Part shown: piece after piece, positions 1 to 45,536 of the stretch
Layout of the letters: every line of letters begins with the position of its first letter
How positions within the stretch are numbered: the stretch's first letter is position 1
From: Escherichia phage vB_EcoS_WFI
Length of the DNA: 45,536 bases
Sequence record: NC_073058.1
Strand: one strand, 5' to 3'
Program-made: the position numbers and the translations under genes
Notes under the pieces: generated by a model
Told to the model about the DNA's origin: nothing
Seen by the model: only the letters and a program-made list of their open reading frames with translations
Database searches by the model: none

Positions 1-32
1 CAGCAGATAGCGATCAACTTTTTCATACGCAT
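1..32 (-). CDS. 5' end of a leftward ORF running off the window start (MRMKKLIAIC...)
   Basis: ATG at 30-32 on the minus strand, frame open to position 1; no convincing RBS; truncated by the window edge. Confidence 0.2.
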   Translation of the reverse strand, partial: MRMKKLIAIC

Positions 33-103
33 GATTAATATTGGTTGCATTCAGCCTGGCACCCTGCTAGATTGGTTGCACACCAACGAGAGGACCAAAC
101 AAA

Positions 104-274
104 ATGAAATTTCCAGTAACCATCAAAGACGGTAAATCAACTATCACCTTCACCAGCAACGACCAGGGCACCTATGAAAGCGGGGCGACTTGCATGTCTA
201 CCCTGGACGATGTGATGATTCGTGTTAATTCCGGTAAAGCCTCGATTGTTGACGACAACACTAAGAAGGACTGA
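104..274 (+). CDS. small hypothetical protein (56 aa)
   Basis: ATG at 104 preceded by GAGAGGA; stop TGA 272-274; lies 4 nt before the next ORF; two ATTGGTTGC motifs upstream. Confidence 0.45.
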   Translation: MKFPVTIKDGKSTITFTSNDQGTYESGATCMSTLDDVMIRVNSGKASIVDDNTKKD

Positions 275-277
275 ACA

Positions 278-583
278 ATGAGAGCATTAATCTGGAAATA
301 CTCACGGGCCATAGCGAAGCTGGACGAAGCGAAAAACACAAACGGCAACGTAGACTATGCGCGCCAGTTTGCGGCACGGGCACACCAACACATCATGAGT
401 GCGCTCGACGATATGGACGCCAGCATGGATGACCTGGGTCCGCTGCGTAAGGCTATCCATGAATACGCGCTGGCATTCTCCCGTGAGCGCCTGGCCTATC
501 GCTTCGGTATTGGCGATAAGGCAGTGACAAACGTTGCCCGGATTAAAGCCCAGCGTGAGCTATTCGCCCAGCTTGCGAAATAA
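278..583 (+). CDS. hypothetical protein (101 aa)
   Basis: ORF track; tight spacing with flanking genes. Confidence 0.55.
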   Translation: MRALIWKYSRAIAKLDEAKNTNGNVDYARQFAARAHQHIMSALDDMDASMDDLGPLRKAIHEYALAFSRERLAYRFGIGDKAVTNVARIKAQRELFAQLAK

Positions 584-592
584 GAGGCCAAA

Positions 593-862
593 ATGACCCG
601 TAGACGCGCAAAACAGCTTTCGTGGCATATCCCCCTGCATTGCATACGAATATGGGCTAAGAATGCGAATGAGGGCGATTCAGTGTTCTGGTGCTATCGC
701 GACGACGTTAAGCCGTTGACGCAGACTCGCTACTTGCACCAGTTCGCAGCACAACACGATTTCAGGGTGCGGACTTCCTTGCAACCAATGGGGATCCGTA
801 TTACATTACGCCGGAAGCCCGCCGTTGAGCGGGTAGGCAAACACTGGAGACTGAGCAAATGA
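593..862 (+). CDS. hypothetical protein (89 aa), member of a tandem paralog set
   Basis: RBS AAGAGG before ATG 593; C-terminus ERVGKHWRLSK resembles C-terminus of the next gene; ATGA overlap with next gene. Confidence 0.5.
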   Translation: MTRRRAKQLSWHIPLHCIRIWAKNANEGDSVFWCYRDDVKPLTQTRYLHQFAAQHDFRVRTSLQPMGIRITLRRKPAVERVGKHWRLSK

Positions 863-1203
863 TTCGAGTAACCGCACGCCACGAACAATCGGGGGCCACT
901 TACGATGTAATCGACGTTCGCGGCGCGTTCGTCATCTTCGGACGGGGTGACGACCGGCTGGCGCTGCCGATCGGTATGCTGAGCACATACGACTATTTCA
1001 AGCATAACGTCCGGTGTGGCGATGTGCTGCGCGATAAGCGCACCGGTGAGCTATGGACGGTGGCGAGTATTTGGGTGAAAGATAAACGGCAGCACACGTT
1101 ATTGCTCGCCCGCCCGGATTGCAAACAGCAAACTATTAACACTATTGGCCTGGTGGACTACACCCGCGTAGGCCGTAACGCTACCTGGAGACTGAGAAAA
1201 TGA
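859..1203 (+). CDS. hypothetical protein (114 aa), tandem paralog
   Basis: Shares GDVLRD-R-G-LW-V and GL-Y-RVGR motifs with the 1200..1832 product; ATGA start/stop overlaps on both sides. Confidence 0.6.
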   Translation: MIRVTARHEQSGATYDVIDVRGAFVIFGRGDDRLALPIGMLSTYDYFKHNVRCGDVLRDKRTGELWTVASIWVKDKRQHTLLLARPDCKQQTINTIGLVDYTRVGRNATWRLRK

Positions 1204-1832
1204 AATTACTATTCCGCCGTAACTCAGATGGCTATATCCTGAAGCCGATCCAGACCTTATCGAACTGGGTACGCCTCCACCACGTTGCAAGCGATAAAGT
1301 CTGGTGGGCGACTAAGGCAAAGCTGCCGGAGTACTACGAAATCCTCACACACGATATCGAGCGCGGCGATGTGCTGCGGGATATTCGCGACGGGCAATTG
1401 TGGGTCGTGGAATACACCTACCGGCACGGCCTGCGTATGACGTCCCGCAAGGATGGCGTAGCGGGCAACATGGTCAAGGGCATGACGTACTTCGGGCTAA
1501 TCAACTACGAACGAGTGGGCCGCAAGTACAGCAAGCGTGACCGCCAGCCACATGAGCGAGCGAACGCCATAGCTGACGTCGTCAACCGCGTAACGCGTGA
1601 GGTGGCGCAGAAGATGAGCGTTGAGTTCCGCAAATCCCAGCCAGCGTATGCGACCTACGACGCCCGCCAGGTGCAGGCCAGACTTAACAAGGCCACGCAT
1701 GAGATAATTAATCACGTTGATGCCGTGACGAATGCGCAGCGCATGGCCCGCGAATACGGCGTAGGATTCATCCGTGTCGAGCAAGACGGCAGCATGTCCG
1801 CTATAGACCCGCGCTCGGTAATACTGAAATGA
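1200..1832 (+). CDS. hypothetical protein (210 aa), N-terminal domain paralogous to 859..1203
   Basis: Motifs ERGDVLRDIRDGQLWVV and GLINYERVGRK align with the upstream gene; translationally coupled. Confidence 0.6.
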   Translation: MKLLFRRNSDGYILKPIQTLSNWVRLHHVASDKVWWATKAKLPEYYEILTHDIERGDVLRDIRDGQLWVVEYTYRHGLRMTSRKDGVAGNMVKGMTYFGLINYERVGRKYSKRDRQPHERANAIADVVNRVTREVAQKMSVEFRKSQPAYATYDARQVQARLNKATHEIINHVDAVTNAQRMAREYGVGFIRVEQDGSMSAIDPRSVILK

Positions 1833-1953
1833 GCGCGACTATCCGTGATATGCTTATGCATAACCGCTTTGAGATAGGCGGGCGAGTATTCTGCAATTAC
1901 TTCGTGGCGCGTGCTTGGGCGCGCCATATCGGAAAACCAGTAGGGGCAATACG

Positions 1954-2241
1954 ATGCTATACGATTTGATATTTTGGTTTGGTTTGGGGTGTGCGTCACT
2001 CTTTGTTGTGGTGCTGGCGCTGTTGGTATGGCTATTCCTGGTATGGCCCGCGGTGGAAGCAGCCAGCATTACCCGCATGACGTTCAAGATATACAAGCGC
2101 CGCGGCATATCGGAACACCCGACCAGGTTGCGCATGTGGTGGCTTTGGTATCTGGATATGATTGGCGGTCGAAGGTTTGAGGCCATCCGGTCATCCGGGT
2201 GGGAATGGAAAGGCGTCGGCAAGTGGTCCATTTTCGATTAA
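1954..2241 (+). CDS. small membrane protein (95 aa)
   Basis: ATG 1954 with GGGG 8 nt upstream; hydrophobic N-terminal segments (LIFWFGLGCASLFVVVLALLVWLFLVW); sits just before the lysis cassette. Confidence 0.45.
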   Translation: MLYDLIFWFGLGCASLFVVVLALLVWLFLVWPAVEAASITRMTFKIYKRRGISEHPTRLRMWWLWYLDMIGGRRFEAIRSSGWEWKGVGKWSIFD

Positions 2242-2260
2242 ATATGCAGTCGTGATATAG

Positions 2261-2293
2261 TCCCAGTGAGCTAAAACTTACTGGGACTTTTTT
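2261..2293 (+). terminator. stem-loop plus T-run abutting the holin start codon
   Basis: TCCCAGTGAG/CTTACTGGGA stem followed by CTTTTTT, then ATG at 2294. Confidence 0.45.
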
Positions 2294-2584
2294 ATGGATA
2301 AGCTAAACGAGTGGTTATTCGCCCTCGCGTGTCTTGCAGGTGGCTTCGTTGGCGCTCGCATTCACGGTGAGGCAACGAAAGGGCCGCTAAATTTTGTGTT
2401 GTTTATCGTGGTCGGCTTCTTGTGCGCCGTGTTTGGGGCACCAGCTATTGCCGAGTGGTTTAATCTAACCGGACCGAGAACTGTCGCCGGTCTTGGCTTC
2501 GTAACGGCAATCTTCTGGATGCCGGTCGCCGCCAGAATCCGTGAAGCAATTTCCTCGTTCCGTCTGCCGGGGAATGCAAAATGA
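2294..2584 (+). CDS. holin-like membrane protein (96 aa, about 3 TM segments)
   Basis: Three hydrophobic helices; immediately upstream of a second small membrane protein and the endolysin; ATGA overlap. Confidence 0.55.
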   Translation: MDKLNEWLFALACLAGGFVGARIHGEATKGPLNFVLFIVVGFLCAVFGAPAIAEWFNLTGPRTVAGLGFVTAIFWMPVAARIREAISSFRLPGNAK

Positions 2585-2820
2585 TTATCGCCATCCTGTT
2601 ATTAGTGATCGGGGCTTCGTCGCTGTATAACGTATACGCGCCATCCGTCCAGGATGGCATTTGCGGACGGGTGCTCTACCTGCTTACAGCAATGACCTGT
2701 ATTATTGGCCTGATGCAAACGGGGGACGTATCGAATACAGTCTGGTCCGTGCTAATCTGGCTATTCGCATTACGCACACTGCGTAATGCTGTTTTAAATG
2801 GGGTAAAACATGCGATTTAG
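2581..2820 (+). CDS. holin or antiholin-like membrane protein (79 aa, 2 TM segments)
   Basis: Two hydrophobic helices; overlaps the endolysin start. Confidence 0.5.
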   Translation: MIIAILLLVIGASSLYNVYAPSVQDGICGRVLYLLTAMTCIIGLMQTGDVSNTVWSVLIWLFALRTLRNAVLNGVKHAI

Positions 2821-3301
2821 TGACAACGGTCTAAGATTTACGGCAGCGTGGGAGTCGTTCAGCCCAGTGCCGTATTTCGCGACTAAGAAGGAGCAGGCCC
2901 GCGGCTTGTACACCTGGGGCTACGGTCATACTGGCACTAATCCGCCACAGAGCATTACCCGCGCGGAAGCGCTGGAGCTACTCAAGCGTGATGTGGCGTA
3001 TGCCGAGAACTGGGTGAACAAGTACGCACACCCGAGCATCAATCAGGCGCAATTCGACGCGCTGGTGGATCTGGTAATCAATGCCGGTCAAGGTCCGATC
3101 GTACCGGATAACATTGCCAATGACTTCGATGACGCGGTGCGCCTGGGTGATTGGGCCAAAGTCCGTGCTACGCTGCCGCAGTTCCGCAAGCAAGGCGGTG
3201 AAGTGCTCAAGGGCCTGGTACGTCGTGCAATCGGCAGACAGGCGCTATTCGATGGTAAGCAGTGGGACGTTGCCGAGAAAATCGGTCGTAACGCGGCATA
3301 A
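2810..3301 (+). CDS. endolysin, GH24 phage lysozyme-like
   Basis: Motif E...YTWGYGHTG typical of T4/lambda-type lysozymes; 163 aa; follows holin candidates. Confidence 0.75.
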   Translation: MRFSDNGLRFTAAWESFSPVPYFATKKEQARGLYTWGYGHTGTNPPQSITRAEALELLKRDVAYAENWVNKYAHPSINQAQFDALVDLVINAGQGPIVPDNIANDFDDAVRLGDWAKVRATLPQFRKQGGEVLKGLVRRAIGRQALFDGKQWDVAEKIGRNAA

Positions 3302-3317
3302 TAAGAGGAAACACAGT

Positions 3318-3731
3318 ATGTTAAAAAGTATTCTTGATCATAACGCCGACGCGCTCGCCGCGCTGGCTAAAACCGAAGACCCCGGCGCACGCGCTATTAT
3401 TGCGGACACTATCAGCCATGCGGGCGTCTTTGACGCGAAGCTGCCTAGCGTGCCGGAAAGTAAGCCGGTGGCAAGTGCGACCATAACCATCACACCGGAA
3501 TCCGCCGCAGTTGGTGCGAAGGCCACCGCTTCGGTTGAGGTCCAGCCACCCGACGCGACTAACAAGGCAGGGAAGTGGGTGTCGTCGAATCCCGCCTGCG
3601 CGGCAATCGATCAGACTACCGGCGAAATCACAGCCCAAACGGCGGGTAGCGCCCACATCTTTTGGGTGGCCTCCGATGGTAGCGGGGCGATGGCGTCCGC
3701 CATCTTCACCGTAACGGGGGCGGAAGAATAA
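3318..3731 (+). CDS. Ig-like (Big_2-type) domain protein, 137 aa
   Basis: ATG 3318 with RBS AAGAGGAAA; C-terminal half Ala/Thr/Ser/Val-rich, resembling bacterial Ig-like domains; the 3081 start in the ORF track was rejected. Confidence 0.55.
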   Translation: MLKSILDHNADALAALAKTEDPGARAIIADTISHAGVFDAKLPSVPESKPVASATITITPESAAVGAKATASVEVQPPDATNKAGKWVSSNPACAAIDQTTGEITAQTAGSAHIFWVASDGSGAMASAIFTVTGAEE

Positions 3732-3737
3732 AACCAC

Positions 3738-3764
3738 AAGCCCGGTTAATTCCGGGCTTTTTAT
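3738..3764 (+). terminator. rho-independent terminator
   Basis: AAGCCCGGTTAATTCCGGGCTT hairpin followed by TTTT. Confidence 0.6.
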
Positions 3765-3828
3765 TGCTTGACTTGCAACCAACATAAGGGCCATACTGCA
3801 ACCAATCAACGAGAAGGAGTAACACACT

Positions 3829-3909
3829 ATGACACGCAATGATATTTATGTACTGGCAATCTGGTCCGCCGCCGCATTCATCGGTATGGTTATTTGCGAA
3901 TTGCTATAG
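3829..3909 (+). CDS. possible 26-aa hydrophobic peptide
   Basis: Strong RBS GAAGGAG 9 nt upstream of ATG; MTRNDIYVLAIWSAAAFIGMVICELL; not in the ORF track because of size. Confidence 0.3.
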   Translation: MTRNDIYVLAIWSAAAFIGMVICELL

Positions 3910-3970
3910 CCCGCCGCCATAAGGACCGTGGTATATTGTCCCCGGACCCATAATCAGGAAGTAAATTAAT

Positions 3971-5113
3971 ATGCACCCTCAAACTAAAATTACCGACGAG
4001 CAATTGATCGCTGAATTGCAATCTGGCACTACCTCGAAAGATATTGCGAAGAAATACGGCATTGCCCTTCGAAATGTCTATATGCGCAAAGCCCGCCTGT
4101 CGAAGAAAGGCATTGGACACGGCAACGATGCTGTAATCCGCAAGCGCGTTGCCGATGGCTTCGGCGTTAAGCGTGTATCAGCCCTGGTGCGCGGCAATGG
4201 CGAAGAGGTCATGTCCTGGGTCATCACCGAGCAGGACAAGGAGCGCCAACTTGAAGCAATGCGCGCCGTTGTCGAGGGTATGAACAGCGAAATCACACCG
4301 GCAGCACCAGTGAGCGCTCCGCCAGTCCCGATCCAGGCGCTTGACCTGCTTAACCTGTATACCGTGTCGGACTTCCACCTGGGAATGTTGGCATGGGGCG
4401 AGGAGACTGGCGAAGACTGGGATATGGCAATCGCCGAAGACCTTTTCTACCGCTGGTTTGTCGAAGCCTTCGCCCGCGCGCCGGACGCTGGCACTGCCGT
4501 AATCAATATCCTCGGTGATATGGCCCACTTTGACAGCCTCGACGCCGTCACGCCAGCCAGTGGTCACGTACTGGACGCAGATACCCGCTACCAGAAACTG
4601 GTCCGCTACATGATTCGCATGGTGCGCAACGTGGTTGAACTGGCGCTGCAAAAACACCATAAGGTCAAACTGTTAATCGTCCAGGGTAATCATGATGAGT
4701 CCGGTATGATTTGGCTGGCTGAGATGTTCAATACCCTGTACGAGAACGAGCCGCGCGTTGATGTGGACACGTCCCCGGACGTTTACAAAATGGTGCAGCA
4801 CGGTAAAACAACGCTGTTCTTCCACCACGGACACAAAGCACGCTTTGACGCCATCGAACCGGTCATGATTTCTAAATTCAGACAGGCTTTCGGGTCCAGT
4901 GAGTACAGCTACGCGCACGTGGGCCACTTGCACCACCAGAAGATTGTTGAATCCCGCAACATGATTGTTGAACAGCACCGGACCCTTGCCGCGAAAGACG
5001 CATATGCGAGCCGCGGCGGTTGGATGTCTGGTCGTAGTGCTAACGTCATCACCTATAGCGCCAACTACGGCGAAGTAGCGCGCTTAACCATTAGCCCGGA
5101 AATGTTGAAATGA
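3971..5113 (+). CDS. calcineurin-like metallophosphoesterase with N-terminal HTH-like domain
   Basis: Phosphoesterase motif series DFHLG, GDMAHFD, QGNHDE, FHHGHK, HVGHLHH; N-terminal SKDIAKKYGIALRNVYMRKARL resembles an HTH. Confidence 0.6.
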   Translation: MHPQTKITDEQLIAELQSGTTSKDIAKKYGIALRNVYMRKARLSKKGIGHGNDAVIRKRVADGFGVKRVSALVRGNGEEVMSWVITEQDKERQLEAMRAVVEGMNSEITPAAPVSAPPVPIQALDLLNLYTVSDFHLGMLAWGEETGEDWDMAIAEDLFYRWFVEAFARAPDAGTAVINILGDMAHFDSLDAVTPASGHVLDADTRYQKLVRYMIRMVRNVVELALQKHHKVKLLIVQGNHDESGMIWLAEMFNTLYENEPRVDVDTSPDVYKMVQHGKTTLFFHHGHKARFDAIEPVMISKFRQAFGSSEYSYAHVGHLHHQKIVESRNMIVEQHRTLAAKDAYASRGGWMSGRSANVITYSANYGEVARLTISPEMLK

Positions 5114-5322
5114 TTAGACAAGTATTCATGAGCACGCAGGCCACCCGCCTGAAAGAGCTTCGCAAACAGCTTGAAGGCTTGCGCCGATTCGAACGAACGG
5201 CAGCGGCAATAGGCATGTCTATCAGTGAGCGGATCGAGATACTATCGCAGATACGCTACACAGAAGGCGCTATAAGCGAAGTAGAAAGCATGTTGACCAG
5301 ATACTACGGTCGTGCCGTTTAA
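5110..5322 (+). CDS. hypothetical protein (70 aa)
   Basis: ATGA overlap with upstream gene; followed by a terminator. Confidence 0.4.
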   Translation: MIRQVFMSTQATRLKELRKQLEGLRRFERTAAAIGMSISERIEILSQIRYTEGAISEVESMLTRYYGRAV

Positions 5323-5328
5323 CCCTCC

Positions 5329-5356
5329 CAGCCCGCCGATTTGGTGGGCTTTTTTG
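5329..5356 (+). terminator. rho-independent terminator upstream of the terminase genes
   Basis: CCAGCCCGCC-GATTT-GGTGGGCT stem followed by TTTTTT. Confidence 0.45.
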
Positions 5357-5439
5357 TGCCTGTTATAATCCCCCTTAGATGGCTGGGCCGTCTCCTATGT
5401 TGCCGATGGTCGGCGCATATGCATAAAAGGGCTTATATC

Positions 5440-5991
5440 ATGGCAGAAATCAAAGTTAAGGGCCGTCGTGCCAAACTGGACGGACGAGTAGCAGTTACCC
5501 CGCGCCGTAAACCAGGCGAGCAAACAGAACACACCAATCTTGGACCAGAGATCGAATACGGCAAGCGTCGTAAAGGCGGCAAATGCGGACGCCCGACCGA
5601 CTACCGCACCGTGTATTGTGACCAGCTTCGTCGCTATTTCGCCGATGCCGTAGCCTGGCAGATCAACTACTCCGACAAGGGCGCTGCGCAAGTCATCCCT
5701 CGAAACATGATGCCGACTCTCGGTCGATTCGCTGCAAATATTGGTGTAGGCATCGCCTGCCTGTATCGCTGGGCGCGCGCACATGAGGAGTTCGCCGAAG
5801 CGATGGCGGACGCTATGGAGTTGCAGAAAACTTTCCTGATGGAAGCTGGCGGCGTGACCATCGCGGCGGGCTTCGCTACGTTCCTGCTTAAAGCCAACCA
5901 CGGCATTCGTGACGATGCGCCGCTGGATGACGACGAAGATGATAACGGCGACGTCGTTGTGGAACCTACCGGCAAAGGCCAGGGTGAGTAA
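5440..5991 (+). CDS. terminase small subunit (putative)
   Basis: Directly upstream of and overlapping TerL (ATGA at 5991); basic N-terminus, acidic C-terminus; start at 5440 chosen over 5341 or 5419. Confidence 0.55.
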   Translation: MAEIKVKGRRAKLDGRVAVTPRRKPGEQTEHTNLGPEIEYGKRRKGGKCGRPTDYRTVYCDQLRRYFADAVAWQINYSDKGAAQVIPRNMMPTLGRFAANIGVGIACLYRWARAHEEFAEAMADAMELQKTFLMEAGGVTIAAGFATFLLKANHGIRDDAPLDDDEDDNGDVVVEPTGKGQGE

Positions 5992-7376
5992 TGCGTAACT
6001 ATGCGGCAGAACACCGCGCACTTGAACGCGCGATCGCAAAGCGCAACCGACCGCCACGCCCTACGCGCGTTGCGCAGGCCGTCCGCCTGTATCAGCCTGA
6101 TTGCCTTCCGCACCAGGTAGAACTGCTGCGCGACACGAAGACTAAAATCCTCGGCCTTTGCTCCGGCTTCGGTGGCGGAAAGTCGTGGGTAGCGGCGCGT
6201 AAGGTCATCCAGCTTCTCACACTTAACCCCGGTCATGATGGCATCGTTACAGAACCGACTATTCCACTCCTGGTTAAAATCATGTACCCGGAGCTTGAGA
6301 AGGCATTCGACGAGGCTGGATTCCGGTGGAAGTTCAACAAGCAAGACAAGATTTATAGCGTGCTGGTGAAAGGCAAATGGACCCGCGTTATTTGTGAGTC
6401 AATGGAGAACTACACCCGCCTGATCGGGGTTAACGCCGCGTGGATTGTTGCCGATGAGTTCGACACCACTAAGCAAGACGTCGCTATGGCGGCATATCAC
6501 AAATTGCTTGGTCGTCTGCGTGCGGGCCTGGTGCGCCAGTTCGTCATCGTATCCACGCCTGAAGGCTTCCGGGCGATGTACCAGATTTTCGAAGTGGAGA
6601 AGGATAGCCAGAAACGTTTGATCAGGGCGAAGACTACCGATAATCACCACTTACCGGCAGACTTTATCGACACGCTGCGGAGCCAGTACCCGGCAAACCT
6701 GATTGATGCATACCTGAACGGCCTGTTTGTCAACCTTACGTCTGGCGCGGTCTACAAGATGTTTAACCGCGAAGAGAACGCCAGCACCGAGGAAGTGCAA
6801 CCGGATGATACGCTGATTATCGGTATGGACTTTAACGTAACGAAAATGGCGGCGGTTGTGTACGTCAGACGGCAGCACACTACCGAGAACAAGGAGTTCC
6901 GCGACGAGATTCACGCAGTGGATGAATTCGTGGACCTGTTTGATACCCCGGCTATGATTGAGGCGATCGAGGAGCGCTACCCCGATCATTGTGCTGCCGG
7001 TCGGGTCGTCGTTTACCCGGATAGCAGTGGCAAGTCTCGAAAGACTGTTAACGCATCGTCGTCCGATATCGCGCAACTGGAAGACGCTGGCTTCGAGGTG
7101 GAGTATGACAGCGTCAACCCGCCTGTAAAAGACAGATTGATCGCGATGAATACGATGATGTGCAACTCGAAGGGCGTGCGCCAGTATTTTGTCAACATGG
7201 ATAAATGCCCTACACTAGCGAAATGTCTGGAACAGCAGGTTTATGACCTGAAGAAAGGCGAGCCGGATAAAACCGCCGGTGTGGACCACATGAACGATGC
7301 CGCGGGCTATCCAATTGCGCACCTGTTCCCAGTGATTCGTCCTATCGCCGTTGTTCCAACTGTTGACTTCTACTAA
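5991..7376 (+). CDS. terminase large subunit
   Basis: Walker A-like GLCSGFGGGKS and Walker B IVADEFD; 461 aa; position between TerS and portal. Confidence 0.85.
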   Translation: MRNYAAEHRALERAIAKRNRPPRPTRVAQAVRLYQPDCLPHQVELLRDTKTKILGLCSGFGGGKSWVAARKVIQLLTLNPGHDGIVTEPTIPLLVKIMYPELEKAFDEAGFRWKFNKQDKIYSVLVKGKWTRVICESMENYTRLIGVNAAWIVADEFDTTKQDVAMAAYHKLLGRLRAGLVRQFVIVSTPEGFRAMYQIFEVEKDSQKRLIRAKTTDNHHLPADFIDTLRSQYPANLIDAYLNGLFVNLTSGAVYKMFNREENASTEEVQPDDTLIIGMDFNVTKMAAVVYVRRQHTTENKEFRDEIHAVDEFVDLFDTPAMIEAIEERYPDHCAAGRVVVYPDSSGKSRKTVNASSSDIAQLEDAGFEVEYDSVNPPVKDRLIAMNTMMCNSKGVRQYFVNMDKCPTLAKCLEQQVYDLKKGEPDKTAGVDHMNDAAGYPIAHLFPVIRPIAVVPTVDFY

Positions 7377-7386
7377 GGAAACGACC

Positions 7387-8907
7387 ATGACCGTTAACGT
7401 TGACAACCAACACCCACTCTATGCGCGCATCGCGCAAGAGTGGAAAATGATCCGGGATTGCGTAGCAGGGGAGCGCGCCGTGAAGGCGTGCGGCCCCTTA
7501 TACCTGCCACACCCAGCCAGTGGCGACAATACCGACCAGAAAGCACGGGCGCGATATAAGGCGTATAAGCAACGTGCTGTATTCCTGAACGCCACCGCAC
7601 GTACACTTAACGCGCTGTTAGGCGTTGCCTTCGCTAAGCCGGTTAGTGTGGATCTTACCGGGGCGATGGCTGACCTGATTGATGACGTAGACGGCAGCGG
7701 GATGCCCCTGGCGCAACTCCTGCGCGGTGCTATGTCGGAAGTGCTGCAATCGGGCCGCGCTGGCTTTATGGTGGACTACGACCGCCAGGCTAACTTTGAT
7801 GAACTGGGTAACGTAGTGCCGCAGACCGCCGCCGAGATGGCGACACACCGCCCGCTTATCCGCCTGTATACGGCAGAACAGATCATCAACTGGCGGCAGA
7901 CTCACGGCGTCGATACGCTAATCGTGCTGAAGGAAACGGACGAAATCAGCACCGAAGACCCGGACGACTTCGCAAACCACGAAGTAACGATCTGGACCGA
8001 GCTTCGCATGGTTGACGGCAAGGCGCACGCCCGTCGCTGGTTTTACAACGCGGACACGTCCGAGGTGCAAATGGACTTGCCGCGCGGATTCACCCGCACC
8101 GACCTTGTACCGCTGGTGGATGCTGCCGGTCGTGCGCTTACTCAACTGCCATTTTGCTGGTGTGGTGCAGTGGACAACAACGCCACGCCGGACGCCGCGC
8201 CGCTGGCGGATATTGCATCCATCAACATTAAGCACTACAACGCTGAGGCGGACGTCGCCGAGATTGCGCACATCGTGGGCCAGCCTACCCTGGTTGCCAC
8301 GGGCTTGACTCAATCATGGGCCGACAAAAACCTGAAGGGTGGCATCGCTCTCGGTGCGACTAAGGGCGTTATCCTGGGCCAGAACATGGACGCTAAACTG
8401 ATTCAGGCCGAGGAGCGCAACTTGTCTGTTGCACTTTGTGAGCGCCGCGAATTGCAGATGGCTAAACTGGGCGCGGCCCTGGTTGAGAAGGGGACCGCAC
8501 CGAAGACGGCAACCGAAGCGGCCTACGATGCGCAGACTGATAACAGTATCTTGTCGCTCATTGCCGGTAACGTTGAGAAGGCTTTCAACCGTGCGCTGCA
8601 AATCGTCCAGCTATTCACCGGTGACACCGCAGTGCAGCAAGTCACGTTGAACAAGTTCTACACCGAAATCACGGTTGACGCGCAGCTTATGACCGCAATG
8701 ATGTCAGGTGTGCAGACTGGCACGGTCCGACTGGCTGACTTTATCAAGTGGATGATGGCGCAGGGCGTTATCGACGACTCGCAAACCGTCGAGCAGGTGG
8801 AAGACGAATTGCGAAATCAGAATCCATTGCCTCAAATGTCCCCTGATGCGGTAGAATCTACCGAAGAAGACCCGGACAAGGTAACGGACAATGGCGAGAA
8901 CAATTAA
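7387..8907 (+). CDS. portal protein
   Basis: About 506 aa ORF immediately after TerL and before the MuF-like gene; start 7387 with RBS AAGGAAACGACC. Confidence 0.75.
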   Translation: MTVNVDNQHPLYARIAQEWKMIRDCVAGERAVKACGPLYLPHPASGDNTDQKARARYKAYKQRAVFLNATARTLNALLGVAFAKPVSVDLTGAMADLIDDVDGSGMPLAQLLRGAMSEVLQSGRAGFMVDYDRQANFDELGNVVPQTAAEMATHRPLIRLYTAEQIINWRQTHGVDTLIVLKETDEISTEDPDDFANHEVTIWTELRMVDGKAHARRWFYNADTSEVQMDLPRGFTRTDLVPLVDAAGRALTQLPFCWCGAVDNNATPDAAPLADIASINIKHYNAEADVAEIAHIVGQPTLVATGLTQSWADKNLKGGIALGATKGVILGQNMDAKLIQAEERNLSVALCERRELQMAKLGAALVEKGTAPKTATEAAYDAQTDNSILSLIAGNVEKAFNRALQIVQLFTGDTAVQQVTLNKFYTEITVDAQLMTAMMSGVQTGTVRLADFIKWMMAQGVIDDSQTVEQVEDELRNQNPLPQMSPDAVESTEEDPDKVTDNGENN

Positions 8908-9994
8908 TCAACATATGGCGGATCGTATGATTCGCCGTCACATCTTCACCCAGCGCCTGAGCAATGACCAGGCGCGAAGGGTGCTGACTATGTGGGAGAA
9001 GTTCCGGCCCACGTTACTTGGTAAGCTGACCGAGTTACTTGATGGCAAAAAGTCCATGAATAACAAGGCACTGACCACACTGTTAACGCAAATCGACAAG
9101 ACCGTCAAAACGGAACTGCGCACCGAGTTTAAGGCGCTGGCTGAAAGCCTTCAGGAGTTCGCCGACACGGAGGCTGATTATCTTGCCGATACATTAACGG
9201 CAGCGATCCAGCCAGCGGTCGCCGTACCGGCTGTTGAGGTTGTTGGCGTAGTGACTGGCGCGCAGATCGCAGCGACGGCTATGAAAAACCCATTCCAGGG
9301 TAACACCATGATGCAATGGCCCGATTCACTTTCGGAGTGGACCAGGACGCAGATCGGTAATCAGGTGCGCGCTGGATTCATCCAGGGCAAGCCGACTATG
9401 GAAATTATCGCGGACGTAAGGCGCGCTCTCGGCGGTCGTAGTGCGCAGGCAATCTCAAGCGTTGTTAAGTCCGCAGTAAACCACTATGCGGCGACCGCCC
9501 GCGAATTAATGGTAAAAGCTAATGACGATATTCTCGAAGGTCGCCAATGGTTGGCTACATTGGATACGCATACTTCTCCCATGTGCCAGCTACGCGATCG
9601 CCTGTTTTATCCAGTTGATGTTACTCCCGACACCAAAGGAAAGCGCGGCGGGAAAGTGGTGGCTGGGTCACAATATGGCGCTGGTCCGGGCAAGCTGCAT
9701 TATTGCTGCCGGTCTACGGAGACGTGGAAAGTCAAAGGCATGGAAGATTGGCCCAGTGGTAAGCGTCCGGCACTGAAGGCTGACGCGGGTCGATTGCTGA
9801 GTGAGCAGGTCGACGCGCAGACTGATTTCTTCTCATGGGTGCAGCGCCAGCCGCGCCATATTCTGGAGGAATTATATGGGGTGCAGCGCGCAGACCAGAT
9901 TATGCGCGGCGTGAAAGTGCCGAATATGTTCACCGATACTGGCGAACTAATGACTATCGCACAGCTTAAAAACCGGGGGTTATGGCGTGATTAA
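8891..9994 (+). CDS. head morphogenesis protein (MuF / SPP1 gp7-like)
   Basis: Motif WLATLDTHTSPMCQLRDRLFYPVD typical of the MuF-like family; follows portal. Confidence 0.7.
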   Translation: MARTINQHMADRMIRRHIFTQRLSNDQARRVLTMWEKFRPTLLGKLTELLDGKKSMNNKALTTLLTQIDKTVKTELRTEFKALAESLQEFADTEADYLADTLTAAIQPAVAVPAVEVVGVVTGAQIAATAMKNPFQGNTMMQWPDSLSEWTRTQIGNQVRAGFIQGKPTMEIIADVRRALGGRSAQAISSVVKSAVNHYAATARELMVKANDDILEGRQWLATLDTHTSPMCQLRDRLFYPVDVTPDTKGKRGGKVVAGSQYGAGPGKLHYCCRSTETWKVKGMEDWPSGKRPALKADAGRLLSEQVDAQTDFFSWVQRQPRHILEELYGVQRADQIMRGVKVPNMFTDTGELMTIAQLKNRGLWRD

Positions 9995-10295
9995 ATATGC
10001 AGCGATTGGACTGGTTATCGGTCTGGCGGTTGGATTCTGGCAGGGTGATTCCTACCGCACTGGCGTTGTGGCGAAAGCGGCGCAAGAAGCGCAAGCCGAA
10101 GCCCAACGGCAGCAAACTAAGGTTGTTGAGGGGTCGGTGAAGGCTGAGCAAGCCCGCGACGTGGAATACCGGACTATCACGAAAGAGGTTGTAAAATATG
10201 TTACGCGTCCTAACCGTCCTGATTGTAGTTTTGATGCTGAGCGCGTGCGGATCAAGCAAAGCGCCATCGACGCCGCTAACCGAGTCGGTCTATAG
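9987..10295 (+). CDS. i-spanin (Rz-like)
   Basis: N-terminal TM helix (IKYAAIGLVIGLAVGFW) followed by charged coiled-coil region; o-spanin gene overlaps in another frame. Confidence 0.65.
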   Translation: MIKYAAIGLVIGLAVGFWQGDSYRTGVVAKAAQEAQAEAQRQQTKVVEGSVKAEQARDVEYRTITKEVVKYVTRPNRPDCSFDAERVRIKQSAIDAANRVGL

Positions 10296-10428
10296 ACCGC
10301 CTTGCACCTTTGAGAATGCCTCGGCAGATCCAGACGAGGACTTGCTTGTTGATGTTAAAAATATGGAATGCGGGGCTAAGCTGAGGGCGCAAGTGCTGGA
10401 GTTGCAGAAAATAATTCGGGGGCCGTAA
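10198..10428 (+). CDS. o-spanin (Rz1-like lipoprotein)
   Basis: Signal peptide with lipobox LSAC, Pro-rich mature part; starts inside the i-spanin gene in a different frame. Confidence 0.65.
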   Translation: MLRVLTVLIVVLMLSACGSSKAPSTPLTESVYRPPCTFENASADPDEDLLVDVKNMECGAKLRAQVLELQKIIRGP

Positions 10429-10442
10429 TGGCCCCCTTTTTG
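10418..10442. terminator. bidirectional terminator between convergent genes
   Basis: GGGGGCCGTAATGGCCCCC hairpin followed by TTTTTG; the o-spanin stop lies in the loop. Confidence 0.6.
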
Positions 10443-11207
10443 TTAGCGCGGAATACCGCAAATCTCGTTTAACGTCTTCACGTCCAGCGCTACTGCCGTT
10501 GACTTCGGCTTGTCCGGGTATGGAATGAACTGTTCAACTTCAGGCCACGCCGCGATCAGCTTCTTGTCAGTATTGTGCATATCCAGCACGCCGGTAACAG
10601 TTAGTTTGAACGCGTCATACTTCGCACGCAATTCACGGCGGGCCTTGTCGTTGCGGTCCAGGCGCTTGCAGAAATCATGATCTGCCGGGTAGTCTACGCG
10701 ACCGCGCGGGAGATATATCGGCAGCGCGGCCCCGTTCTCGTCCACTTCACACACTGACGCGAGCATAACTTCCTCGTACCCCGGTACTATATCGCTGAGA
10801 TCCGGCGCGAGCGTATTCATATATTTCTCTTCCCAGTATCCGCGGTGCTGGCGGTAGCGGTATCCGTCGCCGCTCATATGCAGGGTACGGATGTTACCGC
10901 CTGCGTTGATTTCGAAAGTGGAGCAGTAAACGCGTCCAATGCCTTTCGTCCGGTCCTTGTTATAGCTGTACGACGCTTTATCGGTGTAAACGCTGACGCC
11001 GTACATCTGCGACTGGTTATCGCTGATTTCTGCGATATATGCGCGTAGCTCGGCGAACGTGTGAATGCCTTTTGGCATACAGTGCAACGTAATGTCATAC
11101 GCCAGGTCGCGAGAGTCCATCATGATTTTTTTGGCTTCAGTCGCGATTTCGTGGTCGCGCAGGATGTTAGCCAGAATCTGGTTTTTAATGTCTTTTGTCA
11201 GTCTCAT
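10443..11207 (-). CDS. hypothetical protein (254 aa), opposite-strand gene inside the head module
   Basis: ATG at 11207 with RBS GAGGA; two ATTGGTTGCAC motifs and TATATT just upstream; no recognisable motifs. Confidence 0.6.
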   Translation of the reverse strand: MRLTKDIKNQILANILRDHEIATEAKKIMMDSRDLAYDITLHCMPKGIHTFAELRAYIAEISDNQSQMYGVSVYTDKASYSYNKDRTKGIGRVYCSTFEINAGGNIRTLHMSGDGYRYRQHRGYWEEKYMNTLAPDLSDIVPGYEEVMLASVCEVDENGAALPIYLPRGRVDYPADHDFCKRLDRNDKARRELRAKYDAFKLTVTGVLDMHNTDKKLIAAWPEVEQFIPYPDKPKSTAVALDVKTLNEICGIPR

Positions 11208-11356
11208 TTGTGTGTCCTCATTGTTGGTGTGCAACCAATATAGTGCAACCAATACCTGGATTGCAAGCGAATTTTGCGATTATTTTTATCGCTGATAATA
11301 TTAGAGGCGTGAAGTCGAGCGGGTGGCCCGCTCTGCCACAATCCCAGGGGGATAGC

Positions 11357-12061
11357 ATGAAACTTACTAAAGCAGAATATGACGCGTTGCCGGAAAGTAT
11401 GAAGGCGCTCTTTGTTGCCGATGGCGACGGGTATAAATCAACATTTATGTCCGCTGACGAAGTACAGGCGGAAATCAAGGGTCTGAAAGACAACAACGCA
11501 AAGCTGGTGAGCGAGAAGAAAGCAGAAGCTGAACGCCGCGCCGAAGCCGAGCGCCTTGCGAAAGAGAAAGAGGAAGCCGCCGCGCGCAAAAATGGCGACC
11601 TCGAAGCGATCGATAAGTCCTGGAAGGATAAGTTTGCAAAACACGAAGCAGACACATCGGGGAAAATCGAATCATATCGCAAGCAGATCCACGACCTTAC
11701 TATCGGCAGCGCTGCCAAAGACCTGGCCTCGAAGCTATTCGGTAAGAATGCTGGCATCATGCAACGCCACGTAATGGAGCGCCTCGCGCTGGAAGACGGC
11801 GAAGACGGCAGCTTGAAAGTGCGTGTCTTGCAGGATGGCAAACCGTCCGCGTTGACTATGGACGAGCTTGAAAAAGAGTTCCGTAATAACGCTGATTTTG
11901 CATCCGTCCTGGCTGGCACGCCAGCCGGTGGCGCACCGAGCAAACCGACACAGGTTATCGAAGATGCGAAGTCTAAAATCACGATGGGCCATAGCTTCGG
12001 TATCACCGACCTGACGAAACAGGCAGGGGATATCATCGCTAAGATGGGCGACGACGAGTAA
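11357..12061 (+). CDS. scaffolding protein (putative)
   Basis: Charged, predicted coiled-coil (AEAERRAEAERLAKEKEEAAARK); immediately upstream of major capsid gene; RBS GGGGGA. Confidence 0.6.
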   Translation: MKLTKAEYDALPESMKALFVADGDGYKSTFMSADEVQAEIKGLKDNNAKLVSEKKAEAERRAEAERLAKEKEEAAARKNGDLEAIDKSWKDKFAKHEADTSGKIESYRKQIHDLTIGSAAKDLASKLFGKNAGIMQRHVMERLALEDGEDGSLKVRVLQDGKPSALTMDELEKEFRNNADFASVLAGTPAGGAPSKPTQVIEDAKSKITMGHSFGITDLTKQAGDIIAKMGDDE

Positions 12062-12065
12062 GCAG

Positions 12066-12090
12066 ATCGCCCGCGAAAGCGGGCGATTTT
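12066..12090 (+). terminator. rho-independent terminator
   Basis: ATCGCCCGC-GAAA-GCGGGCGAT hairpin followed by TTTT. Confidence 0.55.
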
Positions 12091-12158
12091 GCGAGCGCGT
12101 AAATCTAAGGTAACATTAACGTCACTGGGCGAATGCTCACAACTCAAAGGATTTCGAT

Positions 12159-13259
12159 ATGTCTTTAACAGTGTTCCAGCGTAAACTCGTTACCGCGGTT
12201 ACGCAGATGATTCCCGACAACCTGAACGTGTTCAACGCTGCCGCTAACGGCGCTGTTGTTCTCGGTACAGGTGAAGTGCTGAAGGACGTTGTAGAAAAAA
12301 TGTCCGTAGGCTTGATCGCCAACCTCGTTACTGACCGTAACGCCTACGCCCCTGTTGGTACTCCGGCAACCGCTAAAGTGCTGGCGCGTATGCTGACCAA
12401 CTCGGTTAACCTCTCCGCGAAAGTGGGTCCGGTAGCAATCACCAAGGCTATGATGGCTAAGATCGAAACCAACGTTAACAGCGTTGCGGCTGAGATTGCG
12501 GCACAGGCTACTCAAGCGATTATGCTGCATTACCTGAAGGCCGGTATCGGTGCAAGTAAAGCGGCGATCGAGAGCAACGCAGCGGCAGCATACACCCAAC
12601 CGGCGCGCGTTGATGGCGTTGGCGGTCGTACCTTCCCGACCCTGGCAGACTTCCCGCTGGCGGCTTCTAAGTTCGGCGATCAGGCGTCTTTGATTAAGTC
12701 CTGGTTTATGGACGGCGTTACCTGGGCTAACTTCATTGCCTATCAGGCACTGCCTTCTGCGGAGCAGGTATTCGCTATCGGCGATCTGCAAGTAATGGGT
12801 GATGGCCTGGGCCGTCGTTTCATTATCTCCGATGCCGCTGCCGATGCTATGGGCGCTGGCAAAATGCTGGGTCTGGTCCCTGGCGCGGTTGCAGTTACCA
12901 CCAACGGCCTCGATATGCTGGCGCAGGAAAAAGGCGGTAACGAGAACATCGAGCGCTGGTGGCAGGGTGAGTTCGACTTCAACGTGGCTGTTAAAGGCTA
13001 CCGTCTGAAGGCGTCCGCTCGTACCCCGATCGAAGGCGTCCGCTCTTTTGCCCTGGGTGATATCACCACTAAGGACAACTGGGAACTGGACCAGGGCCAG
13101 GTTGACAACGCTCCGGCAACCGTCCAGGACGTTGGCGCGCAGGACGGTAGCGGGTCACTCGGTCGTCGTAAGAAGCAGGCTGAACAGACCGCACCTACCC
13201 GTAACATCAAGGAAACGGCTGGCGTACTGGTTACGCTGACTGCTACCAGCGCGTCTTAA
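12159..13259 (+). CDS. major capsid protein
   Basis: 366 aa ORF after scaffold, followed by a strong terminator; size and position typical. Confidence 0.7.
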   Translation: MSLTVFQRKLVTAVTQMIPDNLNVFNAAANGAVVLGTGEVLKDVVEKMSVGLIANLVTDRNAYAPVGTPATAKVLARMLTNSVNLSAKVGPVAITKAMMAKIETNVNSVAAEIAAQATQAIMLHYLKAGIGASKAAIESNAAAAYTQPARVDGVGGRTFPTLADFPLAASKFGDQASLIKSWFMDGVTWANFIAYQALPSAEQVFAIGDLQVMGDGLGRRFIISDAAADAMGAGKMLGLVPGAVAVTTNGLDMLAQEKGGNENIERWWQGEFDFNVAVKGYRLKASARTPIEGVRSFALGDITTKDNWELDQGQVDNAPATVQDVGAQDGSGSLGRRKKQAEQTAPTRNIKETAGVLVTLTATSAS

Positions 13260-13276
13260 TCGGCGCACATCCCAAA

Positions 13277-13304
13277 GGGGCGGGCTTATGCCCGCCTTTT
13301 TTAT
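13277..13304 (+). terminator. rho-independent terminator after capsid gene
   Basis: GGGGCGGGC-TTAT-GCCCGCC hairpin followed by TTTTTT. Confidence 0.6.
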
Positions 13305-13317
13305 AGGAGCGAATAAA

Positions 13318-13818
13318 ATGTATGGCGACCCGCAAACCTTTACTGATTATGCCGCAGCGCGTGGCGTTGAAATTACGCTGGGCGATGCAACGCGACACCT
13401 TACCATCGTTAATGACTTCCTCAACGGCCTCAACTGGATCGGCGAACAAGCAGACCAGACCGGAATCGACGCATGGCCCCGCATTAATTACCCGTCAGAC
13501 GGTAAGCCGGTGCGAGACACGCTCACTGAAGTTGTGGCGGTAGTGCCTGCCGGGCAAATCGTAGACTTCGCATCAATCCCCGTTGCCGTTGAGCAAGCCG
13601 TTTACCGGCTGGCGCTGTTGGTGGCGGACGATATTGATATTTCGCCGATCGGCGGTGGCAAGGAGACTATCCGCGAAACTGTTGGCCCGATTACGATGGA
13701 ATATGACCCCGCTACAATTGGCGGATACGTGGCGTTCCCGTGGTGGGATGGCTTGCTGGGCTACTGGGTGAACGTAGACGGCAACGCTTCAGGTAACTTT
13801 GACGTATACAGGGGCTAA
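13318..13818 (+). CDS. head-tail connector / head completion protein (putative)
   Basis: RBS AGGAG before ATG 13318; position between capsid and tail genes. Confidence 0.45.
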   Translation: MYGDPQTFTDYAAARGVEITLGDATRHLTIVNDFLNGLNWIGEQADQTGIDAWPRINYPSDGKPVRDTLTEVVAVVPAGQIVDFASIPVAVEQAVYRLALLVADDIDISPIGGGKETIRETVGPITMEYDPATIGGYVAFPWWDGLLGYWVNVDGNASGNFDVYRG

Positions 13819-13819
13819 T

Positions 13820-13933
13820 ATGAATCCGGCTGTTATTGCAGCGTTGCTGGCAGCGCTGGCGACGAAAGAGAAAGAGGAAGAACCAGTACCTCCGGAAGCA
13901 CCGGCGCGGGAGGAAGACGATGGCGGGCTTTGA
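13820..13933 (+). CDS. possible small acidic protein (37 aa)
   Basis: ATG 13820 after AGGGGC; overlaps the start of the next gene; uncertain. Confidence 0.2.
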   Translation: MNPAVIAALLAALATKEKEEEPVPPEAPAREEDDGGL

Positions 13934-14273
13934 CTACGCGGGCTTAAAGCGGAAAGTTAATCCGCTGATTAAAAAATTCGGCATGACAGTTACCGTGACG
14001 CGTCCCGGATCTGTTGACCGCGTTAACGGCGACGAAGTGGTAATCCCGCCGACCTCGTTTGATATCATCGGACTGCGTGAGGAGTACAAGCCACGCGAGA
14101 TCGACGGTACCCGGGTCATTGCCGGTGATGTTAAATTCTTATGCCAGGCGGTGGAGCAATTGCAGGTAGGCGATCTGGTTAACCTGAATAACACAGACTA
14201 CCGGGTCGTTAATACTAACCCCCTGCAACCGGCGGGCACGACCATGCTGTTTCAATTACAGCTAAGGGGGTAA
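13920..14273 (+). CDS. head-tail joining protein (putative)
   Basis: ATG 13920 (MAGFDYAGLK); position in neck module. Confidence 0.45.
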   Translation: MAGFDYAGLKRKVNPLIKKFGMTVTVTRPGSVDRVNGDEVVIPPTSFDIIGLREEYKPREIDGTRVIAGDVKFLCQAVEQLQVGDLVNLNNTDYRVVNTNPLQPAGTTMLFQLQLRG

Positions 14274-14274
14274 C

Positions 14275-14868
14275 GTGGCTGAGGTCTACTCGTTCGCCGC
14301 TACCATTGCAACATGGGTAGATAAGACGAAGGAGAACAACGACAAGGCGGTGCGGGCGACCGGTATGCAAATACTCGGACGCCTGATTGAGATCTCCCCG
14401 GTGGGCGACCCCCGCCGGTGGAAGATTAACAAGGCTTATGCGATGGCCCGCCAGCACGCGAACAAGGTGAACGCCGCACAGCGCCGCAAGAATGGCGGCA
14501 AACTGAAGCGCGGGCAGAAGAAGCACGCCAGTGTGCTAGTATCGTTCAAGACTAAAAACGGCAACGTCACGTTCCGCCAGCGTGGCTGGGCCGCGAAGAA
14601 TTACACCGGCGGGCGCTTCCGGGGAAACTGGCAGGTGTCTTTCGACCGTCCGGCTGTTGGCGCTGTTGACCGGGTGGACAAGGCCGGAACGGCAACATTG
14701 GCGGCGGGGCGTGACGTGCTGGCGCATTACGATTCTGGCGAATACGGGTCGATCTGGTTTACTAACAATGTGCCATATGCGCAGCGGCTTGAGTATGGCT
14801 GGAGTAAACAAGCGCCCGCGGGGATTGTTCGCGTCGTAGCGGCAGAAATCAATTCGAAGGTGAAATAA
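14275..14868 (+). CDS. neck / tail completion protein (putative)
   Basis: GTG start with RBS AAGGGGG 5 nt upstream; position. Confidence 0.45.
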   Translation: MAEVYSFAATIATWVDKTKENNDKAVRATGMQILGRLIEISPVGDPRRWKINKAYAMARQHANKVNAAQRRKNGGKLKRGQKKHASVLVSFKTKNGNVTFRQRGWAAKNYTGGRFRGNWQVSFDRPAVGAVDRVDKAGTATLAAGRDVLAHYDSGEYGSIWFTNNVPYAQRLEYGWSKQAPAGIVRVVAAEINSKVK

Positions 14869-15290
14869 TGAGCAATACTCTAATCCGCAAGGCGCTTAAC
14901 AGCGTAGTTGAAGAATTATCGGTAAGCCTGAGCACTAACCAGCGCCCGATCAAGGTTAACTGGGAGAACGTGAAGGGCGACCACGCTATCGGCAATGGCG
15001 TGTACCTGGAGCCGTACTTGCTTCCGGCACCGACCCAGTTTGTTGGCATTCAGCAGAAGGGCCGGATCTACGCAGGCGTGTATCAGGTTGCCGTAGTGTT
15101 CCCCGCGGGCACTGGCACACAGTATGCGAGCGAACTGGCGGACGCCATCGCGACGTCAGACAAATGGCAGGGCGTAAAGATTACCGGCGCTACCTTCCAG
15201 CTTCAGGACGCGCCCTACACCAGTTCGGTGATTGAAGATATCGACCGCGCCCGCATCGTGGTATCGGTCCTGTATAACTGTTGCGCCTGA
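14868..15290 (+). CDS. tail terminator-like protein (putative)
   Basis: ATGA coupling with upstream gene; position just before major tail gene. Confidence 0.45.
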   Translation: MSNTLIRKALNSVVEELSVSLSTNQRPIKVNWENVKGDHAIGNGVYLEPYLLPAPTQFVGIQQKGRIYAGVYQVAVVFPAGTGTQYASELADAIATSDKWQGVKITGATFQLQDAPYTSSVIEDIDRARIVVSVLYNCCA

Positions 15291-15351
15291 TTTGGCGCAA
15301 TTCTGCGCGTGCTGTATCATTAATCCGTATATCTAAACAGGAGCTTTCATT

Positions 15352-16077
15352 ATGGGTTATCAACTTCCTAACGGGTCTAGCGTCCAGATTGGGTCCGTAC
15401 TGGGCGACGGCATCGCTGTTACGGCAGCTACCAACGCCACCGCGTCGATCTCTGACCTCGCTACCGGTTGCGTTATTACCTGCGCGGAATCTCATGGTCT
15501 GGTTGTTGGTGATGTGGTTATGTTCACTAAAACCCCGTGGGTCCGTGCGCTAAACCGCGCGTTTATCGTTGGCGCAGTGTCTACCAACGATGTGACGCTG
15601 GCGCGCTTCGACTCCTCGGACGTCACCAAATATCCTACCGGTGCTTTTGCAGTAGGCACTCCGGGTGAAGTGGTGAAGGTGTCGAGCTTTATCGACTTCC
15701 CGTTTATCACCAACGTTGCCGTGTCGGGTGGCGACCAGCAGACGACTACCTTCCAGCCGTTGCAGGTTAACACCGCGATCAGCCTGAACACCACGAAAAA
15801 CCCGTTGGTCCAGACTTACACCTTCACCCACGACGAAGAAGACCCGATCCGCCCAATCCTGGAAGACCTGGACGACACGCAGAAGACCACCGTGATCAAG
15901 TTCACTAACCCAGCGGCAGCAAGCGGCAAAGGTGAAATTCGTATTTACCCGGCTAAGGTATCTTTCCAGAAGATTCCGTCCGCTGAAGTAAACAACGTTG
16001 AAACGGTACAATCCACTCTGACCATGCAGTCTGATATGGTTATCTACCGTAAGGATCTGGTCGAGGCATTGTCTTGA
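15352..16077 (+). CDS. major tail protein
   Basis: RBS AGGAGC; 241 aa; followed by strong terminator and then the G/GT chaperone and tape measure genes. Confidence 0.65.
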   Translation: MGYQLPNGSSVQIGSVLGDGIAVTAATNATASISDLATGCVITCAESHGLVVGDVVMFTKTPWVRALNRAFIVGAVSTNDVTLARFDSSDVTKYPTGAFAVGTPGEVVKVSSFIDFPFITNVAVSGGDQQTTTFQPLQVNTAISLNTTKNPLVQTYTFTHDEEDPIRPILEDLDDTQKTTVIKFTNPAAASGKGEIRIYPAKVSFQKIPSAEVNNVETVQSTLTMQSDMVIYRKDLVEALS

Positions 16078-16106
16078 TTTGGTCGCTTAAATAGCGAGTG
16101 TTAATA

Positions 16107-16130
16107 TGGGGCCAGCACGGCCCCTTTTTT
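16107..16130 (+). terminator. rho-independent terminator after major tail gene
   Basis: GGGGCCAGCACGGCCCC hairpin followed by TTTTTT. Confidence 0.6.
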
Positions 16131-16146
16131 ATTGGAGAATATTACA

Positions 16147-16509
16147 ATGGCGAAAGCACCACTCTTCACACTTGACCCTAAGCCGACCTTTAAGCTGCCG
16201 ATTGAGATCCCGCGCCCTGGTGAGAACGAGCCGGGCAAGATGACCTTTACCGTCCGCCACCGCCCGATCGACGAGTTTTCGCAGACCATGCAGGACACCG
16301 AGCGCAAGCTGTCGGAATATGACGACAATGACCCGGACGGCTTTAACGTTATGGTTGAGGCCATCATGCACGTCGCTGAAGGCTGGAATCTGCCAGACCA
16401 ATTTAACGCTGAGAACGTCCGCCGCCTGGTAGTCAACTACCCGCGCGCGTTCGGCGTGTTCCACACCTCGTACTATCTCGAATTGATGGGATTGCGTGAA
16501 AAAAACTAA
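16147..16509 (+). CDS. tail assembly chaperone G
   Basis: RBS GGAGA; ends LREKN* directly over slippery heptamer A AAA AAC (16500-16506). Confidence 0.7.
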   Translation: MAKAPLFTLDPKPTFKLPIEIPRPGENEPGKMTFTVRHRPIDEFSQTMQDTERKLSEYDDNDPDGFNVMVEAIMHVAEGWNLPDQFNAENVRRLVVNYPRAFGVFHTSYYLELMGLREKN

Positions 16510-16823
16510 TTGAGGCGGCGCGACGCTTTTATGGCCCGCCGCCACCCTCCGAAGATGTAGCCGCAAGTTTATGGGGCGCGGCCCCCGAAGATGTTTGTCC
16601 GTCTGTTGCGCTATGGCCCGACAACGCGAAGATAGTCGCAGTCTTCACAGATTGCTCTACGCAATGGCGCACCGGATTCGGTGGCGCATACGGCATCGAC
16701 TACGGCGTGCTGGAATGGCTATTTAAGATGCACGGCATCGAAAACGAGCAACGTGCATTTAAAGATATAAAGCTAATGGAGCGAATCGCGCTTGACGAAA
16801 TGGCGCAACAAAACCCCGCATAA
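16147..16823 (+). CDS. tail assembly chaperone GT (programmed -1 frameshift fusion)
   Basis: Frame 0 is open from 16500 to TAA 16821-16823 and encodes ...VALWPDNAKIVAVFTDCSTQW..., recognised from memory as a gpT-like chaperone domain; slippery site A AAA AAC. Confidence 0.6.
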
Positions 16824-16828
16824 TGAAG

Positions 16829-17139
16829 CGGGACAAAACGGGACGTCCCGCTTTGTCCCGTTTTGCAAAACTGCATACTTACTCACTTTCATTGCATAAA
16901 CTCAAAGCGGGACGAGCGGGACGTCCCGATCCGTCCCGCCCCCTAAATGTGCATACCTATTCAGATTTCGTGCATAAAACAAACGGGACAGAAAGCGGGA
17001 CAAACATGGGGCGGGACAAAGCGGGACAGCACCCCGTCCCCGTCAGTGCTGCCGCGGGTTTCAGCCGATCGGGACAAGCGGGACAAACCCCAGTCTTTCA
17101 GACTAGACGGGGGTCAATGGCCCCCCTCGTCTGAGACTG
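16829..17139. repeat. iteron array (about 10 direct and 5 inverted CGGGACA units) ending in a ~50-nt imperfect palindrome; homologous to 45264-45421
   Basis: Visible repeats GCGGGACAA / GTCCCGC; palindrome CAGTCTTTCAGACTAGACGGGGGTCAATGGCCCCCCTCGTCTGAGACTG at 17091-17139; conserved block GGGGCGGGACAARGCGGGACAGCACCCC shared with the second copy. Confidence 0.7.
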
Positions 17140-17207
17140 AATAAGGTTTGTTTGAAATTCGCTGATACAATGTCAATCGGCAACTGCATAAAAAAGGGGA
17201 CTGCATA

Positions 17208-19853
17208 ATGGCAGATCAAGCAGCAGGCATCACGCTAAAGGCGGATGTTGCACAAATCAGAACGGCGAATACGGTGCTGGACTCATTCGCGCAGAAGTCC
17301 GAGAACACCGAAAACAAGGTTAAGAAATTAAACGACACACTCGGCAACACGAAAAAGGTGACGGGTGACGCCGCGGGCGGAATGGGGAAGCTGGCAACTG
17401 AATCGCAGCGCGCCGCAGATGGCATGACGAAGCAGGAGCGACTTGCCAACCGCTTAGGCATGTCAACCAAAAACCTCGGCTTTGCCTCACGTAACGCCGC
17501 ATTTCAGTTACAAGATATTGCGGTCACGCTAGAGATGGGTATGCCGGTGCACCGCGTCATGATTCAGCAGCTACCGCAGTTAACCGGGGCATTCGGAGGA
17601 CTGGGTAATACGCTGCGTTATGTTGCTGGCTTTCTCGGTCCGGTAGGGATCGGCCTTGCTGCGGTAACGGCGACGTTAGGTGTAGGCGTGGCGATTACGT
17701 CCCGCGCAGAAAACCAGGTAGCGGCGCTGAATAAGACGCTGGCGCTATCCGGTAATATCTCTGGCCTCACCGCTAACCAGATCCTGGTGCTGTCGGAGAA
17801 CGCCGAACGCATGGGCGGATCATTCAGCAAGACGCGTGACACAATTCAGGCACTGGCGGCAGCAGGTGTGAAAGCTGGTGCTGACTTTGGCGCGCTGGCG
17901 AAAGTGGTGAACGACTTCGCGAAGGTGTCTAATCAGCCGATCGCGGACGTGGTGGAGTCCATCTCCAAATTGTCCAACGACCCGGTGGGCGGATTGCGCG
18001 CACTGGCGGACAAGTATCACGTCGTTACCGAGGCGCAGGTCCAGCAGGTGCAATCCCTGGTGACGACGGGCCGCGAAACCGAAGCGGTGGCGTTGGCTAA
18101 CAAAACAGCCGCGGCGTCGTTCACCAGCATGACCAACGAGATCAAGTCCAACATGGGTACGCTTGAGCGGTCAATGAACGTCGTCACATCGGCAGCCAAA
18201 TCTATGTGGGATGCCATCCTGGATGTGGGCCGCGCGCAGTCCTCGAATGAGTCCGAGATGAAAGCGCGTGAATCCTTGCAGCGCATGACAACGGCCTACT
18301 ATGCCGAGATGAAAGCGGTAAACGCTGCCGGTGGGGTAATGACCGAGGCGCAGAAAGCACGAATTAACATGCTTTATAGCGAACTGGTCGCCCAGGAGAA
18401 AGTAGTAGCGTCACTCACCCTGCGCAACCGTGCTGAGCGTGACAACGCAAGCGCCGCGGACAAATCAGCGAAGGCGAACGAGGAGGCCAACCGCACCGCC
18501 CGCGACCGCGCCGCGTTCGAGAAGGAATTTGCCACCAACGCGCAGAAGCGCGCCGACGAGATCGCCCGCCTCAATTTGCTGAATAAGCGCGGTGTGATTA
18601 ACGAGAAAGAACTAGCCGAGGCGGTGAAGCAGGTCAACGAGCGCTACAAAGACCCCGCACCGAAGAAGGCGGCGGCTATTCGCGTGGATGCTGGTGTCAA
18701 AATGCTGGAGGTCGCACGGAGCGAACTGGCGCAGCTTAAGGAGTCCGGCAAGCAGATCGAGGCCAATGCGACAACGCAGACCCGCACGCAGCGCGCACAG
18801 GCCGCGTTGAATAAGCTGGTGGCGGATAATGAGCAGATGGTCACAGCAAGCAAGGAGCGCACACTAACGGCAGCAGAAAAGCAGCAGATGGCGGAGTTCG
18901 AGGCGGTTAAAGCAGTACGCGAGCAGATCGTCGAAGAAGCCAAGTTGCTGGACGCGAAAGAGAAGCAGATCAAGGCACACGCCCAGGTCGAGGCATTCAT
19001 CAAGAACCAGAACGCTGAGCTAAGGGCCACCGCTGCGGGCTATGCGCTTTCCACTCGCGAAGCGGCTAACCTGCGCGAAGAATTACAGCTAATTGACCGC
19101 CTTCAGCGTGTCGGCGCTAACGATACTGATATTGACAACGCGGTGTCTAAGCTGCGCGAAGTGCAGGAAGCACAGACCGGTGCTAACGCCTCGTTGTGGG
19201 ATGGCTTCAGCCGCGGGCTTAAGGATAGCGTGGATGAAATGGGTAACGGCTACACGCAGATGACGTCACTCACAAAATTCACGTTCGGCGCTATGCAGGA
19301 CACGATGAACAAGTTTTTCGAGACGGGCAAGCTGAGCGCGAAGGATATGGTTAAGTCCATCCTGAGCGAATTAATCAAGCTGGCTACCTCGCAGGCGTTC
19401 AAATCCGTCGTTAGCGCTTTCGGCGGTGACGGCGGCAAAAACGGATTGTTCGGCGCTATCTTCTCCGGCCTCACTAAGAACGCAGACGGCGGAGCGTACG
19501 CAGGAGGCAACCTCGCGGCCTATTCGGGGCAAGTGGTAAGCCAGCCTACCTTTTTCAGCTATGGCGTCCAGGCGTTCGCGAAGGGCGCAGGATTGATGGG
19601 TGAGGCTGGACCCGAGGCAATCATGCCACTGAAGCGCGGGCCGGATGGGAAACTGGGCGTTGCCGCTGCCGGTGTTGGTGGGGGTGGGATGATTGTAACG
19701 ACCAACGTGAACATGGGGACCGGTAAAACGGACACCAGTGTGAGCGGACCGGACCCACGCACCGCGCAGGCGTTCGGCAAGCAAATCACCGAGTCGGTCA
19801 AGGCTGAGATCGTGAAAGCGACGAAACCGGGTGGAGTACTTTACAAACGATGA
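17208..19853 (+). CDS. tail tape measure protein
   Basis: 881 aa, Ala/Gln/Lys-rich helical protein directly after G/GT; C-terminal Gly-rich region. Confidence 0.85.
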   Translation: MADQAAGITLKADVAQIRTANTVLDSFAQKSENTENKVKKLNDTLGNTKKVTGDAAGGMGKLATESQRAADGMTKQERLANRLGMSTKNLGFASRNAAFQLQDIAVTLEMGMPVHRVMIQQLPQLTGAFGGLGNTLRYVAGFLGPVGIGLAAVTATLGVGVAITSRAENQVAALNKTLALSGNISGLTANQILVLSENAERMGGSFSKTRDTIQALAAAGVKAGADFGALAKVVNDFAKVSNQPIADVVESISKLSNDPVGGLRALADKYHVVTEAQVQQVQSLVTTGRETEAVALANKTAAASFTSMTNEIKSNMGTLERSMNVVTSAAKSMWDAILDVGRAQSSNESEMKARESLQRMTTAYYAEMKAVNAAGGVMTEAQKARINMLYSELVAQEKVVASLTLRNRAERDNASAADKSAKANEEANRTARDRAAFEKEFATNAQKRADEIARLNLLNKRGVINEKELAEAVKQVNERYKDPAPKKAAAIRVDAGVKMLEVARSELAQLKESGKQIEANATTQTRTQRAQAALNKLVADNEQMVTASKERTLTAAEKQQMAEFEAVKAVREQIVEEAKLLDAKEKQIKAHAQVEAFIKNQNAELRATAAGYALSTREAANLREELQLIDRLQRVGANDTDIDNAVSKLREVQEAQTGANASLWDGFSRGLKDSVDEMGNGYTQMTSLTKFTFGAMQDTMNKFFETGKLSAKDMVKSILSELIKLATSQAFKSVVSAFGGDGGKNGLFGAIFSGLTKNADGGAYAGGNLAAYSGQVVSQPTFFSYGVQAFAKGAGLMGEAGPEAIMPLKRGPDGKLGVAAAGVGGGGMIVTTNVNMGTGKTDTSVSGPDPRTAQAFGKQITESVKAEIVKATKPGGVLYKR

Positions 19854-19860
19854 TAAAATG

Positions 19861-19889
19861 GCCCTCACATACAACGTGGGGGCTTTTTT
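19861..19889 (+). terminator. stem-loop plus T-run abutting the next start codon
   Basis: GCCCTCAC-ATACAAC-GTGGGGGC followed by TTTTTT, then ATG 19890. Confidence 0.45.
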
Positions 19890-20489
19890 ATGGCGCAAGG
19901 TACAATCACACTAACGAACGGAAGTAAGACCGTCACGGGCGCGGGGACGGCGTTCCTGAGCGAGATCGGGAAGGTCCGCGTATTTGCCCGCATCGACGGC
20001 AACGACTACACCGGTAAAATCGCTGCATTCAACTCTGACACCGTCATCACCCTGGTGGATAACTGGGCCGGTCCGACAAAAGCCGGTGCAGCCTACGAGC
20101 TAATCGAAGCGCACGACCCGCGATCAAACGAATGGCCCTATTACTGGCACATGCAATTGCAGGGCGGCGGCGACGTGCAATTGGCTTTCCGGTCGGAGGA
20201 ATTGCAATTCGGTAACGGCTATGGTCAGAACATCGCAGACGGCCCGAACGCCGAGACGAAACAGTTCCCCGTGCAATTCATCGGACTGACTACGGACAAG
20301 TGGTGTGACCCTAAACTGGTGTACAACTTCCTTCGCGGGCACTTCGTCAAGCCGTTTGTCGTCACCGCGCCGGATGGCGAAACAGGTTTATTCGTGGTCG
20401 AGCGTTCGAGCTTGTCGTACACTGACAACGGACACTACACGGCAACTGTATCAGCCACCCTTAAGACTGCTATTGGATTCGTAAGATGA
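19890..20489 (+). CDS. minor tail protein (gpM position), N-terminal domain shared with tail fiber
   Basis: Position after tape measure; N-terminus MAQGTITLTNGSKTVTGAGTAF resembles the tail fiber N-terminus (27366). Confidence 0.55.
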   Translation: MAQGTITLTNGSKTVTGAGTAFLSEIGKVRVFARIDGNDYTGKIAAFNSDTVITLVDNWAGPTKAGAAYELIEAHDPRSNEWPYYWHMQLQGGGDVQLAFRSEELQFGNGYGQNIADGPNAETKQFPVQFIGLTTDKWCDPKLVYNFLRGHFVKPFVVTAPDGETGLFVVERSSLSYTDNGHYTATVSATLKTAIGFVR

Positions 20490-21274
20490 ATAAACTATAT
20501 CGCGAGGCGACGCGCTTTGACCCATCGGGCCGCGTTCGCCTGATTCACATTGACGCGCAGGACGTGGAGCCGGGCGACGGCGCGATCGGCGCGGGCCACC
20601 ACTATTTTCATTACTGCTTTATTCCGCATACTGCCGAAGATATTGCTGCCGCTGGTGGAGACGAGGACAAGCTGAAGCCAAAATCTATCTTCTTTGGCGG
20701 GCAGGAGTTCGAATTTTGGCCCTTCGATTTGTCCGGCCTCAACTTCTCCACATCAACGGCAGCAGAACCGCAGCTAACTATCGTCGATATTGGCGGGATT
20801 ATTACCCGGCTATCGCTGAATCACGACCAGCTACTTGGCGCGAAGGTTGAAATCATAGACACGTTTGCTAAGTTCCTGGACAACGGGCCAGATCCAGACC
20901 CAACGCAAAAACGTGTACAGGAGTTTTACATCGACTCCCAGGTGGGCCGAAATCCGGGCAAACAAATCACCTTCGCATTATCCTCGCCCGCGGATATGGA
21001 GGGGCAAGTAGTCCCGCGCCGCCAAATCATGAACATGTGCGAATGGGCGCTCAATGGGAAGTACGCCAGCGGGGACGGGTGCACGTGGAACCTTGCACAG
21101 CCAGGCATCAAGTATTATGACGAGCGCGGTAATGAAGTCATCGCGATGGATATGGACCGGTGCGGCGGCTGTTTGTCCGACTGTTATCTTCGATTTGGAC
21201 AAGGGCTTGCAGATCCGAAAGCGGCGGTACTGGACTACGGCGGCTTTCCGGGGTCCAGATTAATTAAGGGGTAG
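20486..21274 (+). CDS. minor tail protein L-like
   Basis: Position in M-L-K-I-J series; C-terminal Cys cluster CGGCLSDC as in lambda gpL. Confidence 0.7.
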   Translation: MNKLYREATRFDPSGRVRLIHIDAQDVEPGDGAIGAGHHYFHYCFIPHTAEDIAAAGGDEDKLKPKSIFFGGQEFEFWPFDLSGLNFSTSTAAEPQLTIVDIGGIITRLSLNHDQLLGAKVEIIDTFAKFLDNGPDPDPTQKRVQEFYIDSQVGRNPGKQITFALSSPADMEGQVVPRRQIMNMCEWALNGKYASGDGCTWNLAQPGIKYYDERGNEVIAMDMDRCGGCLSDCYLRFGQGLADPKAAVLDYGGFPGSRLIKG

Positions 21275-21276
21275 TC

Positions 21277-22017
21277 ATGTTAACGAAAAAGGTTAAGAGC
21301 GATATCGCCGCACACGTTGCGGCATGTCTGCCTGAAGAAGCGTGCGGCCTGGTCGTCATGGTGGGCCGTAAGCAAGTATTTATCCCGTGCCTGAACGTGT
21401 TCGAAGACCCGACCGGCGCGCGATCGCGTAAGGACGCGTTTACAATTAGTGATATGGCATGGATGGACGCCGAGGATATTGGCGACGTCGTGCGCGTAGT
21501 CCACTCACATCCAGGTCAGCGGGAGTTAACCCCATCATTGGGCGACGTTAACGGATGCAACGGCAGCGGCATAGTGTGGACCATTACCAACGAGTACGGC
21601 GACTTTATCGAGATCGACCCTGAAGACCCACCACTGGTAGGTCGCCGATTTGTTCTCGGAATTACGGATTGCTATGGCCTCGTCATGGACTGGCACAAAA
21701 AGCAGGGCGTGAATCTGCCTGACTTCCGCGTGCCGTACAACTGGTGGGAGATGGGCGAAAGCCTGTACATGGATAACTGGTATGATGCGGGATTCAGGGA
21801 GTGCGCGGAGAATACGCCGGGGGCAATGGTCATCATGCAGATTAGCGCACCAGTGCCAAACCATGCTGGGATCTTCCTTCCGGGCAACCAACTACTACAC
21901 CATATCTACGGCAGCCTGTCGAGCGTGGTCCCCTTCCGGGCAGGATTTTTCCGCGACAATGTGGTTAAATGGGTACGTCATAAAGACTTACCTGGGGAAA
22001 TCACAGAATGGCAATGA
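21277..22017 (+). CDS. tail assembly protein K-like (MPN/JAB plus NlpC/P60-like)
   Basis: JAB-like motif VVHSHPGQ...S..D; position between L and I. Confidence 0.75.
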   Translation: MLTKKVKSDIAAHVAACLPEEACGLVVMVGRKQVFIPCLNVFEDPTGARSRKDAFTISDMAWMDAEDIGDVVRVVHSHPGQRELTPSLGDVNGCNGSGIVWTITNEYGDFIEIDPEDPPLVGRRFVLGITDCYGLVMDWHKKQGVNLPDFRVPYNWWEMGESLYMDNWYDAGFRECAENTPGAMVIMQISAPVPNHAGIFLPGNQLLHHIYGSLSSVVPFRAGFFRDNVVKWVRHKDLPGEITEWQ

Positions 22018-22625
22018 CCACATTTAAATTGTACGGCGTCTTAGGACGTCGTTTTGGTAAAGTGCATAAGCTGGACTGCTTCACACCTGGCGAGGGTATC
22101 ACCGGCCTATGCGTGAAGTTGCCAGGCTTACAGGACTTTCTAATGTCGGCCCACCTGGAAAACATGATGTTCAAGGTGCGCAAGGGTAATCACACAATGA
22201 CCGGCTACGACGAGTTGGGTGAGTTCCACGGCGACCGCGTAGTTACCATCGCGCCGGTTATGACTGGTGCTAAAAGCGGACTTGGACAATTGCTGGCTGG
22301 CGTAGCTATCGTGGTGGCGTCGTTCTACACTGGCGGGCTTGCCGCTGCCGCTTTCGGGGCTTCCGCTGCGACCGCCGCCGCTATCGGAACGGCGACGTTT
22401 TCGTTCGGTATGTCGCTTGCGCTGGGCGGCGCTATGCAATTGCTGTCACCGCAACCGAAAGGATTGCAGATACGGCAGGACGTGGATAACAAGGCGTCGT
22501 ATGCGTTCGGCGGGCCGGTAAACACGACCGCGCAAGGCACAGCACTTGGTGTATTATGGGGTGAGCGTGAGATCGGCGGCGCTATTATTTCAGCCGGAAT
22601 TGTAACCGAGGATTTGAACGAATGA
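22008..22625 (+). CDS. tail assembly protein I-like
   Basis: Position; Gly/Ala-rich hydrophobic C-terminal half; overlaps K and J. Confidence 0.65.
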   Translation: MAMTTFKLYGVLGRRFGKVHKLDCFTPGEGITGLCVKLPGLQDFLMSAHLENMMFKVRKGNHTMTGYDELGEFHGDRVVTIAPVMTGAKSGLGQLLAGVAIVVASFYTGGLAAAAFGASAATAAAIGTATFSFGMSLALGGAMQLLSPQPKGLQIRQDVDNKASYAFGGPVNTTAQGTALGVLWGEREIGGAIISAGIVTEDLNE

Positions 22626-25600
22626 CGATTATCTACGACGTCACGGGCCATAAAGGCGGCGGTGGCAAACAGCACACCCCACAGGAGACGCCTGATAGCC
22701 TGCATTCGCTGGCTAAAATCCGCATCTTGCTCGCACTGGGCGAGGGCGAATTTGAAGGCATTCCCGACCCTAACGAATTACGGCAGCGTGTATACCTGGA
22801 CGGCACACCGATCCAGAACGCCGACCTGTCGGATAACTTCCCCGGCGCGCGCGTGGAGTTCCGCCCCGGCACGCAGCACCAGGATGTGATTCACGGTTTT
22901 TCAGCGGTGGAAAGCGAGCAAACAGTAGGCGTAAAACTGGAACAGGGACAGCCGTGGGTCCGCCAGATTTCGGACACCAGTCTGGACGCGGTGCGTATTC
23001 GAATCGGTATTCCGGCCCTGTACACCAACGAAGATAACGGCGACCTGGTGGGCGGGCGCATCGACTATAAAATCGTTGTGTATACAGATAACGCCGATCC
23101 GCGCGAGTTCACATTCGCTGCCGTTGGTAAAACAATGTCGCTGTACGAGCGAGATCACCGCATCGAATTACCGTCTAACGTTAACACCGGCTGGCGCGTG
23201 GAGGTGATCCGCACAACGGCAGACTCCACATCGGCGAAAGTGGTCAACGATATCCAGGTACAATCCATTACTGAGATTATCGACGCCCGCCTGCGTTACC
23301 CGCTAACCGCGCTGTTGTTCGTGGAGTTCGACGCTAAGGCTTTCCAGAACATCCCGCGCGTGTCAATCAAGTGCAAAGGCCGCAAAGTGCTGGTCCCGAA
23401 CAACTATGACCCCGTGAATCATACCTATTCTGGTAACTGGGACGGTACATTTAAACGCGCCTGGACGGATAATCCTGCGTGGCACTGGTACGATATTTGT
23501 ATTACTGAGCGCTTCGGCCTCGGTCGTCGTGTCAAGCCACAAATGCTAAACCGTTACGCACTCTACCAGATTGCGCAGCGCTGCGACCAGATGGTCAGTG
23601 ACGGCAACGGCGGTCAGGAAATCCGATTTAAGAATGATATGTACATTCAATCGCAGACCGACGCCTGGACCGTGCTGAAGGATTTAGCGGCTATCTTTGC
23701 TGGGATGACCTGGTGGGGCAACCAGATGCTGAATATTGTCAGTGACCAGCCGGTCGCAGCGGTATCGCATACTATCACCAACGCCTCGGTTATTGATGGT
23801 CGATTCGACTACGCATCGGGAAGCCAGAAAACTCGGTATTCCACGTTCTCTGTAGCCTACGGCAACCCGAAAAACCATTACGAGGACGCCATCGCAACGG
23901 GCCAGCGTGTCGAACTGGTGCGCCGCCATAAGATTAACCGCCTTGATATTACGGCGATCGGCTGTACGCGTGAATCTGAAGCGCAACGCCGCGGACACTG
24001 GGCGCTAATCTCCAACCAGCTTGATCAGCAAGTTAGCTTTAAGGTTGGCATGGAGGGGTTATTCTTTATTCCGGGGAGCGTAGTCGCGATCGCAGATACT
24101 AACATTTCTGGCGGCTTCGAGACACGCGGCGGACGTCTGTTGTCAGATCCGGGCACGCGCACCGTGCTGAACACGGACAGCGAAATCACGTTCCGCCCTG
24201 GCGATAAATTCCTGGTGCGCACCGATAGCGGTAATGTGGAGACTCGCGAGATTGCCAGCGTCAACGGCAACCAGGTCACGCTAAAAACCGCACTGGACGC
24301 CGACCCAATTCCTGATCAGCCGTTTTGCGTTGATGGCGATGATATCCAGTTGCAGAAGTTCCGCATCACCGACCTGGAATATGACGACGCTACCAGCACT
24401 TTCTCGGTGCGCGGGATTGAGTACAATGACAGCAAATATGATGCCGTTGATAATGGCGCGCGTCTTGATCCGGGTATCTTCACGCAAGTGCCGGACGGTG
24501 TAATGAAGGGGCCAGAATCCGTTACCATCACCCCGTCGCAGATCTCATCACAAGGCCAGCTAATCACCAACGTGGATATTGTTTTTCCGCCGGTGAAGGA
24601 TGCCGTTGTGTACGAAATCCAGTGGCGACGTACCAGCTTGCAGAATCTGGAAATCCAGTGGGGCAACGACTGGGTTAACATCCCCCGCACGGCGTCGAAT
24701 GGTGCGCATATCCCGAACGTGTTTTCTGGTAACTACCAGGCACGCGTCCGCGCTATCGGTATGGGCGAGATTTCATCCCCGTGGGTGTCATCCGCCATCA
24801 CGCCGGTGGAGGGTCGTCTTGGTGTGCTTAACGCGCCTATCATCACCAACGCGATTTCGGGCCTTCACCAAATTTTGTGGAAGTGGAATCACAACAACGC
24901 CGCAACGGATATTTCGTATACCGAGCTTGAAGTACGCAAGCTGGGCGAAACGGAATGGAAATTCCTAACCAACGTCCCATATCCGGGGTCGGACTATGCG
25001 CAAACGTCGCTGGAGTTCGGGATCTACCAGCAGTTGCGCGCACGCGTAGCGGATAAAATCGGCAACCTGTCAGACTGGTCCGATCCGTTCGACGGGCAGG
25101 TGAGTGACAAAGTTGACGAGTACATGCAGGGGCTTGATGACGAGTTCTTGACTTCCGAGGACGGTAAACACTTCCAGGAAGCAATCGACACCATTCCGCA
25201 AGGCATCTATGAGTCAATGCTTACGGACGCCCAGCAGTTATTCAACGCCCGCGCCGAGTATAAAGGGATTTATGCAGAAATTACGGTGGCGTATAACGTG
25301 GCGGCGGACGCTCACGAAGCCGTAGCGCAACTGGAAACGTTAATCGGCACGCGCCTTGACGACGCCGAAGCGTCAATCCACACGTTGCAGACCGCGCAAA
25401 GCACGCATGAACAGGCGTTCGCCCAGTACCAACAAACTGTTGCCGCTAAGTTCGGGGAGCAGGAAGCTGCCATCCAGCAGGTACAAACGGCAACGGCAGA
25501 CGTAGCGGGCGCGCTGGCGGAGTATAAGACCCAGGTCGCGGCACAGTTCGGTCAGCAGTCCGCAGCTATCGAGCAGAAGATGACGTCCTCGTTTAACCAT

Positions 25601-26068
25601 GCTGGCGGTAGCGCCACATACAGCCTTAAGGCTGGCGTGACGTATAACGGGACTTACTATGATGCCGGTATGCAGCTTTCCGTCGTGGCGGAAGGTGGCG
25701 CGGTTAAATCACGCATCGCGTTCAAGGCGGACCAGTTCTACATCATGCACCCATCTAACGGGACGCTCTCGTCCGCGTTTATCGTTGACGGCGGGCAGGT
25801 GTATATTGACACGGCACGCATCAAGAACGCGTCTATTAACTTCGCGCAGATCACGGACACGCTGCAATCCAATAACTGGAATCCAGGTAACAGCGGCTGG
25901 CGTATCGCGAAGGATGGCGGGGCGGAGTTCAACAACGTTACGGTACGCGGCAACTTGTTCGCAACTACGGGTAACTTTGGATTCTCCGGCGGGTCAGTGA
26001 CTATCGACGCAACGGGCGTCAACGTGCCATTACCTGGAGGGGGCAGGGTGAAAGTCGGGACGTGGTAA
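22622..26068 (+). CDS. central tail fiber / host specificity protein J-like
   Basis: 1148 aa; follows I; size and position as lambda J. Confidence 0.85.
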   Translation: MTIIYDVTGHKGGGGKQHTPQETPDSLHSLAKIRILLALGEGEFEGIPDPNELRQRVYLDGTPIQNADLSDNFPGARVEFRPGTQHQDVIHGFSAVESEQTVGVKLEQGQPWVRQISDTSLDAVRIRIGIPALYTNEDNGDLVGGRIDYKIVVYTDNADPREFTFAAVGKTMSLYERDHRIELPSNVNTGWRVEVIRTTADSTSAKVVNDIQVQSITEIIDARLRYPLTALLFVEFDAKAFQNIPRVSIKCKGRKVLVPNNYDPVNHTYSGNWDGTFKRAWTDNPAWHWYDICITERFGLGRRVKPQMLNRYALYQIAQRCDQMVSDGNGGQEIRFKNDMYIQSQTDAWTVLKDLAAIFAGMTWWGNQMLNIVSDQPVAAVSHTITNASVIDGRFDYASGSQKTRYSTFSVAYGNPKNHYEDAIATGQRVELVRRHKINRLDITAIGCTRESEAQRRGHWALISNQLDQQVSFKVGMEGLFFIPGSVVAIADTNISGGFETRGGRLLSDPGTRTVLNTDSEITFRPGDKFLVRTDSGNVETREIASVNGNQVTLKTALDADPIPDQPFCVDGDDIQLQKFRITDLEYDDATSTFSVRGIEYNDSKYDAVDNGARLDPGIFTQVPDGVMKGPESVTITPSQISSQGQLITNVDIVFPPVKDAVVYEIQWRRTSLQNLEIQWGNDWVNIPRTASNGAHIPNVFSGNYQARVRAIGMGEISSPWVSSAITPVEGRLGVLNAPIITNAISGLHQILWKWNHNNAATDISYTELEVRKLGETEWKFLTNVPYPGSDYAQTSLEFGIYQQLRARVADKIGNLSDWSDPFDGQVSDKVDEYMQGLDDEFLTSEDGKHFQEAIDTIPQGIYESMLTDAQQLFNARAEYKGIYAEITVAYNVAADAHEAVAQLETLIGTRLDDAEASIHTLQTAQSTHEQAFAQYQQTVAAKFGEQEAAIQQVQTATADVAGALAEYKTQVAAQFGQQSAAIEQKMTSSFNHAGGSATYSLKAGVTYNGTYYDAGMQLSVVAEGGAVKSRIAFKADQFYIMHPSNGTLSSAFIVDGGQVYIDTARIKNASINFAQITDTLQSNNWNPGNSGWRIAKDGGAEFNNVTVRGNLFATTGNFGFSGGSVTIDATGVNVPLPGGGRVKVGTW

Positions 26069-26073
26069 ATGAG

Positions 26074-26097
26074 AAGGGGCCATCCGGCCCCTTTTTT
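26074..26097. terminator. terminator between convergent genes
   Basis: AAGGGGCCATCCGGCCCCTT hairpin followed by TTTTTT. Confidence 0.6.
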
Positions 26098-27061
26098 AAT
26101 AGATATTAGGAATGACGAGTAACGGGGTGGGTACGGCAATATTTTTGCCCGGCATTTGGAATTGCTGCCGTGAGTAGTTGCCAATGACGCGGTTTTTGGC
26201 GATGCGCACATTATTACCCGCCATTCGTATCCCGTTCATGCGCACATGGTTGTATCCGCTGTTGTTCTCAATGAGCGCACCGGTATATGAAAGCTGGATC
26301 AGACTATTACCGATGTGCTGGTCGCCGCCACCGATATGAATCGTGCGGTCGTAGACAAACGGCTTGTTTACCGTCGAGAACGTGACCTGCCCCTGGTTGT
26401 TAGTCATGGTGATACCGGTCCCCGGTGAGGGCGGCGTATTGTTGAATATTACCAGGTCCATATCAACGGCAGCGCCTACGTCGTCAATCCCGCCATAGGA
26501 CGCATTACGGACGATAATACTTCCGCCATCGAAGCCAACCGATACGTTGCCGTCGTCCCAGCGCGCGAACGGGACACCGCCGACTGGTAGCGGCATACTT
26601 CCGTCTACCCGCACACGCTGCGCATATCGGCAGGTCATTAGCCGTGCTACGTTGGATATGGCGGTGAAGTCTGTAGAGTTAGCTACCAGAATCCCCGCAT
26701 TGCGTGACCCCACCGGCAGCACTTCCATAATCACCCCGCCCCATGTTGGAAGCCCGCTGTATGCGTTATAGGCGTCCTCACCGCGCAAGGTGATCCCGCC
26801 ATCCCCGTTACGTTGTATCGACGTCACATAAAACGGGTCTGGCAAGACCAGGGTCTGGTCGAATACTTCCATCACTTCTACCGGATTAGTTAGGGCAACG
26901 ACCAGTTCGGACCCTGGAGTCAGCGGTGTGTTAATGGTCAGCGTCTTGTCAGACTGACAGCGCTGATTAAAGGTAGTGCAAAACGACGGAGCGCGAAGGC
27001 CCGCGGTTATCTCCATGACAGGTCTACCGTCGTTGTAGTCGATAAGTATTCCAGCGCCCAT
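26096..27061 (-). CDS. hypothetical Gly/Asn-rich beta-type protein (321 aa), opposite strand
   Basis: ATG at 27061, 2 nt after the stop of the upstream lipoprotein gene; Gly/Asn/Val/Thr-rich composition (my guess: beta-rich); no recognised motif. Confidence 0.5.
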   Translation of the reverse strand: MGAGILIDYNDGRPVMEITAGLRAPSFCTTFNQRCQSDKTLTINTPLTPGSELVVALTNPVEVMEVFDQTLVLPDPFYVTSIQRNGDGGITLRGEDAYNAYSGLPTWGGVIMEVLPVGSRNAGILVANSTDFTAISNVARLMTCRYAQRVRVDGSMPLPVGGVPFARWDDGNVSVGFDGGSIIVRNASYGGIDDVGAAVDMDLVIFNNTPPSPGTGITMTNNQGQVTFSTVNKPFVYDRTIHIGGGDQHIGNSLIQLSYTGALIENNSGYNHVRMNGIRMAGNNVRIAKNRVIGNYSRQQFQMPGKNIAVPTPLLVIPNIY

Positions 27062-27063
27062 TA

Positions 27064-27285
27064 TTACCACTCCCGCGATTTAACTGATACTGTACCTGAG
27101 AAATTGCCGTCGCTATCGGCAGATAGGCCAGTGAAGCGCATGTCCACGTCTCCGGCAGGGACTTTCTGCCCGTCAACGTAACGCAACATGCAGCTTCCGT
27201 AAGCCACCGTAATGCAATCACCGTTGTTGCGTTCTACAGCACAACCGGACAAAAGAACAGCACAAATCATAATTAAAGTTTTCAT
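27064..27285 (-). CDS. small lipoprotein, Cor-like superinfection-exclusion candidate
   Basis: RBS AGGAGA before ATG; signal peptide with lipobox LLSGC; Cys-rich 73-aa product; location next to tail-fiber genes as for cor genes in T1/phi80-type phages. Confidence 0.45.
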   Translation of the reverse strand: MKTLIMICAVLLSGCAVERNNGDCITVAYGSCMLRYVDGQKVPAGDVDMRFTGLSADSDGNFSGTVSVKSREW

Positions 27286-27365
27286 GTTATCATCTCCTAT
27301 ATTTGGTTGAGTTTTAGTATTACACCGCTCGATCAAGAATGCAACCAATTTATGAGGATTCAGCT

Positions 27366-29408
27366 ATGGCAGCGGGTACACTATCCGTAACGAATAACAG
27401 CACCGCGGTGACTGGAGACGGCACAACGCTTACCGCGCTGAAGGCGGGCGACTTCCTGTCGCTGGTAGTAGGGCAAGTCCCTTACACTATTGCTATTGCA
27501 TCCATTGAGAGCGACACCGCGCTTACACTGGCGCTGCCGTTCGATGGCCCAACGGCAACCGGCCTCGCATGGGATAGCGTGGCGCGCGATACCATGTCCC
27601 TAGCAACGATGGGTGTAACCGTCCAGGCGCAGAAAGCACTACGCTTGATGATCGCGGATGAAAACAACTGGCGTGCAATCTTCGGCGACGCTGAAGAAGT
27701 CACGGTAACGCTGCCGAACGGGCAAGTTATGCAGGGAATGTCATGGGGCTACCTGTCATCCTTGTTAAAGGAAGTAGACCCCGTCGAAATGCGCGACCTG
27801 CAACAACAAGCCGCCGCATCGGAAGCCGCCGCGCTGGTGTCACGCAATGAGGCCGAAGGCTTCAAGAACGATGCCAATACCATCAAGACGCAGACCGACC
27901 AAATCAAGGCTGACACGCAGGCAATCCACGACGCCACCAATACGATCAAGACGCAGACCGACCAGATTAAGACCGATACGCAGGCTATCAAGGACCAGAC
28001 CAACCAGATTAAGACTGATACTGGCGTTATTCGCGATGAAGCCAATACTGCGAAGACTGACGCGCAAGCCGCCAGCACTGCCGCGCAGGGATTTCGCGAT
28101 CAGGCCGAAGAATGGGCGCAAAGCGTAAACGCGGATAATCTGCTAACTAAATCAGGAAACCTGGCAGGCGTTGCCGATGTGCAGACGTCGCGAACCAACC
28201 TCGAACTGGGGGAGGGTAACGAGCCGATTTTCAAGGGCGCCCTTGCTGTTAAATCGGCCCCCGACACCGTATCGGCACAGGGCGGAATGTTCCAGTCTAA
28301 GCTGCGGAATAGCGACGGCGACGATGTGGTTACAACGCAAAGCTACGCGGAAACACAACTTGGGGTCGGAAAGCACACGATCGGCGTAATCACGCCTTCG
28401 GGGGCACATTACTATCAACTCGACGTCGAAGGTAACTTTAACGGATTCAAGCGCCTGTCATCCGCGGCGGGTGGCGAAGTTCTCCTAAACGGCGTCGATA
28501 GTAACACCGTGCAGCTACTGTCGCTTAACCCACCAAAGCCGAACGACTACACCGGATTCACGCGGTATAACTGGCAAAATAGCGCGGTGTTTACCGGGCC
28601 GATTCGTCAGGGAGGGACGGGGCTTGAAGCCTATGAGGTCTACGTCCTGAATGCTGGCGTGGCGGAATGGCGCTACCGGTTTAGACCCGATGGAAAGATG
28701 TCCGCCAGACGACTTATCGCCGAAGGTTTCCAGACCGGCTGGGACCAGCCTAACAACTACGGGGACAGCGGTGTGTGGCTATCTGACGTCGGAAATAACG
28801 ACGGCGGCTGGGTTCCTGCAATCTCCTGGCGGTCCCAATCAACCGGCGGTTACCCTATCCGCGCCACGTGGGGGCTTATCTCTCAGGGCGCGGCGAACTG
28901 GCCCCGTGCGGCATTGCGATGCCGAGGGGATGGCGAAAACTGGACAAACTTCGAGTTCGTCGTTAACAGTTGCGATATCCAGGTCAGCGGTACATTCGGC
29001 GCGTACACGTTCTCCAAAGCGCCTACGTCCGACCGAGACCTGAAGCACGATATTAAGTACACGGAAGGGAAAGAAAGCTACGATCGCGTGATGCAGTGGC
29101 TTCCCACAATGTTTAAGTATAAAGGGTCGGAAATCCAGCGCTACGGCCTTATCGCGCAGGACCTGGTGAAAATCGATCCGCAATACGTGAAGATTATTCC
29201 AGGCGCACTTAAAAACCCGGACCTCGTAGGGGCTGAAGGATTCAAAGCCGAAGACGGCGACTACTACGACGACACGCTGGCACTTGACAGCAACGTCATG
29301 TTAACAGATATGGCGTGCGCGATGGTCTTCATGGGGCGTAAAGTGGAAGATATGCAGAAAGAACTGGAGGAATTGAAAGCTGCCGTAGCGGCACTGACCA
29401 AAGCATAA
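27366..29408 (+). CDS. tail fiber protein with C-terminal S74-type intramolecular chaperone domain
   Basis: N-terminal conserved domain; 21-aa tandem repeats TIKTQTDQIK(A/T)DTQAI; C-terminal motif TSDRDLKHDIKY...GLIAQDLVKIDPQYV typical of autocleaving chaperone domains. Confidence 0.75.
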   Translation: MAAGTLSVTNNSTAVTGDGTTLTALKAGDFLSLVVGQVPYTIAIASIESDTALTLALPFDGPTATGLAWDSVARDTMSLATMGVTVQAQKALRLMIADENNWRAIFGDAEEVTVTLPNGQVMQGMSWGYLSSLLKEVDPVEMRDLQQQAAASEAAALVSRNEAEGFKNDANTIKTQTDQIKADTQAIHDATNTIKTQTDQIKTDTQAIKDQTNQIKTDTGVIRDEANTAKTDAQAASTAAQGFRDQAEEWAQSVNADNLLTKSGNLAGVADVQTSRTNLELGEGNEPIFKGALAVKSAPDTVSAQGGMFQSKLRNSDGDDVVTTQSYAETQLGVGKHTIGVITPSGAHYYQLDVEGNFNGFKRLSSAAGGEVLLNGVDSNTVQLLSLNPPKPNDYTGFTRYNWQNSAVFTGPIRQGGTGLEAYEVYVLNAGVAEWRYRFRPDGKMSARRLIAEGFQTGWDQPNNYGDSGVWLSDVGNNDGGWVPAISWRSQSTGGYPIRATWGLISQGAANWPRAALRCRGDGENWTNFEFVVNSCDIQVSGTFGAYTFSKAPTSDRDLKHDIKYTEGKESYDRVMQWLPTMFKYKGSEIQRYGLIAQDLVKIDPQYVKIIPGALKNPDLVGAEGFKAEDGDYYDDTLALDSNVMLTDMACAMVFMGRKVEDMQKELEELKAAVAALTKA

Positions 29409-29412
29409 TTAG

Positions 29413-29436
29413 AAGGGGCCATACGGCCCCTTTTTT
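29413..29436. terminator. terminator between convergent tail fiber and leftward genes
   Basis: AAGGGGCCATACGGCCCCTT hairpin followed by TTTTTT. Confidence 0.6.
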
Positions 29437-30010
29437 AGTTTGAGTTTTCCCAATCCATTTTGCGCCGCACCAGCGGACTCTCATAATATTCCTTGCCTTC
29501 TACTTCCACCAACGGCCAATCGTTCACGATTACGTACGGTTCCGCAATATCCTCAATCACGCCGTGCGCGCTATGTTGTCCGAACGATACACCCACCAGG
29601 ATAACACCGGCAACTCGACGGGTTAGATACTCGCGAGCGCAACGGGCTTCTACCAGTCCGCGACGGATGCCGCTGGTGGCTTTGACCTCGTAGGTCCAGA
29701 CGGCGTCAATCATGTGCTCACGGAAGTCGGGGCCGGACTTAACCTTGCGCTTACCGACCATGATAATATCGCCGCGGTCGATAGTATTGGCGCTAAACAG
29801 GCCGGTACGCATAAGTAAGCCTTGCGGGATACAACTACGCCCGCCTGCCTGCCCTTCAAGGTACATGCCCGCAAACATCTCGCCCAGCACACCGACAAGA
29901 CGGCTTTGCTTGCAAGCGTCAGACTTTAAGCGCCACTGGTCAAACTCGACGCTTGCTAACATTGCCGCTATGTGGAATTGTTTACCTGTTATTTCATATT
30001 CGCCGTACAT
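29435..30010 (-). CDS. hypothetical protein, possible PD-(D/E)xK nuclease fold
   Basis: 191 aa; motif GDIIMVGKRK...IDAVWTYEVKA resembles D...E-x-K; weak. Confidence 0.4.
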   Translation of the reverse strand: MYGEYEITGKQFHIAAMLASVEFDQWRLKSDACKQSRLVGVLGEMFAGMYLEGQAGGRSCIPQGLLMRTGLFSANTIDRGDIIMVGKRKVKSGPDFREHMIDAVWTYEVKATSGIRRGLVEARCAREYLTRRVAGVILVGVSFGQHSAHGVIEDIAEPYVIVNDWPLVEVEGKEYYESPLVRRKMDWENSN

Positions 30011-30052
30011 TGTGAAGTCCTCATTGCTGCGGGCCGAAGCCCGCTATTAGAA

Positions 30053-30575
30053 TTATTTAAGTGCGCCAGTCACCAGTGTTTTTTCCATATTGCGGAAGTC
30101 TTCCGGCGTCATGAGTATTTTGGACCCGTCCTCGCCAGTGAGCACGACCATAGGCTGGACGTCCTGGGCTACGACACCGAAATTGGCGGCGTTAACCATC
30201 TTGCCCGCAGATGACGAAGGATGCCAGGTACCGGCAATGTCAAGGGGCCAACCCTTGAGGCTGTCGAATTGCGATGCCGTTGTATCGATCTGAATCTCAT
30301 CATGCACGGTCATGTGCGACTCACCCAGTAGTGCGGCATACGCAACCAGGTCAACAATATTGTCTTCCTGGTGCTTACGGTGCTGGCGCACCAGCTTCAG
30401 GCAGATCAGGAAGGTCCAGGCTTCTTGCTCTGTAAGGTCGCGACCGGTAAGCGCGTTTAAACACGGCAGCGATTTGCTTCGCGCTGCGTTCTTCTTTCGC
30501 GTTGTCATAGCCGTTCTCTTTCCCGCGCTGTTCCATAGTGGTGGCGGCGTTCTTGCAGTATTCAAATGCTTTCAT
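30053..30575 (-). CDS. hypothetical protein, reading frame apparently interrupted (+1 shift near 30455-30465)
   Basis: Two overlapping ORFs (30375..30575 and 30053..30565); protein-like sequence switches frame at GTG TTT AAA C. Confidence 0.4.
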
Positions 30576-30636
30576 GATGTTTTCCTTTTAGTGGGGGCCG
30601 GATTGCCCCCGACGCGTTAACTATAGTGCAACCAAC

Positions 30637-31107
30637 CTATTGGTTGCAAGTAAATTTTGCTACGTTTATAGAATAAATTTTCGGGACCAGATCGCCGCAC
30701 GCGCGACGTATGGCTTCGATATTCTTCGGGCAGTCTTCAATGATGACCAGTTCGGACACGTCCGCATAGCACACCATTTTGAACACCGCGCACGCCTTAA
30801 ATTCCGGCGGTGGGGTGTCATCCAGCATGTGGCGCATGAACAACCGGCCTGTCGGGAATACTTTCAACTGTTCAGCGGTAGTCTCCCAGCATTCGCGCTG
30901 CCGGTTAGTCAGATACGCTATCTCGAAGCCTTGCTCTTTGTACATGCGCAGCAACGGCAGCATGTCCATGTTCAGGTCTTCGCGGACGTGCGCTTTGTGC
31001 CACTTCGCCCAAAAGGTTGATTTGGTTTTTATGCCGGGCACCAGGTCAGCACGCGCATCACTTGAACCATTAATAACGCCATCCAGATCACAAATCAGTA
31101 GTTTCAT
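30637..31107 (-). CDS. HAD-superfamily phosphatase (polynucleotide 3'-phosphatase or nucleotidase-like)
   Basis: N-terminal motif LICDLDGVI (DxDGT-type). Confidence 0.55.
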   Translation of the reverse strand: MKLLICDLDGVINGSSDARADLVPGIKTKSTFWAKWHKAHVREDLNMDMLPLLRMYKEQGFEIAYLTNRQRECWETTAEQLKVFPTGRLFMRHMLDDTPPPEFKACAVFKMVCYADVSELVIIEDCPKNIEAIRRACGDLVPKIYSINVAKFTCNQ

Positions 31108-31328
31108 TTTAAGCTCTCAATAAGGGTGTGACGGGCGCTTCGCGCCGTAAAGGAGTTGCATACAAAATGGCAACGCTTGGTTATGACAAGCCAACCGGTA
31201 AGGTCAAGGCCCATGATGGATTCGGGTCTGGATACGCGCATCACACGGTCGCGGCGCGGGTCGATGAAGAAGTCCCATTGCATTTGGTCTACTACCGCAG
31301 GGTCGCGGTCAACGATTAAGATATTCAT
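31104..31328 (-). CDS. hypothetical protein (74 aa)
   Basis: ORF track; ATGA overlap with downstream gene. Confidence 0.4.
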   Translation of the reverse strand: MNILIVDRDPAVVDQMQWDFFIDPRRDRVMRVSRPESIMGLDLTGWLVITKRCHFVCNSFTARSARHTLIESLK

Positions 31329-31794
31329 GTAGTTCTCTCTCGCTCATTATTTCAATTTGTGCGCTGCCGATGGGCGGCGCTTCGTCAAATATTATCAATT
31401 GCTGGCACTTGTTATTGCTCGGCCCAACTTCGCCGGTCACAGCATGGATGAATCGCACACGCCAGTCCAGAAGAATTATCATGTTTGCAGTCTTCCGGGC
31501 CAGCCTCGCCCACTTCGTCGATGTGTCTTGATTCAGTAGCATTACCGTCCGGCGTCCGTGCGCAGCACACTCGACCCACGGCAGCGGATCGGAGTACGGC
31601 GGGTTGCACCACTTCCACCCTTTCAACTCTGACCAGTCCGCATCAAGCGCGCTATGCTCTGCCGTGAAGTAGCGCGGTAGCAGGTGATTGGCGTCGCTTG
31701 CAGCCATATCGTAACGAAATCGGTACTTACGGCGCAGCGGTTTAAATAAAGCTGGCGGAGTGCGCCAGCTATCCTTTTGCTCACTCTTCTGCAT
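31309..31794 (-). CDS. phage-type DNA N6-adenine methyltransferase (Dam-like)
   Basis: Motifs WRTPPALF, DMAASDANH, and NPPYS. Confidence 0.8.
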   Translation of the reverse strand: MQKSEQKDSWRTPPALFKPLRRKYRFRYDMAASDANHLLPRYFTAEHSALDADWSELKGWKWCNPPYSDPLPWVECAAHGRRTVMLLNQDTSTKWARLARKTANMIILLDWRVRFIHAVTGEVGPSNNKCQQLIIFDEAPPIGSAQIEIMSERELHEYLNR

Positions 31795-32245
31795 GGTCGG
31801 TGTCTATCGCGTAAAGGGCAATCTTTTCCCCTTTCTTCAGGATTCGCTGCAATCGCTGCGTCTCCGACACCCCCAAAGGGCGCGCGTCCGGGTAGAAGTT
31901 GCCGTTTGTTGGGTGTCGCCACGCCATAAGCACCAGGTCTTTACGGGCGACCGCAGACTGGCGGCCCTTCGGACGCACGTACGCCTCGGCACGTTTGCAA
32001 TGCTCACGCAGACCTTCAGCCGTCATGCGATTAAGCACCGCGGTGGTTGTGTATCCGGTGCGCTGCATAATCCCCATCAGTTCGAACAGCAGTTCGAAGC
32101 GCTCCTCTAACTCCTTGCGCACCTTCTCCTCACCTTCATAGCTCGCAAGGTAGGTGTCTGCCAGCGCGTTCGCGCGTTCGGCCTGTTCGCGGGCTTCGAG
32201 GCACTGCGCGGCCCAGTAATTTTTCTCTTCTTGTAAAATTTTCAT
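31781..32245 (-). CDS. hypothetical protein (154 aa)
   Basis: ORF track; overlaps neighbours. Confidence 0.5.
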   Translation of the reverse strand: MKILQEEKNYWAAQCLEAREQAERANALADTYLASYEGEEKVRKELEERFELLFELMGIMQRTGYTTTAVLNRMTAEGLREHCKRAEAYVRPKGRQSAVARKDLVLMAWRHPTNGNFYPDARPLGVSETQRLQRILKKGEKIALYAIDTDHAEE

Positions 32246-32488
32246 TTATTTAAGCTCCGTAGTGCGGATTTCATCGCGTGGGATAAATTTGCCGTCCATC
32301 TCTACCCAGCAAACACCGTAGCGCCATTGGGTATTACGGCCTGTTTGCTCGGCGTACACGGTCTGGCATTCGTAGCGGTCGACGTAGTAAATAGCCGTAG
32401 AAGGGATACCAATACAACCGGCAAACATGAGGGTTAGTATTACCCAAAATCGAAGGTCGCCATCGTAGTCGAAAAACAATGATTTCAT
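32246..32488 (-). CDS. small membrane protein (80 aa)
   Basis: ATG 32488 with RBS GGAGA; one hydrophobic helix. Confidence 0.4.
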   Translation of the reverse strand: MKSLFFDYDGDLRFWVILTLMFAGCIGIPSTAIYYVDRYECQTVYAEQTGRNTQWRYGVCWVEMDGKFIPRDEIRTTELK

Positions 32489-32568
32489 CGTAATGTCTCC
32501 AGGTATTAAAAAGGGCGTCCAACCGGACACCCTTAAGATAATGCAACCAATCTAATTACGCAACCAAT

Positions 32569-32892
32569 TTATTCATAAAAATTTGGGTCGCGCGCTACGT
32601 CTACCAGATACAAGTTGCTCATGCGGTTGCCGTAGTGCCCTGGCGTGCGCTGGCGGCACACAACGGCGAAGCCTGGAGGGATTGTATTGCCAGTCTCGAT
32701 AATCCACGCCACGCGCGCGCCAGACAGCGTCTTGCCGTTGCATTCGATACGAGTACCGCCATCAGCGGTGTTAAGGTTGCCAATCTTGCAGCCGGTGGAC
32801 TTCAGACGGATGACGCCGGTTTTGCTGTCGTAGGTGAATAACTGGTTAGTCATTGCAACCGAGAAGTCGATGGCTTCGAATGTAGTATTCAT
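32569..32892 (-). CDS. hypothetical protein, possibly degenerate HNH/AP2-like DNA-binding fold
   Basis: Pattern G.IRLKS...NGK...ARVAW...G.IP.G resembles HNH_3-type proteins but catalytic His positions are unclear. Confidence 0.3.
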   Translation of the reverse strand: MNTTFEAIDFSVAMTNQLFTYDSKTGVIRLKSTGCKIGNLNTADGGTRIECNGKTLSGARVAWIIETGNTIPPGFAVVCRQRTPGHYGNRMSNLYLVDVARDPNFYE

Positions 32893-33584
32893 TTTAAATT
32901 TTCCTCATTGACTGCTATTGCGAAGCCGCGCGGAGTGAGCGACCGGATTAATTTGGTGCGGGCAGATTTGCCACCGAGGCGACTATACTGCTTCGAGTAC
33001 CCTTTTTCAACGAATACCGGCTTTTTCTCCGGCATACGAAAGCCATTGCCGGTCCATAAACAGGTCAGCTTTGGATATGAATCGCGGTCGTTGATGTATT
33101 CCGGGAACAACGGATGTACGTCATCCTCCGGCAGATAGCCGCCATACTCCCACGGATCAAACGAGTGGTCTGGCTTGCGCCACTGGGTGGATAGCACACT
33201 GCGCGGATTCTCAATCATATATGGCACTTCAAAGAAGTCACCCAGGTAAGCGGCAATCTTCGCGGTGCGCACTGCCTTAAGCTGAAAGGCGGGGTCTTTC
33301 GCACGCTTGCACGGGAAAGCTGGCGCACCGCTCACCGCCAGATCCGTACACGGCGGAAACGCGTAGATAATATCCGGCGTGCCGAAATCGCCATTCATCG
33401 CGCGGTCCACGAAGTCCAGATCGATAAACTCGTTACGATAGCGGATACCGCGACCATAAATCCGGTAGTCAAGGTAAGACCCGTGATCGGCTTCCGAGTA
33501 GTTGAAACAGTAGCATTTATGCCCCATCTCGGCAGCGCGCTCTATCATCAAGCCGCTGCCGTCAAATAATGACCAGATAATCAC
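32889..33584 (-). CDS. short C5-cytosine methyltransferase-like protein (no obvious target-recognition domain)
   Basis: Motif I-like LFDGSG, PC motif FPPCTD, ENV-like MIENP; only 231 aa. Confidence 0.5.
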   Translation of the reverse strand: MIIWSLFDGSGLMIERAAEMGHKCYCFNYSEADHGSYLDYRIYGRGIRYRNEFIDLDFVDRAMNGDFGTPDIIYAFPPCTDLAVSGAPAFPCKRAKDPAFQLKAVRTAKIAAYLGDFFEVPYMIENPRSVLSTQWRKPDHSFDPWEYGGYLPEDDVHPLFPEYINDRDSYPKLTCLWTGNGFRMPEKKPVFVEKGYSKQYSRLGGKSARTKLIRSLTPRGFAIAVNEENLK

Positions 33585-35005
33585 TTGCGCACCTTCTTAG
33601 CTTTCATGTATTCCATCAAGTCGTCCTGGATGTCGCGCTTACCATCGCGGCGGTCCGCCACCAGTTCGTCCAGTGTCCCGCGTGCCTGGATAATATAGAC
33701 GAATACCGGTCGAGGGTGCCCGGCTTGCATCTGGCGAACTGGCCCGATACGCTCCACGATCTGCGCAAAGTGCTCATAGTTCCACGTATCCGAGAAGATA
33801 GCCAGGTGATGACCGCCGTCCTGCAAGTTAAGGCCGTGACCAGCCGATGCCGGGTGTGCGAACATGATGGGAATCTCGCCCCTGTTCCACGCTTCCATAT
33901 CCTTATTGCCCTGCTTACCCTTACCCATCGCAACGCCGTGGGGAAACTTCTTCTTCAGACGTGCCAGGTCGTGCTTGTACTGGTACGCAACGAGCAACGG
34001 CGCTCCGTTCAACTCCTCTACGATACTTTCCAGCGCGTCCAGCTTGGCGTCGTGAATCTTCTCCCACTCGTCGGTCCGCTCTCCGTCTTCGTCCACCTTA
34101 TACACGGCACCGGATGCAAGCTGAAGGCACTTGATGGTCTTAGCCGCAGCGTTCGCCGCTTCCACTGTTCCGCTTTCCAGTTCGGCAAATAGCTCACTCT
34201 CAAACTGGTCATAAATCTTGCGGGCTTTCTTCGGCAGGTCCACGACAACCGGCGTGTAGATTGGCTTGTCACATCCGAAGTATTCAGCCGCGTCCACGGT
34301 AAGGGATACATCGGACAGGCGCTGTTGGATCTCCTTCTCGGAGTTCTTTAGCGGGGCGTGCTGCATAGTGAAGCTGCCTGGCTTAACAGGCTTGCTAATA
34401 AACCAGCGATCGGTGAATGCCTTATAGCTACTGCCGAGGCGTTCGCCACCGTCGACAAACCACGTCTGACCCCATAAGTCTTTTAGCCCGTTTGGCGCTG
34501 GTGTGCCGGTAAGGTTAATCCAGCGCTTGACGTGTTTATGTGCAATCGCTGCCAGTGCGCGGGCGCGCTTGCTCCCCTGCTTGCTACGATAGCCTTTCAG
34601 CTTAGTCGATTCATCGGCAACAACCACCGTAAAGGGCCACGCATCGCCGTAATAGTCGACCAGCCACTCAACCACATCGTAGTTAACACAAACCACGTTA
34701 GCGTCGCTCTCAAGCGCGGCTATGCGGTCCTTCTCTGGTCCAGTGCCGTCTACGACCAGCAGGGATGAGAACCGCCATTTCTCCTGTTCCGGGGGCCATG
34801 TGCCGGAGGCAACGCGTAGCGGGGCCAGCACCAGTACGCGGTCCTCCTGGTTGGACAGGATGCCAGTCTGGAACATTTTGTTTAGCGCCCACATAGTCGC
34901 GCCGGTTTTACCGGACCCCATTGTCGCCCAAATATTGCAGCGCTCATGCTTGAGAATAAACGCGGTTATCAATTTCTGATATTCGCGACGTCGGAATCGT
35001 GCCAT
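33581..35005 (-). CDS. superfamily-2 DNA helicase
   Basis: Walker A TMGSGKTG and DEAD-like VVADESTK; start at 35005 with RBS. Confidence 0.75.
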   Translation of the reverse strand: MARFRRREYQKLITAFILKHERCNIWATMGSGKTGATMWALNKMFQTGILSNQEDRVLVLAPLRVASGTWPPEQEKWRFSSLLVVDGTGPEKDRIAALESDANVVCVNYDVVEWLVDYYGDAWPFTVVVADESTKLKGYRSKQGSKRARALAAIAHKHVKRWINLTGTPAPNGLKDLWGQTWFVDGGERLGSSYKAFTDRWFISKPVKPGSFTMQHAPLKNSEKEIQQRLSDVSLTVDAAEYFGCDKPIYTPVVVDLPKKARKIYDQFESELFAELESGTVEAANAAAKTIKCLQLASGAVYKVDEDGERTDEWEKIHDAKLDALESIVEELNGAPLLVAYQYKHDLARLKKKFPHGVAMGKGKQGNKDMEAWNRGEIPIMFAHPASAGHGLNLQDGGHHLAIFSDTWNYEHFAQIVERIGPVRQMQAGHPRPVFVYIIQARGTLDELVADRRDGKRDIQDDLMEYMKAKKVRK

Positions 35006-35009
35006 ATCT

Positions 35010-35234
35010 TTATTCCGCCTTTTTCCAGACTTCGGTTTCACTGTTCCAATTCCTCTTTGTGGCGTCGTAGTTGGTGGCGTGTCCAATGTGCACACCGGTC
35101 GCGCGGAAGCTCTTAAACTTCTGCCAGCACACTGTCAACGGCAGCGGGTAATTCATGCCTGCGATAAACCATACGCGATCGCCAGGTTTGCACTCTCCCA
35201 GCTTGGTGAGTCGGTAATGTTCTTTCATCGTCAT
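35010..35234 (-). CDS. hypothetical protein (74 aa)
   Basis: ORF track; tight spacing. Confidence 0.4.
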   Translation of the reverse strand: MTMKEHYRLTKLGECKPGDRVWFIAGMNYPLPLTVCWQKFKSFRATGVHIGHATNYDATKRNWNSETEVWKKAE

Positions 35235-35270
35235 GCCTCCAAAAATGGCGGGACAAGCCCGCCGTATTGA

Positions 35271-35444
35271 TTATTCTTGTTCTGCGCGATAGCGGCGCTG
35301 CCGATCACGTTCTTTCTTATTGCGGCACGATTTGCACTCGGCCCGATGCCCGTCTGGACTGCGCGCAGTCTTTCCGGTGTATTTGTGGAACTGGGATAGC
35401 GGCTTGATGCATCCGCAATTACTACAACGTTTTTCTTCAATCAT
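35271..35444 (-). CDS. small zinc-ribbon protein (57 aa)
   Basis: CSNCGC...CKSCRNKKER; RBS GAGGA. Confidence 0.45.
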   Translation of the reverse strand: MIEEKRCSNCGCIKPLSQFHKYTGKTARSPDGHRAECKSCRNKKERDRQRRYRAEQE

Positions 35445-35484
35445 TTCTAAAATCCTCGATAGGGCTAACCGGCACACTATACCG

Positions 35485-35763
35485 CTACGCGACCAATTCA
35501 GCAACCAATAAATCGCAGTCGGCTATGTTGTCAATAACGCGAACGTCAGCACCGCGGCGGGCCATTCGCTCATGTTCTCGCACCTGGTGCGGCTTCGGTT
35601 TTCCTCCGGGGCGCTTCACTTCGACGAATACTATGATGCCGTTGATGATAATAATCAGGTCGGGCGCACCTGCGCGCCCCTCCCATGCCAGCTTGCGGCA
35701 GAATCCGCCAACCTCTTTCACCCGTCGCATCAGGTGACTTTGAATATTGCCTTCTGGTGTCAT
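35485..35763 (-). CDS. VRR-NUC domain nuclease
   Basis: Motifs PDLIII..G.IVFVEVKRPGGK. Confidence 0.6.
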   Translation of the reverse strand: MTPEGNIQSHLMRRVKEVGGFCRKLAWEGRAGAPDLIIIINGIIVFVEVKRPGGKPKPHQVREHERMARRGADVRVIDNIADCDLLVAELVA

Positions 35764-35951
35764 TTGGTTTGCAACTCCACGTTACGCAGACGTAGATCTA
35801 CCGGTATGTCAGATCTACCGGTTAGCGCCAGCGCCAGGTTTTCAGGCGTGACAAGTGCCGTGATGGTCTTGCCACGTTCCAGTCTAAGGACGATGCGAAT
35901 CTCGTCATCGTCCGTCGCGCCAGCGCGCATTATGCTTAATTCTGCTTTCAT
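35760..35951 (-). CDS. hypothetical protein (63 aa)
   Basis: ORF track, start trimmed to ATG 35951. Confidence 0.35.
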   Translation of the reverse strand: MKAELSIMRAGATDDDEIRIVLRLERGKTITALVTPENLALALTGRSDIPVDLRLRNVELQTK

Positions 35952-35955
35952 AATC

Positions 35956-38247
35956 TTACTTCCTGTACCGATACATAATGTCGCCTTCGGCGGCAAGTGG
36001 GAAACCTTTCGCCCATATAGGCAGGTCACACATCAGCGCGCAAAGCTCCTCGGTCGTGTAATCGTCGGTGTCCGGCACTTCGGTGATCAATTCATCGTGC
36101 ACTGACAGGACGATTTCATAGCCCGCAGCTTCAACACCAGGCATGGACCATGCGAGAATATCGCGGCACAACGCCTGTACGATGTTCTCCGTAAGTTTGC
36201 CGCCGTAGGTGTACTGGAATCCCCACTGGCGCGTCGTCTGATTCTCGCCCTGGTATTTGATGCGGGTACTGGTGCGCTTCTTGCCGGTGTCTTCGTCAAT
36301 CTCGGTAGTGACAGACAGCGCGATTCCGGGGTAGCTCATGATTCGCCCTGACGGCAACTCAACCTTCAGCCACCAGCCCGCGGCGTTCGGGTCGTCGCGT
36401 TCCTCGTCAAAGGTGGGGTCGTGCTTCGCCTTCGTGCGCACAATCTTGAGCGCTTTCTTGCCATCCGGGCGAACGTTCGCGCCAGCCCAGTATGCCTTAC
36501 CTGGATTGCGTATCGCACATAACACCGCCTCCTCAAGCTCGGCCCAAAAGGCTACGGTCTTCGGGTGAGATTCACGCCACATACGTTTGATCGCGTCGCA
36601 GGTCAACCACACGTTTTTAGGCAGTATGTAAGTCGGGCGCTCGTCTTTCTTGCCGGGCTTCGGCGGGCGCTTCGCTTCGTTGATGCGGGCAAACTCATAA
36701 CCGCGTTTAGCCGCCGCCCAAATATGATCGGGGAATGTTCCCTTCATGACGTCAGCCATTGCGTACAGGTCGAGGCCCAGGTTTTTAGCAAACTGCAAGA
36801 ACGCCGCGACGCCGCCACCATAGCCCAGTCCCAATTCACACGCCTTACCAATCTGGCGTAGGTCTTTGCGGTTGGCTTTGATGTAGTCCGGGTCAAGGCC
36901 AAACATCTTACCGGCAGTTTCACAATAGATATCGCGTCCGGCCTTAAACACCATAAGCGCGGTTTTCTCGCCAGCGATCCAGGCAAGGCCACGCCCTTCC
37001 ACGTTGGAGTAGTCCGCTACAACAAACTTCTTGCCCTTAGCCGGGATAATGCACCCGCGAACGGTCGAGGCGGTTAGCTTCGATATGTCATACGCCCAGT
37101 GCGCGGTCCCGCGTAACAGGGAGTTGATGCCGTTGGTGAGCATGTGCGACCGTACCCAAAACGAGACGTCGCTCTCACCTTCGCGGCGCTTAATCTTCCC
37201 TTCGTGGTCATCACTGTACTCGCCACGTGCCAGGTTTTGAGGCTGAAAGCCTTTACCGGCCCAGCGTAGTGTGCGCTTTGCCCCACCATACTGAAGACAA
37301 CCACGGCGGCGACCATCGGCAGAAAGACCATTGACGAGCGGATTGTATTTAGTCGATGCCGTTGATGACGCGCCGAGGCGCATTTCAATAAGCACTTTGC
37401 CCTCGTCGGGGAAGTCTGGATCTTCCAGCAAGTCATTCAGCGTGGATTTCTGCGCGTTGTGAATGGTGAACGCCGGGGCAATATCACGCAGGATTGGCAG
37501 GAAGTCATTACCGGTCAGTTTACCGCCGAACAGTTCCCAGGCTTCTTCCTTCAATTCTTCTTTGTGCACCTGCACCGCCTTGATCGCGGCGTTCGCCAGG
37601 TCAACGTCCACATAGAAGCCACGGTCGTTAATCAACTGGTCGATACGCAGGATTTCATCTTCCTTCGGTGAGTTGCCCCAGTCCGGTATTCGCCAGTAGA
37701 CTTCACGCATTGCGATAATATCCAGCGCGGCATAGCGCAGGAATTTAGCCCATTCTTCAGGGTGAGTCTCGCGCGTGTAGCGGCGGATTTTGTAGGTCTT
37801 AGGGGTCGGCTTACAAAATCGCTTAATCAGCGCCTTGCCTGCCTTATCCTTCGCGTGCTCTGCGTCAACGCCCAGCACCTGGCATTGCATATCGAGGCCA
37901 CCCGGCAGCGCGTGACGAAAGGCCATAATCATCGTATCTTCGATCTGGCTTACCGGCAGGTCGATGCCCCACTTTTCACGGATAACCAGGCGGTCAAACA
38001 GGAGGCCGTTAGCCATCACTATTTTTGCTTTCTTGCGGGTTACCTGGCGTAGCGCCTTGCGCAGTTCACGCGGCATCGTGGGGGATTCAGTGGCGTCCCA
38101 TGTCTGCACGCGGCCCTCGTCGATGGCGTAGGTGCAAATCATAATCTCGGTGGATGGGTGTTCTGCATAGGCATACGCACCTGCTTTCTTCAGGTCCACC
38201 CCGCTATATGTCTCGGTGTCAAGAAACAGGCGTTCGAAGTCTTTCAT
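35956..38247 (-). CDS. DNA polymerase I (family A) with 3'-5' exonuclease domain
   Basis: Exo motif FLDTETYS; polymerase motifs RDIYCETAGKMFG, KACELGLGYGGG, LSVHDELITEV. Confidence 0.9.
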   Translation of the reverse strand: MKDFERLFLDTETYSGVDLKKAGAYAYAEHPSTEIMICTYAIDEGRVQTWDATESPTMPRELRKALRQVTRKKAKIVMANGLLFDRLVIREKWGIDLPVSQIEDTMIMAFRHALPGGLDMQCQVLGVDAEHAKDKAGKALIKRFCKPTPKTYKIRRYTRETHPEEWAKFLRYAALDIIAMREVYWRIPDWGNSPKEDEILRIDQLINDRGFYVDVDLANAAIKAVQVHKEELKEEAWELFGGKLTGNDFLPILRDIAPAFTIHNAQKSTLNDLLEDPDFPDEGKVLIEMRLGASSTASTKYNPLVNGLSADGRRRGCLQYGGAKRTLRWAGKGFQPQNLARGEYSDDHEGKIKRREGESDVSFWVRSHMLTNGINSLLRGTAHWAYDISKLTASTVRGCIIPAKGKKFVVADYSNVEGRGLAWIAGEKTALMVFKAGRDIYCETAGKMFGLDPDYIKANRKDLRQIGKACELGLGYGGGVAAFLQFAKNLGLDLYAMADVMKGTFPDHIWAAAKRGYEFARINEAKRPPKPGKKDERPTYILPKNVWLTCDAIKRMWRESHPKTVAFWAELEEAVLCAIRNPGKAYWAGANVRPDGKKALKIVRTKAKHDPTFDEERDDPNAAGWWLKVELPSGRIMSYPGIALSVTTEIDEDTGKKRTSTRIKYQGENQTTRQWGFQYTYGGKLTENIVQALCRDILAWSMPGVEAAGYEIVLSVHDELITEVPDTDDYTTEELCALMCDLPIWAKGFPLAAEGDIMYRYRK

Positions 38248-38414
38248 TGCTTTATCCTCACTACTGCGTCAGCGCTGCCGATCATGGAGAAGATACCATC
38301 CGACAAGGCAATCTCTTCGCCGTTGTTGCGAATCTCGGCAACGGTAAAATACTCGCCCAGCAATTTGGACCATACACGCATTCCGACTTTTACTTCACTG
38401 GCTTTAATACGCAT
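38244..38414 (-). CDS. small hypothetical protein (56 aa)
   Basis: RBS AGGA; stop overlaps the DNA polymerase ATG (ATGA). Confidence 0.35.
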   Translation of the reverse strand: MRIKASEVKVGMRVWSKLLGEYFTVAEIRNNGEEIALSDGIFSMIGSADAVVRIKQ

Positions 38415-38427
38415 TTTTCATTGTCCT

Positions 38428-38456
38428 AATAAAAAGCCCGCAATAAGCGGGCTTGA
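38428..38456 (-). terminator. rho-independent terminator (minus strand)
   Basis: AGCCCGC-TTATT-GCGGGCT hairpin followed by TTTTT on minus strand. Confidence 0.45.
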
Positions 38457-38472
38457 ATAGTGGGCTTTGCCC

Positions 38473-39261
38473 TTAACGGCGGCGACGTTTACGTGGTGCT
38501 TCGTCTTCGTCGTCGTCGTCCTCATCTTCGTCATCGCGGGACTTTCGACGCTTGCGAGGTTTTTCGTCTTCCTCGTCTTCGTCATCGTCATCACGACGCT
38601 TGGATTTCTTGGACTTGCGCGGCTTATCATCTTCGTCATCGTCATCACGACGTTTGGACTTCTTAGCCTTGCGCGGTGCTTCATCTTCGTCATCGTCGCC
38701 CAGGTCGTCATCGGAACAAGAAGACCCGCCGCCACCGAAGGAGTCACCATCGTCACGGAAGCGAAGACCCATCAAGCCAGCACCGAGACCTTTACCGTTG
38801 GTGTTGTTCCACGCCCAAATATCCAGGGACACGTTGCAATAACAACCGGAATAGATTTCCTGGCCTTCGATCTCGTCGCCGTCGATGGTCAGACCCTGTT
38901 CGGTCTGCTTCTCGCCCAGTGACGTTTGAATGTTAGGCTGTTTGAACGATTTGGCGTTGATGTACAACATGCCTTCGAATTCTTCGGTTACTTCGTCGCG
39001 CTCGTCGCCGTCACGAACTGCGCATTCCTTAGAATCCTGGGCGTAGTGGCGGTCCATCCACTTATCGGCGTTCTTCTCGGATTTCAGCTTGTCGGTAAGC
39101 ACTGCGCGCGCTGCCGCTTCCACTTTGTCCACCTGCGGATCTTCTTTATCAAGAAGAATCACGGCACGGTATGCCGGTTTTTGTCCATCCTGTTTAGGGG
39201 TATCACGTTCCCAAATTTTCAGGAAGCATACTCGTACATTTTTCAGGTTGACTTTAGCCAT
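38473..39261 (-). CDS. ssDNA-binding-like protein with highly charged repetitive C-terminal tail
   Basis: N-terminus MAKVNLKNVRVCF; C-terminus has three tandem units of DDDEDE...PRK.KKSKRR; gene linked to exonuclease and polymerase. Confidence 0.5.
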   Translation of the reverse strand: MAKVNLKNVRVCFLKIWERDTPKQDGQKPAYRAVILLDKEDPQVDKVEAAARAVLTDKLKSEKNADKWMDRHYAQDSKECAVRDGDERDEVTEEFEGMLYINAKSFKQPNIQTSLGEKQTEQGLTIDGDEIEGQEIYSGCYCNVSLDIWAWNNTNGKGLGAGLMGLRFRDDGDSFGGGGSSCSDDDLGDDDEDEAPRKAKKSKRRDDDDEDDKPRKSKKSKRRDDDDEDEEDEKPRKRRKSRDDEDEDDDDEDEAPRKRRRR

Positions 39262-39350
39262 TTCTCAATTCCTCATTTCGCATGTATCGGGGTTATTGTG
39301 AGCCACCCCGTTCGGCTTGGTTGCTAATTTACTTGGTTGCGCCTAAGCGG

Positions 39351-39593
39351 TCAAGCACTTTTATTAAAAAGATTTCGCGTCACGTAGTTGGTGGCGTTCT
39401 CGATCCAGCTTAACGGCGGTCGGTCGATGTGCTTCTCGACCCAATCGACGGCAACGTCGCTGTAGCCATCGTCCAGCCAGCGGGACGGATGGCGAATCAT
39501 CCAGGCCACCATTAACACGCCTTGCACGCAATGCAGGATAAAGCCCAGCGCGCCGAGCATAATCATCAATACGAATGCAAACACCTTATTCAT
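39351..39593 (-). CDS. small membrane protein (80 aa)
   Basis: Two hydrophobic helices. Confidence 0.45.
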   Translation of the reverse strand: MNKVFAFVLMIMLGALGFILHCVQGVLMVAWMIRHPSRWLDDGYSDVAVDWVEKHIDRPPLSWIENATNYVTRNLFNKSA

Positions 39594-41016
39594 TACTTAA
39601 GTCCTCATCAGTAGCTTCAGACCACGCAGGGCGCGGGTCGTCGATTGGTGCCAATACCGGTTTAGCCGGTGCGCGCGTGATTTTATCACACAATTTCGCC
39701 CACACTTTCGGTTTCTCGTCCTTCAATACCTTCTCGGCATCGGTAGGACTGAGCAATGTTTCTTTGTACATTACATCGCGCTTGATCCGGGCCTTCGTGA
39801 AGATTTCAATCACTTCGCTCTCATCCGCCCACTTGCGATTACCTTCCTTACCGGCAACCATCTTGAGGCCCAGCGATTCGCCATCACCCGCCATCACCGC
39901 CTTGAATACTGCGGACTCGATAGCCTTGATGTGCTGACGCATTGCGTCGAGGCCTTCGTATGCATTACGCAGTTCCGCCGCGCTCATAGCGCCATTGGAT
40001 TCTTCCTTATAGCCGCGCTTCGCACGTCGTGCCGCTTTCCGGGCTTCGCGGGCTGTATTGCGGTCGTGGTTGGCGCATTCTTCTTCTGTCGCCACGCTCA
40101 CGTCGTCCGCCAGGTCGTCGTCTGTTGCCGTTGGTGGGGTCATCGTGTCGATGGCGGCCTTAGCGCGGGCACTACACTGATCCGCAAATCGGCACCACTG
40201 ACAGGCGTCAACGCTCGGTCGGAAGTCGGCACGGGTAAGTCCCTTCTTGCCTCGGGAATACGCGTCCAGTGCCGCGACCGCTCGCTTGGACGCAAACTTA
40301 GCGAATATCTCCAGCGCTTCCACTGTAATATCCCACTCCGACGCCCCGCCGCAATACGGCTGGAAGATTACCAGGCGAACGGTCGTAATGTCGTACATGG
40401 TTTGCAGCTTGCGCAGCAGGCCCAGCGCGTACAACATAAGCTGTTTGTTTTCTTTCGCCTCGACCTTATGTCGCCCGGTCTTCAGGTCGCCAACAATAAG
40501 CATGTACGTGCCGTCGGTCTTCTTCATGACCATGACCATATCGGCAGTGCCAAACGTCTTCACCCTGTTGCCGTCTATCTCGAAGCCAGGGTGCAAGATG
40601 CGGGTGAGATCGGCGCGCATTTCAAGCTGGACAAACTCCGCCACTTCAAGGAGCGGTCGCCAGTGGTCGATGTACGCGTCACACTGTTTCACCATATCGT
40701 CGTTGACCAGTACGCCGCCTTTCGGTGCTTTCGGGTGCGCCTTTACCGGCCCCTTACCTTCGTTCTCAACGTAACACCCTTTGTACGTCTTCGCGGATAG
40801 CTTCTTCTCTCCGGCAATGATGCGGTTTAGCACGACTTCTGATACGGTGTGCATACTCGTACCGTTAATCGCAGCTTGCCCGGATTCGTTCGGGATACCT
40901 TTTTCGACTACCAGGGCGGCGGGGCACCCCATCCATTTTTTAGATCCCGATGGCCCGAGTAATGAGTGTTCGGTATTGCTACCGGATTGCGTTTTGCGCT
41001 TTGGTTTAATAGCCAT
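39586..41016 (-). CDS. Cas4/RecB-like PD-(D/E)xK exonuclease
   Basis: 476 aa; C-terminal Cys cluster CQWCRFADQC; co-located with SSB-like gene and polymerase. Confidence 0.55.
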   Translation of the reverse strand: MAIKPKRKTQSGSNTEHSLLGPSGSKKWMGCPAALVVEKGIPNESGQAAINGTSMHTVSEVVLNRIIAGEKKLSAKTYKGCYVENEGKGPVKAHPKAPKGGVLVNDDMVKQCDAYIDHWRPLLEVAEFVQLEMRADLTRILHPGFEIDGNRVKTFGTADMVMVMKKTDGTYMLIVGDLKTGRHKVEAKENKQLMLYALGLLRKLQTMYDITTVRLVIFQPYCGGASEWDITVEALEIFAKFASKRAVAALDAYSRGKKGLTRADFRPSVDACQWCRFADQCSARAKAAIDTMTPPTATDDDLADDVSVATEEECANHDRNTAREARKAARRAKRGYKEESNGAMSAAELRNAYEGLDAMRQHIKAIESAVFKAVMAGDGESLGLKMVAGKEGNRKWADESEVIEIFTKARIKRDVMYKETLLSPTDAEKVLKDEKPKVWAKLCDKITRAPAKPVLAPIDDPRPAWSEATDEDLSNE

Positions 41017-41201
41017 TATTCCACCCTTGTAAACTGGACAATTACATATTTACAGATATTAGCCATTCCCGCCTGTTCGACACGGCGGTGCACTTCATGC
41101 TGCGCATCTATCCAGCACATCGAGGCGTCATGGTTAACAACCATAAAAGAGAAGTGGTCGTTTGTTTTGTGGCAAGTTGCCAGCACGAAGAATTTAGCCA
41201 T
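41016..41201 (-). CDS. hypothetical protein (61 aa)
   Basis: ATG 41201 with RBS GGGAGA. Confidence 0.35.
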   Translation of the reverse strand: MAKFFVLATCHKTNDHFSFMVVNHDASMCWIDAQHEVHRRVEQAGMANICKYVIVQFTRVE

Positions 41202-41452
41202 TATTTCGTCTCCCAACGGTCAATTACTTTTTCCTCCGACGATACGGCAAAGCGAACATATTCCAGATTGGAGTCCGCCCAAATATAGAAGTCGGGGTTA
41301 GTAAATGTGGTGCGCTTAATTTGCGCGGGGTTATCGCGGCGTTTATCTATTACGGCAACGCGTGATTTAAAGTTGCCGGTACGTTCGAATAGCCAATAAT
41401 AAGGGCGCTGGTCGCGTGAATCCACCGCCTCGATTAGCGTGAAGCGTGCCAT
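41201..41452 (-). CDS. hypothetical protein (83 aa)
   Basis: ORF track. Confidence 0.4.
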   Translation of the reverse strand: MARFTLIEAVDSRDQRPYYWLFERTGNFKSRVAVIDKRRDNPAQIKRTTFTNPDFYIWADSNLEYVRFAVSSEEKVIDRWETK

Positions 41453-41462
41453 TGTCTCGTCC

Positions 41463-41494
41463 TCTAAAAATAGGCCCGCAGATTAGCGGGCCGG
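41463..41494 (-). terminator. rho-independent terminator (minus strand)
   Basis: GGCCCGCTAATCTGCGGGCC hairpin followed by TATTTTT on minus strand. Confidence 0.45.
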
Positions 41495-41500
41495 ATAATA

Positions 41501-41626
41501 TTAATCTTCACCGCCGAGTTGTCTATAAACCTCGTCCGGGTCGTCGCCTCTTTCTTCGCAGAAGGCGGTGAATGCCGCCCAATTTTCTGCTATGAAATCG
41601 AGCGTGATTCTCATTTCATAGTCCAT
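41501..41626 (-). CDS. possible small acidic protein (41 aa)
   Basis: ATG 41626; MDYEMRITLDFIAENWAAF...; below ORF-track size cut-off. Confidence 0.3.
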   Translation of the reverse strand: MDYEMRITLDFIAENWAAFTAFCEERGDDPDEVYRQLGGED

Positions 41627-41630
41627 TATA

Positions 41631-42149
41631 TTAATCTTCTAATTCGAAATAAGTTTCGACGATTGCTTTTAATTCCTGGTGGAACTCTTCCACGTCGTCA
41701 TCTTCCAGCTTGGCAACGGATTTAATTTCGAATTCTTCCAGCAGGTCGTCAAATTCGTCGTTTGCGTCGTCGTCATCACCGCCAGCAATAATAGCGGCAT
41801 ACTGCTTGATTTCGTCGCGCATCTCTTTCAGCGGATCGGCATCTTTCTTGCCTTTACCTTTCGCCGGTGCTTTCTTAGATTTCGCCGGGGCTTCTTCTTC
41901 GTCGTCCGCGTCGTCTTCTTCTACGGCTTCTTTCTTAGCCTTGCCCTTTGCTGGCGCTTTTTTGGTCTTAGCCGGTGCTTCGTCTTCAGCGTCGTCATCT
42001 TCGACTACTTCTTCTTTTGCCTTGCCCTTAGCCGGGGCTTTCTTCGCTTCCTGTTTACCAACGGCAGCGCCAGCAGTTTCATAATGCTTAGCGATGGTTT
42101 CCAGTGCTACTACGCCGCGTGTGATCAGGTTTACGATTTGCTCAAACAT
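41631..42149 (-). CDS. Lys/Ala-rich and acidic repeat protein (histone-H1-like repeats, acidic C-terminus)
   Basis: RBS GGAGA before ATG 42149; three tandem units KKAPAKGKAK...EEDDA(E/D)DE; first gene downstream of the strong leftward promoter. Confidence 0.6.
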   Translation of the reverse strand: MFEQIVNLITRGVVALETIAKHYETAGAAVGKQEAKKAPAKGKAKEEVVEDDDAEDEAPAKTKKAPAKGKAKKEAVEEDDADDEEEAPAKSKKAPAKGKGKKDADPLKEMRDEIKQYAAIIAGGDDDDANDEFDDLLEEFEIKSVAKLEDDDVEEFHQELKAIVETYFELED

Positions 42150-42345
42150 TGTATATCTCCGATTGGTTAAGTTTAGGTGTCGGCAGTCAACTTCGTCGGT
42201 GGCCTTAACATAGTGCCAGGTTACGCGTTCTCCCTTTCGGGTAGTGGACCTGGTTATATAATCACGGTTGGGAATCCTGACACTTCGATCCGGCCCCTGC
42301 GTTGCCCCTCTCCAGTTTGCGTCCTGCATCCTGTCGACGGAGTGA

Positions 42346-42375
42346 ATAATAGATTGGTTGCAGGTGGGGTGTCAA
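42346..42375 (-). promoter_or_regulatory. sigma70-like leftward promoter TTGACA-N18-TATTAT
   Basis: Minus strand reads GTTGACACCCCACCTGCAACCAATCTATTAT; about 190-nt leader to ATG 42149. Confidence 0.45.
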
Positions 42376-42492
42376 CAACTAATTTCAAAAAAAAAAGCGC
42401 CGAGGCAAAATGCGACGGCGCTAACCAATAAGAGACAATGAGACGTGATTATTATTACACGCGTGCGCGCCCGTTTCAATATACAAAAGGAG

Positions 42493-42521
42493 TTGACACC
42501 CTGCAATTTTAGGTGTAGTTT
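42493..42521 (+). promoter_or_regulatory. possible rightward promoter TTGACA-N17-TAGTTT
   Basis: GTTGACACCCTGCAATTTTAGGTGTAGTTT; the -35 flank GTTGACACCC...CTGCAA matches the leftward promoter; weak -10. Confidence 0.35.
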
Positions 42522-42552
42522 CGTTGGTCATTAACCAATAGGAGACAGAACA

Positions 42553-42882
42553 ATGCATATCAACGACGCTATCGAAATGTTAACTAAGACCGTAAGCGGT
42601 GAGACAAGCCGGTCCTGGGCTTATACCGATGCCGTTGGTGCGGCGTTATTTGAAATCGAACGCCTGCGCAGTGTCGAAAAAGAATTGCGCGCCAAGCTGG
42701 AATTACTCAACGGTACGGCAGCAAGCAAGCTGCAAAAACACAATGAAGAAATGGAAGAATACAAAAAGCAGGTTATCCGTTTACGCGACGAGGGCAAGTC
42801 CTGGGCGATGATTGCCGAGTTGACCGGAATTAATCAGAGCACCGTGCGCTCCTGGGTACGCAATAATAAAACTTCTAAGTAA
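42553..42882 (+). CDS. HTH-type transcriptional regulator (putative)
   Basis: RBS AGGAGA; C-terminal WAMIAELTGINQSTVRSWV resembles an HTH. Confidence 0.5.
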   Translation: MHINDAIEMLTKTVSGETSRSWAYTDAVGAALFEIERLRSVEKELRAKLELLNGTAASKLQKHNEEMEEYKKQVIRLRDEGKSWAMIAELTGINQSTVRSWVRNNKTSK

Positions 42883-42892
42883 GGCAACGGCA

Positions 42893-45157
42893 ATGAGCTT
42901 AATTAAATTCGCAGTAACAAGACCCGCTAAAAAAGGCGAAAAAGCCAGGGCGGAAAACTTCGAGATGACCACTGATGAGTTTTTCGAATTTATCAATGAT
43001 GCGAAAGAAATCTCCTCGGTGCACATCAACAAGACTGAAGATAAAGCCGAGTATGCGCGCCGCAAGCGTAAGGCCGATGGCATCGTGGCCTATACCAATG
43101 ATGGGTTACGCCGCAAGACCAGTGCGGTCGACCGCTCGATCCTGTTCTTCGATATTGACCGCACCGACACCCGCACATTACGCCGCTGCCGTAAAGCGTT
43201 CACCGACGCTGGTCTGGAGCATGTATTCCACACCACGACCGGCGACCGTCACCCACTGAAAGGCGGCACACGTTGCGCCCGTTTCCTGGTGCTCACTGAC
43301 AAGCCTGTACCGGCTGAAGACCTGGGCCGCGTCCAGTATGCATTGTTAGACCAACTGGGCTTGTCAGATGTGGACTTCGACGATTGTACAAAAGACACAA
43401 ACCGCCTTATGTACCTGCCTCACCAGCAGTCTGTCATAAAGTGCCACTACGGCAAGCGCGCCCGTGTCCGTCGTCTGCTTCGCCTGGCGGATAAGCTGGG
43501 AGTGGAGAAAGAGGAAGTGCGCCGCGAACTGACCCAGGGCGACGACGGCGTGGCGGACGGGATTCTGGATTGGTGCTTCCAGGCTGGCTTTGAACCACTG
43601 TCATCCGGTCGCGGTTATGAAGTGCCTTGCCCGAACGAGCACCTGCATAGCGGCGGCGGGTCGACGGCTATCATGGTTAAGGATGGCGAGATCCGTTTCA
43701 AGTGTATGCACACCGGCAACGAATGCTGTTCCGAACTGAATAAACACCAGCACCTGGCGTTACGTCTGATTGGTATCCCGGACCACTTGAACGTCGAGCC
43801 ACACAACATGTCACGCAAGCAAATCGCCGCAATCCTTCCGGGACTGGACGACGAGGAAGTGGAATCGTGCTATGAACATATTGTTGATGCGGTCGGAGAC
43901 GGCGACGAGTACGGCGAATGCACCGACGCTGACCTGGACAACGAGCCGGTCGCTCTGTTCAGTAAGCACGACCCGATTATCGAAGGCCTGGTCAACTTCA
44001 AATCTACCTGGTATATGGCGGGTGAGTCGAACATTGGTAAGTCGTTCTACGTGCTGGGCCAGATGGGCGCTGTTGCCGCGGGGATTCCGTTCGGTGGCGC
44101 GAAGGTCGTCCAGTCGCATTGCTTCTATTTCGATGCGGAAGGTGGCGAAGCCTCCAACCAGCGTAAGGAAGCATTGCAGATTAAATACGAGCACGACCTC
44201 GACAAGCTGCACATTATCGACCTGCAATCACGCGGCTGGGATATTACCAGCAAGTCAGGCTTGCGCGAGGTTATCAGCTTTATCAACCGCACCGCTAACG
44301 GGGAGCCGGTTGGCCTGGTGGCCTTCGACTCACTCAACCAGACTGTAGCGCTGCGGTCCGCTGATGCCAAACCGTTCGACGAGAACAACGCAAGCGATAT
44401 GGGTGAAGTGGTCAAAGCGCTGAAGTCCATTGCGGAAAATACAGGCGGCAGTGCGGGCGTCATCCATCACCCGGCTAAGGGTGCAAACGGCAGCAGATCC
44501 CCACGCGGGTCCGGCGCGCTTCATGGTGCTGTCGATTCTGCGTTCTTCCTGGAACAGCCGGACGATAATCAGCCAGGCCAACTCAACCTGTATCACGAAA
44601 AATCCCGTAACGGCATCAAGCAAGCGCCGCGTGGCTTCGTCCTGCTCAAGTGCAAAGTTAAGGTGGATCTCCGTAAGTCTGATGCGTTCGAAGCCCACCA
44701 GTCCACCAGCACCGGGCCAGACTTCGGCGATGTGGTTGCCGGTTGGGACGTCAAGCCAATTGCATCCACGCCACGCGACGAGACTCTCTACCTCGTACCG
44801 GTCGCCCTGGCACCGTTCGCTATCGAACAGGCTAAGGCAGCAGGCAAGGCCGCAGTTAAGGAAGAGAACACCGCCGGACCGCGCAACGAGAAAGAGAAGG
44901 TGCTTTATGCGGCACTGGAAAAACTGATGGAAGATAACCCGGACCATACTGGATTCAGTAAATCGGCAATTGTCCGCCAGGCTGGACTTGCGAAAGGTGG
45001 CACATCGACGAAGGCAATTGACGATATGGTGGAGCGCGGCGTGCTCGGGTTTTATACAGATCCACACACCGGGGCCATCTATGGGTCGTCGAATCTGGTC
45101 ATCAAATCGGATATACCCATCACGCTTTCAGCGACCGATGATGACTTAAAAGATTAA
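42893..45157 (+). CDS. primase/helicase fusion (primase-polymerase-like N-domain plus RepA-like RecA-fold ATPase)
   Basis: N-terminal ILFFDIDRTD and HVFHTTTGDRHP; C-terminal Walker A GESNIGKS and motifs VAFDSLNQ, VIHHPAKG. Confidence 0.6.
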   Translation: MSLIKFAVTRPAKKGEKARAENFEMTTDEFFEFINDAKEISSVHINKTEDKAEYARRKRKADGIVAYTNDGLRRKTSAVDRSILFFDIDRTDTRTLRRCRKAFTDAGLEHVFHTTTGDRHPLKGGTRCARFLVLTDKPVPAEDLGRVQYALLDQLGLSDVDFDDCTKDTNRLMYLPHQQSVIKCHYGKRARVRRLLRLADKLGVEKEEVRRELTQGDDGVADGILDWCFQAGFEPLSSGRGYEVPCPNEHLHSGGGSTAIMVKDGEIRFKCMHTGNECCSELNKHQHLALRLIGIPDHLNVEPHNMSRKQIAAILPGLDDEEVESCYEHIVDAVGDGDEYGECTDADLDNEPVALFSKHDPIIEGLVNFKSTWYMAGESNIGKSFYVLGQMGAVAAGIPFGGAKVVQSHCFYFDAEGGEASNQRKEALQIKYEHDLDKLHIIDLQSRGWDITSKSGLREVISFINRTANGEPVGLVAFDSLNQTVALRSADAKPFDENNASDMGEVVKALKSIAENTGGSAGVIHHPAKGANGSRSPRGSGALHGAVDSAFFLEQPDDNQPGQLNLYHEKSRNGIKQAPRGFVLLKCKVKVDLRKSDAFEAHQSTSTGPDFGDVVAGWDVKPIASTPRDETLYLVPVALAPFAIEQAKAAGKAAVKEENTAGPRNEKEKVLYAALEKLMEDNPDHTGFSKSAIVRQAGLAKGGTSTKAIDDMVERGVLGFYTDPHTGAIYGSSNLVIKSDIPITLSATDDDLKD

Positions 45158-45263
45158 ATTTTGCGCGCATTGGTTGCCATTTTGAGTGTTTTTAGCTGGT
45201 CGCATTGGTTGCCGTGTAGTGTGAATATAGTGAATAGTTATGCATTTTTATTGCATAAAGTAA

Positions 45264-45421
45264 GCGGGACAAAAAGCGGGACAGACAGGGGGCGGGACAA
45301 GGCGGGACAGCACCCCCGTCCCGCCCCGGATTACGCGGCTTGCGGGGGAGCGGGACAGGCGGGACAACTCCCAGTCTTTCAGACTAGACGGGGGTCAGTT
45401 GGCCCCCCTCGTCTGAGACTG
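45264..45421. repeat. iteron array plus ~50-nt imperfect palindrome, second copy of the 16829-17139 element
   Basis: GCGGGACA units; palindrome CAGTCTTTCAGACTAGACGGGGGTCAGTTGGCCCCCCTCGTCTGAGACTG at 45372-45420; flanking TGCATAA repeats. Confidence 0.7.
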
Positions 45422-45536
45422 CATAAAATCCTGGATTGCATAATGTACGGCAGTATGATGCGAATTGCGGTCGTTGATGAACTAGGCAACCAATGCGAGT
45501 TGTATTATGGTGAGTGAAAAATGCAGTTTGCAGTTA

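Follow-up and report, generated by a model that had tools for sequence, protein, structure and literature searches.

The window (the whole stretch of 45,536 nt analysed here) is a Dhillonvirus (HK578/SO-1-like) genome in which the tail assembly chaperone and tape measure genes are separated by 384 nt, hereafter referred to as region A. The sequence-only reading of this genome had described these genes as normally adjacent and the gap as about 385 nt of non-coding DNA. Both points are borne out: T and the tape measure gene are 1–4 nt apart in Smarc2 and L113, which have homologous tail genes and from which region A is absent, and region A is regarded as non-coding because no ORF in the gap is conserved among 17 related genomes. 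ORFs of 103 and 65 amino acids in region A were rejected as genes (presence, length and frame unconserved in the 17 genomes), and the small 'hypothetical protein' genes that many GenBank records place there are probably spurious. The locus comprises the following features.

16132–16509: G part of the tail assembly chaperone G/GT (Pfam PF08748, 4e-23)
16509–16823, plus strand: T part of G/GT (DUF1799; Pfam PF08809, 1e-20), whose stop codon sets the left border of region A
16824–17207, no strand: region A, the entire non-coding insert separating T from the tape measure gene
16828–16860, no strand: iteron palindrome 1, two iterons opposing two inverted iterons (−14.1 kcal/mol, z = −4.4)
16907–16939, no strand: iteron palindrome 2 (−14.7 kcal/mol, z = −4.3), words conserved
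16940–16983, no strand: AT-rich segment with TGCATAC (16951) and TGCATAA (16971)
16984–17028, plus strand: four direct iterons, CGGGACA at 16984, 16996, 17012 and 17022
17029–17069, no strand: GC-rich spacer with an inverted GTCCC word (17036–17040)
17070–17085, plus strand: iterons 5 and 6, CGGGACA at 17070 and 17079
17091–17139, no strand: 49-nt imperfect palindrome, with CAGTCT/AGACTG as the outer and AGACG-GGGGG/CCCCC-T-CGTCT as the inner stem
17163–17171, plus strand: extended −10-like element TGATACAAT, about 37 nt before the tape measure ATG, invariant in 16 genomes
17185–17208, plus strand: TGCATAA pair, 17 nt apart, the second overlapping the tape measure start codon
17208–19853, plus strand: tape measure protein gene (Pfam TMP_2, 9e-44; Tape_meas_lam_C, 2e-13), the right border of region A

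Region A holds 14 CGGGAC words when both strands are counted, against 0.15 expected. The array of CGGGACA hexamers described from the letters is thus real, but CGGGACA is a heptamer. Direct iterons 1–4 are spaced by 12, 16 and 10 nt, and the 12/16 spacing is readable too in Guernseyvirinae sequence L036. The GGGAC words of iteron palindrome 1 are kept in 16 genomes, whereas the T-run downstream of it is not; the GC-rich spacer is constant in length between genomes and variable in sequence. The AT-rich segment carries GAATAGGTATGCA on the minus strand (16950–16962) and is homologous to the GAATAGTTATGCA...TGCATAA segment of a second region, B (see below). Read from the sequence, AT-rich stretches adjoin the repeats in both regions (16940–16983 in A, 45226–45264 in B), and the one in region A is a candidate unwinding element. 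Folding of the long imperfect palindrome reported earlier at 17091–17139 gives a hairpin for both strands (z = −4.1). TGCATAATG is the context of the tape measure ATG, in agreement with the flanking TGCATAA repeats and the TGCATA-ATG start context already proposed. Two-hexamer promoter scans gave no site in region A or B; they missed TGATACAAT, which was picked up through its conservation only and for which we infer a promoter-like function.

A similar arrangement lies at the other end of the window, after the gene for a primase-helicase, and runs over the window junction.

42553–42882, plus strand: small HTH protein before the primase-helicase gene (Pfam HTH_23, Sigma70_r4_2)
42893–45157, plus strand: primase-helicase, proposed initiator, 754 aa (AEP primase, about aa 1–340; RepA-type helicase (AAA_25), aa 357–531; winged helix, about aa 668–735; acidic tail)
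44894–45097, plus strand: C-terminal winged-helix coding region, proposed iteron-specificity determinant
45158–45536, no strand: region B, first part, from the primase-helicase stop codon
45170, 45205 and 45486: GCAACCAAT sites of region B
45232: GAATAGTTATGCA of region B
45265–45309: iterons 1–4 of region B
45318–45324: inverted iteron of region B
45351–45366: iterons 5 and 6 of region B
45372–45420: palindrome of region B
45420 and 45437: TGCATAA pair of region B, as in region A
1–103, no strand: continuation of region B over the window junction; the first ORF begins at 104

Recurrence of the architecture at 45264–45421, with a near-identical palindrome, had been claimed and is confirmed. 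Positions 16949–17144 and 45230–45426 are 83% identical in a local alignment that scores 210, far above dinucleotide-shuffled controls (18.9 ± 2.2; z = 87). Each region has six direct CGGGACA words at fixed positions, with pair spacings of 12, 10 and 9 nt, and thus at least three direct repeats about one helical turn apart, as in an iteron origin. CGGGACA occurs 17 times in the window (6.6 expected), 14 of them within 16829–17085 and 45265–45366. On both strands, 7 CGGGAC words fall in region B and 17 in the remaining 44.7 kb; the counts in A and B exceed composition expectation with Poisson probabilities of 2e-23 and 1e-9, respectively. TGCATAA is found 15 times (5.9 expected), 8 of these in regions A and B. 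The two large palindromes differ only in the loop, and a hairpin is predicted for each strand of both, with z around −3 to −4 versus shuffles. Region A is not a plain copy of region B and its role may therefore differ: it has twice as many iteron words and two additional iteron palindromes, and is without GCAACCAAT sites. In the continuation of region B, two ATTGGTTGCA sites overlap a weak sigma-70-like promoter at 45–73 (TTGCAT at 45–50, 17 nt, TAGATT at 68–73); relatives have stronger matches at the same place (TTGACA-N17-TATTGT in L036, TTGACT-N17-TATTAT in L037). Comparison by eye of TGCATAA and GAATAGTTATGCA with the DnaA-box and IHF consensus sequences turned up no convincing match. GC skew tracks transcription direction and gene orientation, with no origin signal, and a tRNA/tmRNA scan of the window found none.

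A search of related genomes, as the sequence-only reading had suggested, placed region A in 157 phage records. Complete genomes have exactly two palindromes each, with iteron words split 13–14 / 7; the additional copies suggested by BLAST ('3–5 places per record') were rejected, as there are two clusters per genome and the remainder are fragments of the same regions. The GenBank record of Sodalis phage SO-1, GQ502199, annotates 'region A' and 'region B' as related repeat_region features. Nothing in the literature searched describes these regions for SO-1, HK578-like or Jersey-like phages, or a replication origin for Dhillonvirus or Salmonella Jersey-like phages. In Dhillonvirus, Eiauvirus and most Guernseyvirinae examined, the module starts at the primase-helicase stop codon and follows a shared frame: two GAATAGTTATGCA motifs, three to four direct iterons, inverted iterons, two further iterons, and a 50–60 nt palindrome followed by TTATTCA..TTATGCA..CACGGCAGCA. 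Region A is a second copy of the repeat-plus-hairpin module found after the primase-helicase gene.

Within the genus, 30 aligned A and B copies have invariant iteron positions and palindrome stems, and variable loops and spacers. Other lineages have different palindrome stems at the same place, and the palindrome of L109, a lineage of 68% identity, has one compensatory change (AGACG/CGTCT to GGACG/CGTCC). The evidence for palindrome folding is a separate fold per lineage, as a consensus fold of the palindromes of nine lineages (MAFFT alignment, not structure-aware) gave 4 shared pairs only. A copies and B copies form two old, separate groups; the Ioannina/g3101 lineage has a derived spacing and a derived fourth iteron common to its A and B. 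Region B is the sole copy in SE1, the one complete Guernseyvirinae genome scanned. The typical palindrome is missing from region B of eiAU, and L031–L034, L038 and L039 have a homologous primase-helicase without an adjoining iteron module. Reverse-strand extra genes (morons) lie beside region A in L109 and eiAU. The T protein of Smarc2 is 45% identical to that of the window, but its replication module is different; judged from the comparison with Smarc2 and L113, region A goes with the replication module and not with the tail module.

The iteron word itself differs between lineages, as follows.

GCGGGACA: Dhillonvirus
ACTCGCAA: L024
GGGGGAGA: SE1 and L048
CGGACAA: L035 and L040–L043
TCCGACA: L036, L044 and L049
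AGGGATAA: L037
CGCCCCG: eiAU

In three lineages, region A uses the word of its own genome (GCGGGACA in Dhillonvirus and L109, CGCCCCG in eiAU).

The primase-helicase has three recognizable parts. Its helicase domain matches Pfam AAA_25 (3e-19), and in a PDB profile search of the protein the only match, a weak one, was RSF1010 RepA (1G8Y, E = 0.078); a single-sequence PDB search gave three chance-level matches (E 0.7–0.9), and neither the N- and C-terminal parts in Pfam nor the whole protein in NCBIfam found a match. A model of the N-terminal 340 residues (pLDDT 82.8) best matches S-2L PrimPol (1.7e-5), followed by RSF1010 RepB′ (1.8e-3) in the structure bound to initiator hairpin DNA (3H25). 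The C-terminal model is a winged helix, with weak Foldseek E-values (0.03 or higher).

Across relatives, the iteron word follows this winged helix and not the core, the HTH gene or the downstream genes. L048 and L035 are 96% identical in the core and 46% in the winged-helix domain, and L041 and L044 are 98% and 51% identical, respectively; in both pairs the iterons differ. By contrast, L035 and L041, which are 82% identical in the core and 69% in the winged-helix domain, have their iteron in common. The identity breakpoint of these chimeras is at about residue 657, the domain boundary. We therefore propose, on the basis of this co-variation, that the winged helix is a DNA-binding domain specific for the iterons, although part of the co-variation could be linkage in mosaic exchange, since the iterons lie right next to the winged-helix sequence. 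The sequence-only reading had suggested both the primase-helicase and the HTH regulator as binders. The former is favoured by these data; the latter was rejected, because among Guernseyvirinae L048 and L035 encode the same Cro-like counterpart of it, and L043 and L044 nearly the same one, although the iterons differ within both pairs. The downstream small proteins were rejected as well, no ORF within 2.4 kb downstream tracking the iteron groups.

Comparative evidence thus supports the earlier view of region A as a protein-binding element rather than spacer DNA. Among the functions then offered, a replication origin is favoured, packaging has little support and transcriptional control appears secondary. 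The DNA in the gap is most likely an origin site bound by the primase-helicase, and we put at roughly 0.65 the probability that A and B are two copies of the site that the phage's own replication initiator uses in cis. The kind of element is already known; its place, in a tail operon, is unusual. The initiator would be the 754-aa protein, combining an archaeo-eukaryotic-type primase, an RSF1010 RepA-type helicase and the C-terminal winged helix. As the co-variation suggests, the winged helix would bind GCGGGACA iterons, paired about one helical turn apart, and the bound subunits might then assemble the helicase and open the neighbouring AT-rich DNA. Once single-stranded, the 49-nt palindrome would fold into a hairpin on each strand, as it does in silico. 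By analogy with ssiA/ssiB and RepB′ of RSF1010 and with the stem-loop origin of pRN1, the primase domain would initiate DNA synthesis at these hairpins for extension by the phage DNA polymerase I, and the probable role of the large palindrome is that of a hairpin priming signal such as RSF1010 has. Region B, against the initiator gene, would be the ancestral origin. Region A would be an older duplicate, enlarged to 14 iteron words and placed in the tail operon, where it has a promoter-like element of its own downstream. It could be another origin; alternatively, strong binding of the initiator could let it loop to region B or stall forks, a role with precedent in proposals for SPP1 oriR.

A further version of this idea, which we hold only tentatively, is that region A is a programmed initiator trap, possibly not a firing origin at all, that retains primase-helicase molecules midway along the tail operon. 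Having twice as many iterons as region B, it could pair with B in the manner of P4 ori–crr looping or handcuffing; it could stall the first fork, so that circle-to-circle replication switches to concatemer synthesis; and it might link tape measure and distal tail gene expression to replication.

Other readings place the function of the repeats elsewhere. In one, the hairpins would end upstream transcripts and the repeats would be sites for a regulator activating the late genes downstream (for A, those for the tape measure and distal tail; for B, those for lysis and head). Both regions do lie at operon joints, with the invariant TGATACAAT ahead of the tape measure gene and the sigma-70-like promoter with its overlapping ATTGGTTGCA sites downstream of B, and the WF5505 annotation calls the first hairpin a terminator. 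We rejected this rho-independent terminator, since the TTTT that follows hairpin 1 is present in this window only and a T-run is missing in most relatives. The large palindrome has no T-run in Dhillonvirus and was not flagged by the terminator scan, and a canonical terminator is already present at 16108–16124, after the major tail gene. The repeat word tracks the winged helix of the helicase and not HTH regulators, and three taxa have the module linked to the 3′ end of the primase-helicase gene. Transcription control is thus unlikely as the main function, and a transcriptional role of region A would be secondary. Much less probable still is a structured non-coding RNA, in which the palindrome and the GGGAC/GTCCC words would act in the transcript, in processing, stability or antitermination, like the put sites of HK022. 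Stable folds in all lineages (z from −2 to −4.4), stems that differ by lineage with pairing kept, and the common orientation of A and B inside plus-strand transcription units are compatible with it. However, Rfam 15 gave no family at gathering score in the whole window, the automatic consensus fold shared few pairs, and the element is a true palindrome that folds equally on both strands, as expected at the DNA level; an RNA role would not account for direct repeats spaced by helical turns, nor for a word that differs by lineage and goes with a DNA-binding domain.

Repeat arrays are typical of terminase binding sites, and the GenBank record of eiAU, one IMG/VR contig and the window itself end in or next to A or B, as might be expected if the arrays formed a packaging (pac) site bound by the small terminase subunit. 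Contig ends at a two-copy repeat are, however, the typical appearance of assembly breaks, of which the A/B repeat is a likely cause. B and A are 5.4 and 11 kb away, respectively, from the small terminase gene (5341–5991), the related Smarc2 has an annotated pac site just upstream of its terminase genes, and here too the tie of the repeat word to the primase-helicase domain points elsewhere; we consider this the least probable of the readings. Hardly more probable is that region A is a selfish or decaying duplication, a functionless origin copy that entered the junction of T and the tape measure gene by chance. The old separation of A and B copies and the single copy in SE1 would suit such an event. 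Against it, no complete Dhillonvirus examined lacks region A, which the 68%-identity lineage and Eiauvirus have kept as well; its spacers drift but its iterons and stems do not vary; it has more iterons than B; and in eiAU it uses the iteron word of its own genome.

The reading of A and B as origin sites accounts for the 384-nt non-coding split of a conserved tail gene pair, and the analysis supplies a concrete candidate origin together with the protein domain proposed to read its repeats. Phage collections, BASEL among them, and sets of therapy candidates commonly contain Dhillonviruses and Salmonella Jersey-like phages. The natural swaps of domain plus iterons between nearly identical helicases are ready-made specificity experiments and could yield orthogonal replication modules for phage engineering. 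Were region A an initiator trap, the family would offer at least seven natural, mutually orthogonal initiator–iteron pairs on one fused IncQ-like replication protein.

Among known systems, Bacillus phage SPP1 has oriL inside the initiator gene and oriR among the late structural genes, with transcription signals on both sides and morons alongside (PMC6316719). The two SPP1 sites share initiator-binding repeats and an AT-rich stretch, as do the two proposed origin sites here, whose repeats would bind the initiator; the sites are about 13 kb apart on the circular map in SPP1 (PMC6316719) and 17 kb apart for A and B. Like oriR, region A is in a structural operon, that of the tail, preceded by a hairpin and followed by a conserved −10-like element. 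The two systems differ in that oriL is within gene 38, whereas region B comes after the primase-helicase stop codon, and in that SPP1 gp38 is a separate origin-binding protein that needs the loader gp39 and the DnaB-type helicase gp40, whereas the proposed binding domain, helicase and primase are in one chain in the window, which places the protein outside the SPP1 type of initiator. A sequence relationship was neither found nor expected.

The alpha protein of satellite phage P4, according to a passage in PMC4234260 that cites Ziegelin and Lanka 1995 and Yeo et al. 2002, comprises a primase, a helicase and a C-terminal winged helix that binds origin repeats. From models and Pfam, the window protein is likewise a single chain of primase, helicase and C-terminal winged helix. 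The P4 repeats are in two separated regions, ori and crr, both required in cis, with crr adjoining the alpha gene; two separated repeat regions are also present in the window. We know of no long palindrome described for P4 ori. Alpha has a Toprim-type primase and an SF3 helicase, whereas the window protein is of the AEP and RepA/AAA_25 types, and the window system is thus an analogue, not a member, of the P4 system.

At oriV of the IncQ plasmid RSF1010, as a passage in the same source describes, iterons are bound by a specific protein, a helicase opens the DNA, and a primase recognises the exposed ssiA and ssiB hairpins (PMC4234260). The helicase domain of the window protein is of the RepA family, and its primase model matches RepB′ on the initiator hairpin, a homology by fold alone. 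RSF1010 differs in having the three functions in separate proteins, RepC, RepA and RepB′; in the window they are fused, with the winged helix replacing RepC, and the ten window ORFs scanned against Pfam gave no RepC-like match. Its two hairpins are on opposite strands, whereas the window has one palindrome with a hairpin on each strand. The stem-loop origin of the archaeal plasmid pRN1 is just downstream of a prim-pol/helicase/winged-helix gene, requires an intact stem-loop and functions when moved, and its authors report similar stem-loops after related genes in Bordetella phages (PMC4234260). The order in pRN1, a small DNA-binding repressor gene (orf56), the replication protein (ORF904) and an origin in non-coding DNA, is that proposed for the window, but ORF904 has an SF3 helicase and the pRN1 origin is without iterons.

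The lambda origin combines four iterons, an AT-rich stretch and a palindrome, and the SaPI origin lies directly 3′ of the rep gene. Lambda O requires host DnaB via P, and SaPI Rep is from a different helicase family; to our knowledge, neither cassette has a second copy in a tail operon. In both the lambdoid ori and the SaPI rep-ori, the initiator-binding domain and its iterons move together as an exchangeable specificity cassette.

All the elements that a sequence-only reading had listed between the tail chaperone and tape measure genes were found in the window. They lie in region A (16824–17207), and many recur in region B, which follows the primase-helicase gene from 45158 to the window end and continues through 1–103. 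The surrounding features are:

5341, start of the small terminase subunit gene, downstream of region B
16108–16124, canonical terminator-like hairpin (GGGGCC..GGCCCC, then TTTTTT), between the major tail protein gene, which it follows directly, and G
16823, end of the T part of the tail chaperone (DUF1799), left of region A
17208, start of the tape measure gene, right of region A
42553–42882, small HTH gene, preceding the gene for a 754-aa protein
42893–45157, 754-aa primase-helicase, with its stop codon at the start of region B

Region B is followed by small ORFs, lysis genes, terminase genes and structural genes. The CGGGACA array is present and enriched (17 copies in the window versus 6.6 expected, 14 of them in the two regions), but the word is a heptamer and not a hexamer. 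CGGGAC, counted on both strands, occurs 14 times in region A (0.15 expected), 7 times in region B and 17 times elsewhere in the window; TGCATAA occurs 15 times (5.9 expected), 8 of them within the two regions. The reported recurrence of the architecture is borne out by an alignment of 16949–17144 with 45230–45426 at 83% identity, with a local alignment score of 210 versus 18.9 ± 2.2 for shuffles. The palindromes of the two regions, described as near-identical, differ in the loop only, and both fold on either strand (z about −3 to −4). In relatives without the element, the two genes that it separates here, T and the tape measure gene, are indeed adjacent: they lie 4 nt apart in Serratia phage Smarc2, which has a T protein 45% identical to that of the window, and 1 nt apart in locus L113. 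Region A is non-coding, as ORF-finder ORFs within it are not conserved among 17 genomes. The finding is a real one, and the view that this is not spacer DNA holds. One to three 'hypothetical protein' genes are annotated within region A in MZ234026, MZ234008, PQ850604, OQ589852 and other records; these are probably spurious calls on repeat DNA, since the ORFs are not conserved among relatives.

By BLAST, 157 phage records match 16780–17260 at 80–99% identity, nearly all from Escherichia, Shigella or Sodalis phages of the genus Dhillonvirus (HK578/SO-1-like). The window, of 45.5 kb, appears to be a complete genome in circularly permuted form; its gene order is that of Sodalis phage SO-1, and the non-coding DNA at its end runs on from its first base. 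Both stretches already carry annotations in the SO-1 GenBank record, as 'region A' and 'region B' with 'direct, inverted and palindromic repeat sequences'; the record states their mutual similarity and goes on with 'possible ...'. The bare observation therefore dates from 2009. Our literature search found no paper discussing the two regions, and the case appears uncharacterised beyond this repeat annotation. The window junction (45536/1), the end of one IMG/VR contig (L056, 426 nt after G) and the ends of the record of Edwardsiella phage eiAU (L008) all fall in or beside A or B. Assembly breakage at a two-copy repeat is the probable cause, with real DNA ends as the alternative.

The DNA 3' of the primase-helicase gene was compared among relatives whose proteins are 43–97% identical to that of the window, comprising Dhillonvirus, eiAU (Eiauvirus), Salmonella phage SE1 and many Guernseyvirinae-like contigs. 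Almost all share a frame that begins at the primase-helicase stop codon. It consists of two copies of the GAATAGTTATGCA motif, three or four direct repeats, one or two inverted repeats, a spacer, two further direct repeats, an imperfect palindrome of 50–60 nt, TTATTCA..TTATGCA..CACGGCAGCA and a sigma-70-type promoter for the downstream genes. Dhillonvirus and the Guernseyvirinae sequence L036 both allow a spacing of 12 and 16 nt to be read between the first three repeats. The repeat word (iteron) varies with lineage. It is GCGGGACA in Dhillonvirus, including a lineage at 68% protein identity; ACTCGCAA in L024; GGGGGAGA in SE1 and L048; CGGACAA in L035 and L040–L043; TCCGACA in L036, L044 and L049; AGGGATAA in L037; and CGCCCCG in eiAU.

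Regardless of which iteron a genome carries, both copies of GAATAGTTATGCA, TTATTCA..TTATGCA and CACGGCAGCA are kept from genus to genus; the TGCATAA repeats noted previously belong to this frame motif. Frame motifs lie at:

45232–45244 and 16950–16962 (minus strand) in the window
3' of the primase-helicase gene in L035–L037, L044 and L048

The conserved frame motif loosely resembles the ARG box; it may be bound by a factor of the host or by a conserved phage protein. One subgroup of homologous primase-helicase genes, those of L031–L034, L038 and L039, has no adjacent iteron module. In these loci, whose proteins carry the winged-helix motif GGGRRPALKALAERG, a terminator and genes on the reverse strand take its place, and L038 has a cluster of seven GGCAGCA copies about 1.5 kb downstream.

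Within Dhillonvirus the palindrome stems are invariant and the loop drifts. Between lineages the sequence differs and a hairpin of similar size is kept at the same place, with outer stems AGTCT/AGACT, ATCATC/GATGAT, ATCCTC/GAGGAT or CTTCGT/ACGAAG and G-rich inner stems; region B of eiAU is without the usual palindrome. Region A of the 68%-identity lineage shows a compensatory change, from AGACG/CGTCT to GGACG/CGTCC. As a true palindrome the element folds on both strands, which suits a role at the DNA level better than one in RNA. The Dhillonvirus palindrome has no T-run and was not flagged by the terminator scan; transcripts of the tail operon are more likely to be attenuated at the hairpin at 16108–16124.

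There are exactly two palindromes in each complete Dhillonvirus contig, with 13–14 iteron words per genome in A and 7 in B. Mean identity is 88.5% among A copies and 85.3% among B copies, versus 74.6% between A and B of the same genome and 72.7% between A and B of different genomes; the A copies and the B copies make up two old groups. In the Ioannina/g3101 lineage both copies share a derived 11-nt spacing of iterons 1–2 and GGGACGTCCC as the fourth iteron, and these common derived features point to some concerted evolution. Region A does not simply duplicate B, and the following are found in A, not B:

16828–16860 and 16907–16939, iteron palindromes
some 37 nt upstream of the tape measure ATG, an extended −10-like TGATACAAT that is invariant

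The terminator label of WF5505 on the first iteron palindrome is weak, as the T-run after it is not conserved. In the 68%-identity lineage region A spans 828 nt including a reverse-strand extra gene, and in eiAU about 1.1 kb with a reverse-strand gene and eiAU's own CGCCCCG block. Such morons lie beside the iteron module at:

L109 (68%-identity lineage) 4080–4445, minus strand
L008 (eiAU) 42365–42718, minus strand

SE1, the one complete Guernseyvirinae genome scanned, has a single iteron cluster, after the primase-helicase gene.

In the primase-helicase, sequence profiles detect only a central AAA_25 (RepA-like) helicase, and the sole PDB sequence match, to RSF1010 RepA, is weak (E = 0.078). 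For residues 1–340, a structural model (pLDDT 82.8) gave matches to the AEP domain of cyanophage S-2L PrimPol (1.7e-5) and to the RSF1010 primase RepB' with initiator hairpin DNA (3H25; 1.8e-3). The invariant D87xD89, H120 and Cys/His cluster (C246...H287) are in keeping with a primase that has a zinc motif. The protein ends in an acidic tail, DDDLKD (residues 749–754; 45140–45157), of which D751 and L752 are invariant in 34 homologues; it is reminiscent of the acidic C-termini by which T7 gp4 and gp2.5 are tethered to the polymerase.

The variable part of this protein is its C-terminal 100 residues. Iterons differ between L048 and L035 (core, aa 1–640, 96% identical; C-terminal domain 46%) and between L041 and L044, despite cores that are 98% identical (domain 51%). 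They are the same in L035 and L041 (core 82%, domain 69%), and L036, L044 and L049 have one common iteron with domain identities of 68–83%. Nucleotide identity of L048 with L035 falls at about codon 657, the domain boundary. L048/L035 and L043/L044, all Guernseyvirinae-like IMG/VR contigs, have cores 96–98% identical and different C-terminal domains and iterons, a cassette exchange that arose naturally, broken at about codon 657; the genes downstream of the exchanged cassette are strongly mosaic. The small upstream HTH protein cannot set the specificity, as it is identical in L048/L035 and near-identical in L043/L044. No ORF within 2.4 kb downstream follows the iteron groups, and several are 90–100% identical across them. 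The C-terminal domain is the only DNA-binding candidate within the exchanged segment. Linkage contributes to the pattern, since domain and iterons are neighbours on the DNA.

A separate motif, GCAACCAA(T), occurs 20 times in the window (2.1 expected), mostly as intergenic pairs 12–35 nt apart:

41–48, 72–79, 3775/3798, 11231/11245, 30628/30640, 32543/32560
39317/39333, 42354, 45170, 45205, 45486

Two copies overlap the −35 and −10 of a promoter-like site at 45–73. The motif appears to be an element of operator or promoter type used throughout the genome, perhaps read by the HTH protein. Regions A and B of eiAU are likewise rich in it, and it is distinct from the iterons.

The most likely reading is a duplicated origin module of the iteron-plus-hairpin type, read by a fused primase-helicase-winged-helix initiator. 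Most simply, B would be a replication origin beside its initiator gene and A a second initiator-bound origin site. The winged helix would bind the iterons, the helicase open AT-rich DNA and the primase start at the hairpin. The evidence consists entirely of sequence patterns, folds and co-variation; GC skew in the window was uninformative on the origin. Also speaking against this reading are the subgroup of homologous proteins with no iteron module beside the gene (L031–L034, L038, L039), the usual palindrome missing from region B of eiAU, and the differences between A and B. A transcriptional contribution is possible, given the promoter-like and hairpin features.

What makes this putative origin module attractive is its position in the tail operon, together with the swaps of specificity found in nature. 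The kind of system is known, and the mechanism has close precedents. In pRN1, a repressor gene is followed by a prim-pol/helicase/winged-helix gene and, just downstream, a stem-loop origin (PMC4234260). The P4 alpha protein binds origin repeats via a winged helix, and RSF1010 combines iterons, a helicase and ssi hairpins read by primase (both summarised in PMC4234260); in RSF1010 the three activities are spread over RepC, RepA and RepB', whereas here they are predicted in one chain. In SPP1, oriL lies within the initiator gene; oriR is placed among the late structural genes, flanked by transcription signals and with morons next to it, and gp38 bound there has been proposed to stall the fork and so switch replication to concatemer synthesis (PMC6316719, PMC3485210). 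The reverse-strand morons in region A of L109 and eiAU recall those beside SPP1 oriR.

Follow-up and report, generated by a model that had tools for sequence, protein, structure and literature searches.

In Escherichia phage vB_EcoS_WFI, the J-like tail tip gene and the lateral tail fibre gene are separated by two genes that run leftward, antisense to both neighbours, and the question arises of what such a pair does for the phage. The record analysed (NC_073058.1), which in its full length of 45,536 nucleotides is referred to below as the window, is the genome of a coliphage belonging to Dhillonvirus (HK578/SO-1-like small siphophages). The original prediction had read the pair as an exclusion unit composed of a Cor-like lipoprotein of 73 aa and a larger protein of 321 aa, the latter being an exclusion factor, an adhesin or a depolymerase-like protein. 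We are instead highly confident, from orthology, that the pair represents the LptD-type host-recognition cassette of a Dhillonvirus, the larger gene encoding the receptor-binding protein (RBP) and the smaller one an exclusion lipoprotein. The locus is known, and the finding is already explained in the literature of 2021-2025. Orthologues provide the RBP-LptDE and Rtp45-LptDE structures and the LptD resistance mutations used below, while the orthology, the gene anatomy and the cassette limits come from the WFI genome.

The J-like tail tip gene occupies 22622-26068 on the plus strand. It is followed on the same strand by the lateral tail fibre gene at 27366-29408, whose true start, judging from the annotation of related phages, is 27366 and not the ATG at 27339. 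Between them, on the minus strand, lie the pre-lipoprotein gene (73 aa, 27285..27064) and the RBP gene (321 aa, 27061..26096), and the leftward two-gene arrangement was thus located correctly at the outset. The TAA of the lipoprotein gene is followed by 'TA' and then by the ATG of the 321-aa ORF, and this 2-nt gap suggests translational coupling. The Shine-Dalgarno sequence AGGAGA (27298-27293) is placed 7 nt 5' of the lipoprotein ATG, as had been noted, and GGGAG is found 8 nt 5' of the RBP ATG. The RBP gene is convergent with J, the two stop codons being 27 nt apart.

The region from 25900 to 27500 showed 98% identity to Escherichia phage vB_EcoS-22664B1 and 95-96% identity to the BASEL phages Bas83 and Bas85, with the modules of Bas83-85 sharing 96% DNA identity with that of WFI. 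The same gene layout is common to Oekolampad, HK578 and Rtp. In comparison with Oekolampad, synonymous and non-synonymous codon differences numbered 20 and 1 in the lipoprotein gene and 116 and 37 in the 321-aa gene, without indels in either, a pattern that points to purifying selection on both genes. Together with Pfam E-values of 3.6e-21 for the lipoprotein and 3.8e-118 for the larger protein, these indel-free differences mark both ORFs as genuine genes rather than chance ORFs. An NCBIfam scan gave no match for either protein.

The 321-aa protein (34.4 kDa) is Gly/Asn-rich, as first described (G 11.5%, N 8.4%). Its match to PF20051 (DUF6453) reached 394.5 bits (cutoff 25) and spanned protein residues 4-297 and profile positions 1-290 of 291, and it also matched phrog_1265 (5e-117). 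Sequence searches with both proteins, which had been proposed as a check, led in each case to a solved chain. For the larger protein the PDB search at E<=1 returned a single match, chain C of 9RPT/9RPW/9RQI ('Tail fiber protein'), with an E-value of 1e-191 for 9rpt_C over residues 1-321, and no pb5 chain was returned at this threshold. Identity was 88% to Oekolampad (Bas18) bas18_0025 over the full length, 98% to the Bas85 protein and 35% to Rtp44 of the Drexlerviridae phage Rtp. No signal peptide and no transmembrane segment were detected in the protein, the maximum 19-residue Kyte-Doolittle hydropathy being 1.25. Conservation within the family is highest over residues 1-32, which agrees with the mapping by Black et al. 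2025 (PMC13035648) of invariant residues to the 'base' of their model and not to the LptD-binding end. The single-sequence AlphaFold2 model of the RBP had a pLDDT of 29; judged from its identity to the solved Oekolampad chain, the protein would fold as a double beta-sandwich with distal loops.

What this homology implies can be taken from studies of the orthologues. Small siphophages were shown to carry allelic 'bona fide RBP loci' directly downstream of gpJ, and these loci, with their cognate exclusion genes, matched the determined receptor without exception; in the case of Bas14 and Bas18 this receptor was LptD (Maffei et al. 2021, PMC8594841). Cryo-EM then placed the Oekolampad RBP on the extracellular face of LptDE (PDB 9RPT/9RPW/9RQI), deep in the lumen of the open LptDE and in contact with EL3-5 and EL11, and the LptD substitutions D352Y and Y671N abolished both RBP binding and infection (Dunbar et al. 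PNAS 2025, PMC12685063). By orthology, we identify the 321-aa protein as the tail-tip RBP, predicted to cap the central tail fibre and to be specific for LptD. Of the three roles first suggested for it, adhesin came close, while the other two did not survive its close homology to the Oekolampad RBP.

The loss of infection by the same receptor mutations that block binding of the orthologue bears directly on the reading in which the two genes form a moron-like exclusion unit, with the 321-aa protein a membrane-associated exclusion factor or a depolymerase and not part of the virion. Such a unit would suit genes that run antisense to the tail operon and are co-transcribed with an exclusion gene, and it would suit the label attached to phrog_1265 ('membrane protein; moron, auxiliary metabolic gene and host takeover'). 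However, the protein is devoid of any signal peptide or transmembrane segment, a PADLOC scan gave no match for either protein, and the last residues of J co-vary with the allele of the 321-aa gene (see below). We therefore consider a two-gene exclusion unit to be extremely unlikely; with 88% identity to a solved tail-tip RBP, the larger protein is predicted to be a virion component, an outcome that the original prediction had itself named as contrary to it, and this part of the prediction has to be abandoned. The 'membrane protein' reading of the 321-aa protein was rejected for want of a transmembrane segment, and a depolymerase or beta-helix reading was rejected as the DUF6453 family is described as a double beta-sandwich.

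The 73-aa protein, whose N-terminal sequence begins MKTLIMICAVLLSGC, carries the features of a lipoprotein precursor. Residues 5-15 (IMICAVLLSGC, core LLSGC) fit a PROSITE-type lipobox pattern, preceded by Lys2 in the n-region and containing the hydrophobic core, with Cys15 as the lipidated residue by pattern and Ala16 at the +2 position. The +2 residue is hence not Asp, in keeping with predicted sorting to the outer membrane. On the minus strand the lipobox match places the signal peptide codons at 27285-27244 and the Cys15 codon at 27243-27241, leaving a predicted mature lipoprotein of 59 aa and 6.3 kDa. The LLSGC lipobox and the several cysteines of the original description are thus borne out, the four Cys being residues 8, 15, 24 and 32.

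The lipoprotein matched PF24052 (Phage_lipoprotein) with 75.4 bits against a cutoff of 27, and phrog_4281 at 3.7e-33. Its significant match in the PDB was 9rps_D, 'Phage lipoprotein' (= Rtp45), with an E-value of 2e-8; the other matches in a search extended to an E-value of 10 were non-significant and unrelated, and no Llp chain was among them. Identity amounted to 99% with Oekolampad bas18_0026, from which it differs by the sole substitution A61S, 100% with the Bas85 protein and 40% with Rtp45. In the alignment, Cys24 and Cys32 fall on the disulfide-forming Cys30 and Cys38 of Rtp45, and no aligned member lacks either residue. These matches assign the lipoprotein, by sequence, to PF24052/phrog_4281, the Rtp45 family, and Rtp44 and Rtp45 themselves match the same Pfam and PHROG families as the WFI pair.

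A Cor-type exclusion lipoprotein had been proposed, and the comparison with Cor required some care. The Cor profile (phrog_1119) matched residues 1-30 of the WFI lipoprotein only, that is the signal peptide, with an E-value of 6.4e-4. As a positive control, Cor of the FhuA-type Dhillonvirus JLBYU37 (gp19) hit phrog_1119 at 3.1e-26 across residues 1-72, and in BLASTP the alignment of the WFI lipoprotein with JLBYU37 Cor was limited to an identical 16-aa signal peptide, MKTLIMICAVLLSGCA. In the FhuA cassette of JLBYU37, Cor is accompanied by phrog_557 and phrog_425 proteins, while the partner of the WFI lipoprotein is the DUF6453 protein. Membership of the Cor family was therefore rejected, as the mature domains are unrelated; the weak match arises because the signal peptide is common to both, and the lipoprotein should not be filed as Cor. 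Thus, while a lipoprotein that very probably, by homology, mediates superinfection exclusion via the phage's own receptor was correctly foreseen, its family is that of PF24052/Rtp45 and its predicted receptor LptD, not FhuA. The resemblance to Cor (T1, phi80, N15; phrog_1119) is one of general design, in that Cor is likewise a small outer-membrane lipoprotein encoded beside RBP genes that blocks the phage's own receptor.

The mechanism of exclusion has been worked out for Rtp45. In its structure (PDB 9RPS) it contacts LptD from the periplasm, where it is flanked by LptE and LptM, and a hairpin extends upward in the lumen, moving EL4 by as much as 20 A, an arrangement incompatible with RBP binding (Dunbar et al. 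2025, PMC12685063). The same study could not express the Oekolampad exclusion lipoprotein, so that the mechanism is known from Rtp45, a protein with 40% identity to the WFI lipoprotein; for the Oekolampad lipoprotein the cited literature reports no exclusion phenotype. This failed expression, and the close translational coupling of the lipoprotein to the 321-aa gene, might be held to favour some other outer-membrane role, such as an o-spanin-like function in lysis or that of a chaperone for the 321-aa protein, in place of exclusion. The chances of this appear vanishingly small, given that Rtp45 co-purifies with LptDE, occupies its lumen and clashes with RBP binding, and that FhuA-type Dhillonviruses have a genuine Cor in this slot, with the same candidate promoter and signal peptide. 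Moreover, the spanin and holin genes of the syntenic JLBYU37 are annotated elsewhere in its genome.

The comparison with JLBYU37 also defined the limits of the cassette. Nucleotide homology to this FhuA-dependent Dhillonvirus ends at 25877, about 64 codons before the J stop, and is picked up again at 27239, within the signal peptide of the lipoprotein. Seen in this alignment, the swappable cassette extends from the last ~64 codons of J through the mature part of the lipoprotein. In the same slot JLBYU37 carries two RBP-type genes (phrog_557 and phrog_425) that are co-directional with J, and Cor (phrog_1119) is the only gene directed leftward, whereas in WFI both genes run leftward. Cor of these FhuA-type phages thus occupies the same slot behind the same signal peptide, but acts on FhuA with an unrelated mature domain. 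The JLBYU37 entry UGO56832.1, given as the RBP entry in Lewis et al. 2023 (PMC10373560), is the J protein.

When J C-termini were aligned, the Oekolampad-type LptD phages were found to share one tail and JLBYU37 to carry another, and the Dhillonvirus HK578 combined an Rtp-like J tail with an Rtp-like RBP. These alignments indicate that each RBP allele comes with its own version of the J C-terminus. The allele-specific tip of J (25878..26068, plus strand), delimited by the break in JLBYU37 homology and by the C-terminal alignment, is the presumed docking site of the RBP, an idea that fits because the J tails co-vary with the RBP allele.

Oekolampad remains the closest solved relative. Its bas18_0025 and bas18_0026 are orthologous to the WFI pair, belong to a phage of the same genus and agree in position, orientation and 2-nt spacing, and its J tail and control region are the same as in WFI; the lateral tail fibre differs in length, with 680 aa in WFI and 606 aa in Oekolampad. 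In Rtp, the Rtp44/Rtp45 genes likewise combine the DUF6453 and PF24052 families downstream of J, with the lipoprotein gene first, and both the lipid-anchor Cys and the disulfide pair of Rtp45 are conserved in the WFI lipoprotein. Rtp belongs, however, to a different phage family; its two proteins are only 35% and 40% identical to those of WFI, its genes overlap by 1 nt where those of WFI are 2 nt apart, and the WFI lipoprotein has a longer C-terminal loop than Rtp45.

The WFI RBP differs from the solved Oekolampad RBP by 37 substitutions, which raises the question of whether the allele, still paired with its exclusion lipoprotein, has drifted to another or an additional outer-membrane receptor, or to LptD loops other than those used by Oekolampad. 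Bas83-85, the close relatives of WFI at this locus, had LptD predicted, not demonstrated, as their receptor (Humolli et al. 2025, PMC11990801), and a 2026 bioRxiv preprint (10.64898/2026.04.02.716166) reported no clear screen phenotype for them, assigning Bas83 and Bas84 to LptD by locus structure; the preprint also found that Bas01 requires both NupG and LptD. The additional NupG requirement was, however, mapped to a J domain and not to the RBP locus, and the same preprint, which reads the locus as we do, groups family proteins with more than 30% identity as LptD-specific. Most of the WFI substitutions are conservative, and their positions are scattered over the length of the protein; Gln299, the one RBP contact that Dunbar et al. 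name in their main text, is conserved. Furthermore, the lipoprotein, which is bound to fit the same receptor, is nearly or fully identical to the Oekolampad and Bas85 proteins. A change of receptor is accordingly very unlikely in our view. From orthology we infer that the WFI RBP allele still binds LptD, and the expression timing of the leftward pair is likewise deduced. The remaining uncertainty is limited to the WFI allele, whose LptD use and exclusion phenotype, like those of its closest relatives, are predictions.

With the pair taken as an LptD-type RBP and its exclusion lipoprotein, infection by WFI could be envisaged as follows. The J fibre would carry the RBP at its tip, and, once the lateral fibre has dealt with O-antigen, the distal loops of the RBP would enter the lumen of the open LptD barrel of the LptDE lipopolysaccharide translocon (EL3-5, EL11), an insertion expected to lead to irreversible adsorption and to trigger DNA ejection. 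In the infected cell, the pre-lipoprotein would be exported, lipidated on Cys15 and, with Ala at +2, delivered by the Lol system to the outer membrane, in its inner leaflet. From this position it would bind the periplasmic side of LptD and send a beta-hairpin up the lumen to push EL4 outward, so that the RBP could no longer bind and superinfection would be prevented. Such exclusion would stop the loss of progeny on infected cells and debris.

The logic is shared with pb5 and Llp of T5, where a separate RBP at the tip of the central fibre is likewise encoded next to a small periplasmic lipoprotein that alters the extracellular loops of the receptor. In contrast to T5 Llp, however, which acts on FhuA by long-range 'reverse' allostery, the loop is physically pushed in the LptD system, and exclusion amounts to steric loop displacement in a receptor that is not TonB-dependent. 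The WFI pair would thus work like pb5/Llp but is not a member of that system, the PDB sequence searches, run at E up to 1 for the RBP and up to 10 for the lipoprotein, having returned no pb5 or Llp chain.

The sequences that flank the two genes were then considered with regard to their expression. Terminators and an ATTGGTTGC-containing upstream region had been said to bracket the unit. The motif was confirmed as an exact match at 27349-27341 on the minus strand, but a single terminator was found, on the downstream side. This is a GC-rich hairpin in the J/RBP intergenic region (26071-26097), identified by folding, with the core GGGGCC-ATCC-GGCCCC followed by T6 on the plus strand. Its RNA folds at -18.7 kcal/mol on the plus and -15.7 kcal/mol on the minus strand (z-scores -2.2 and -2.6), and it likely serves both strands as a bidirectional intrinsic terminator. 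The consensus terminator scan missed it, probably since extension of the stem consumed the T tract. No hairpin was seen in the 80-bp upstream intergenic region.

This divergent control region (27286..27365; minus strand for the leftward pair), defined from sequence and cross-genome alignment, is nearly invariant across Dhillonviruses that carry Oekolampad-type LptD, Rtp-type LptD (HK578) or FhuA/Cor-type (JLBYU37) cassettes. A candidate leftward promoter on the minus strand consists of a -35 element TTGCAT (27344-27339), itself weak, a spacer of 17 nt and an extended -10 element TG-T-AATACT (27324-27316); a strict sigma-70 consensus scan did not list it and returned only chance-level sites. 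The ATTGGTTGC motif has 15 exact copies in the window compared with 0.63 expected from shuffles, and a literature search for it retrieved only unrelated papers. Both genes appear to form one leftward transcription unit that runs from the control region to the hairpin shared with J. If the promoter is real, the LptD-type cassette expresses its exclusion protein and its RBP from one leftward transcript.

For annotation, the '321-aa hypothetical / membrane protein' could be renamed an LptD-type receptor-binding protein and its neighbour an Rtp45-type superinfection-exclusion protein, and the terminal receptor of WFI becomes predictable as LptD. As a drug target, LptD is both essential and exposed at the cell surface. 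Interest in phages with this receptor comes from phage steering and receptor engineering, and the cassette limits within the last ~64 codons of J and within the lipoprotein signal peptide would be useful for engineering receptor swaps. Because the near-invariant lipoprotein would wedge itself into the lumen of LptD, and LptD is an essential exporter of LPS, the lipoprotein might also affect this export or the permeability of the outer membrane in the infected cell, and the WFI RBP, 12% divergent from that of Oekolampad, may contact LptD differently, for example by tolerating D352Y or Y671N. We regard these suggestions as speculative and rather unlikely; if true, the lipoprotein would be a host-takeover factor besides an exclusion factor. 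The same two families also occur, unlinked, in phiEco32-like podoviruses, an occurrence that would make LptD a receptor across morphotypes.

The DUF6453 family of the 321-aa protein (window 26096-27061), phrog_1265, carries the label 'membrane protein / moron' in both PHROG and GenBank. The label is misleading for this family: the 321-aa sequence is devoid of a hydrophobic segment, with 19-residue hydropathy peaking at 1.25. The phrog_1265 protein encoded here is a tail-tip receptor-binding protein.

Both recombination junctions of the receptor cassette, which comprises this gene and that of its partner exclusion lipoprotein, lie within coding sequence. The first (25877/25878) falls in the tail tip gene J, about 64 codons short of the gene end, while the second (27238/27239) falls within the signal peptide of the lipoprotein. 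That signal peptide is identical in the Rtp45-type lipoprotein of the window and in the unrelated Cor-type lipoprotein of the FhuA-type Dhillonvirus JLBYU37 (L007:12425-12643). Citrobacter phage HCF1 (L005:3272-3602) has an ORF for a PF24052-like lipoprotein, in which the family resemblance is lost in the C-terminal half, and a DUF6453 gene retaining the first 34 codons only and running into the opposite-strand J gene. Since the HCF1 record is flagged UNVERIFIED_ASMBLY, the cassette may have decayed in this phage or been misassembled in the record.

Some phages with this enterobacterial type of LptD module were deposited under host names that seem questionable. 'Acinetobacter phage NJ01' (OQ221563.1) is a Dhillonvirus with 86% identity to the cassette region, and the receptor cassette is likewise present in 'Campylobacter phage A127/A121' (MG065667.1 and MG065670.1).

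The lateral tail fibre gene is a second hypervariable host-range locus: the length of its product differs between close relatives, with 680 aa for the window phage and 22664B1, 606 aa for Oekolampad and 592 aa for Bas85. The window protein has a Peptidase_S74 intramolecular chaperone domain at its C-terminus. The ORF as listed mechanically (27339-29408) opens at an upstream ATG at 27339, while annotations of relatives place the start at 27366, with GAGGA ahead of it. Directly past this gene lies a conserved ORF of 191 aa (29435-30010, -), which matched phrog_10558 (2e-118) and for which no Pfam family was found.

The DUF6453 and PF24052 families are both present, in unlinked form, in phiEco32-like podoviruses (Gordonclarkvirinae). 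The DUF6453 protein Bas86_0016 (L008:3659-4690) is encoded in the tail module and matched the Pfam family at 4.5e-25 and the Oekolampad receptor-binding protein chain 9rpt_C at 7e-12. The PF24052 lipoprotein of phage 1-6af (L009:2468-2749) gave a strong match (1.7e-36) and keeps both the lipobox and the Cys pair; its gene sits among small genes annotated merely as hypothetical. These matches suggest that LptD may be a terminal receptor of these podoviruses. The BASEL paper modelled them with short fibres binding the LPS core, and makes no mention of LptD as their receptor.

The motif ATTGGTTGC occurs in 15 exact copies in the window, against 0.63 expected from shuffles, at 40-48, 71-79, 781-789, 3798-3806, 11231-11239, 11245-11253, 27341-27349, 30639-30647, 32543-32551, 32560-32568, 35501-35509, 42353-42361, 45169-45177, 45204-45212 and 45486-45494. 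Judged by sequence context, the majority appear to be intergenic; copies are frequently paired with a spacing of 14-35 bp or arranged as inverted repeats, and five cluster in the stretch spanning the window ends. Searching the literature for this motif turned up unrelated papers only. In several cases a -10-like hexamer (e.g. TATAGT) lies 17 nt downstream of the TTGC within the motif, which is probably an operator or promoter element of some phage regulator. JLBYU37 carries 14 copies.

Follow-up and report, generated by a model that had tools for sequence, protein, structure and literature searches.

Results

The fibre gene and its genomic setting

The window (the whole stretch of DNA analysed, 45,536 nt of Escherichia phage vB_EcoS_WFI, NC_073058.1) carries on its forward strand an ORF of 680 codons plus a stop codon (Table 1). 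The ORF list lets the gene begin further upstream (27339–29408, +, 689 aa). The start taken in an earlier note on this DNA, ATG 27366, is the better one because GAGGA (27354–27358) lies 7 nt upstream of it and because in relatives the annotated fibre gene starts at the homologous ATG. The in-frame ATG at 27339, which has no ribosome-binding site, is probably not used.

Outside the fibre gene, the window is 98–99% identical at the nucleotide level to the Dhillonviruses vB_EcoS-101114B2, 22664B1 and CHD2B1, and the fibre gene itself is 97% identical to theirs. On this sequence identity the window is assigned to the genus Dhillonvirus. The gene for gpJ is followed by a reverse-strand receptor-binding protein locus (RBP/lipoprotein), the fibre gene and a convergent conserved gene. 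The same order was found in the annotated genomes of 22664B1, GeorgBuechner and RuthEpting, the last two of which name the product 'lateral tail fiber protein' and 'tail fiber protein', respectively. In the three phages that share the tip allele described below, the GenBank label is 'hypothetical protein'. The protein matched PHROG tail-fibre families with E=5e-116. Together with the position of the gene and the 80% identity of aa 1–282 to RuthEpting Gp29, this bears out the earlier reading of the product as a tail fibre. Taken as a whole, the locus is best explained as the one that codes for the lateral (side) tail fibre in a Dhillonvirus siphophage of E. coli, and we hold this explanation with high confidence.

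The terminator scan detected a hairpin with a 10-bp stem including 6 GC pairs, AGAAGGGGCC-ATAC-GGCCCCTTTT, 3 nt past the fibre stop codon and in front of the convergent gene (29435–30010, −). It is probably an intrinsic terminator. The main argument is its position, the number of terminator-like sites in the region being not above the shuffle expectation. The scan for σ70 promoters between 27000 and 29700 found two sites against 1.4 expected, which is chance level, and no promoter is claimed for the divergent spacer 27286–27365. Three alternative-frame ORFs were rejected as genes: 27749–28078 (−) and 27847–28128 (+), both of which overlap the fibre repeat region, and 28651–29043 (+).

Table 1 Features of the fibre locus (feature, position in the window, strand, evidence)
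Lateral tail fibre gene	27366..29408	+	ORF list, GAGGA, relatives' starts, PHROG
N-terminal virion-attachment (anchor) module, aa 1–138	27366..27779	+	genus conservation, AlphaFold2
Alpha-helical coiled-coil shaft, aa 139–254	27780..28127	+	heptads, autocorrelation, AlphaFold2
63-nt (21-aa, three-heptad) tandem repeat, 2.1 copies	27874..28003	+	TRF score 176
Linker, main junction of conserved proximal and variable distal half	28128..28220	+	similarity end points
Distal beta-rich receptor-binding tip, aa 286–554	28221..29027	+	mosaicism, AlphaFold2
Intramolecular chaperone / Peptidase_S74, aa 555–680	29028..29405	+	PF13884, invariant S555/D556/K560
Putative intrinsic terminator, GC-rich hairpin then T-run	29411..29434	+	terminator scan

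Anchor and shaft

The anchor consists of a small beta domain (aa 1–72; AlphaFold2 strands at aa 5–72, pLDDT ~80–85) and a subsequent alpha/beta part. The proximal part of the protein (aa 1–271/282) is 80–91% identical to more than 100 cluster representatives from contigs of ~44–45 kb and to named Dhillonviruses, and the anchor does not differ from that of 22664B1 in a single amino acid. Residues 1–72 weakly matched PDB 23gd_B, 'distal tail protein gp20' (sequence E=0.0035, profile E=7.7e-7). The Foldseek search of the aa 1–300 model against PDB gave only weak matches (E>=0.016) for the ~75-aa beta domain, namely small beta-barrels of endosialidases, of a depolymerase and of lambda tail-tip proteins, and this evidence is insufficient for naming the anchor fold. 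The anchor alone matched no Pfam family at E<=10.

The shaft contains 16 consecutive heptads (aa 143–254) in which position 3 is always hydrophobic and position 7 is Thr, Ala or Val. Its a positions are taken by Thr/Ala and its d positions by Ile/Val/Phe. Residue autocorrelation peaked at lags 7, 14, 21, 28 and 35, and AlphaFold2 predicted a single helix at aa 139–253 (115 residues, roughly 17 nm) with pLDDT 89–98. The coiled coil that the earlier note had proposed is thus supported by both the continuous heptad pattern and the helix model. It is probably parallel and trimeric, as membership in the S74 family and the biology of fibres suggest. A polar or Ala/Thr core combined with Ile is typical of trimeric coils. 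Matches of the shaft to coiled-coil families, Lpp and T7 gp17 all stayed below threshold, and NCBIfam yielded nothing beyond sub-threshold coiled-coil noise.

Tandem Repeats Finder placed the repeat at 27874–28003 (period 63, 82% matches), within a few bases of the 27880–28005 given earlier. The copies 27874–27936 and 27937–27999 are 81% identical, and a further, degenerate one is shifted by 42 nt. The best identity of adjacent 63-nt units was 51/63, against a maximum of 34–35/63 when the codons of the whole gene or of the coil alone were shuffled. The copies read NTIKTQTDQIKADTQAIHDAT (aa 171–191) and NTIKTQTDQIKTDTQAIKDQT (aa 192–212), and the motif described earlier lies at aa 172–187 and 193–208. 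The elementary repeat unit is the heptad, and the 21-aa repeat is a three-heptad unit of the shaft. The coil differs in length in 30 of 114 relatives, always by 7, 14 or 21 aa, and all these indels were placed within aa 163–224 of our protein. Such heptad-only indels illustrate that a repetitive coiled-coil shaft can vary in length while keeping its register.

Linker, tip and module exchange

The linker (aa 255–285) contains the widespread fibre motif NLLTKSGNLAGVADVQTSRTNLELG (aa 257–282), which matches repeated units of the short tail fibre gp92 (PDB 9zd7, profile E=1.8e-11). In coil-less variants such as P0013, the anchor is joined straight to this motif. The linker is also the place where similarity to most relatives ends: 129 of 140 phage records match only the 5' 40% of the fibre gene, their nucleotide similarity stopping at nt 824–854 of the gene (28162–28192 in the window) and the protein matches at aa 271–298. 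Judged from the sequences, module exchange takes place at about aa 140, at aa 240–280 (the linker motif) and at about aa 440, outside the repeats. The repeats had been proposed as a recombination hotspot. This holds for the in-frame, heptad-multiple indels, which cluster there, but not for the junctions of module exchange, which lie elsewhere (aa 266–298, ~140, 240 and 440).

The tip was modelled by AlphaFold2 as beta-rich with pLDDT 80–94 over most of its length, and its sequence suggests that it can be divided near aa 440 into a proximal (aa 286–440) and a distal (aa 441–554) sub-module. The tip alone (aa 283–553) matched no Pfam family, carbohydrate-binding or other, at E<=10; this includes beta-helix, hydrolase and lyase families. 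With the monomer model of aa 271–680, Foldseek gave no PDB match at E<=1e-3 (best E=1.6e-3), and the top matches were discarded as unrelated beta-propellers (TM ~0.1). We treat this empty fold search as an artefact, a single chain having been modelled where the real structure would be an intertwined trimer.

The tip allele is rare. Only 45 cluster representatives were found at E<=1e-3 among 1.84 billion proteins, and among annotated phages the full allele occurs only in three Dhillonviruses isolated on uropathogenic E. coli (UPEC), Henu5_1 having just the last ~110 aa of it. The earlier suggestion that the tip is a host-range determinant is backed by the mosaic pattern of the 129 records, and the same conclusion was drawn in the BASEL papers (PMC8594841, PMC11990801).

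C-terminal chaperone

Residues 555–609 matched the Pfam family PF13884 (Peptidase_S74) over the complete model (positions 1–58/58), scoring 36.3 bits where the family cut-off is 22 (E=6.9e-9). The match includes both TSDRDLKHDI (aa 554–563, 29025–29054) and GLIAQDLVKIDPQYV (aa 594–608, 29145–29189). Cleavage is predicted between Thr554 and Ser555 (Ser codon 29028–29030), with Lys560 (codon 29043–29045) as the putative general base. Ser555, Asp556 and Lys560 were invariant in a 51-sequence alignment of relatives, and Thr554|Ser555 and Lys560 are in register with Thr1263|Ser1264 and Lys1269 of T5 pb1. The chaperone profile also matched the C-terminal part of DT57C LtfA (PDB 8hqz_d, E=2.8e-5), and the fold matches in BFVD were L-shaped fibres and tail fibres of the S74 type. 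At the sequence level the self-cleaving chaperone named in the earlier note is supported, and the domain is predicted to cleave itself off at Thr554|Ser555. The released domain had been estimated at ~130 aa; its predicted size was corrected to 126 aa (Ser555–Ala680, 14.3 kDa).

S74 chaperones form the very C-terminal end of fibres or spikes and comprise ~105–135 aa. They have a mixed alpha/beta part and a 'tentacle' made of a beta-hairpin, and their last helix builds the trimeric coiled coil; the position and size of the domain found here fit this layout. The monomer model shows short helices, the strand pair 608–611/637–640 and a long C-terminal helix (aa 642–679), and is least confident around the cleavage site (aa 552–565, pLDDT <50). 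In T5, an upstream Asp (Asp1239) and an Arg contributed by a neighbouring chain (Arg1250) serve as folding sensor and oxyanion hole. The T5-type Asp/Arg folding sensor is absent here, the equivalent positions Ser−14 and Ser−25 being occupied by Ser541 and Glu530, and the T5 motif D-x4-LGWGSGR (LGxxxxR) does not occur upstream of Ser555. A functional equivalent of the sensor may possibly reside elsewhere, for example in the nearly invariant Lys551.

Discussion

A proposed model of fibre maturation and function

The modules suggest the following course of events. The C-terminal 126-aa chaperone would, as a member of its family, put three chains in register and fold them. After folding of the trimeric tip, Lys560 would activate Ser555 for the cut between Thr554 and Ser555, as the homologous K1F endosialidase and T5 pb1 suggest, so that the 14-kDa chaperone is released and a mature chain of 554 aa (59 kDa) remains. 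The N-terminal 138 aa, conserved throughout the genus, presumably attach the fibre to the tip of the tail. Residues 139–254, with their heptads and predicted helix, would form the ~17-nm shaft, a parallel and probably trimeric coiled coil. Slippage or unequal recombination among the 21-aa repeats may shift the shaft length by whole heptads with unbroken register, and host-range modules may be swapped at the conserved motifs that flank the shaft and lie inside the tip.

Genus literature and the mosaic pattern suggest that a surface glycan of variable structure, O-antigen being the most likely one, is bound by the tip, which would allow the O-antigen layer to be crossed before the central fibre engages the terminal porin receptor. 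For the lateral fibres of Dhillonviruses, O-antigen was proposed to be the primary receptor (PMC8594841, PMC11990801), and O16 O-antigen and its glycosylation (glucosylation) by GtrABS affect Bas83–85 (PMC11990801). By analogy, a variable surface glycan, O-antigen, is the likely receptor of the tip described here as well.

The alternative that the tip recognises a conserved receptor (LPS core, capsule, ECA or an outer-membrane protein) and serves as a primary adhesin is unlikely in our estimate, and it has several points in its favour. Neither the Pfam search nor the fold search was informative for the tip, some Dhillonviruses depend on the LPS core being intact (PMC8594841), and Dhillonviruses from the same O25b host carry another tip, e.g. 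101114BS4 (P0028). However, a hypervariable target would account for the extreme allelic diversity of exactly the tip segment, the homologous tips of T5-like L-shaped fibres belong to O-antigen binders according to the literature, and the effect of O16 O-antigen and its glucosylation on Bas83–85 concerns lateral fibres. A narrower version of the O-antigen reading takes the tip allele for a key to the O25b O-antigen of ST131 UPEC, with the heptad-step shaft length tuning the reach to the thickness of the glycan layer. It comes to mind because the full allele was found only in this phage and in three Dhillonviruses from O25b ST131 hosts. These isolation hosts were rejected as receptor evidence since the study in question had used O25b strains almost throughout, and we consider this version rather improbable. 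If both of its parts were true, engineers of phages against ST131 would have in this fibre a targeting module that is ready for swapping.

Two further alternatives concern the nature of the protein rather than its receptor. The S74 domain could remain attached after maturation, either capping the distal end of the fibre or forming part of its binding surface. The missing Arg/Asp sensor of T5 and K1F and the low confidence of the model around the cleavage site would agree with this, and chaperone-like 'caps' of fibres of other phages are the subject of PMC10579305. Nevertheless, the invariance of Ser555, Asp556 and Lys560 in 51 diverse relatives points to selection on catalysis, the Pfam match is above threshold, and the domain is cleaved in every experimentally studied member, K1F endosialidase and T5 pb1 (PMC4690869), which makes retention very improbable. 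Least credible of all is an enzymatic tailspike (a glycan depolymerase or deacetylase) in place of a purely binding fibre. It is suggested by the first description of S74 chaperones on endosialidase tailspikes and by matches of a profile including the N-termini of relatives to the phage 'depolymerase' structures 7vz3, 7vyv and 7lzj. These matches, however, cover only the N-terminal anchor of other members (profile positions 1–176) and not the tip, which has only ~270 aa, matches no hydrolase, lyase or beta-helix family and gave no significant hit in the PDB fold search, while the long coiled coil is fibre-like.

The preferred reading remains a binding lateral fibre with a chaperone predicted to be released. 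A design of anchor, coiled-coil shaft, swappable tip and chaperone has already been described for the genus; the finding is correct and ordinary and leaves the current understanding of phage fibres unchanged. Its practical value lies in annotation: module boundaries, a predicted scissile bond and natural exchange junctions, of which those at aa ~140, 240–280 and 440 provide coordinates for tip swaps when the host range of small siphophages is engineered.

Comparison with known systems

For the shaft, known proteins offer analogies. Residues 158–271 weakly resemble the shaft of T7 gp17 (163–277, E=0.022), and aa 196–238 the trimeric coiled coil of E. coli Lpp (Lpp56, E=0.3). Neither resemblance is significant as homology, and both serve only as analogies for the shaft. 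The chaperone belongs to the same Pfam family as that of K1F endosialidase (the PF13884 prototype, PDB 3GW6) and shares its Ser/Lys dyad. The likeness is limited to the chaperone, since the passenger in K1F is an enzymatic tailspike.

T5 pb1 (PDB 4UW7/4UW8) is a trimeric fibre whose C-terminal chaperone of ~130 aa is cleaved at Thr|Ser with a Lys five residues downstream (PMC4690869), and which binds O-antigen reversibly and so makes adsorption faster. It shares with the fibre described here the motif TSDxxLKxD[IV] and a C-terminal chaperone of similar size. In contrast to our 680-aa protein, pb1 has 1396 aa, is attached through a collar protein and possesses its own Asp1239/Arg1250 sensor motif. 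No sequence similarity of the tip to pb1 970–1263 was detectable when the family profile was compared by hhalign with pb1(970–1396), nor was there anything significant between the chaperone profile and pb1(1255–1396), where only the cleavage motif was aligned.

Homologues of the tip occur in phages of other families. The tip is ~43% identical over 268 aa to the tips of L-shaped fibres of some T5-like phages (VEc33 gp087, phiLLS, OSYSP) and of Drexlerviridae fibres (atuna gp11), whose chaperones are ~50–90% identical in blocks, whereas their anchors and shafts are different.

Within the genus, RuthEpting (Bas85) Gp29 and GeorgBuechner (Bas16) bas16_0028 are encoded at the same genomic position and in the same orientation, and are 80–88% identical to our protein over the anchor, coiled coil and linker. 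The C-terminal part of Gp29, which belongs to the same S74 domain, is 32% identical to aa 495–679, and its tip is unrelated in sequence to aa 283–494. Gp29 was published as an elongated N-terminal coiled coil followed by a T5-like tip and a C-terminal intramolecular chaperone (PMC11990801).

Identity of the fibre and its genomic context

The tail fibre adds a new, near-identical member to a known fibre family that was described recently. Outside the fibre gene, the window is 98-99% identical to the Escherichia phages vB_EcoS-101114B2, 22664B1 and CHD2B1 (genus Dhillonvirus), and the gene itself shows 97.1-97.4% identity to a gene labelled 'hypothetical protein' in these three phages. The PHROG tail-fibre families matched it at E=5e-116. 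The 22664B1 protein differs in 13 amino acids, four of them in the repeats, six in aa 314-372 and none in the N-terminal anchor. Gp29 of the Dhillonvirus RuthEpting (Bas85), which is 80% identical in aa 1-282 and 32% identical in aa 495-679, was described as a protein whose elongated N-terminal coiled coil leads to a T5-like, receptor-binding fibre tip that carries an IMC domain at its C-terminus (PMC11990801). The architecture deduced in the earlier note (a tail fibre with a coil and a C-terminal chaperone) is therefore the published lateral-fibre architecture of the genus; the observation was confirmed and its interpretation was essentially right.

We numbered the fibre from ATG 27366 because GAGGA precedes this codon at a spacing of 7 nt and the same start is used in annotated relatives. 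The in-frame ATG at 27339, nine codons upstream, lacks a Shine-Dalgarno sequence, and the divergent lipoprotein ORF, in its TTG-extended form, reaches into its first bases; this ATG is a likely reason why annotations differ. Two reverse-strand genes, which overlap by 7 nt, lie between the gpJ homologue and the fibre gene, and the small lipoprotein showed a weak match to Cor-like superinfection exclusion. This interval is the 'bona fide RBP locus', with 96% nucleotide identity to RuthEpting and Haito (Bas85/83) and 84% to Oekolampad (Bas18). This allele was assigned or predicted to be LptD-specific in the BASEL papers (PMC8594841; PMC11990801), so that LptD is probably the terminal receptor of this phage. 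The gene layout is the same in RuthEpting and in GeorgBuechner (Bas16), whose homologue is annotated as 'lateral tail fiber protein'. Further downstream, a 156-aa ORF starts with MKLLICDLDGVINGS, a DxDG motif of the HAD-phosphatase type; its RuthEpting homologue is annotated as polynucleotide kinase, and a Dam-like methyltransferase gene adjoins it.

Features in and around the fibre gene (positions in the window)
Feature	Position	Strand	Length	Remarks
gpJ homologue	22622-26068			Phage_Tail_Tip, FNIII-A_GpJ
RBP locus	26096-27348	-		
DUF6453 ORF	26096-27070	-	324 aa	
Lipoprotein ORF	27064-27285/27348	-		lipobox LLSGC
Fibre ORF, as listed mechanically	27339-29408	+	689 aa	upstream extension 27339-27365
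Fibre gene, likely start	27366-29408	+	680 aa	
Tandem repeat array	27874-28003			period 63, 2.1 copies
GC-rich hairpin and T-run	29411-29434			candidate bidirectional terminator; fills nearly all of the 26-nt gap to the convergent gene
Convergent gene	29435-30010		191 aa	PHROG 10558, conserved in Dhillonviruses
DxDG ORF	30637-31107	-	156 aa	
Dam-like methyltransferase gene	31309-31794			

Repeats and coiled coil of the shaft

Tandem Repeats Finder detected one array in the gene (82% matches, score 176), and a second repeat search found the same two 63-nt copies and a degenerate third one, offset by 42 nt. Adjacent 63-nt windows reached an identity of 51/63 at best, whereas codon shuffling, done 300 times for the gene and 1000 times for just the coil region, never gave more than 34-35; the repeat is therefore no effect of composition. 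The 21-aa tandem repeats claimed previously are thus real, although the basic unit proved to be the heptad. The duplication is not recent, since the peptide copies (aa 171-191 and 192-212) differ in 3 of 21 residues and at five further synonymous sites.

Laid out in sevens, aa 143-254 form 16 heptads in unbroken succession, in which position 3 is L, V, F, I, A or W, mostly Ile, and position 7 is Ala or Thr with one Val; in a/d terms, Thr/Ala occupy a and Ile occupies d. The autocorrelation of residue identity peaked only at lags 7, 14, 21, 28 and 35, and AlphaFold2 (50 aligned sequences) predicted one unbroken helix at aa 139-253 (pLDDT 89-98), all of which bears out the proposed coiled coil. 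Family searches drew coiled-coil proteins (Lpp, T7 gp17, SMC and Rad50) only at sub-threshold scores. A helix of 115 residues is about 17 nm long, and the shaft is probably three-stranded, judging from fibre biology and the S74 family.

Exchange of modules

The repeats had been proposed as a recombination hotspot. Coil length differs from that of the query in 30 of the 114 aligned Dhillonvirus-type relatives, every indel measures 7, 14 or 21 aa, and all of them fall within aa 163-224. Such indels fit slippage of, or unequal exchange between, the heptad-coding repeats, under the constraint that the coiled-coil register must be kept. The main exchange junctions, however, flank the repeats. In 129 of 140 phage records, nucleotide similarity ends at query nt 824-854 (window 28162-28192, aa 266-276), and protein matches end at aa 271-298 in most of 120 relatives. 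The end point falls in the linker NLLTKSGNLAGVADVQTSRTNLELG, a motif also found in unrelated fibres, e.g. in the repeated units of gp92 (PDB 9zd7, E=1.8e-11).

The other junctions were located by window-by-window identity profiles and by reading two sequences directly. Two database relatives of 480 aa (P0013 and P0014, from metagenomic contigs of 27.6 and 20.5 kb), aligned to window 27366-29405, are natural variants that lack the whole coil of about 115 aa: the anchor ends in QVDP and runs straight into the linker motif (SKFLAKSNNLSDVADPAAARGHLGIG), and their distal tip and chaperone resemble those of this fibre at 76-99%. The shaft thus seems to be a module that the fibre can do without. Another relative (P0010, 721 aa, aligned to window 28107-29405) carries an unrelated anchor, resembling the N-termini of the phage depolymerase structures 7vz3, 7vyv and 7lzj, and another coil of SETNAKT heptad repeats, fused at EQWAQSVNADNLL (aa ~248) to a distal half 65-99% identical to that of this fibre; as this fusion shows, an anchor and shaft of unrelated type can precede the distal half. 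Three further relatives (P0003, P0008 and P0060) share only aa ~440-680. Taken together, these end points and junctions place module exchange at about aa 140, 240-280 and 440, outside the 21-aa repeats.

Tip and receptor

The tip (aa 286-554) was modelled as beta-rich, with pLDDT 80-94 over most of the segment, and matched no Pfam family. Its allele is rare: among annotated phages, only the three close relatives carry it in full, and of 1.84 billion cluster representatives, all scanned with HMMER, no more than 45 scored as relatives at E<=1e-3, six of them at E<=1e-30. The next-best matches (~43% identity) were L-shaped tail fibres of T5-like phages, such as VEc33 gp087, whose gene adjoins the collar protein gene, and Drexlerviridae fibres, such as that of atuna. 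Similarity to the tip of T5 pb1 itself was undetectable by profile search or hhalign, and Foldseek with the single-chain model found nothing significant in the PDB.

In the BASEL papers (PMC8594841; PMC11990801), O-antigen glycans are proposed as the facultative primary receptor of Dhillonvirus lateral fibres; a porin is bound by a separate central-fibre module. The same papers show that Bas83-85 must recognise O16 to get across the O-antigen layer and that GtrABS glucosylation blocks this. By homology of anchor and shaft and by genomic context, the same primary-receptor role can be assigned to this fibre. O25b ST131 uropathogenic strains served as isolation hosts for the close relatives; this link is only a lead, because almost every phage in that study, Dhillonviruses with different tips among them, came from such strains.

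Chaperone domain and predicted cleavage

At sequence level, the domain search supported the self-cleaving chaperone proposed from the C-terminal motifs, which were placed at aa 554-563 and 594-608. PF13884 (Peptidase_S74) matched aa 555-609 over the full model with 36.3 bits (cut-off 22), and Ser555, Asp556 and Lys560 are invariant in an alignment of 51 sequences of diverse relatives. The profile of the domain matched the C-terminal part of DT57C LtfA among PDB sequences (8hqz_d, E=2.8e-5), and the fold matches in BFVD were S74 tail fibres and L-shaped fibres. T5 pb1 is cut between Thr1263 and Ser1264, the serine being activated by Lys1269 (PMC4690869). Since NTSDARLKNDV of pb1 and PTSDRDLKHDI of the fibre align in register, the predicted scissile bond is Thr554-Ser555, with Lys560 as the activating residue. 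Cleavage would yield a mature chain of 554 aa (59.2 kDa) and a fragment of 126 aa (14.3 kDa), rather than the ~130 aa expected earlier. The cleavage region is the lowest-confidence part of the structure model.

In T5 pb1, correct folding is sensed by Arg1250 of the neighbouring chain with Asp1239 (PMC4690869). The corresponding motif D-x4-LGWGSGR is absent upstream of Ser555, where the same offsets hold Glu530 and Ser541, and the arginine sensor of T5 and K1F is not recognisable in the fibre; the coupling of cleavage to folding is inferred. The segment just upstream of the predicted scissile serine (aa 541-554, window 28986-29027) has no D...LGxxxxR motif, and RuthEpting Gp29 likewise lacks it. 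Lys551, nearly invariant among relatives, might stand in for the Asp/Arg sensor of T5, and this subgroup of S74 fibres may sense folding differently.

Follow-up and report, generated by a model that had tools for sequence, protein, structure and literature searches.

Dam-type and compact cytosine-C5 methyltransferases, an already annotated gene pair of the Dhillonvirus coliphage vB_EcoS_WFI

The region analysed here, from Escherichia phage vB_EcoS_WFI (NC_073058.1), carries an ordinary, already annotated phage methyltransferase pair of a Dhillonvirus coliphage, consisting of a Dam-type enzyme and a compact cytosine-C5 enzyme, and both genes are part of the leftward replication operon. Probably these are two orphan methyltransferases, with no cognate nuclease, that are expressed together with the replication genes, the compact C5 enzyme being active. 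For this reading our analysis provides the fold and motifs, the families to which the proteins belong and their genomic context, and 5-methylcytosine (5mC) formation and retron triggering were demonstrated elsewhere, for a homologue with 53% identity. The genes are not new, as the labels Dam-like and Dcm-like methyltransferase are already found in many deposited Dhillonvirus genomes.

Results

Genomic setting

The whole stretch of DNA analysed (45,536 nucleotides, hereafter the window) is the entire genome, circularly permuted, of a Dhillonvirus, an HK578-like E. coli siphophage, with sequenced phages at 96-98% identity; the closest relative quoted, vB_EcoS-22664B1, has 97.8% nucleotide identity to it. 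The window is colinear with Haito_Bas83, relative to which its only sizeable specific segment lies in the tail-fibre region (28114-29406). All the open reading frames (ORFs) named in the original prediction are present on the minus strand, the two methylase genes at the coordinates it gave. The features of the region are the following:

30637-31107, minus strand: 156-aa HAD-superfamily phosphatase-like protein (phrog_415, E 1.1e-36)
31104-31328, minus strand: 74-aa protein (phrog_10685)
31309-31794, minus strand: 161-aa phage Dam-type N6-adenine DNA methyltransferase (PF05869, E 9.4e-36; phrog_111, E 1.8e-54)
31781-32245, minus strand: 154-aa protein with a coiled-coil-like N-terminus (phrog_10530)
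32246-32488, minus strand: 80-aa single-pass membrane protein, predicted from hydropathy, with one hydrophobic segment, WVILTLMFAGCIGIPSTAI (phrog_18961)
32513-32532, minus strand: terminator-like hairpin followed by a T-run (dG -17.5 kcal/mol, z -3.96)
32543-32568, minus strand: ATTGGTTGC, present as two direct copies; pairs of this motif recur in intergenic gaps genome-wide
32569-32892, minus strand: 107-aa protein (phrog_99, E 3.7e-15), overlapping the 231-aa gene as ATGA
32889-33584, minus strand: 231-aa short, Dcm-like cytosine-C5 DNA methyltransferase lacking a target-recognition domain (phrog_757, E 1.2e-81)
32979-33044, minus strand: its variable loop (residues 181-202), at the position of the target-recognition domain of other C5 methyltransferases
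33204-33212, minus strand: its motif VI, ENP (residues 125-127), E125 corresponding to E128 of K42 Dcm
33348-33356, minus strand: its motif IV, PPC (residues 77-79), with catalytic C79 corresponding to C82 of K42 Dcm
33552-33566, minus strand: its motif I, FDGSG (residues 7-11), the SAM-binding loop, invariant in 34 homologues
33581-35095, minus strand: SNF2-family helicase (PF00176, E 8.2e-11; phrog_62, E 2.2e-157), whose stop overlaps the GTG start of the 231-aa gene as GTGA

The region had been proposed to form a dedicated DNA-modification cluster. This idea was not supported, since the terminator-like hairpin and paired TTGGTTGC motifs lie between the two methylase genes, within the replication operon, and all three intervening ORFs lack any modification-related signature. 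A PADLOC scan returned generic orphan-methyltransferase matches for Dam and nothing else, and no vsr partner was found among the 71 annotated genes of the colinear Haito_Bas83 genome. In a consensus scan, σ70 promoters and terminators were no more numerous than in shuffled sequences.

The Dam-type methylase

The 161-aa protein had been called a clear Dam-type methyltransferase, and it is one: it scores 123.5 bits against PF05869 (gathering score 28.1) and has the NPPY motif (residues 64-67, 31594-31605). Against the NCBIfam equivalog TIGR01712 it reaches 85.9 bits, below the 97.05 cut-off. The Dam proteins of T1, HP1 and the Stx-phage VT2, which belong to PF05869/TIGR01712, are GATC-specific. 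The phage enzyme would most probably transfer a methyl group from SAM to the N6 of adenine in GATC, a site that occurs 143 times in the genome and is mildly under-represented.

The short cytosine-C5 methyltransferase

The three C5-methyltransferase motifs attributed to the 231-aa protein were located exactly, and their residues F7, G9, S10, G11, P77, P78, C79, E125, N126 and P127 are invariant among 34 homologues of 57-84% identity; their presence is therefore not due to chance. The AF2 model (pLDDT 91, pTM 0.89) has the three-dimensional fold of C5 methyltransferases. The target-recognition domain of M.HhaI, between motifs VIII and IX, spans about 80-90 residues. As hhalign could not map motifs VIII-X, we judged the size of the corresponding segment from the secondary structure of the model (DSSP): about 25-35 residues, mostly loop, separate strand 174-179 from the C-terminal helices, or some 35 up to the conserved C-terminal SLTPRGFA helix. 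The 231-aa protein thus lacks such a domain as a separate unit, in line with the earlier remark that there is no room for a normal one, and this is so family-wide, lengths being 200-260 aa. The phrog_757-type family comprises 1952 clusters, nearly all in this size range and matched end to end, and is found in 1508 phage records, in many unrelated phage backgrounds without the Dhillonvirus neighbour genes. Neither the protein nor its family profile gave a relevant match to any solved structure among the PDB sequences.

A homologue, the Dcm-like protein of phage K42/KarlJaspers (Bas06), aligns with residues 2-231 (BLASTP against the KarlJaspers protein, E 1e-84, 53% identity), and C79, E125 and K172 align with C82, E128 and K175 of the K42 protein; its K176 is replaced by L173, in a column that varies within the family (34-homologue alignment). 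Phage K42 mutants that escape retron Ec86 map to this gene, whose expression raises 5mC in the msDNA as measured by LC-MS, the product co-eluting with the 5mC standard, and the C82A/E128A/K175A/K176A mutant is inactive and gives no such rise (bioRxiv 10.1101/2023.08.16.553469; published, by Wang et al., as Cell Rep 2024 43:114857, per PMC13158370). The fold, the invariant catalytic residues and this experimentally active homologue agree with the suggestion of a minimal methylase, and they support the view that the 231-aa protein is a genuine, very compact cytosine-C5 methyltransferase, already known as such. From this we infer that it is active.

Target specificity

CCWGG is the target of E. 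coli Dcm and has been implicated for the K42 enzyme too, and it may be the target of the 231-aa protein as well. For K42 this specificity was an assumption taken over from E. coli Dcm, backed only by msDNA motif mutants, mutation of either C of CCTGG in the msDNA stem abolishing the defence against K42; it was not mapped (bioRxiv 10.1101/2023.08.16.553469). The genome contains 162 CCWGG sites, a 2.2-fold enrichment over dinucleotide shuffles; under a maximal-order Markov model the ratio is 0.96. The enrichment, which reflects the usage of the tetramers CCAG and CTGG, is thus not a signal about the methylase: the motif is neither avoided nor depleted, which says nothing about the specificity of the enzyme.

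It is possible, if doubtful, that the short enzyme is active as a C5 DNA methyltransferase but has a target other than CCWGG, and that specificity differs between the Dhillonvirus and the Hanrivervirus (K42) clades. Without a recognition domain, the enzyme may respond to some other or shorter motif, such as a di- or trinucleotide. Loop 181-202 shares only 3 of 22 residues (14%) with KarlJaspers Dcm, as against 57-76% in the core segments; two loop types coexist in the family, GYSxQ and, in 4 of 34 members, DNPGW; and similarity to the target-recognition domain of E. coli Dcm is undetectable. Moreover, the host of the K42 study was dcm+ MG1655, in which msDNA 5mC was low until the phage enzyme was present (bioRxiv 10.1101/2023.08.16.553469), so that the phage enzyme does something that host Dcm does not. 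Against a different target stand the CCTGG stem mutants described above and the growth of related phages on the McrBC+ strain K-12 MG1655, on which they were also isolated (bioRxiv 10.1101/2020.01.19.911818). As McrBC prefers R-mC sites, we take this growth to argue against dense methylation at purine-mC sites. The stronger proposition, that the Dhillonvirus enzyme reads DNA via loops unlike known recognition domains and has a target that is neither CCWGG nor that of its relative in Hanrivervirus, we regard as less likely still. If it were true, the phrog_757 proteins would be minimal, loop-programmable cytosine methylases, whose specificities decide which defences are evaded or triggered.

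Other readings of the short enzyme

The protein itself has no match in Pfam (E ≤ 0.1) or NCBIfam, PF00145 being matched weakly in 22 of its 34 homologues (best E 1.3e-6), and its sequence shows no recognisable motif VIII of the classical QxRxR form. This would suit a catalytically dead protein or a non-DNA methyltransferase (such as a Dnmt2-like RNA m5C enzyme, or a decoy that binds DNA), a reading that we hold to be very improbable, as the catalytic and SAM-binding residues are all invariant across a very large family and DNA methylation by the homologue in vivo depends on its Cys.

Least probable of all is that the short protein starts a route of cytosine hypermodification, as had been envisaged, or uses a non-SAM cofactor such as carboxy-SAM: a HAD phosphatase-like gene and several uncharacterised ORFs do lie nearby, but the genome lacks the partner genes (no hydroxymethylase, TET/JBP, glycosyltransferase, aminotransferase, other transferase, kinase or amidotransferase among the 71 annotated genes of the colinear Haito_Bas83), ordinary C5 methyltransferases score as well as 8yf3, the same short methylase occurs in many unrelated phages without these neighbours, and the product of the homologue is 5mC.

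Neighbouring genes and intergenic elements

The 107-aa ORF had been credited with a possible HNH-like fold. The only support for this is the match to phrog_99, Pfam matches being absent even at E 10 and the AlphaFold model (pLDDT 57, from a six-sequence alignment) unusable. We could not recognise a canonical H-N-H catalytic motif in the protein, VVCRQRTPGHYGNRMSNL lacking the canonical spacing. Its family has only 5 protein clusters, and its homologue in Edwardsiella phage eiAU-183 gives a weak I-HmuI NUMOD-like match. On sequence comparison it is a Dhillonvirus/Eiauvirus-specific protein apparently akin to HNH homing endonucleases of the I-HmuI type, in their N-terminal part. A mobile homing endonuclease gene would not fit its distribution, which is not sporadic: it occurs in 160 phage records, mostly at 90% identity or more, and in essentially every Dhillonvirus.

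The terminator-like hairpin sits between the 107-aa and 80-aa genes. For the latter we retain the ATG start, preceded by GGAG; an alternative GTG at 32530 falls inside the hairpin. The 154-aa ORF has no match in Pfam or NCBIfam, and the "DNA ligase" label of phrog_10530 was discarded for it, in view of the absence of any ligase family match and of a KxDG nucleotidyl-transferase motif, and of its far too short length. The HAD-like neighbour reported downstream is indeed there: besides matching phrog_415, it has a DxDGV-type motif I (DLDGV, residues 7-11, 31075-31089) and sub-threshold matches to Pfam HAD models, all below their cut-offs (Acid_phosphat_B, E 2e-5).

Discussion

We propose that the 231-aa enzyme has a DNMT3-like minimal architecture, in which Cys79 of PPC would attack a flipped-out cytosine at C6 and Glu125 of ENP would protonate N3. 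The FDGSG loop and the RGF helix at the C-terminal side would hold SAM, whose methyl group would pass to C5, yielding 5-methylcytosine. The target would have to be recognised by loops that are short and conserved, at about residues 144-173 and 181-207, and not by a separate domain.

Both methylases may play an anti-restriction role. The likely benefit would be that the phage sites (the CCWGG and GATC sites counted above) are pre-emptively shielded from type II restriction in hosts without Dam/Dcm or with differing ones. The cost would be that retron Ec86/Eco1 can sense the cytosine methylase via methylation of its msDNA. In the related Drexlerviridae, BASEL phenotyping did not connect the presence of methylase genes with resistance to restriction in any simple way (PMC8594841). 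Our search of the literature found neither methylomes determined directly on virions of Dhillonvirus or Drexlerviridae nor activity, specificity or virion-DNA modification data for any Dhillonvirus.

The significance of these findings, as they stand, is small: the coliphage genus is well sampled, the genes belong to its core and are already annotated, and for the unusual one there is a characterised homologue. Nevertheless, the short C5 methyltransferase could help to predict which phages trigger retron Ec86/Eco1, and a natural minimal scaffold of about 230 aa, widespread as it is, may be of use in enzyme engineering.

Comparison with known systems

The nearest known system is the K42/KarlJaspers enzyme, of the same phrog_757 family (236 aa, against 231 aa here). 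In each phage the gene stands alone, with an SNF2-type helicase nearby, whereas the phages differ in genus (Hanrivervirus, Drexlerviridae, for K42/KarlJaspers) and in the neighbour genes.

In eiAU-183, a module of helicase, gp31, C5 methyltransferase and Dam is syntenic with the Dhillonvirus region, the helicase being likewise SNF2-type, the Dam a PF05869 member and the homologue of the 107-aa protein 41% identical. However, the gene order is different, the three small ORFs of Dhillonvirus are missing, and the C5 methyltransferase is a 330-aa PF00145 enzyme adjoining Dam, whereas that of Dhillonvirus has 231 aa and lies apart from it. The Dam protein itself resembles the PF05869 phage Dam family in its Pfam match and NPPY motif, and in being an orphan phage enzyme.

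With E. coli Dcm (472 aa, CCWGG, paired with Vsr) the same chemistry is expected, and GenBank calls the phage gene "Dcm-like", but the phage enzyme is half the size and lacks the target-recognition domain. When its family profile was compared with E. coli Dcm, hhalign gave a probability of 0.3% and aligned 25 columns around motif IV only, without homology in the target-recognition domain; the 231-aa protein is thus not an orthologue of Dcm, and the label hides that the kinship stops at the catalytic core. The catalytic domain of mammalian DNMT3A/DNMT3B, enzymes that target CpG, has 12-16% sequence identity to the 231-aa protein; unlike them, the phage enzyme is devoid of regulatory domains, and DNMT3L-like partners or oligomerisation have no support.

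Gene content and phage context

All the ORFs of the original prediction are present, each on the minus strand, within the following series of genes:

33581-35095 (-), SNF2 helicase
32889-33584 (-), 231-aa protein, short C5-methyltransferase, phrog_757
32569-32892 (-), 107-aa protein, phrog_99
32246-32488 (-), 80-aa membrane protein with a single hydrophobic helix
31781-32245 (-), 154-aa protein
31309-31794 (-), Dam, PF05869
31104-31328 (-), 74-aa protein
30637-31107 (-), HAD-like 156-aa protein, phrog_415

Gene junctions mostly overlap or abut, with a GTGA overlap between the helicase and the short methyltransferase, and ATGA overlaps at the methyltransferase/107-aa and 74-aa/HAD junctions. 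By megablast, positions 29400-35800 match 159 phage records, nearly all of them Escherichia or Shigella Dhillonvirus (HK578-like) siphophages; the top match, Escherichia phage vB_EcoS-22664B1, shares 97.8% identity across the full length. When the whole window was compared with the relative Haito_Bas83 by local BLAST, it proved to be a complete, colinear and circularly permuted genome. The region thus belongs to a well-sampled phage genus. The sole sizeable segment without a match in Haito_Bas83 (28114-29406) is in the tail-fibre region, directly upstream of the leftward operon, and fits host-range swapping.

In Oekolampad (Bas18), Haito_Bas83 and phage Ioannina, these genes are deposited under names such as "Dam-like N6-adenine methyltransferase", "Dcm-like C5 cytosine methyltransferase", "putative homing endonuclease" and "putative phosphatase"; Ioannina is among the genomes already bearing such annotations (PMC11430396). 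The methyltransferase pair is an ordinary, already known orphan pair, core to Dhillonvirus. As an observation the original prediction holds, and its interpretation is borne out in part.

A probable compact cytosine methyltransferase

Searched alone, the 231-aa protein has no match in Pfam, NCBIfam or PDB sequences; it matches phrog_757 ("DNA methyltransferase", E = 1.2e-81). The C5-methyltransferase motifs stand at their expected places (FDGSG at residues 7-11, PPC at 77-79, ENP at 125-127). A large protein collection contains 2882 homologues, the best 120 of which are all about 225-250 aa long. Across an alignment of 34 homologues (57-84% identity), the SAM-loop residues, PPC, ENP, LGGK and the C-terminal IRSLTPRG are unchanged, and 22 of the 34 give weak PF00145 matches. 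When 1.84 billion representatives were searched with the family profile, 1952 clusters matched (184 at E <= 1e-30). Almost all of the 1952 measure 200-260 aa and align end to end, so that shortness is family-wide. The gene occurs in 1508 phage records (tblastn), including Dhillonvirus, Drexlerviridae, rV5-like myophages, Klebsiella siphophages and others. The model of the protein bears out the reading that there is no room for a normal target-recognition domain (TRD): only about 25-35 residues, mostly loop, lie between strand 174-179 and the C-terminal helices, so that the protein lacks the separate TRD that classical bacterial enzymes have. A few family members of 400-560 aa (P0245, P0267, P0268 and P0272) carry the short module with extra N- or C-terminal sequence, and may show partners of the minimal enzyme.

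A homologue has been studied experimentally in K42, a phage with 95.4% identity to KarlJaspers/Bas06 (bioRxiv 10.1101/2023.08.16.553469; published as Wang et al., Cell Rep 2024 43:114857, as cited in PMC13158370). K42 escapers of retron Ec86 have lesions in a 711-bp "Dcm" gene; its expression is toxic only when the retron is present and raises 5mC in msDNA by LC-MS, the C82A/E128A/K175A/K176A mutant is inactive, and 34 of 35 Ec86-sensitive phages encode this type of enzyme (bioRxiv 10.1101/2023.08.16.553469). The 231-aa protein is 53% identical to the product of the KarlJaspers 711-bp gene (residues 2-231, E = 1e-84), and its C79, E125 and K172 fall on C82, E128 and K175 of the K42 enzyme. Experimental work on a homologue thus backs the idea of a minimal methylase, which is not new. 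By analogy, we hold with high confidence that the 231-aa protein is an active orphan 5mC DNA methyltransferase.

The alternative, a cytosine hypermodification route, is not borne out: the 71 annotated genes of colinear Haito_Bas83 include no hydroxymethylase, TET/JBP dioxygenase, glycosyl- or amino-transferase or nucleotide kinase, and the product of the K42 homologue matched the 5mC standard (bioRxiv 10.1101/2023.08.16.553469).

Target sites

For the K42 enzyme, CCWGG specificity was adopted from E. coli Dcm, not from a base-resolution map, its sole support being that defence is lost when the CC of CCTGG in the msDNA is altered (bioRxiv 10.1101/2023.08.16.553469). Orthology of the phage family to E. 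coli Dcm is rejected, as hhalign of the family profile against Dcm aligned only 25 columns around motif IV, with a probability of 0.3%. Between the KarlJaspers and 231-aa proteins, conservation is lowest in the segment at the TRD position (181-202; 3 of 22 residues identical), whereas core segments reach 57-76%; at least two loop types occur there in the 34-homologue alignment. Because the K42 specificity was assumed from Dcm, the family is not orthologous to it and segment 181-202 is divergent, we have just moderate confidence that CCWGG would, by analogy, be the target.

The genome has 162 CCWGG and 143 GATC sites. Against dinucleotide shuffles CCWGG appears enriched (z about 10), an enrichment that is gone under a maximal-order Markov model (ratio 0.96; GATC, 0.69). 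Neither site is avoided by the phage, and the counts are compatible with self-methylation, though they do not establish specificity. Under the same model, several k-mers of the whole window are strongly depleted: GAACC/GGTTC (0.21), GAGCC/GGCTC (0.27), CTAG (0.18), CTTGG/CCAAG (0.37) and CACAG/CTGTG (0.43). A Vsr-type signature is known in enterobacteria, and the CTAG and CTWGG pattern resembles it; GARCC depletion might mean that the phage avoids a motif targeted in restriction or defence.

Dam and the neighbouring ORFs

The Dam assignment stands: the protein has NPPY and matches PF05869 (E = 9.4e-36; 123.5 bits, cut-off 28.1) and phrog_111 (E = 1.8e-54), and scores slightly under the TIGR01712 equivalog cut-off. 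Sequence search found no solved homologue. It is an orphan phage Dam of the standard kind. Characterised members of this family are GATC-specific, and GATC would by analogy be its target.

The 107-aa protein, proposed as possibly HNH-like, matches phrog_99 (HNH endonuclease, E = 3.7e-15) but no Pfam model, even at E 10. Canonical H-N-H spacing is seen neither here nor in the homologue from Edwardsiella phage eiAU-183 (41% identity), which has a weak I-HmuI NUMOD-like match; the structural model was of too low quality for use. Only five homologue clusters exist. Essentially all Dhillonvirus genomes carry the protein at >=90% identity, whereas a mobile homing endonuclease would be expected to occur sporadically. 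We regard the protein as a putative relative, domesticated or degenerate, of the DNA-binding N-terminal part found in HNH homing endonucleases.

Nothing backs the PHROG label "DNA ligase" on the 154-aa protein. The predicted HAD neighbour is HAD-like by its DLDGV motif, phrog_415 (E = 1e-36) and sub-threshold Pfam HAD matches. Two further ORFs lie upstream of the helicase:

35271-35443 (-), small Cys-rich zinc-ribbon-like protein, 'Lar-like restriction alleviation protein' in Haito_Bas83
35485-35763 (-), 92-aa protein, 'VRR-NUC domain protein' in the WF5505 record, 'endonuclease' in Haito_Bas83

If real, the Lar-like label would add one more anti-restriction function beside the methylases.

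Operon structure and comparison with related phages

Both methylase genes are within the leftward replication operon, but probably do not form one unit. Two copies of ATTGGTTGC lie in the 80-nt gap at 32489-32568, together with a stable hairpin that runs into a T-tract. This terminator-like hairpin, GGGUGUCCGGUUGGACGCCC then UUUUU (32513-32532 (-); dG -17.5 kcal/mol, z -3.96), lies between the 107-aa and 80-aa genes. As it overlaps the GTG of an alternative 94-aa version, the ATG start of the 80-aa protein is preferred. The 8-mer TTGGTTGC has 20 copies on both strands of the whole genome (about 1.4 expected for a random 8-mer), and ATTGGTTGC has 15 exact copies. The TTGGTTGC copies are mostly intergenic and paired, 14-35 bp apart (e.g. 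30628/30640 and 35489/35501), at 40-79, 3775-3806, 11231-11253, 30628-30647, 32543-32568, 35489-35509, 39316-39340 and 45169-45212, with single copies elsewhere; one pair makes the perfect palindrome TGCAACCAACCTATTGGTTGCA (30627-30648). The repeat probably serves as an operator or promoter element, specific to the genus, that punctuates operons.

A dedicated modification cluster, as first proposed, is not supported, given this hairpin and the paired repeats, which split the methylase genes, and the arrangement in relatives. In Hanrivervirus aaroes, small unknown genes surround the short methylase; a helicase is nearby, and no Dam adjoins the methylase. In eiAU-183, a syntenic module (L007, 852-4382) comprises a DNA helicase, a 151-aa homologue of the 107-aa protein, a 330-aa PF00145 C5-methyltransferase and, directly adjoining it, a PF05869 Dam; a normal-sized enzyme there takes the place of the compact Dhillonvirus one. 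The recurring association of the methylases is with a replication/helicase module, not a modification pathway.

Follow-up and report, generated by a model that had tools for sequence, protein, structure and literature searches.

A gp2.5/Enc34-type SSB of a Dhillonvirus with a C-terminal tail of alternating acidic and basic blocks

What kind of protein ends in RKRRRR after a run of alternating acidic and basic blocks, and what might such a tail do? The question is raised by one gene of Escherichia phage vB_EcoS_WFI (NC_073058.1). The window, that is, the whole stretch of 45,536 nucleotides, is a lytic Dhillonvirus genome, 98.6% identical to vB_EcoS-101114BS4. A preliminary description had proposed that the gene encodes an SSB-like protein which, together with a Cas4/RecB-like exonuclease, resembles an exonuclease plus annealing/SSB recombination module. 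The ORF lies exactly where it had been placed, at 38473–39261 (minus strand), and codes for 262 aa plus stop (ORF scan). Its identity and context are already known, those of a gp2.5/Enc34-type SSB in a well-studied genus; the analysis of the tail is new. Overall, the gene itself is explained, and it is the tail that makes it a modestly interesting variant.

Identity of the SSB and its gene neighbourhood

Profile, sequence and fold searches agree on a T7 gp2.5/Enc34 ORF6-type SSB of Dhillonvirus. Pfam PF10991 matches with 111.2 bits (cut-off 26; E 5.7e-32), aligning aa 3–193 to profile positions 2–172 of 176, and PHROG 112, 'Gp2.5-like ssDNA binding and annealing protein', matches at E 4.9e-52; what had been called SSB-like by inspection is thus placed in the gp2.5/Enc34 family by profile. 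The Pfam search of the protein returned no match to PF00436, the classical bacterial SSB, and NCBIfam yielded no model for either the SSB or the exonuclease. A sequence search of the PDB matches 4klk, 4jg2 and 5odj. The AF2 model has pLDDT mostly above 90 over aa 1–170, and with this model Foldseek against the PDB finds 4klk (1e-12), 5odl, which is the Enc34 SSB with ssDNA (5e-12), and 1je5, which is T7 gp2.5 (1.5e-6), all with probability 1.0, as it does for 5odj and 4jg2; classical SSBs score E 0.4 or worse.

Enc34 ORF6 (5odj, 5odk, 5odl) belongs to the same Pfam family (PF10991, Enc34_ssDNA-bd, formerly DUF2815) and has the same fold, but is only about 20% identical and carries two extra N-terminal strands. 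The residues named as its ssDNA contacts are W150, Y156, R112, Y37 and Y30 (PMC5686142). In a pairwise alignment W150 corresponds to W149 of the window SSB, R112 to K104 and Y30 to F13, while Y156 and Y37 differ, falling on N155 and T21; W151 and W17 sit near these two positions. T7 gp2.5 has the same OB-fold variant at 11–14% identity; both it and the window protein are replication SSBs of a family to which annealing activity is attributed. Since ssDNA binding has been demonstrated for Enc34 ORF6 (PMC5686142) and the gp2.5-like family is treated as ssDNA-annealing proteins (PMC8093625), both activities are predicted for the window SSB from its family. The notion that we are dealing with an OB-fold protein of some other role, beside an exonuclease by coincidence, is extremely improbable: the family, fold and synteny evidence is strong, and no other SSB gene was found among the ORFs and Pfam matches of the searched region, 33581–45157.

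The large PD-(D/E)xK exonuclease is indeed encoded by the second gene upstream, separated from the SSB gene by an 80-aa ORF. It matches PF10926 (DUF2800; E 6.6e-67) and PF12705 (PDDEXK_1; E 2.5e-8), and D159, D177-L-K179 and Q192...Y196 are invariant both in five homologues (30–57% identical to the window protein) and in 38. The cysteine cluster attributed to its C-terminus is present, as C272-x2-C275-x5-C281 plus C31, but it lies where the nuclease domain ends, not where the protein does; all four cysteines are invariant in the 38-homologue alignment, C31, C272 and C275 in the comparison of five. A PDB sequence search with the exonuclease gave no match. Its AF2 model (mean pLDDT 74, about 90 in the nuclease core) resembles ACE1 of the Cas4 family (Foldseek 3.6e-6), AdnAB (1.7e-5), RecE (1.1e-4), Cas4 SSO0001 (4.6e-4) and AddAB (4.9e-4), and MGME1 and Exo5 also match. 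The arrangement D...DxK...QxxxY plus C...CxxCx5C is as in Cas4/AddB/AdnAB-type iron-sulfur nucleases and RecE; about 190 additional aa on the C-terminal side, with an acidic TDEDL end, set the protein apart from Cas4/RecB nucleases. Conserved motifs and modelled fold both point to a Cas4/RecB-type PD-(D/E)xK nuclease, in keeping with the likeness first proposed. Neither cas1/cas2 nor a CRISPR array is present among the ORFs and Pfam matches of 33581–45157, which holds phage replication genes only, and so the exonuclease is not a CRISPR Cas4.

The neighbourhood reads primase-helicase / DUF2800 exonuclease / SSB / PolA / VRR-NUC / SNF2 (Table 1). The DUF2800 nuclease, the DUF2815 SSB and the family A polymerase, which related records list as DNA polymerase I, are adjacent on one strand. 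The intervening 80-aa ORF matches phrog_11211 (annotated unknown function; E 1.2e-49) and keeps its position in all Dhillonvirus loci retrieved. The hairpin past the SSB gene has an 8-bp stem, 6 of its pairs being GC, with TTTATT after it, and is a pattern match only. The order exonuclease, SSB, polymerase is found in Enc34 as in the window, and is likewise kept in St162, SE2, K1G, Scapp, 611R5 and a metagenomic contig; synteny also holds around a homologue with 9–10 tail units at 35% local identity (31–38% in two comparisons). This duf2800–gp2.5–polA module has already been described (PMC8093625). The proposed recombination module is thereby supported, though with PolA, VRR-NUC, SNF2 and the primase-helicase it is equally a replication module: it serves replication as much as recombination.

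Table 1. Coordinates of the features discussed in the text (positions in the window)
Feature	Position	Strand	Basis
Family A DNA polymerase, downstream partner of SSB	35956..38247	-	Pfam DNA_pol_A
Terminator-like hairpin and T-run, about 20 nt past SSB stop	38434..38454	-	consensus scan
Terminal unit DDEDEDDDDEDEAPRKRRRR, aa 243-262 of SSB; last 12 residues invariant in genus	38476..38535	-	genus comparison
Polyampholyte tail of SSB, putatively disordered, aa 184-262, four acidic and basic units	38476..38712	-	sequence, charge statistics, pLDDT
54-bp tandem DNA repeat encoding units 1-3	38576..38697		Tandem Repeats Finder
SDDDL motif, tail start, aa 183-187 of SSB; candidate replisome docking motif	38701..38715	-	motif count, AF2
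OB-fold DNA-binding domain of SSB (predicted), aa 1-176	38734..39261	-	AF2, Foldseek
80-aa ORF between exonuclease and SSB, hydrophobic N-terminus	39351..39593	-	ORF scan, PHROG
DUF2800 exonuclease, 476 aa, Cas4/RecB-like PD-(D/E)xK nuclease (predicted), four-Cys cluster	39586..41016	-	Pfam, AF2
TDEDL motif, exonuclease C-terminus, aa 469-473 of 476	39598..39612	-	motif count, homologue alignment
TDDDL motif, second in exonuclease, aa 298-302, directly after Cys cluster	40111..40125	-	
TDDDL motif, primase-helicase C-terminus, aa 748-752 of 754	45134..45148	+	

Composition and variation of the tail

The last 80 residues (aa 183–262) form four acidic-then-basic units: SDDDLGDDDEDE-APRKAKKSKRR, DDDDEDD-KPRKSKKSKRR, DDDDEDEEDE-KPRKRRKSR and DDEDEDDDDEDE-APRKRRRR. 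The alternation and the RKRRRR end had been recognized in the preliminary description, which counted three repeats where we count four. With 38 D/E and 28 K/R the tail is 83% charged and has a net charge of −10, and its charges are strongly segregated: a kappa-like index of 0.58 compares with 0.11 ± 0.045 for shuffled sequences, none of 5000 shuffles reaching as high. AF2 gives the tail pLDDT below 50, which fits disorder and is no proof of it.

At the DNA level, tandem repeats of about 60 bp had been placed at about 38480–38700. They are real, and the estimate was close: Tandem Repeats Finder reports a core with a period of 54 bp, 2.3 copies, 88% matches and a score of 188, flanked by more diverged outer units of 66 and 60 bp. 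Repeat copy number, for which a comparison among related phages had been suggested, varies from 1 to 4 units in Dhillonvirus SSB tails, with the last unit constant. Of the nine Dhillonvirus alleles, eight keep the reading frame and have one and the same terminus, DEDEAPRKRRRR being the C-terminal end of 8/8 in-frame SSBs examined. The 4-unit form is dominant (its 90% cluster represents 537 sequences), and one allele has an imprecise repeat-to-repeat junction. Phages with 1, 2, 3 or 4 units all exist, and the unit number therefore cannot be critical. In two records, 101114B2 and 22664B1, the tail is frameshifted and the terminal unit is missing; should the frameshift be genuine, the phage can do without the basic terminus. 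By hand count the net charge of the tail is about −3, −7 and −10 at 1, 2 and 4 units, which rules out a constant net charge whatever the unit number. A crude pN/pS over aligned codons is 0.07 for the tail vs 0.05 for the OB domain; judged by this estimate, the aligned codons of the tail are under purifying selection, and the tail is selected, not noise.

How unusual is such a tail? In an unbiased sample, taken from an OB-only search of 1.84 billion representatives, tails are purely acidic in 133/145 family representatives (92%), with a median of 26 aa in these, and basic blocks occur in 8%. A first homologue search had pointed to polyampholyte tails in nearly every relative, but it was biased by the selection of candidates through shared words, tail words among them, and the corrected share is the 8% just given. 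The basic-acidic tail is thus as uncommon as the preliminary description had supposed, and in its length, its basic residues and its basic end it departs from the short, purely acidic type, which is a characteristic of the family and not a criterion of the Pfam model. The acidic-x-P-basic unit recurs in homologues down to 27% local identity, in arrays of up to 12 blocks; in many distant homologues the array closes with a canonical acidic and hydrophobic tip instead of a basic one, whereas Arg/Lys-rich termini are present in all enterobacterial-phage relatives examined. Parsimony on a neighbour-joining tree, itself rough, puts the number of times that basic blocks were gained or lost at 16 or more. 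Literature searches on SSB tails of the polyampholyte or charge-block type brought up nothing relevant; the acidic/basic repeat tail is unusual and apparently undescribed, and the other features of the SSB are ordinary.

The SSBs of Jerseyvirus and Kagunavirus (SE2, K1G, St162) have OB domains 36–47% identical to that of the window protein and belong to the same module. Their tails open with an (S/T)x(D/E)DL of their own and close with acidic and basic residues, ...DDLEDDEDEAPRRERRRNR. Jerseyvirus SE2 and Kagunavirus K1G, as sampled, have one tail unit each (DDEDEAPRRERRRNR and EEDEAPRRERRRR, respectively), and in the SSB of St162 there are two basic blocks, and the tail ends in acidic residues. 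By sequence comparison, then, a sizeable SSB sublineage, including sampled Dhillon-, Jersey- and Kagunavirus members (phages of E. coli and Salmonella), carries charge blocks and a basic end instead of an acidic tail with a hydrophobic tip. Given this replacement, assumptions made from the T7 gp2.5 tail may not transfer.

Better known SSBs bring out the difference. The tail of Enc34 ORF6 is disordered, as that of the window SSB presumably is, and likewise begins with an acidic stretch, but it is about 29 aa long, purely acidic (16 D/E) and ends ...WDEDEV, against 80 aa and a basic end. T7 gp2.5 has an acidic tail with an essential Phe as its last residue, whereas the window tail alternates in charge, ends RKRRRR and is variable in repeat number. 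E. coli SSB likewise joins an OB domain to a disordered tail, one that recruits partners; it belongs to another OB family, however, is a tetramer, and has an uncharged Gly/Gln/Pro-rich linker, no charge blocks, and a DDDIPF tip where the window SSB has RKRRRR. In T4 gp32 a basic N-terminal segment (Lys/Arg-Ser/Thr, 'LAST') confers cooperativity and an acidic C-terminal segment mediates partner binding and autoinhibition. The window's basic blocks (PRKSKKSKRR) presumably resemble gp32 in their Lys/Arg plus Ser composition; the gp32 core binds Zn and has an unrelated fold, and its basic and acidic segments lie at opposite ends of the protein and are not interleaved.

A recurrent acidic motif in three replication proteins

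The tail opens with SDDDL, and related motifs are found in two further proteins of the module. Over the 14,623 aa of the window ORFs, [ST][DE][DE]DL is observed 4 times vs 0.11 expected, from a pattern drawn up after inspecting the sequences, and the wider [DE][DE]DL 4 times vs 0.95 expected, with S/T preceding in 4/4. All four copies are confined, among the window ORFs, to the SSB, the exonuclease and the primase-helicase. In the exonuclease, the C-terminal copy has D470, D472 and L473 invariant in the homologue alignment, and [ST]x[DE]DL occurs in the last 9 aa of 113/120 exonuclease homologues; for the internal copy D301 is invariant, and A297, T298, D299 and L302 are nearly so, in 38 homologues. 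The motif covaries by lineage (K1G, SE2, St162, Scapp, 611R5, Enc34): the helicase-primases of K1G and SE2 terminate in TEEDLE and TEGDLE, which match the termini of their own exonucleases. AF2 places short helices at aa 184–187 of the SSB and aa 470–473 of the exonuclease.

Since its only other occurrences are in the exonuclease and the primase-helicase, the motif probably serves all three proteins for docking in the replisome, and we consider it probable that SDDDL at the start of the SSB tail is a partner-docking element. Through (S/T)D(D/E)DL the three proteins would then share a single hub site, or compete for it, most likely on the polymerase. T7, where SSB and helicase have an acidic tail in common, is the precedent for such an arrangement, with the tails of gp2.5 and gp4, and Enc34 appears to achieve it through a common ...DEDEV terminus. 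Both the T7 polymerase and its primase-helicase are contacted by the acidic tail of gp2.5, which is also a competitor of ssDNA for the cleft (PMC5686142, PMC10359462). The motif common to the three proteins is a testable handle on the cohesion of a widespread replisome.

Possible roles of the charge blocks

On balance we lean towards a replication/recombination SSB that joins SDDDL docking to an electrostatic charge-block tail. The electrostatic action of the added acidic/basic units is the more tentative part, a possibility that we would not rely upon. The acidic blocks would fill the basic DNA cleft, or screen it, and impose a preference for ssDNA, as do the acidic tails of gp2.5 and Enc34 ORF6 (PMC5686142, PMC10359462), and the basic blocks would pair with acidic blocks of their own or neighbouring SSBs, or with DNA phosphates. 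Coating of ssDNA would thereby become cooperative and multivalent and strand annealing would be favoured, while slippage on the 54-bp repeat would change the unit number and so tune the effect. We have discarded the idea that the acidic tails of the exonuclease and helicase find their receptor in the basic blocks: Enc34 and 611R5 have such partner tails and an SSB without basic blocks, so the blocks are not required as a receptor.

The same blocks could be a second nucleic-acid-binding element in a tail adapted to recombination instead of self-association or docking: they would offset the repulsion exerted by the acidic residues, hold dsDNA or ss/ds junctions, and make strands anneal faster once the DUF2800 exonuclease has resected them. 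The classification of the family as gp2.5-like annealing proteins (PMC8093625), the dsDNA binding that is unmasked in Enc34 ORF6 without its acidic tail (PMC5686142), the basic termini of the enterobacterial-phage relatives and the co-transcription of the SSB with the exonuclease upstream all speak for it. However, the tail is still net negative and many distant arrays end in acidic and hydrophobic residues, and we regard this function as somewhat unlikely. Or the internal repeats may matter little, being nearly neutral products of slippage on a protein in which the OB domain, SDDDL and perhaps the last unit are what counts. This would fit copy numbers of 1–4 on OB domains more than 95% identical, all in viable phages, a 54-bp repeat whose 88% identity indicates recent duplication, the one imprecise junction and the lack of any basic block in most family members. 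Neutrality sits poorly, though, with tail codons that show many synonymous and few non-synonymous changes, with the dominance of the 4-unit form, with the persistence of long arrays (up to 12 blocks) in distant lineages and with charge blocks that are never scrambled; we consider it unlikely.

Tail length might also vary in an arms race with SSB-sensing defences (Retron-Eco8, type III Sir2-HerA, Hachiman, ShosTA), a change in the tail altering recognition by the defence. Dhillonvirus SSBs are indeed documented triggers: the orthologous SSBs of SECphi4 and SECphi18, there called Gp2.5-family, trigger Retron-Eco8, and a Dhillonvirus SSB triggers type III Sir2-HerA, so that this SSB type is already in use in anti-phage defence studies; the tail is, moreover, the most variable part of the SSB within the genus. 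Yet in Table S2 the rows for SECphi4 and SECphi18 show T56P, in the OB domain, and one upstream intergenic change, with no tail change in those rows, and it is the number of units that varies, the unit sequence holding steady and the terminal unit being invariant. An arms race is, in our estimate, very unlikely to explain the tail. Slightly less remote, but still decidedly improbable, is that the tail makes the SSB form coacervates with itself on ssDNA, which would seed a membrane-less compartment for replication/recombination, with the condensate tuned by slippage between 1 and 4 units and the exonuclease, the primase-helicase and the 41631–42149 protein recruited via acidic motifs and charge blocks. 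A precedent for self-association through an SSB tail exists in E. coli SSB, the tail and linker of which drive phase separation (PMC7584906). The natural 1-, 2-, 3- and 4-unit alleles on near-identical OB domains are a ready series of charge-block valency, which could probe how the SSB binds cooperatively, anneals strands, forms condensates and triggers defences.

The 41631–42149 protein, phrog_3127, is a second charge-block protein in the same operon as the SSB. Co-variation of the two in repeat number was considered and rejected: phrog_3127 is steady at ~2.5–3 units by eye, whatever the SSB count from 1 to 4. The repeat DNA is GA-rich and poor in stops, and the alternative-frame ORFs across it (38418–38756 on the minus strand) and the plus-strand ORFs 38460–38666, 38467–38922 and 38552–38842 are by-products of this. 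The 'frameshifted' database proteins P0005 and P0010 follow the alternative frame across the repeat.

Family, fold and genomic module of the SSB

ORF calling recovers the proposed gene with a charged-repeat tail at exactly the boundaries of the preliminary description, and its product (here SSB) is indeed SSB-like, with Pfam, PHROGs, PDB sequence matches and Foldseek all in agreement. Residues 3-193 match PF10991 (Enc34_ssDNA-bd, formerly DUF2815), scoring 111 bits where the cut-off is 26; the PHROGs assignment is phrog_112, 'Gp2.5-like ssDNA binding protein and ssDNA annealing protein'; and PDB sequence matches are 4klk, 4jg2 and the Enc34 SSB entries 5odj/5odk (E 6e-13 to 1e-6). In the AlphaFold2 (AF2) model, built on an alignment of 89 homologues, pLDDT exceeds 90 throughout aa 1-170 and stays below 50 in most of aa 190-262. 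Foldseek relates it to 4klk, 5odl (Enc34 SSB with ssDNA), 5odj, 4jg2 and 1je5 (T7 gp2.5), all with probability 1.0, while classical SSBs score E 0.4 or worse. Five residues of Enc34 ORF6 are named as ssDNA contacts: W150, Y156, R112, Y37 and Y30 (PMC5686142). By alignment, W150, R112 and Y30 correspond to W149, K104 and F13 of the window SSB, and Y156 and Y37 to N155 and T21, with other aromatics close by.

The exonuclease, two genes upstream with a single ORF between, matches DUF2800 (E 6.6e-67) and PDDEXK_1 in Pfam; a sequence search of the PDB found no relative. Its AF2 model (pLDDT ~90 in the nuclease core) matches the folds of Cas4-family ACE1, AdnAB, RecE, MGME1, Exo5, Cas4 SSO0001 and AddAB. 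Five homologues, 30-57% identical to the window protein, all keep D159, D177-x-K179, Q192...Y196, C31, C272 and C275, and C281 does not vary in a 38-sequence alignment. Sequence and model identify a Cas4/RecB-like nuclease, predicted to be of the iron-sulfur type; assignment as a CRISPR Cas4 was rejected, the ORFs and Pfam hits across 33581-45157 showing phage replication genes only. The protein differs in an additional C-terminal region of ~190 aa. The PD-(D/E)xK nuclease and its location stand as first described, but the Cys cluster, first placed at the C-terminus, is found where the nuclease domain ends. Dhillonvirus exonucleases carry a charged, low-confidence insertion of ~35-40 aa (EEECANHDRNTAREARKAARRAKRGYKEESNGA) at ~aa 303-345, missing in Jersey- and Kagunavirus homologues.

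An exonuclease plus annealing/SSB module is supported by existing annotations, several related records calling the two products 'exonuclease' and 'ssDNA binding and annealing protein', and by the duf2800-gp2.5-polA module, reported in phages that infect Gram-positive or Gram-negative bacteria (PMC8093625). The region shares 98.6% identity with Escherichia phage vB_EcoS-101114BS4, and of the 154 phage records that it matches almost all are Dhillonvirus. Orthologous SSBs of SECphi4 and SECphi18 trigger Retron-Eco8, according to a preprint (bioRxiv 10.1101/2022.08.27.505566), and the SSB of a Dhillonvirus is likewise a trigger of type III Sir2-HerA (PMC13434337). Since annotations, module and defence roles are already published, the original interpretation is supported but not new: protein family and module are both known, and the genus is well sampled. 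New elements are limited to the tail architecture, the copy-number series and a shared acidic motif, whose roles are putative.

Coordinates of features in the window
Feature	Coordinates	Strand	Details
PolA (family A DNA polymerase)	35956-38247	-	
gp40	38244-38414	-	56 aa, phrog_10102
Terminator-like hairpin	38434-38454	-	GC hairpin and T-run
SSB	38473-39261	-	262 aa
Tandem repeat in tail-coding DNA	38576-38697		54 bp, 2.3 copies, 88% matches, score 188
SSB motif	38701-38715	-	SDDDL, in CSDDDLGDD
phrog_11211 ORF	39351-39593	-	80 aa
Exonuclease	39586-41016	-	476 aa
Exonuclease C-terminal motif	39598-39612	-	TDEDL, in ATDEDLSNE
Exonuclease internal motif	40111-40125	-	TDDDL (aa 298-302), in ATDDDLADD
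phrog_3127 protein	41631-42149	-	ORF callable to 42329
Promoter-like site	42346-42375	-	TTGACA, 18-nt spacer, TATTAT; 11/12 matches
Primase-helicase C-terminal motif	45134-45148	+	TDDDL, in ATDDDLKD

The charged tail and its variation

The final 80 residues of the SSB form four units, each with an acidic block ahead of a basic one: SDDDLGDDDEDE-APRKAKKSKRR, DDDDEDD-KPRKSKKSKRR, DDDDEDEEDE-KPRKRRKSR and DDEDEDDDDEDE-APRKRRRR. The alternation noticed earlier is thus present, with four units rather than three, and the RKRRRR terminus closes unit 4. The tail has 38 D/E and 28 K/R (83% charged, net charge -10), and its charge-segregation index is 0.58 against 0.11 ± 0.045 for shuffles of the same residues, 0/5000 of which were as high. 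The DNA repeat behind it is real, and the ~60 bp at 38480-38700 first noted comes close: the outer units (66 and 60 bp) have diverged more than the 54-bp repeat.

Copy number does vary among related phages, from one to four units. We compared the gene in eight further Dhillonviruses besides the window: welsh has one unit (202 aa), EP23 two (224 aa), Sloth, GeorgBuechner and CHD5UKE2 three (236, 249 and 243 aa), and 101114BS4 and SO-1, like the window SSB, four (262, 261 and 262 aa); all 8/8 end in DEDEAPRKRRRR. The SECphi4 SSB has three units and that of SECphi18 four, the commonest database form, whose 90% cluster represents 537 sequences. In an allele common to vB_EcoS-101114B2 (locus L006, 739-1554) and vB_EcoS-22664B1 (protein P0005), an exact duplicate of unit 1 stands in place of unit 2 and loss of 49 nt causes a frameshift, the annotated protein of 269-271 aa following the alternative frame. 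Either the repeat was mis-assembled or the allele is natural and lacks the basic terminus.

Polyampholyte tails seemed near-universal in our first search for homologues, a biased picture because its candidate step prefers shared words, tail words included; we rejected it after searching with the OB domain (aa 1-176) only. A translated search with this domain retrieves family members from 962 phage records. A second OB-only search, against 1.84 billion cluster representatives, gave 2093 hits, and in the best 145 full-length ones 133 tails (92%) are acid-only, bearing out that a mixed tail is unusual. Acid-only tails (median 26 aa) mostly close with a hydrophobic tip (...DDIPF, ...DDLA, ...EDFV). 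The other 12 (8%) have basic blocks. Polyampholyte forms include two large groups: one enterobacterial-phage-like, with 1-4 blocks and a basic or acidic end, the other with 2-10 blocks and the acidic and hydrophobic tip retained (...DDDVA, ...DDDDI). A member of the latter with 9-10 units lies in the same PrimPol/DUF2800/SSB/polymerase-sized ORF/SNF2 module. Tails of Jerseyvirus SE2 and Kagunavirus K1G have one unit (...DDLEDDEDEAPRRERRRNR), and that of St162 two basic blocks and then an acidic end. A rough tree weakly suggests that basic blocks were gained or lost repeatedly. Literature searches found no description of charge-block tails in SSBs.

A shared acidic motif and possible roles of the tail

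The tail starts with S183-DDDL. The motif (S/T)D(D/E)DL, defined only after inspecting sequences, is limited in the window proteome to the SSB, the exonuclease (twice) and the primase-helicase. Across 60 non-overlapping ORFs (14,623 aa), [DE][DE]DL occurs four times against 0.95 expected, preceded by S or T at 4/4 sites (expected 0.11), and AF2 places a one-turn helix at the SSB and exonuclease copies. In 113/120 exonuclease homologues [ST]x[DE]DL lies <=9 residues from the C-terminus. The motif covaries across partner proteins by lineage (K1G, SE2, St162, Scapp, 611R5, Enc34). The exonuclease end, the helicase/primase end and the SSB read ...SEEDLE, ...TEEDLE and ...VNDLEDDEE... in K1G, and TEDDLEA, TEGDLE and VDDLEDDE in SE2; Enc34 has ...DEDDDEV, ...DDEDEV (primase) and ...WDEDEV, and 611R5 NDFDDVS...TADLI (exonuclease) and DDFDDIS...AEALI (SSB). 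By analogy with T7 acidic tails, it is probably a replisome docking motif common to the three proteins. The tail of T7 gp4 resembles the gp2.5 acidic tail. The latter touches polymerase and primase-helicase (PMC5686142, PMC10359462).

The analysis shows the family and fold of the SSB, its synteny, the anatomy of its tail, the variation in copy number, and selection. We favour a reading in which SDDDL at the tail start would dock a partner and the polyampholyte units would be additions beyond the point where the canonical family tail stops. That the units act electrostatically is a more tentative proposal, also drawn by analogy. Acidic blocks would shield the DNA cleft and confer ssDNA preference, like those of gp2.5 and Enc34 ORF6; in Enc34, tail deletion unmasks dsDNA binding (PMC5686142). 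Partners of the basic blocks may be acidic blocks, within one SSB molecule or on its neighbours, or DNA phosphates, and such pairing could give cooperative, multivalent ssDNA coating and easier annealing. E. coli SSB sets a precedent: its tail is able to make the protein self-associate and phase-separate (PMC7584906).

That the basic blocks serve mainly DNA binding or annealing seems to us rather unlikely. We give somewhat less credence to the units being near-neutral passengers of slippage. The DNA repeat favours that reading, but a crude count against six orthologues puts pN/pS at 0.07 for the tail and 0.05 for the OB domain, synonymous change being greater in the tail, so the units are maintained at the amino-acid level. 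Defence evasion by the tail is very improbable; T56P, which gives escape from Retron-Eco8 in SECphi4/SECphi18, lies in the OB domain. The preprint neither shows nor discusses the flexible C-terminal residues (bioRxiv 10.1101/2022.08.27.505566).

Neighbouring genes and signals

The phrog_3127 protein, in the same operon as the SSB, has tandem acidic/basic units (EDDDAEDEAPAKTKKAPAKGKAKK ...) from DNA repeats and, besides these, the segment DEFDDLLEEF. The number of its units does not change across phages with 1-4 SSB units, and Jersey- and Kagunavirus homologues have one KPKRKPRK block. Upstream of its gene, opposite divergent HTH and primase-helicase genes, lies a near-consensus sigma-70 promoter-like site that possibly drives the exonuclease/SSB operon. 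Between exonuclease and SSB, the phrog_11211 ORF is kept in all Dhillonvirus loci compared; its strongly hydrophobic N-terminus marks a small putative membrane protein, unexpected within a replication operon.

A terminator-like hairpin ~20 nt past the SSB stop, before gp40 and PolA, suggests lower expression of the polymerase than of SSB and exonuclease; in phage Scapp a terminator is annotated at the equivalent position. The gp40 gene, between SSB and PolA, has orthologues in SECphi4 and SECphi18, for which Table S2 of that preprint (bioRxiv 10.1101/2022.08.27.505566) gives an E21 frameshift in defence-escape mutants, in rows adjoining Borvo polymerase mutants.

What the first reader, a model, noticed from the sequence alone, without database searches (positions are those of the whole stretch)
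41631..42149. First gene of the leftward early operon encodes a repetitive Lys/Ala-rich and strongly acidic protein
Immediately downstream of the best promoter in the window (TTGACA-N18-TATTAT) and a long leader, the first ORF has three tandem KKAPAKGKAK basic units alternating with acidic runs (EEDDAEDE), and a very acidic C-terminus (GGDDDDANDEFDDLLEEFE). Strongly acidic first-expressed proteins in phages are often DNA mimics that block restriction or other DNA-binding defences. The basic repeats resemble histone H1-like nucleoid proteins. The DNA carries matching tandem repeats at about 41830-42060.
Basis: inference. Interest (0 to 1): 0.65.

Follow-up and report, generated by a model that had tools for sequence, protein, structure and literature searches.

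The report
Abundant acidic repeat protein of coliphage
The gene is real and makes an abundant, non-virion protein of unknown function that heads the DNA replication/recombination gene block of several coliphage groups, and its long leader turns out to be an undescribed, strongly conserved structured RNA.

Summary
The window is a Dhillonvirus genome, 99.9% identical to Escherichia phage vB_EcoS-101114BS4.

The protein (PHROG 3127, unknown function) has three parts:
- a conserved N-terminal amphipathic helix;
- a disordered basic/acidic linker with 0-3 repeat units among relatives;
- a conserved three-helix bundle with net charge -19.

It matches no Pfam, NCBIfam or PDB family and no known DNA-mimic fold. 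It keeps its place beside the DUF2800 nuclease, T7-type SSB and PolA genes in Dhillonvirus, Jerseyvirus and phiEap-2-like phages. Published proteomics of phage EE09 found its homologue among only four phage proteins detected in infected cells, and not in cell-free lysates.

My best guess is a stoichiometric acidic decoy or adaptor for a DNA-metabolism protein, with RecBCD the leading candidate. This is unproven. Classical anti-restriction is disfavoured.

Side findings:
- the 160-nt leader is a six-helix RNA shared by several coliphage families and absent from Rfam;
- a candidate small RNA lies upstream.

The parts
42346..42375 (-). Sigma-70-type promoter TTGACA-N18-TATTAT driving the gene. 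The transcript start is predicted near 42339.
   Evidence: it is the only 11/12 match in the whole window. It is conserved in 16 Dhillonvirus loci.
42179..42338 (-). Structured leader RNA of about 160 nt, starting at about +1/+2 of the transcript. It has six helices: P1 closes the element, P2 has an AGGAY loop, then P3, P4a, P4b and P5. Long invariant unpaired stretches include GAUCGWAGUGUCAGGAUUCCCAACCGUGA.
   Evidence: 97.5% of cells are paired and 25 of 41 pairs show compensatory changes; 0 of 500 shuffles reach this. No Rfam hit at E<=1. The block is absent from 4 of 16 Dhillonvirus loci.
42157..42160 (-). Shine-Dalgarno GGAG, 7 nt upstream of the ATG, inside the conserved motif TTAACCAATCGGAGATA.
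41631..42149 (-). Coding sequence of 172 aa, PHROG 3127 (stop codon included in the coordinates).
   Evidence: The homologue was detected as protein in infected cells.
42072..42146 (-). Residues 2-26: conserved amphipathic N-terminal helix (invariant R11, A15, E17 across the family).
   Evidence: Alignments. AlphaFold2 helix 2-26 with pLDDT 74-82. Hydrophobic moment 0.52.
41835..42071 (-). Residues 27-105: disordered polyampholyte linker with three KKAPAKGK[AG]K units alternating with acidic runs. Its length varies among relatives.
   Evidence: pLDDT <55. 0-3 units among 96 cluster representatives. Alignment gaps.
41837..42044 (.). DNA tandem repeat: 87-nt period, 2.5 copies, 75% matches. It encodes the repeated linker.
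41646..41834 (-). Residues 106-168: conserved, strongly acidic three-helix bundle. Net charge is -19 for residues 106-172.
   Evidence: pLDDT >90, helices 106-123, 127-139 and 150-168. Charge. Conservation.
41501..41626 (-). Optional 41-aa ORF (PHROG 15754) inserted between the gene and its terminator. It is present only in the window, L004 and L017 among 15 loci compared.
41463..41492 (-). Intrinsic terminator GGCCCGC-loop-GCGGGCC plus a U-run, conserved in all Dhillonvirus loci compared.
   Evidence: It is also annotated as a terminator in WF5505.

Best explanation
**What is shown.** The gene encodes a real, abundantly made, non-virion protein. It is a conserved member of the replication/recombination gene block: primase-helicase, this gene, DUF2800 PD-(D/E)XK exonuclease, T7-type SSB, PolA. 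The block is shared by small enterobacterial siphophages.

**Architecture.** The protein has three parts:
- a conserved amphipathic N-terminal helix;
- a disordered linker of alternating Lys/Ala/Pro-rich and Asp/Glu-rich blocks, which grows and shrinks by 87-nt tandem duplication;
- a conserved three-helix bundle with net charge about -19.

**Proposed mechanism (inferred).**
- It acts stoichiometrically as an acidic decoy or adaptor.
- The acidic bundle occupies the basic, nucleic-acid-binding surface of a DNA-metabolism protein.
- The N-helix gives oligomerisation or a second contact.
- The linker is a flexible tether that may touch DNA weakly through its basic patches.

**Most likely target (inferred).** A DNA-end-processing nuclease, with host RecBCD first. 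That would make this the functional counterpart of lambda Gam or T7 gp5.9, whose genes also sit next to the phage exonuclease gene. The phage's own nuclease, SSB or polymerase is the alternative partner.

The strong promoter followed by the gene's own terminator explains the high protein dose relative to the downstream enzymes.

Expression, abundance, architecture and synteny are shown. The decoy mechanism and the target are inferred.
For: - **Architecture and conservation.**; charge.
- **Family size.** A small family of uniform architecture: 61 clusters at 50% identity, 115-212 aa, some with a duplicated C-terminal domain.
- **Synteny.** The position between the primase-helicase and the DUF2800 nuclease, DUF2815 SSB and PolA is conserved in phages whose homologues are only 30-45% identical. 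These phages include SETP3 and other Jerseyvirus, and phiEap-2.
- **SSB identity.** DUF2815 is an experimentally shown T7-type SSB (PMC5686142).
- **Abundance.** EE09 CDS56, the homologue, is one of four phage proteins seen in infected cells at 25 min, together with the SSB homologue CDS61. It is absent from cell-free lysates.
- **Transcription unit.** The strongest promoter plus a dedicated conserved terminator.
- **Hint of RecBCD inhibition.** Dhillonviruses are sensitive to P2 OLD, and RecBCD inhibitors such as Gam and gp5.9 are sufficient to activate OLD. This suggests they encode a still unknown RecBCD inhibitor (bioRxiv 10.64898/2026.07.10.737580).
- **Positional analogy.** gam-bet-exo in lambda and 5.9-6 in T7. 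This is from established knowledge, recalled from memory, not tested here.
Against: - No interaction was or could be tested.
- According to the title of the OLD preprint, OLD also monitors phage replication and DNA defects, so OLD sensitivity is weak evidence.
- Strict co-inheritance with replication genes fits a replisome accessory role equally well.
- The basic, AT-hook-like patches in the linker suggest direct nucleic-acid binding, which a pure decoy would not need (for example KRGRP in P0109).
Confidence: 0.35

Rival explanations
1. Replisome or replication-compartment accessory protein. The basic linker patches bind DNA. The acidic bundle and N-helix bind the phage SSB, polymerase or primase-helicase. 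The protein organises or tethers replication and recombination, possibly through multivalent charge-block interactions.
For: - Strict synteny with replication genes across genera.
- Co-abundance with the SSB in infected cells.
- AT-hook/RGR-like basic motifs in distant members.
- Duplicated C-terminal domains in some members.
Against: - Close relatives have almost no linker (115-122 aa, 0 units), so DNA binding by the repeats cannot be essential.
- No homology to any known replisome factor.
Confidence: 0.27
2. Ocr/ArdA-like DNA mimic that blocks restriction-modification or another DNA-targeting defence.
For: - Very acidic protein behind the strongest promoter; abundant and not in the virion.
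Against: - No Ocr or ArdA family or fold match.
- Small siphoviruses including Dhillonvirus are described as considerably to moderately sensitive to restriction-modification systems.
- The gene is core and syntenic, not in a variable accessory region.
- The known Dhillonvirus anti-defence or trigger proteins are other genes: anti-Tmn is ORF35 and Ksap1 is a 74-aa protein.
Confidence: 0.1
3. Host take-over factor that titrates a host nucleoid or transcription protein. H-NS is one candidate target, as for T7 gp5.5, T4 Arn or MotB; RNA polymerase is another.
For: - Abundant, acidic and sigma-70 driven.
- T7 gp5.5 is likewise abundant and encoded among the replication genes. This is from memory, not tested.
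Against: No similarity to any such protein and no direct evidence.
Confidence: 0.1

Closest known systems
T7 gp5.9 and lambda Gam (RecBCD inhibitors acting as DNA mimics or decoys)
   Same: - Small, helical, acidic proteins.
- Made in quantity.
- Encoded next to the phage's own exonuclease and annealing/SSB genes.
   Different: - No sequence or fold relationship.
- This protein adds a conserved N-terminal helix and a long repeat linker.
- RecBCD inhibition is untested.
T7 Ocr / plasmid ArdA (anti-restriction DNA mimics)
   Same: High negative charge and expression from a strong promoter recognised by the host RNA polymerase.
   Different: - The predicted fold is a compact 63-residue three-helix bundle plus a disordered linker, not an elongated B-DNA-shaped dimer.
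- No family match.
- The phage genus is sensitive to restriction-modification systems.
Histone H1-like Lys/Ala/Pro-rich bacterial proteins (AlgP, Hc1, HupB tail)
   Same: Short K/A/P-rich repeats of the KKAPAKGKAK type.
   Different: - The protein is acidic overall (pI 4.5).
- The basic units alternate with acidic blocks and vary from 0 to 3 copies.
- No Pfam match.
PHROG 3127 (with related PHROGs 18196, 32389, 18562, 408); Salmonella phage MB78 '13.88 kDa late protein' (Q9T1Z8); Edwardsiella phage eiAU Gp46; SETP3 ORF42
   Same: True homologues with the same three-part architecture and the same genomic position.
   Different: None has a known function. The 'late protein' label conflicts with 'early' and could not be traced to a paper.
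HK022 put RNA (for the leader element only)
   Same: A promoter-proximal, cis-encoded structured RNA at the head of an operon that contains intrinsic terminators.
   Different: - put is about 70 nt with two stem-loops (PMC9378689); this element is about 160 nt with six helices.
- Antitermination is untested.
- Four of 16 Dhillonvirus loci lack the element but keep the terminator.

Membership tests
PHROG 3127 (phage protein family of unknown function) | Full-length match to the family profile. | tested here: met
   E=2.3e-50 over residues 1-172 against profile positions 1-178 of 178.
Ocr / ArdA anti-restriction DNA mimics | Sequence membership in the Pfam or NCBIfam families. | tested here: not met
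   Only low-complexity noise below the cut-offs in Pfam and NCBIfam, for the protein itself and for 31 family members.
Ocr / ArdA anti-restriction DNA mimics | Elongated dimeric fold displaying acidic residues in a B-DNA-like pattern. | tested here: not met
Ocr / ArdA anti-restriction DNA mimics | Strong net negative charge (pI about 4). | tested here: met
   Net charge -22 and pI 4.48. The family median pI is 4.51.
Ocr / ArdA anti-restriction DNA mimics | Binds and inhibits type I restriction-modification enzymes. | not testable with these tools
   Indirect only: Dhillonviruses are reported as sensitive to restriction-modification systems (PMC11990801).
Gam / gp5.9-type RecBCD inhibitors | Sequence or fold relationship to Gam or gp5.9. 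| tested here: not met
Gam / gp5.9-type RecBCD inhibitors | Encoded next to the phage exonuclease and annealing/SSB genes. | tested here: met
   A conserved position upstream of the DUF2800 nuclease and DUF2815 SSB in 14 divergent loci. In SETP3 it lies 42 nt upstream of the nuclease gene.
Gam / gp5.9-type RecBCD inhibitors | Inhibits RecBCD. | not testable with these tools
   The only lead is the sensitivity of Dhillonviruses to P2 OLD.
Histone H1-like / AlgP-type nucleoid proteins | Net basic protein with K/A/P repeats that binds DNA. | tested here: not met
   K/A/P units are present, but the protein is acidic and the linker has net charge -3. The units are dispensable in relatives. No Pfam match. 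DNA binding was not tested.
Virion structural protein | Detected in purified particles or lysates. | tested here: not met
   EE09 CDS56 is absent from the 24 proteins found in cell-free lysate but was detected in infected cells (PMC10673088).
Rfam families (for the leader RNA) | Covariance-model match. | tested here: not met
   No match in the leader at E<=1 against 4227 families. No tRNA or tmRNA in the window.
HK022 put-type antiterminator RNA (for the leader RNA) | Promoter-proximal position at the head of an operon containing terminators. | tested here: met
   P1 starts at about +1/+2 of the transcript. In-line terminators lie at 41492, 38454 and 35263. The element sits in the same promoter-proximal position in six other phage types.
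HK022 put-type antiterminator RNA (for the leader RNA) | About 70 nt with a two-stem-loop architecture; acts on the RNA polymerase beta-prime zinc-binding domain. | tested here: not met
   The architecture differs: 160 nt and six helices, against the put description in PMC9378689. Action on RNA polymerase cannot be tested here.

The most novel reading that the evidence does not exclude
Two linked novelties are not excluded.
1. The protein founds a new class of abundant acidic decoys built as helix, ampholyte repeats and acidic bundle. Such a decoy would neutralise RecBCD or another DNA-end enzyme for a whole supergroup of siphophages that use the DUF2800/DUF2815/PolA module.
2. Its 160-nt promoter-proximal leader is a new class of cis-acting phage RNA. 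It could be a put-like processive antiterminator or an RNA polymerase- or ribosome-binding element. It is shared by Dhillonvirus, Drexlerviridae, Jilinvirus and other coliphages, always at the 5' end of early-type operons.
Probability: 0.3. Interest if true: 0.8.

Novelty: new variant of a known kind. Interest (0 to 1): 0.5.

Why it matters
**The protein.**
- It is conserved and among the few phage proteins detected in infected cells, in a very commonly isolated group of coliphages. These include BASEL Bas14-18 and Bas83-85, and SECphi4/6/18.
- It sits in the replication/recombination module that many bacterial immune systems sense; published examples from these phages are Retron-Eco8 (SSB) and Borvo (DNA polymerase).
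- Knowing its partner would fill a gap in how these phages protect or organise their DNA. It could also identify the unknown RecBCD-related trigger implied by their OLD sensitivity.

**The leader RNA.**
- It is probably the more valuable lead. It is a large RNA with strong covariation and nearly invariant unpaired segments.
- It is placed at the very start of early-type transcripts in several phage families, and it is absent from Rfam and from the searchable literature.
- This makes RNA-based control of phage early transcription beyond HK022 put directly testable.

Tried and rejected
**Searches that found nothing useful.**
- Pfam, NCBIfam and PDB sequence searches, with the single sequence and with a profile, gave only low-complexity noise.
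- The first AlphaFold2 run used a shallow alignment of close relatives and gave a poor model (pLDDT 53). A second run with a diverse 31-sequence alignment gave a confident C-terminal domain.
- A literature search for the leader sequence found nothing.
- A search for the origin of the MB78 'late protein' name found nothing.

**Candidate identities rejected.**
- anti-Tmn of PhiSMS22 is ORF35, with an alpha/beta fold.
- Ksap1 is a 74-aa protein encoded elsewhere in the genome.
- The phage escape-mutant data for SECphi4 and SECphi18 involve the SSB and the polymerase, not this gene.
- The 232-aa ORF extension was rejected.

**Methods that failed on the leader RNA.**
- Single-sequence folding of the leader was not better than shuffles (z = -0.5).
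- RNAalifold on MAFFT alignments missed most helices because the variable arms were misaligned. Covariation became clear only after manual structural alignment.
- The 'terminator' annotated inside the leader in WF5505 appears to lie within the leader block and is most likely one of its inner hairpins; I did not map it precisely.

Full report
**1. Identity of the window**

Bases 41000-43000 are 99.9% identical to Escherichia phage vB_EcoS-101114BS4 (genus Dhillonvirus). They are 87-99% identical to more than 100 other Dhillonvirus genomes. Depositors annotate the target as 'hypothetical protein', either as about 173 aa (bob, WF5505) or as 232 aa (101114BS4, EE09).

**2. The observation**

- The minus-strand ORF 41631..42149 encodes 172 aa and is preceded by GGAG at 42160-42157.
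- KKAPAKGKAK occurs at residues 36-45 and 63-72, and KKAPAKGKGK at 92-101. Acidic runs separate them.
- The protein has net charge -22 and pI 4.48. Residues 106-172 carry -19.
- Tandem Repeats Finder reports an 87-nt unit, 2.5 copies, 75% matches, at 41837-42044.
- The promoter TTGACA-N18-TATTAT (42375..42346) is the only 11/12 consensus match on either strand of the window.

**3. True start of the gene**

The 60-codon upstream extension used in some records is not coding.
- In an alignment of 12-16 Dhillonvirus loci, every substitution in it is non-synonymous in that frame.
- Two loci carry a 2-nt indel just before the ATG.
- Four loci (L005, L008, L010, L014) lack the whole 150-nt block.

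**4. Architecture of the protein**

The large protein database returned 228 relatives, the closest ones from Dhillonvirus-sized (~45-kb) contigs, with lengths of 115-179 aa for correctly started genes. An exhaustive profile search of 1.84 billion cluster representatives found only 61 clusters. All are 115-212 aa, with no fusion to a known domain; a few of the weakest hits differ at the N terminus. Three have a duplicated C-terminal domain.

Alignments show three parts:
- a conserved N-terminal segment, consensus MLEKFLxLLERFVVAHELIAAN, with invariant R11, A15 and E17;
- a linker that does not align between members and always mixes Lys/Arg/Pro-rich with Asp/Glu-rich patches, in distant members with AT-hook/RGR-like motifs such as KRGRP;
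- a conserved C-terminal region of about 65 residues, with the pattern LRDEI...GDxDD...FDDLLE...V..KL.DEDV..FH...K.IV.KYY.

Among 96 Dhillonvirus-type cluster representatives, the number of AKG[KN][AG]K units is 0 in 8, 1 in 50, 2 in 33 and 3 in 5. The window therefore carries the longest form. The repeats behave as a linker of expandable length.

AlphaFold2 with the diverse alignment gives:
- helix 2-26, pLDDT 74-82;
- disorder over residues 27-105;
- a confident three-helix bundle, helices 106-123, 127-139 and 150-168, pLDDT above 90.

The N-helix is amphipathic, with a hydrophobic moment of 0.52.

**5. No known relatives**

- Pfam, NCBIfam and PDB sequence searches, both single-sequence and profile-based, give only low-complexity noise.
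- PHROGs places the protein in phrog_3127. Distant members also match phrogs 18196, 32389, 18562 and 408. All are of unknown function.
- Foldseek against the PDB gives nothing below E=0.3.
- BFVD returns only family members: Edwardsiella phage eiAU Gp46, Salmonella phage St162, and the Salmonella phage MB78 '13.88 kDa late protein'.

**6. Genomic context**

In 14 divergent loci from IMG/VR, the homologue lies between the primase-helicase gene and the DUF2800 PD-(D/E)XK nuclease. It shares 30-45% identity overall, and about 40-55% over the C-terminal segment that BLAST aligns. The DUF2815 protein and PolA follow. These loci are SETP3 and other Jerseyvirus phages, and relatives of phiEap-2. DUF2815 is a crystallographically and biochemically characterised T7-type SSB (PMC5686142).

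The gene is thus a vertically inherited core member of the replication/recombination module, not a variable accessory gene.

**7. Transcription unit**

Immediately after the gene, every Dhillonvirus locus has the intrinsic terminator GGCCCGC-loop-GCGGGCC followed by a U-run (41492..41473). In the window, L004 and L017, an extra 41-aa ORF is inserted between the stop codon and the terminator.

Further in-line terminator-like hairpins follow the SSB gene (38454..38434) and lie beyond PolA (35263..35247). So the strongest promoter mainly serves this one gene, and downstream genes depend on read-through or on weaker promoters.

**8. Experimental evidence from the literature**

- In E. coli infected with the Dhillonvirus EE09, only four phage proteins were detected at 25 min: CDS29, CDS40, CDS56 and CDS61. 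CDS56 is not among the 24 proteins found in cell-free lysates (PMC10673088).
- The record and the paper's supplement show that CDS56 (34845..35543) is the target's homologue, next to the 'putative transposase' HTH gene.
- CDS61 occupies the position of the DUF2815 SSB gene.
- The protein is therefore made, abundant and non-structural.

Known Dhillonvirus immune-related proteins are different genes: anti-Tmn is ORF35 (PMC11846954) and Ksap1 is a 74-aa protein.

Small siphoviruses including Dhillonvirus are described as considerably to moderately sensitive to restriction-modification systems (PMC11990801).

Dhillonviruses are sensitive to P2 OLD, and the RecBCD inhibitors Gam and gp5.9 are sufficient to activate OLD (bioRxiv 10.64898/2026.07.10.737580). 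This hints at an unidentified RecBCD inhibitor in these phages.

**9. Interpretation**

*Shown:* a real gene, a three-part architecture, a repeat-length polymorphism, core synteny, high expression, and absence from the virion.

*Inferred:* a stoichiometric acidic decoy or adaptor for a DNA-metabolism protein. I rank the candidate roles as follows.
- **RecBCD or nuclease inhibition first.** This rests on the positional analogy with gam-exo in lambda and 5.9-6 in T7 (from memory), the acidity, the high dose and the OLD hint.
- **A replisome or recombination accessory role second.**
- **Classical anti-restriction and H-NS- or RNA polymerase-directed take-over lower.**

None could be tested here. 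Multimer structure prediction and simple genetics would decide among them.

**10. The 'long leader' is a structured RNA**

- The block 42338..42179 is about 96% identical among Dhillonviruses, more conserved than the flanking coding DNA at roughly 87-90%.
- An exact 19-mer from it recurs in non-Dhillonvirus contigs. Each time it lies directly downstream of a sigma-70-like promoter, but upstream of different small early-type genes.
- BLAST and nhmmer find it in Warwickvirus/Drexlerviridae (tunus), Jilinvirus (Arya), IME279-like phages and others.
- I made a manual structural alignment of 12 distinct sequences and checked every row against the real sequences. It gives six helices and 41 pairs.
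- On this alignment, 97.5% of cells are paired and 25 pairs show compensatory changes. None of 500 shuffles reaches this, and the slid controls give at most 6 such pairs.
- Cognate P4 arms pair at -10.5 kcal/mol, against -4.8 +/- 2.1 for non-cognate combinations.
- Caveat: the alignment was fitted by hand to the structure, so it leans towards it.
- The element is not in Rfam at E<=1, is not a tRNA, and was not found in the literature by sequence.
- Its position at the extreme 5' end of operons that contain terminators recalls HK022 put (PMC9378689), but its size and architecture differ.
- Leader-less Dhillonviruses keep the terminator. Antitermination is therefore only one hypothesis, beside translational or stability control, a riboswitch, or a trans-acting RNA.

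**11. Candidate small RNA**

- Upstream, on the same strand, lies the promoter TTGAAA-17-(TG)TAATAAT (42479..42451). It is followed by about 58 nt ending in a strong terminator with a U10 tail (about 42444..42387).
- The unit is nearly invariant in all Dhillonviruses.
- Its single-stranded 5' part is complementary to the ribosome-binding regions of both divergent first genes. The predicted duplex with the HTH gene is -27.9 kcal/mol (0 of 1000 shuffled seeds reach it). With the target gene it is -19.0 kcal/mol (16 of 1000).
- The alternative is that the shared TAACCAATNGGAGA motif is a protein-binding site or simply a common ribosome-binding context.

**12. Verdict**

The gene belongs to a conserved, uncharacterised phage family tied to replication and recombination. 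The most novel element at this locus is the leader RNA.

Noticed in passing
window 42179-42338 (minus strand): The 'long leader' is a structured RNA of about 160 nt with six helices, starting at the 5' end of the transcript.
- It is shared by Dhillonvirus, Drexlerviridae (tunus), Jilinvirus (Arya), IME279-like and other coliphages.
- In each it lies just after a sigma-70-like promoter and upstream of different early-type genes.
- Covariation is strong: 25 of 41 pairs are compensatory.
- It is absent from Rfam and from 4 of 16 Dhillonvirus loci.
   Followed up: partly
window 42387-42479 (minus strand): Candidate small RNA of about 58 nt.
- It has the promoter TTGAAA-17-TGTAATAAT, a single-stranded 5' seed UGUCUCUUAUUGGUUAG, and a strong terminator with a U10 tail.
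- It is nearly invariant in Dhillonviruses.
- The seed is complementary to the ribosome-binding regions of both divergent first genes (42172-42156 on the minus strand and 42528-42544 on the plus strand).
- The plus-strand copy could instead be the ribosome-binding site of a 24-aa ORF, or a protein-binding site.
   Followed up: partly
window 41631-42329 (minus strand); also EE09_56 and 101114BS4_062: Several GenBank records annotate a 232-aa protein starting at ATG 42329. The extra 60 codons lie over the leader RNA and are not conserved as coding sequence.
   Followed up: yes
window 41501-41626 (minus strand): A 41-aa ORF (PHROG 15754) is an optional insertion between the target's stop codon and the terminator. 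It is present in only 3 of 15 loci compared. It ends in the same GAAGATTAATAT sequence as the target gene, which suggests insertion by duplication or recombination at that motif.
   Followed up: partly
window 41473-41492 and homologous sites in L004-L028: The terminator stem is invariant, but the loop occurs as TAATCT or as its reverse complement AGATTA (also ATATTA) in different phages, as if the hairpin had been inverted.
   Followed up: no
window 42553-42882 (plus strand): The divergent 109-aa gene is labelled 'DNA recombination nuclease inhibitor gamma' or 'transposase' in databases. Here it matches only helix-turn-helix families (HTH_23, HTH_28, Sigma70_r4_2) after a coiled-coil N-terminal half. 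It is more likely a small transcription regulator, and no Gam match was seen.
   Followed up: partly
window 38434-38454, 39326-39354 and 35247-35263 (minus strand): The SSB gene (38473-39261) has its own weak promoter-like site upstream and a strong terminator-like hairpin downstream. The two non-structural proteins seen in the EE09 proteomics, the target and the SSB, are both genes followed by terminators.
   Followed up: no
P0121, P0125, P0135 (distant homologues, 208-212 aa): Some family members carry two tandem copies of the acidic C-terminal helical domain.
   Followed up: no
L142-L146 (genome-contig hits): The leader 19-mer occurs in five metagenome-assembled 'bacterial' genomes of implausible taxa (Acidobacteriota, Porphyromonas, Cereibacter and others). 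Two sit on contigs of typical coliphage genome size (42.8 and 51.5 kb), two on shorter contigs and one on a 293-kb contig. They are probably mis-binned phage contigs.
   Followed up: no
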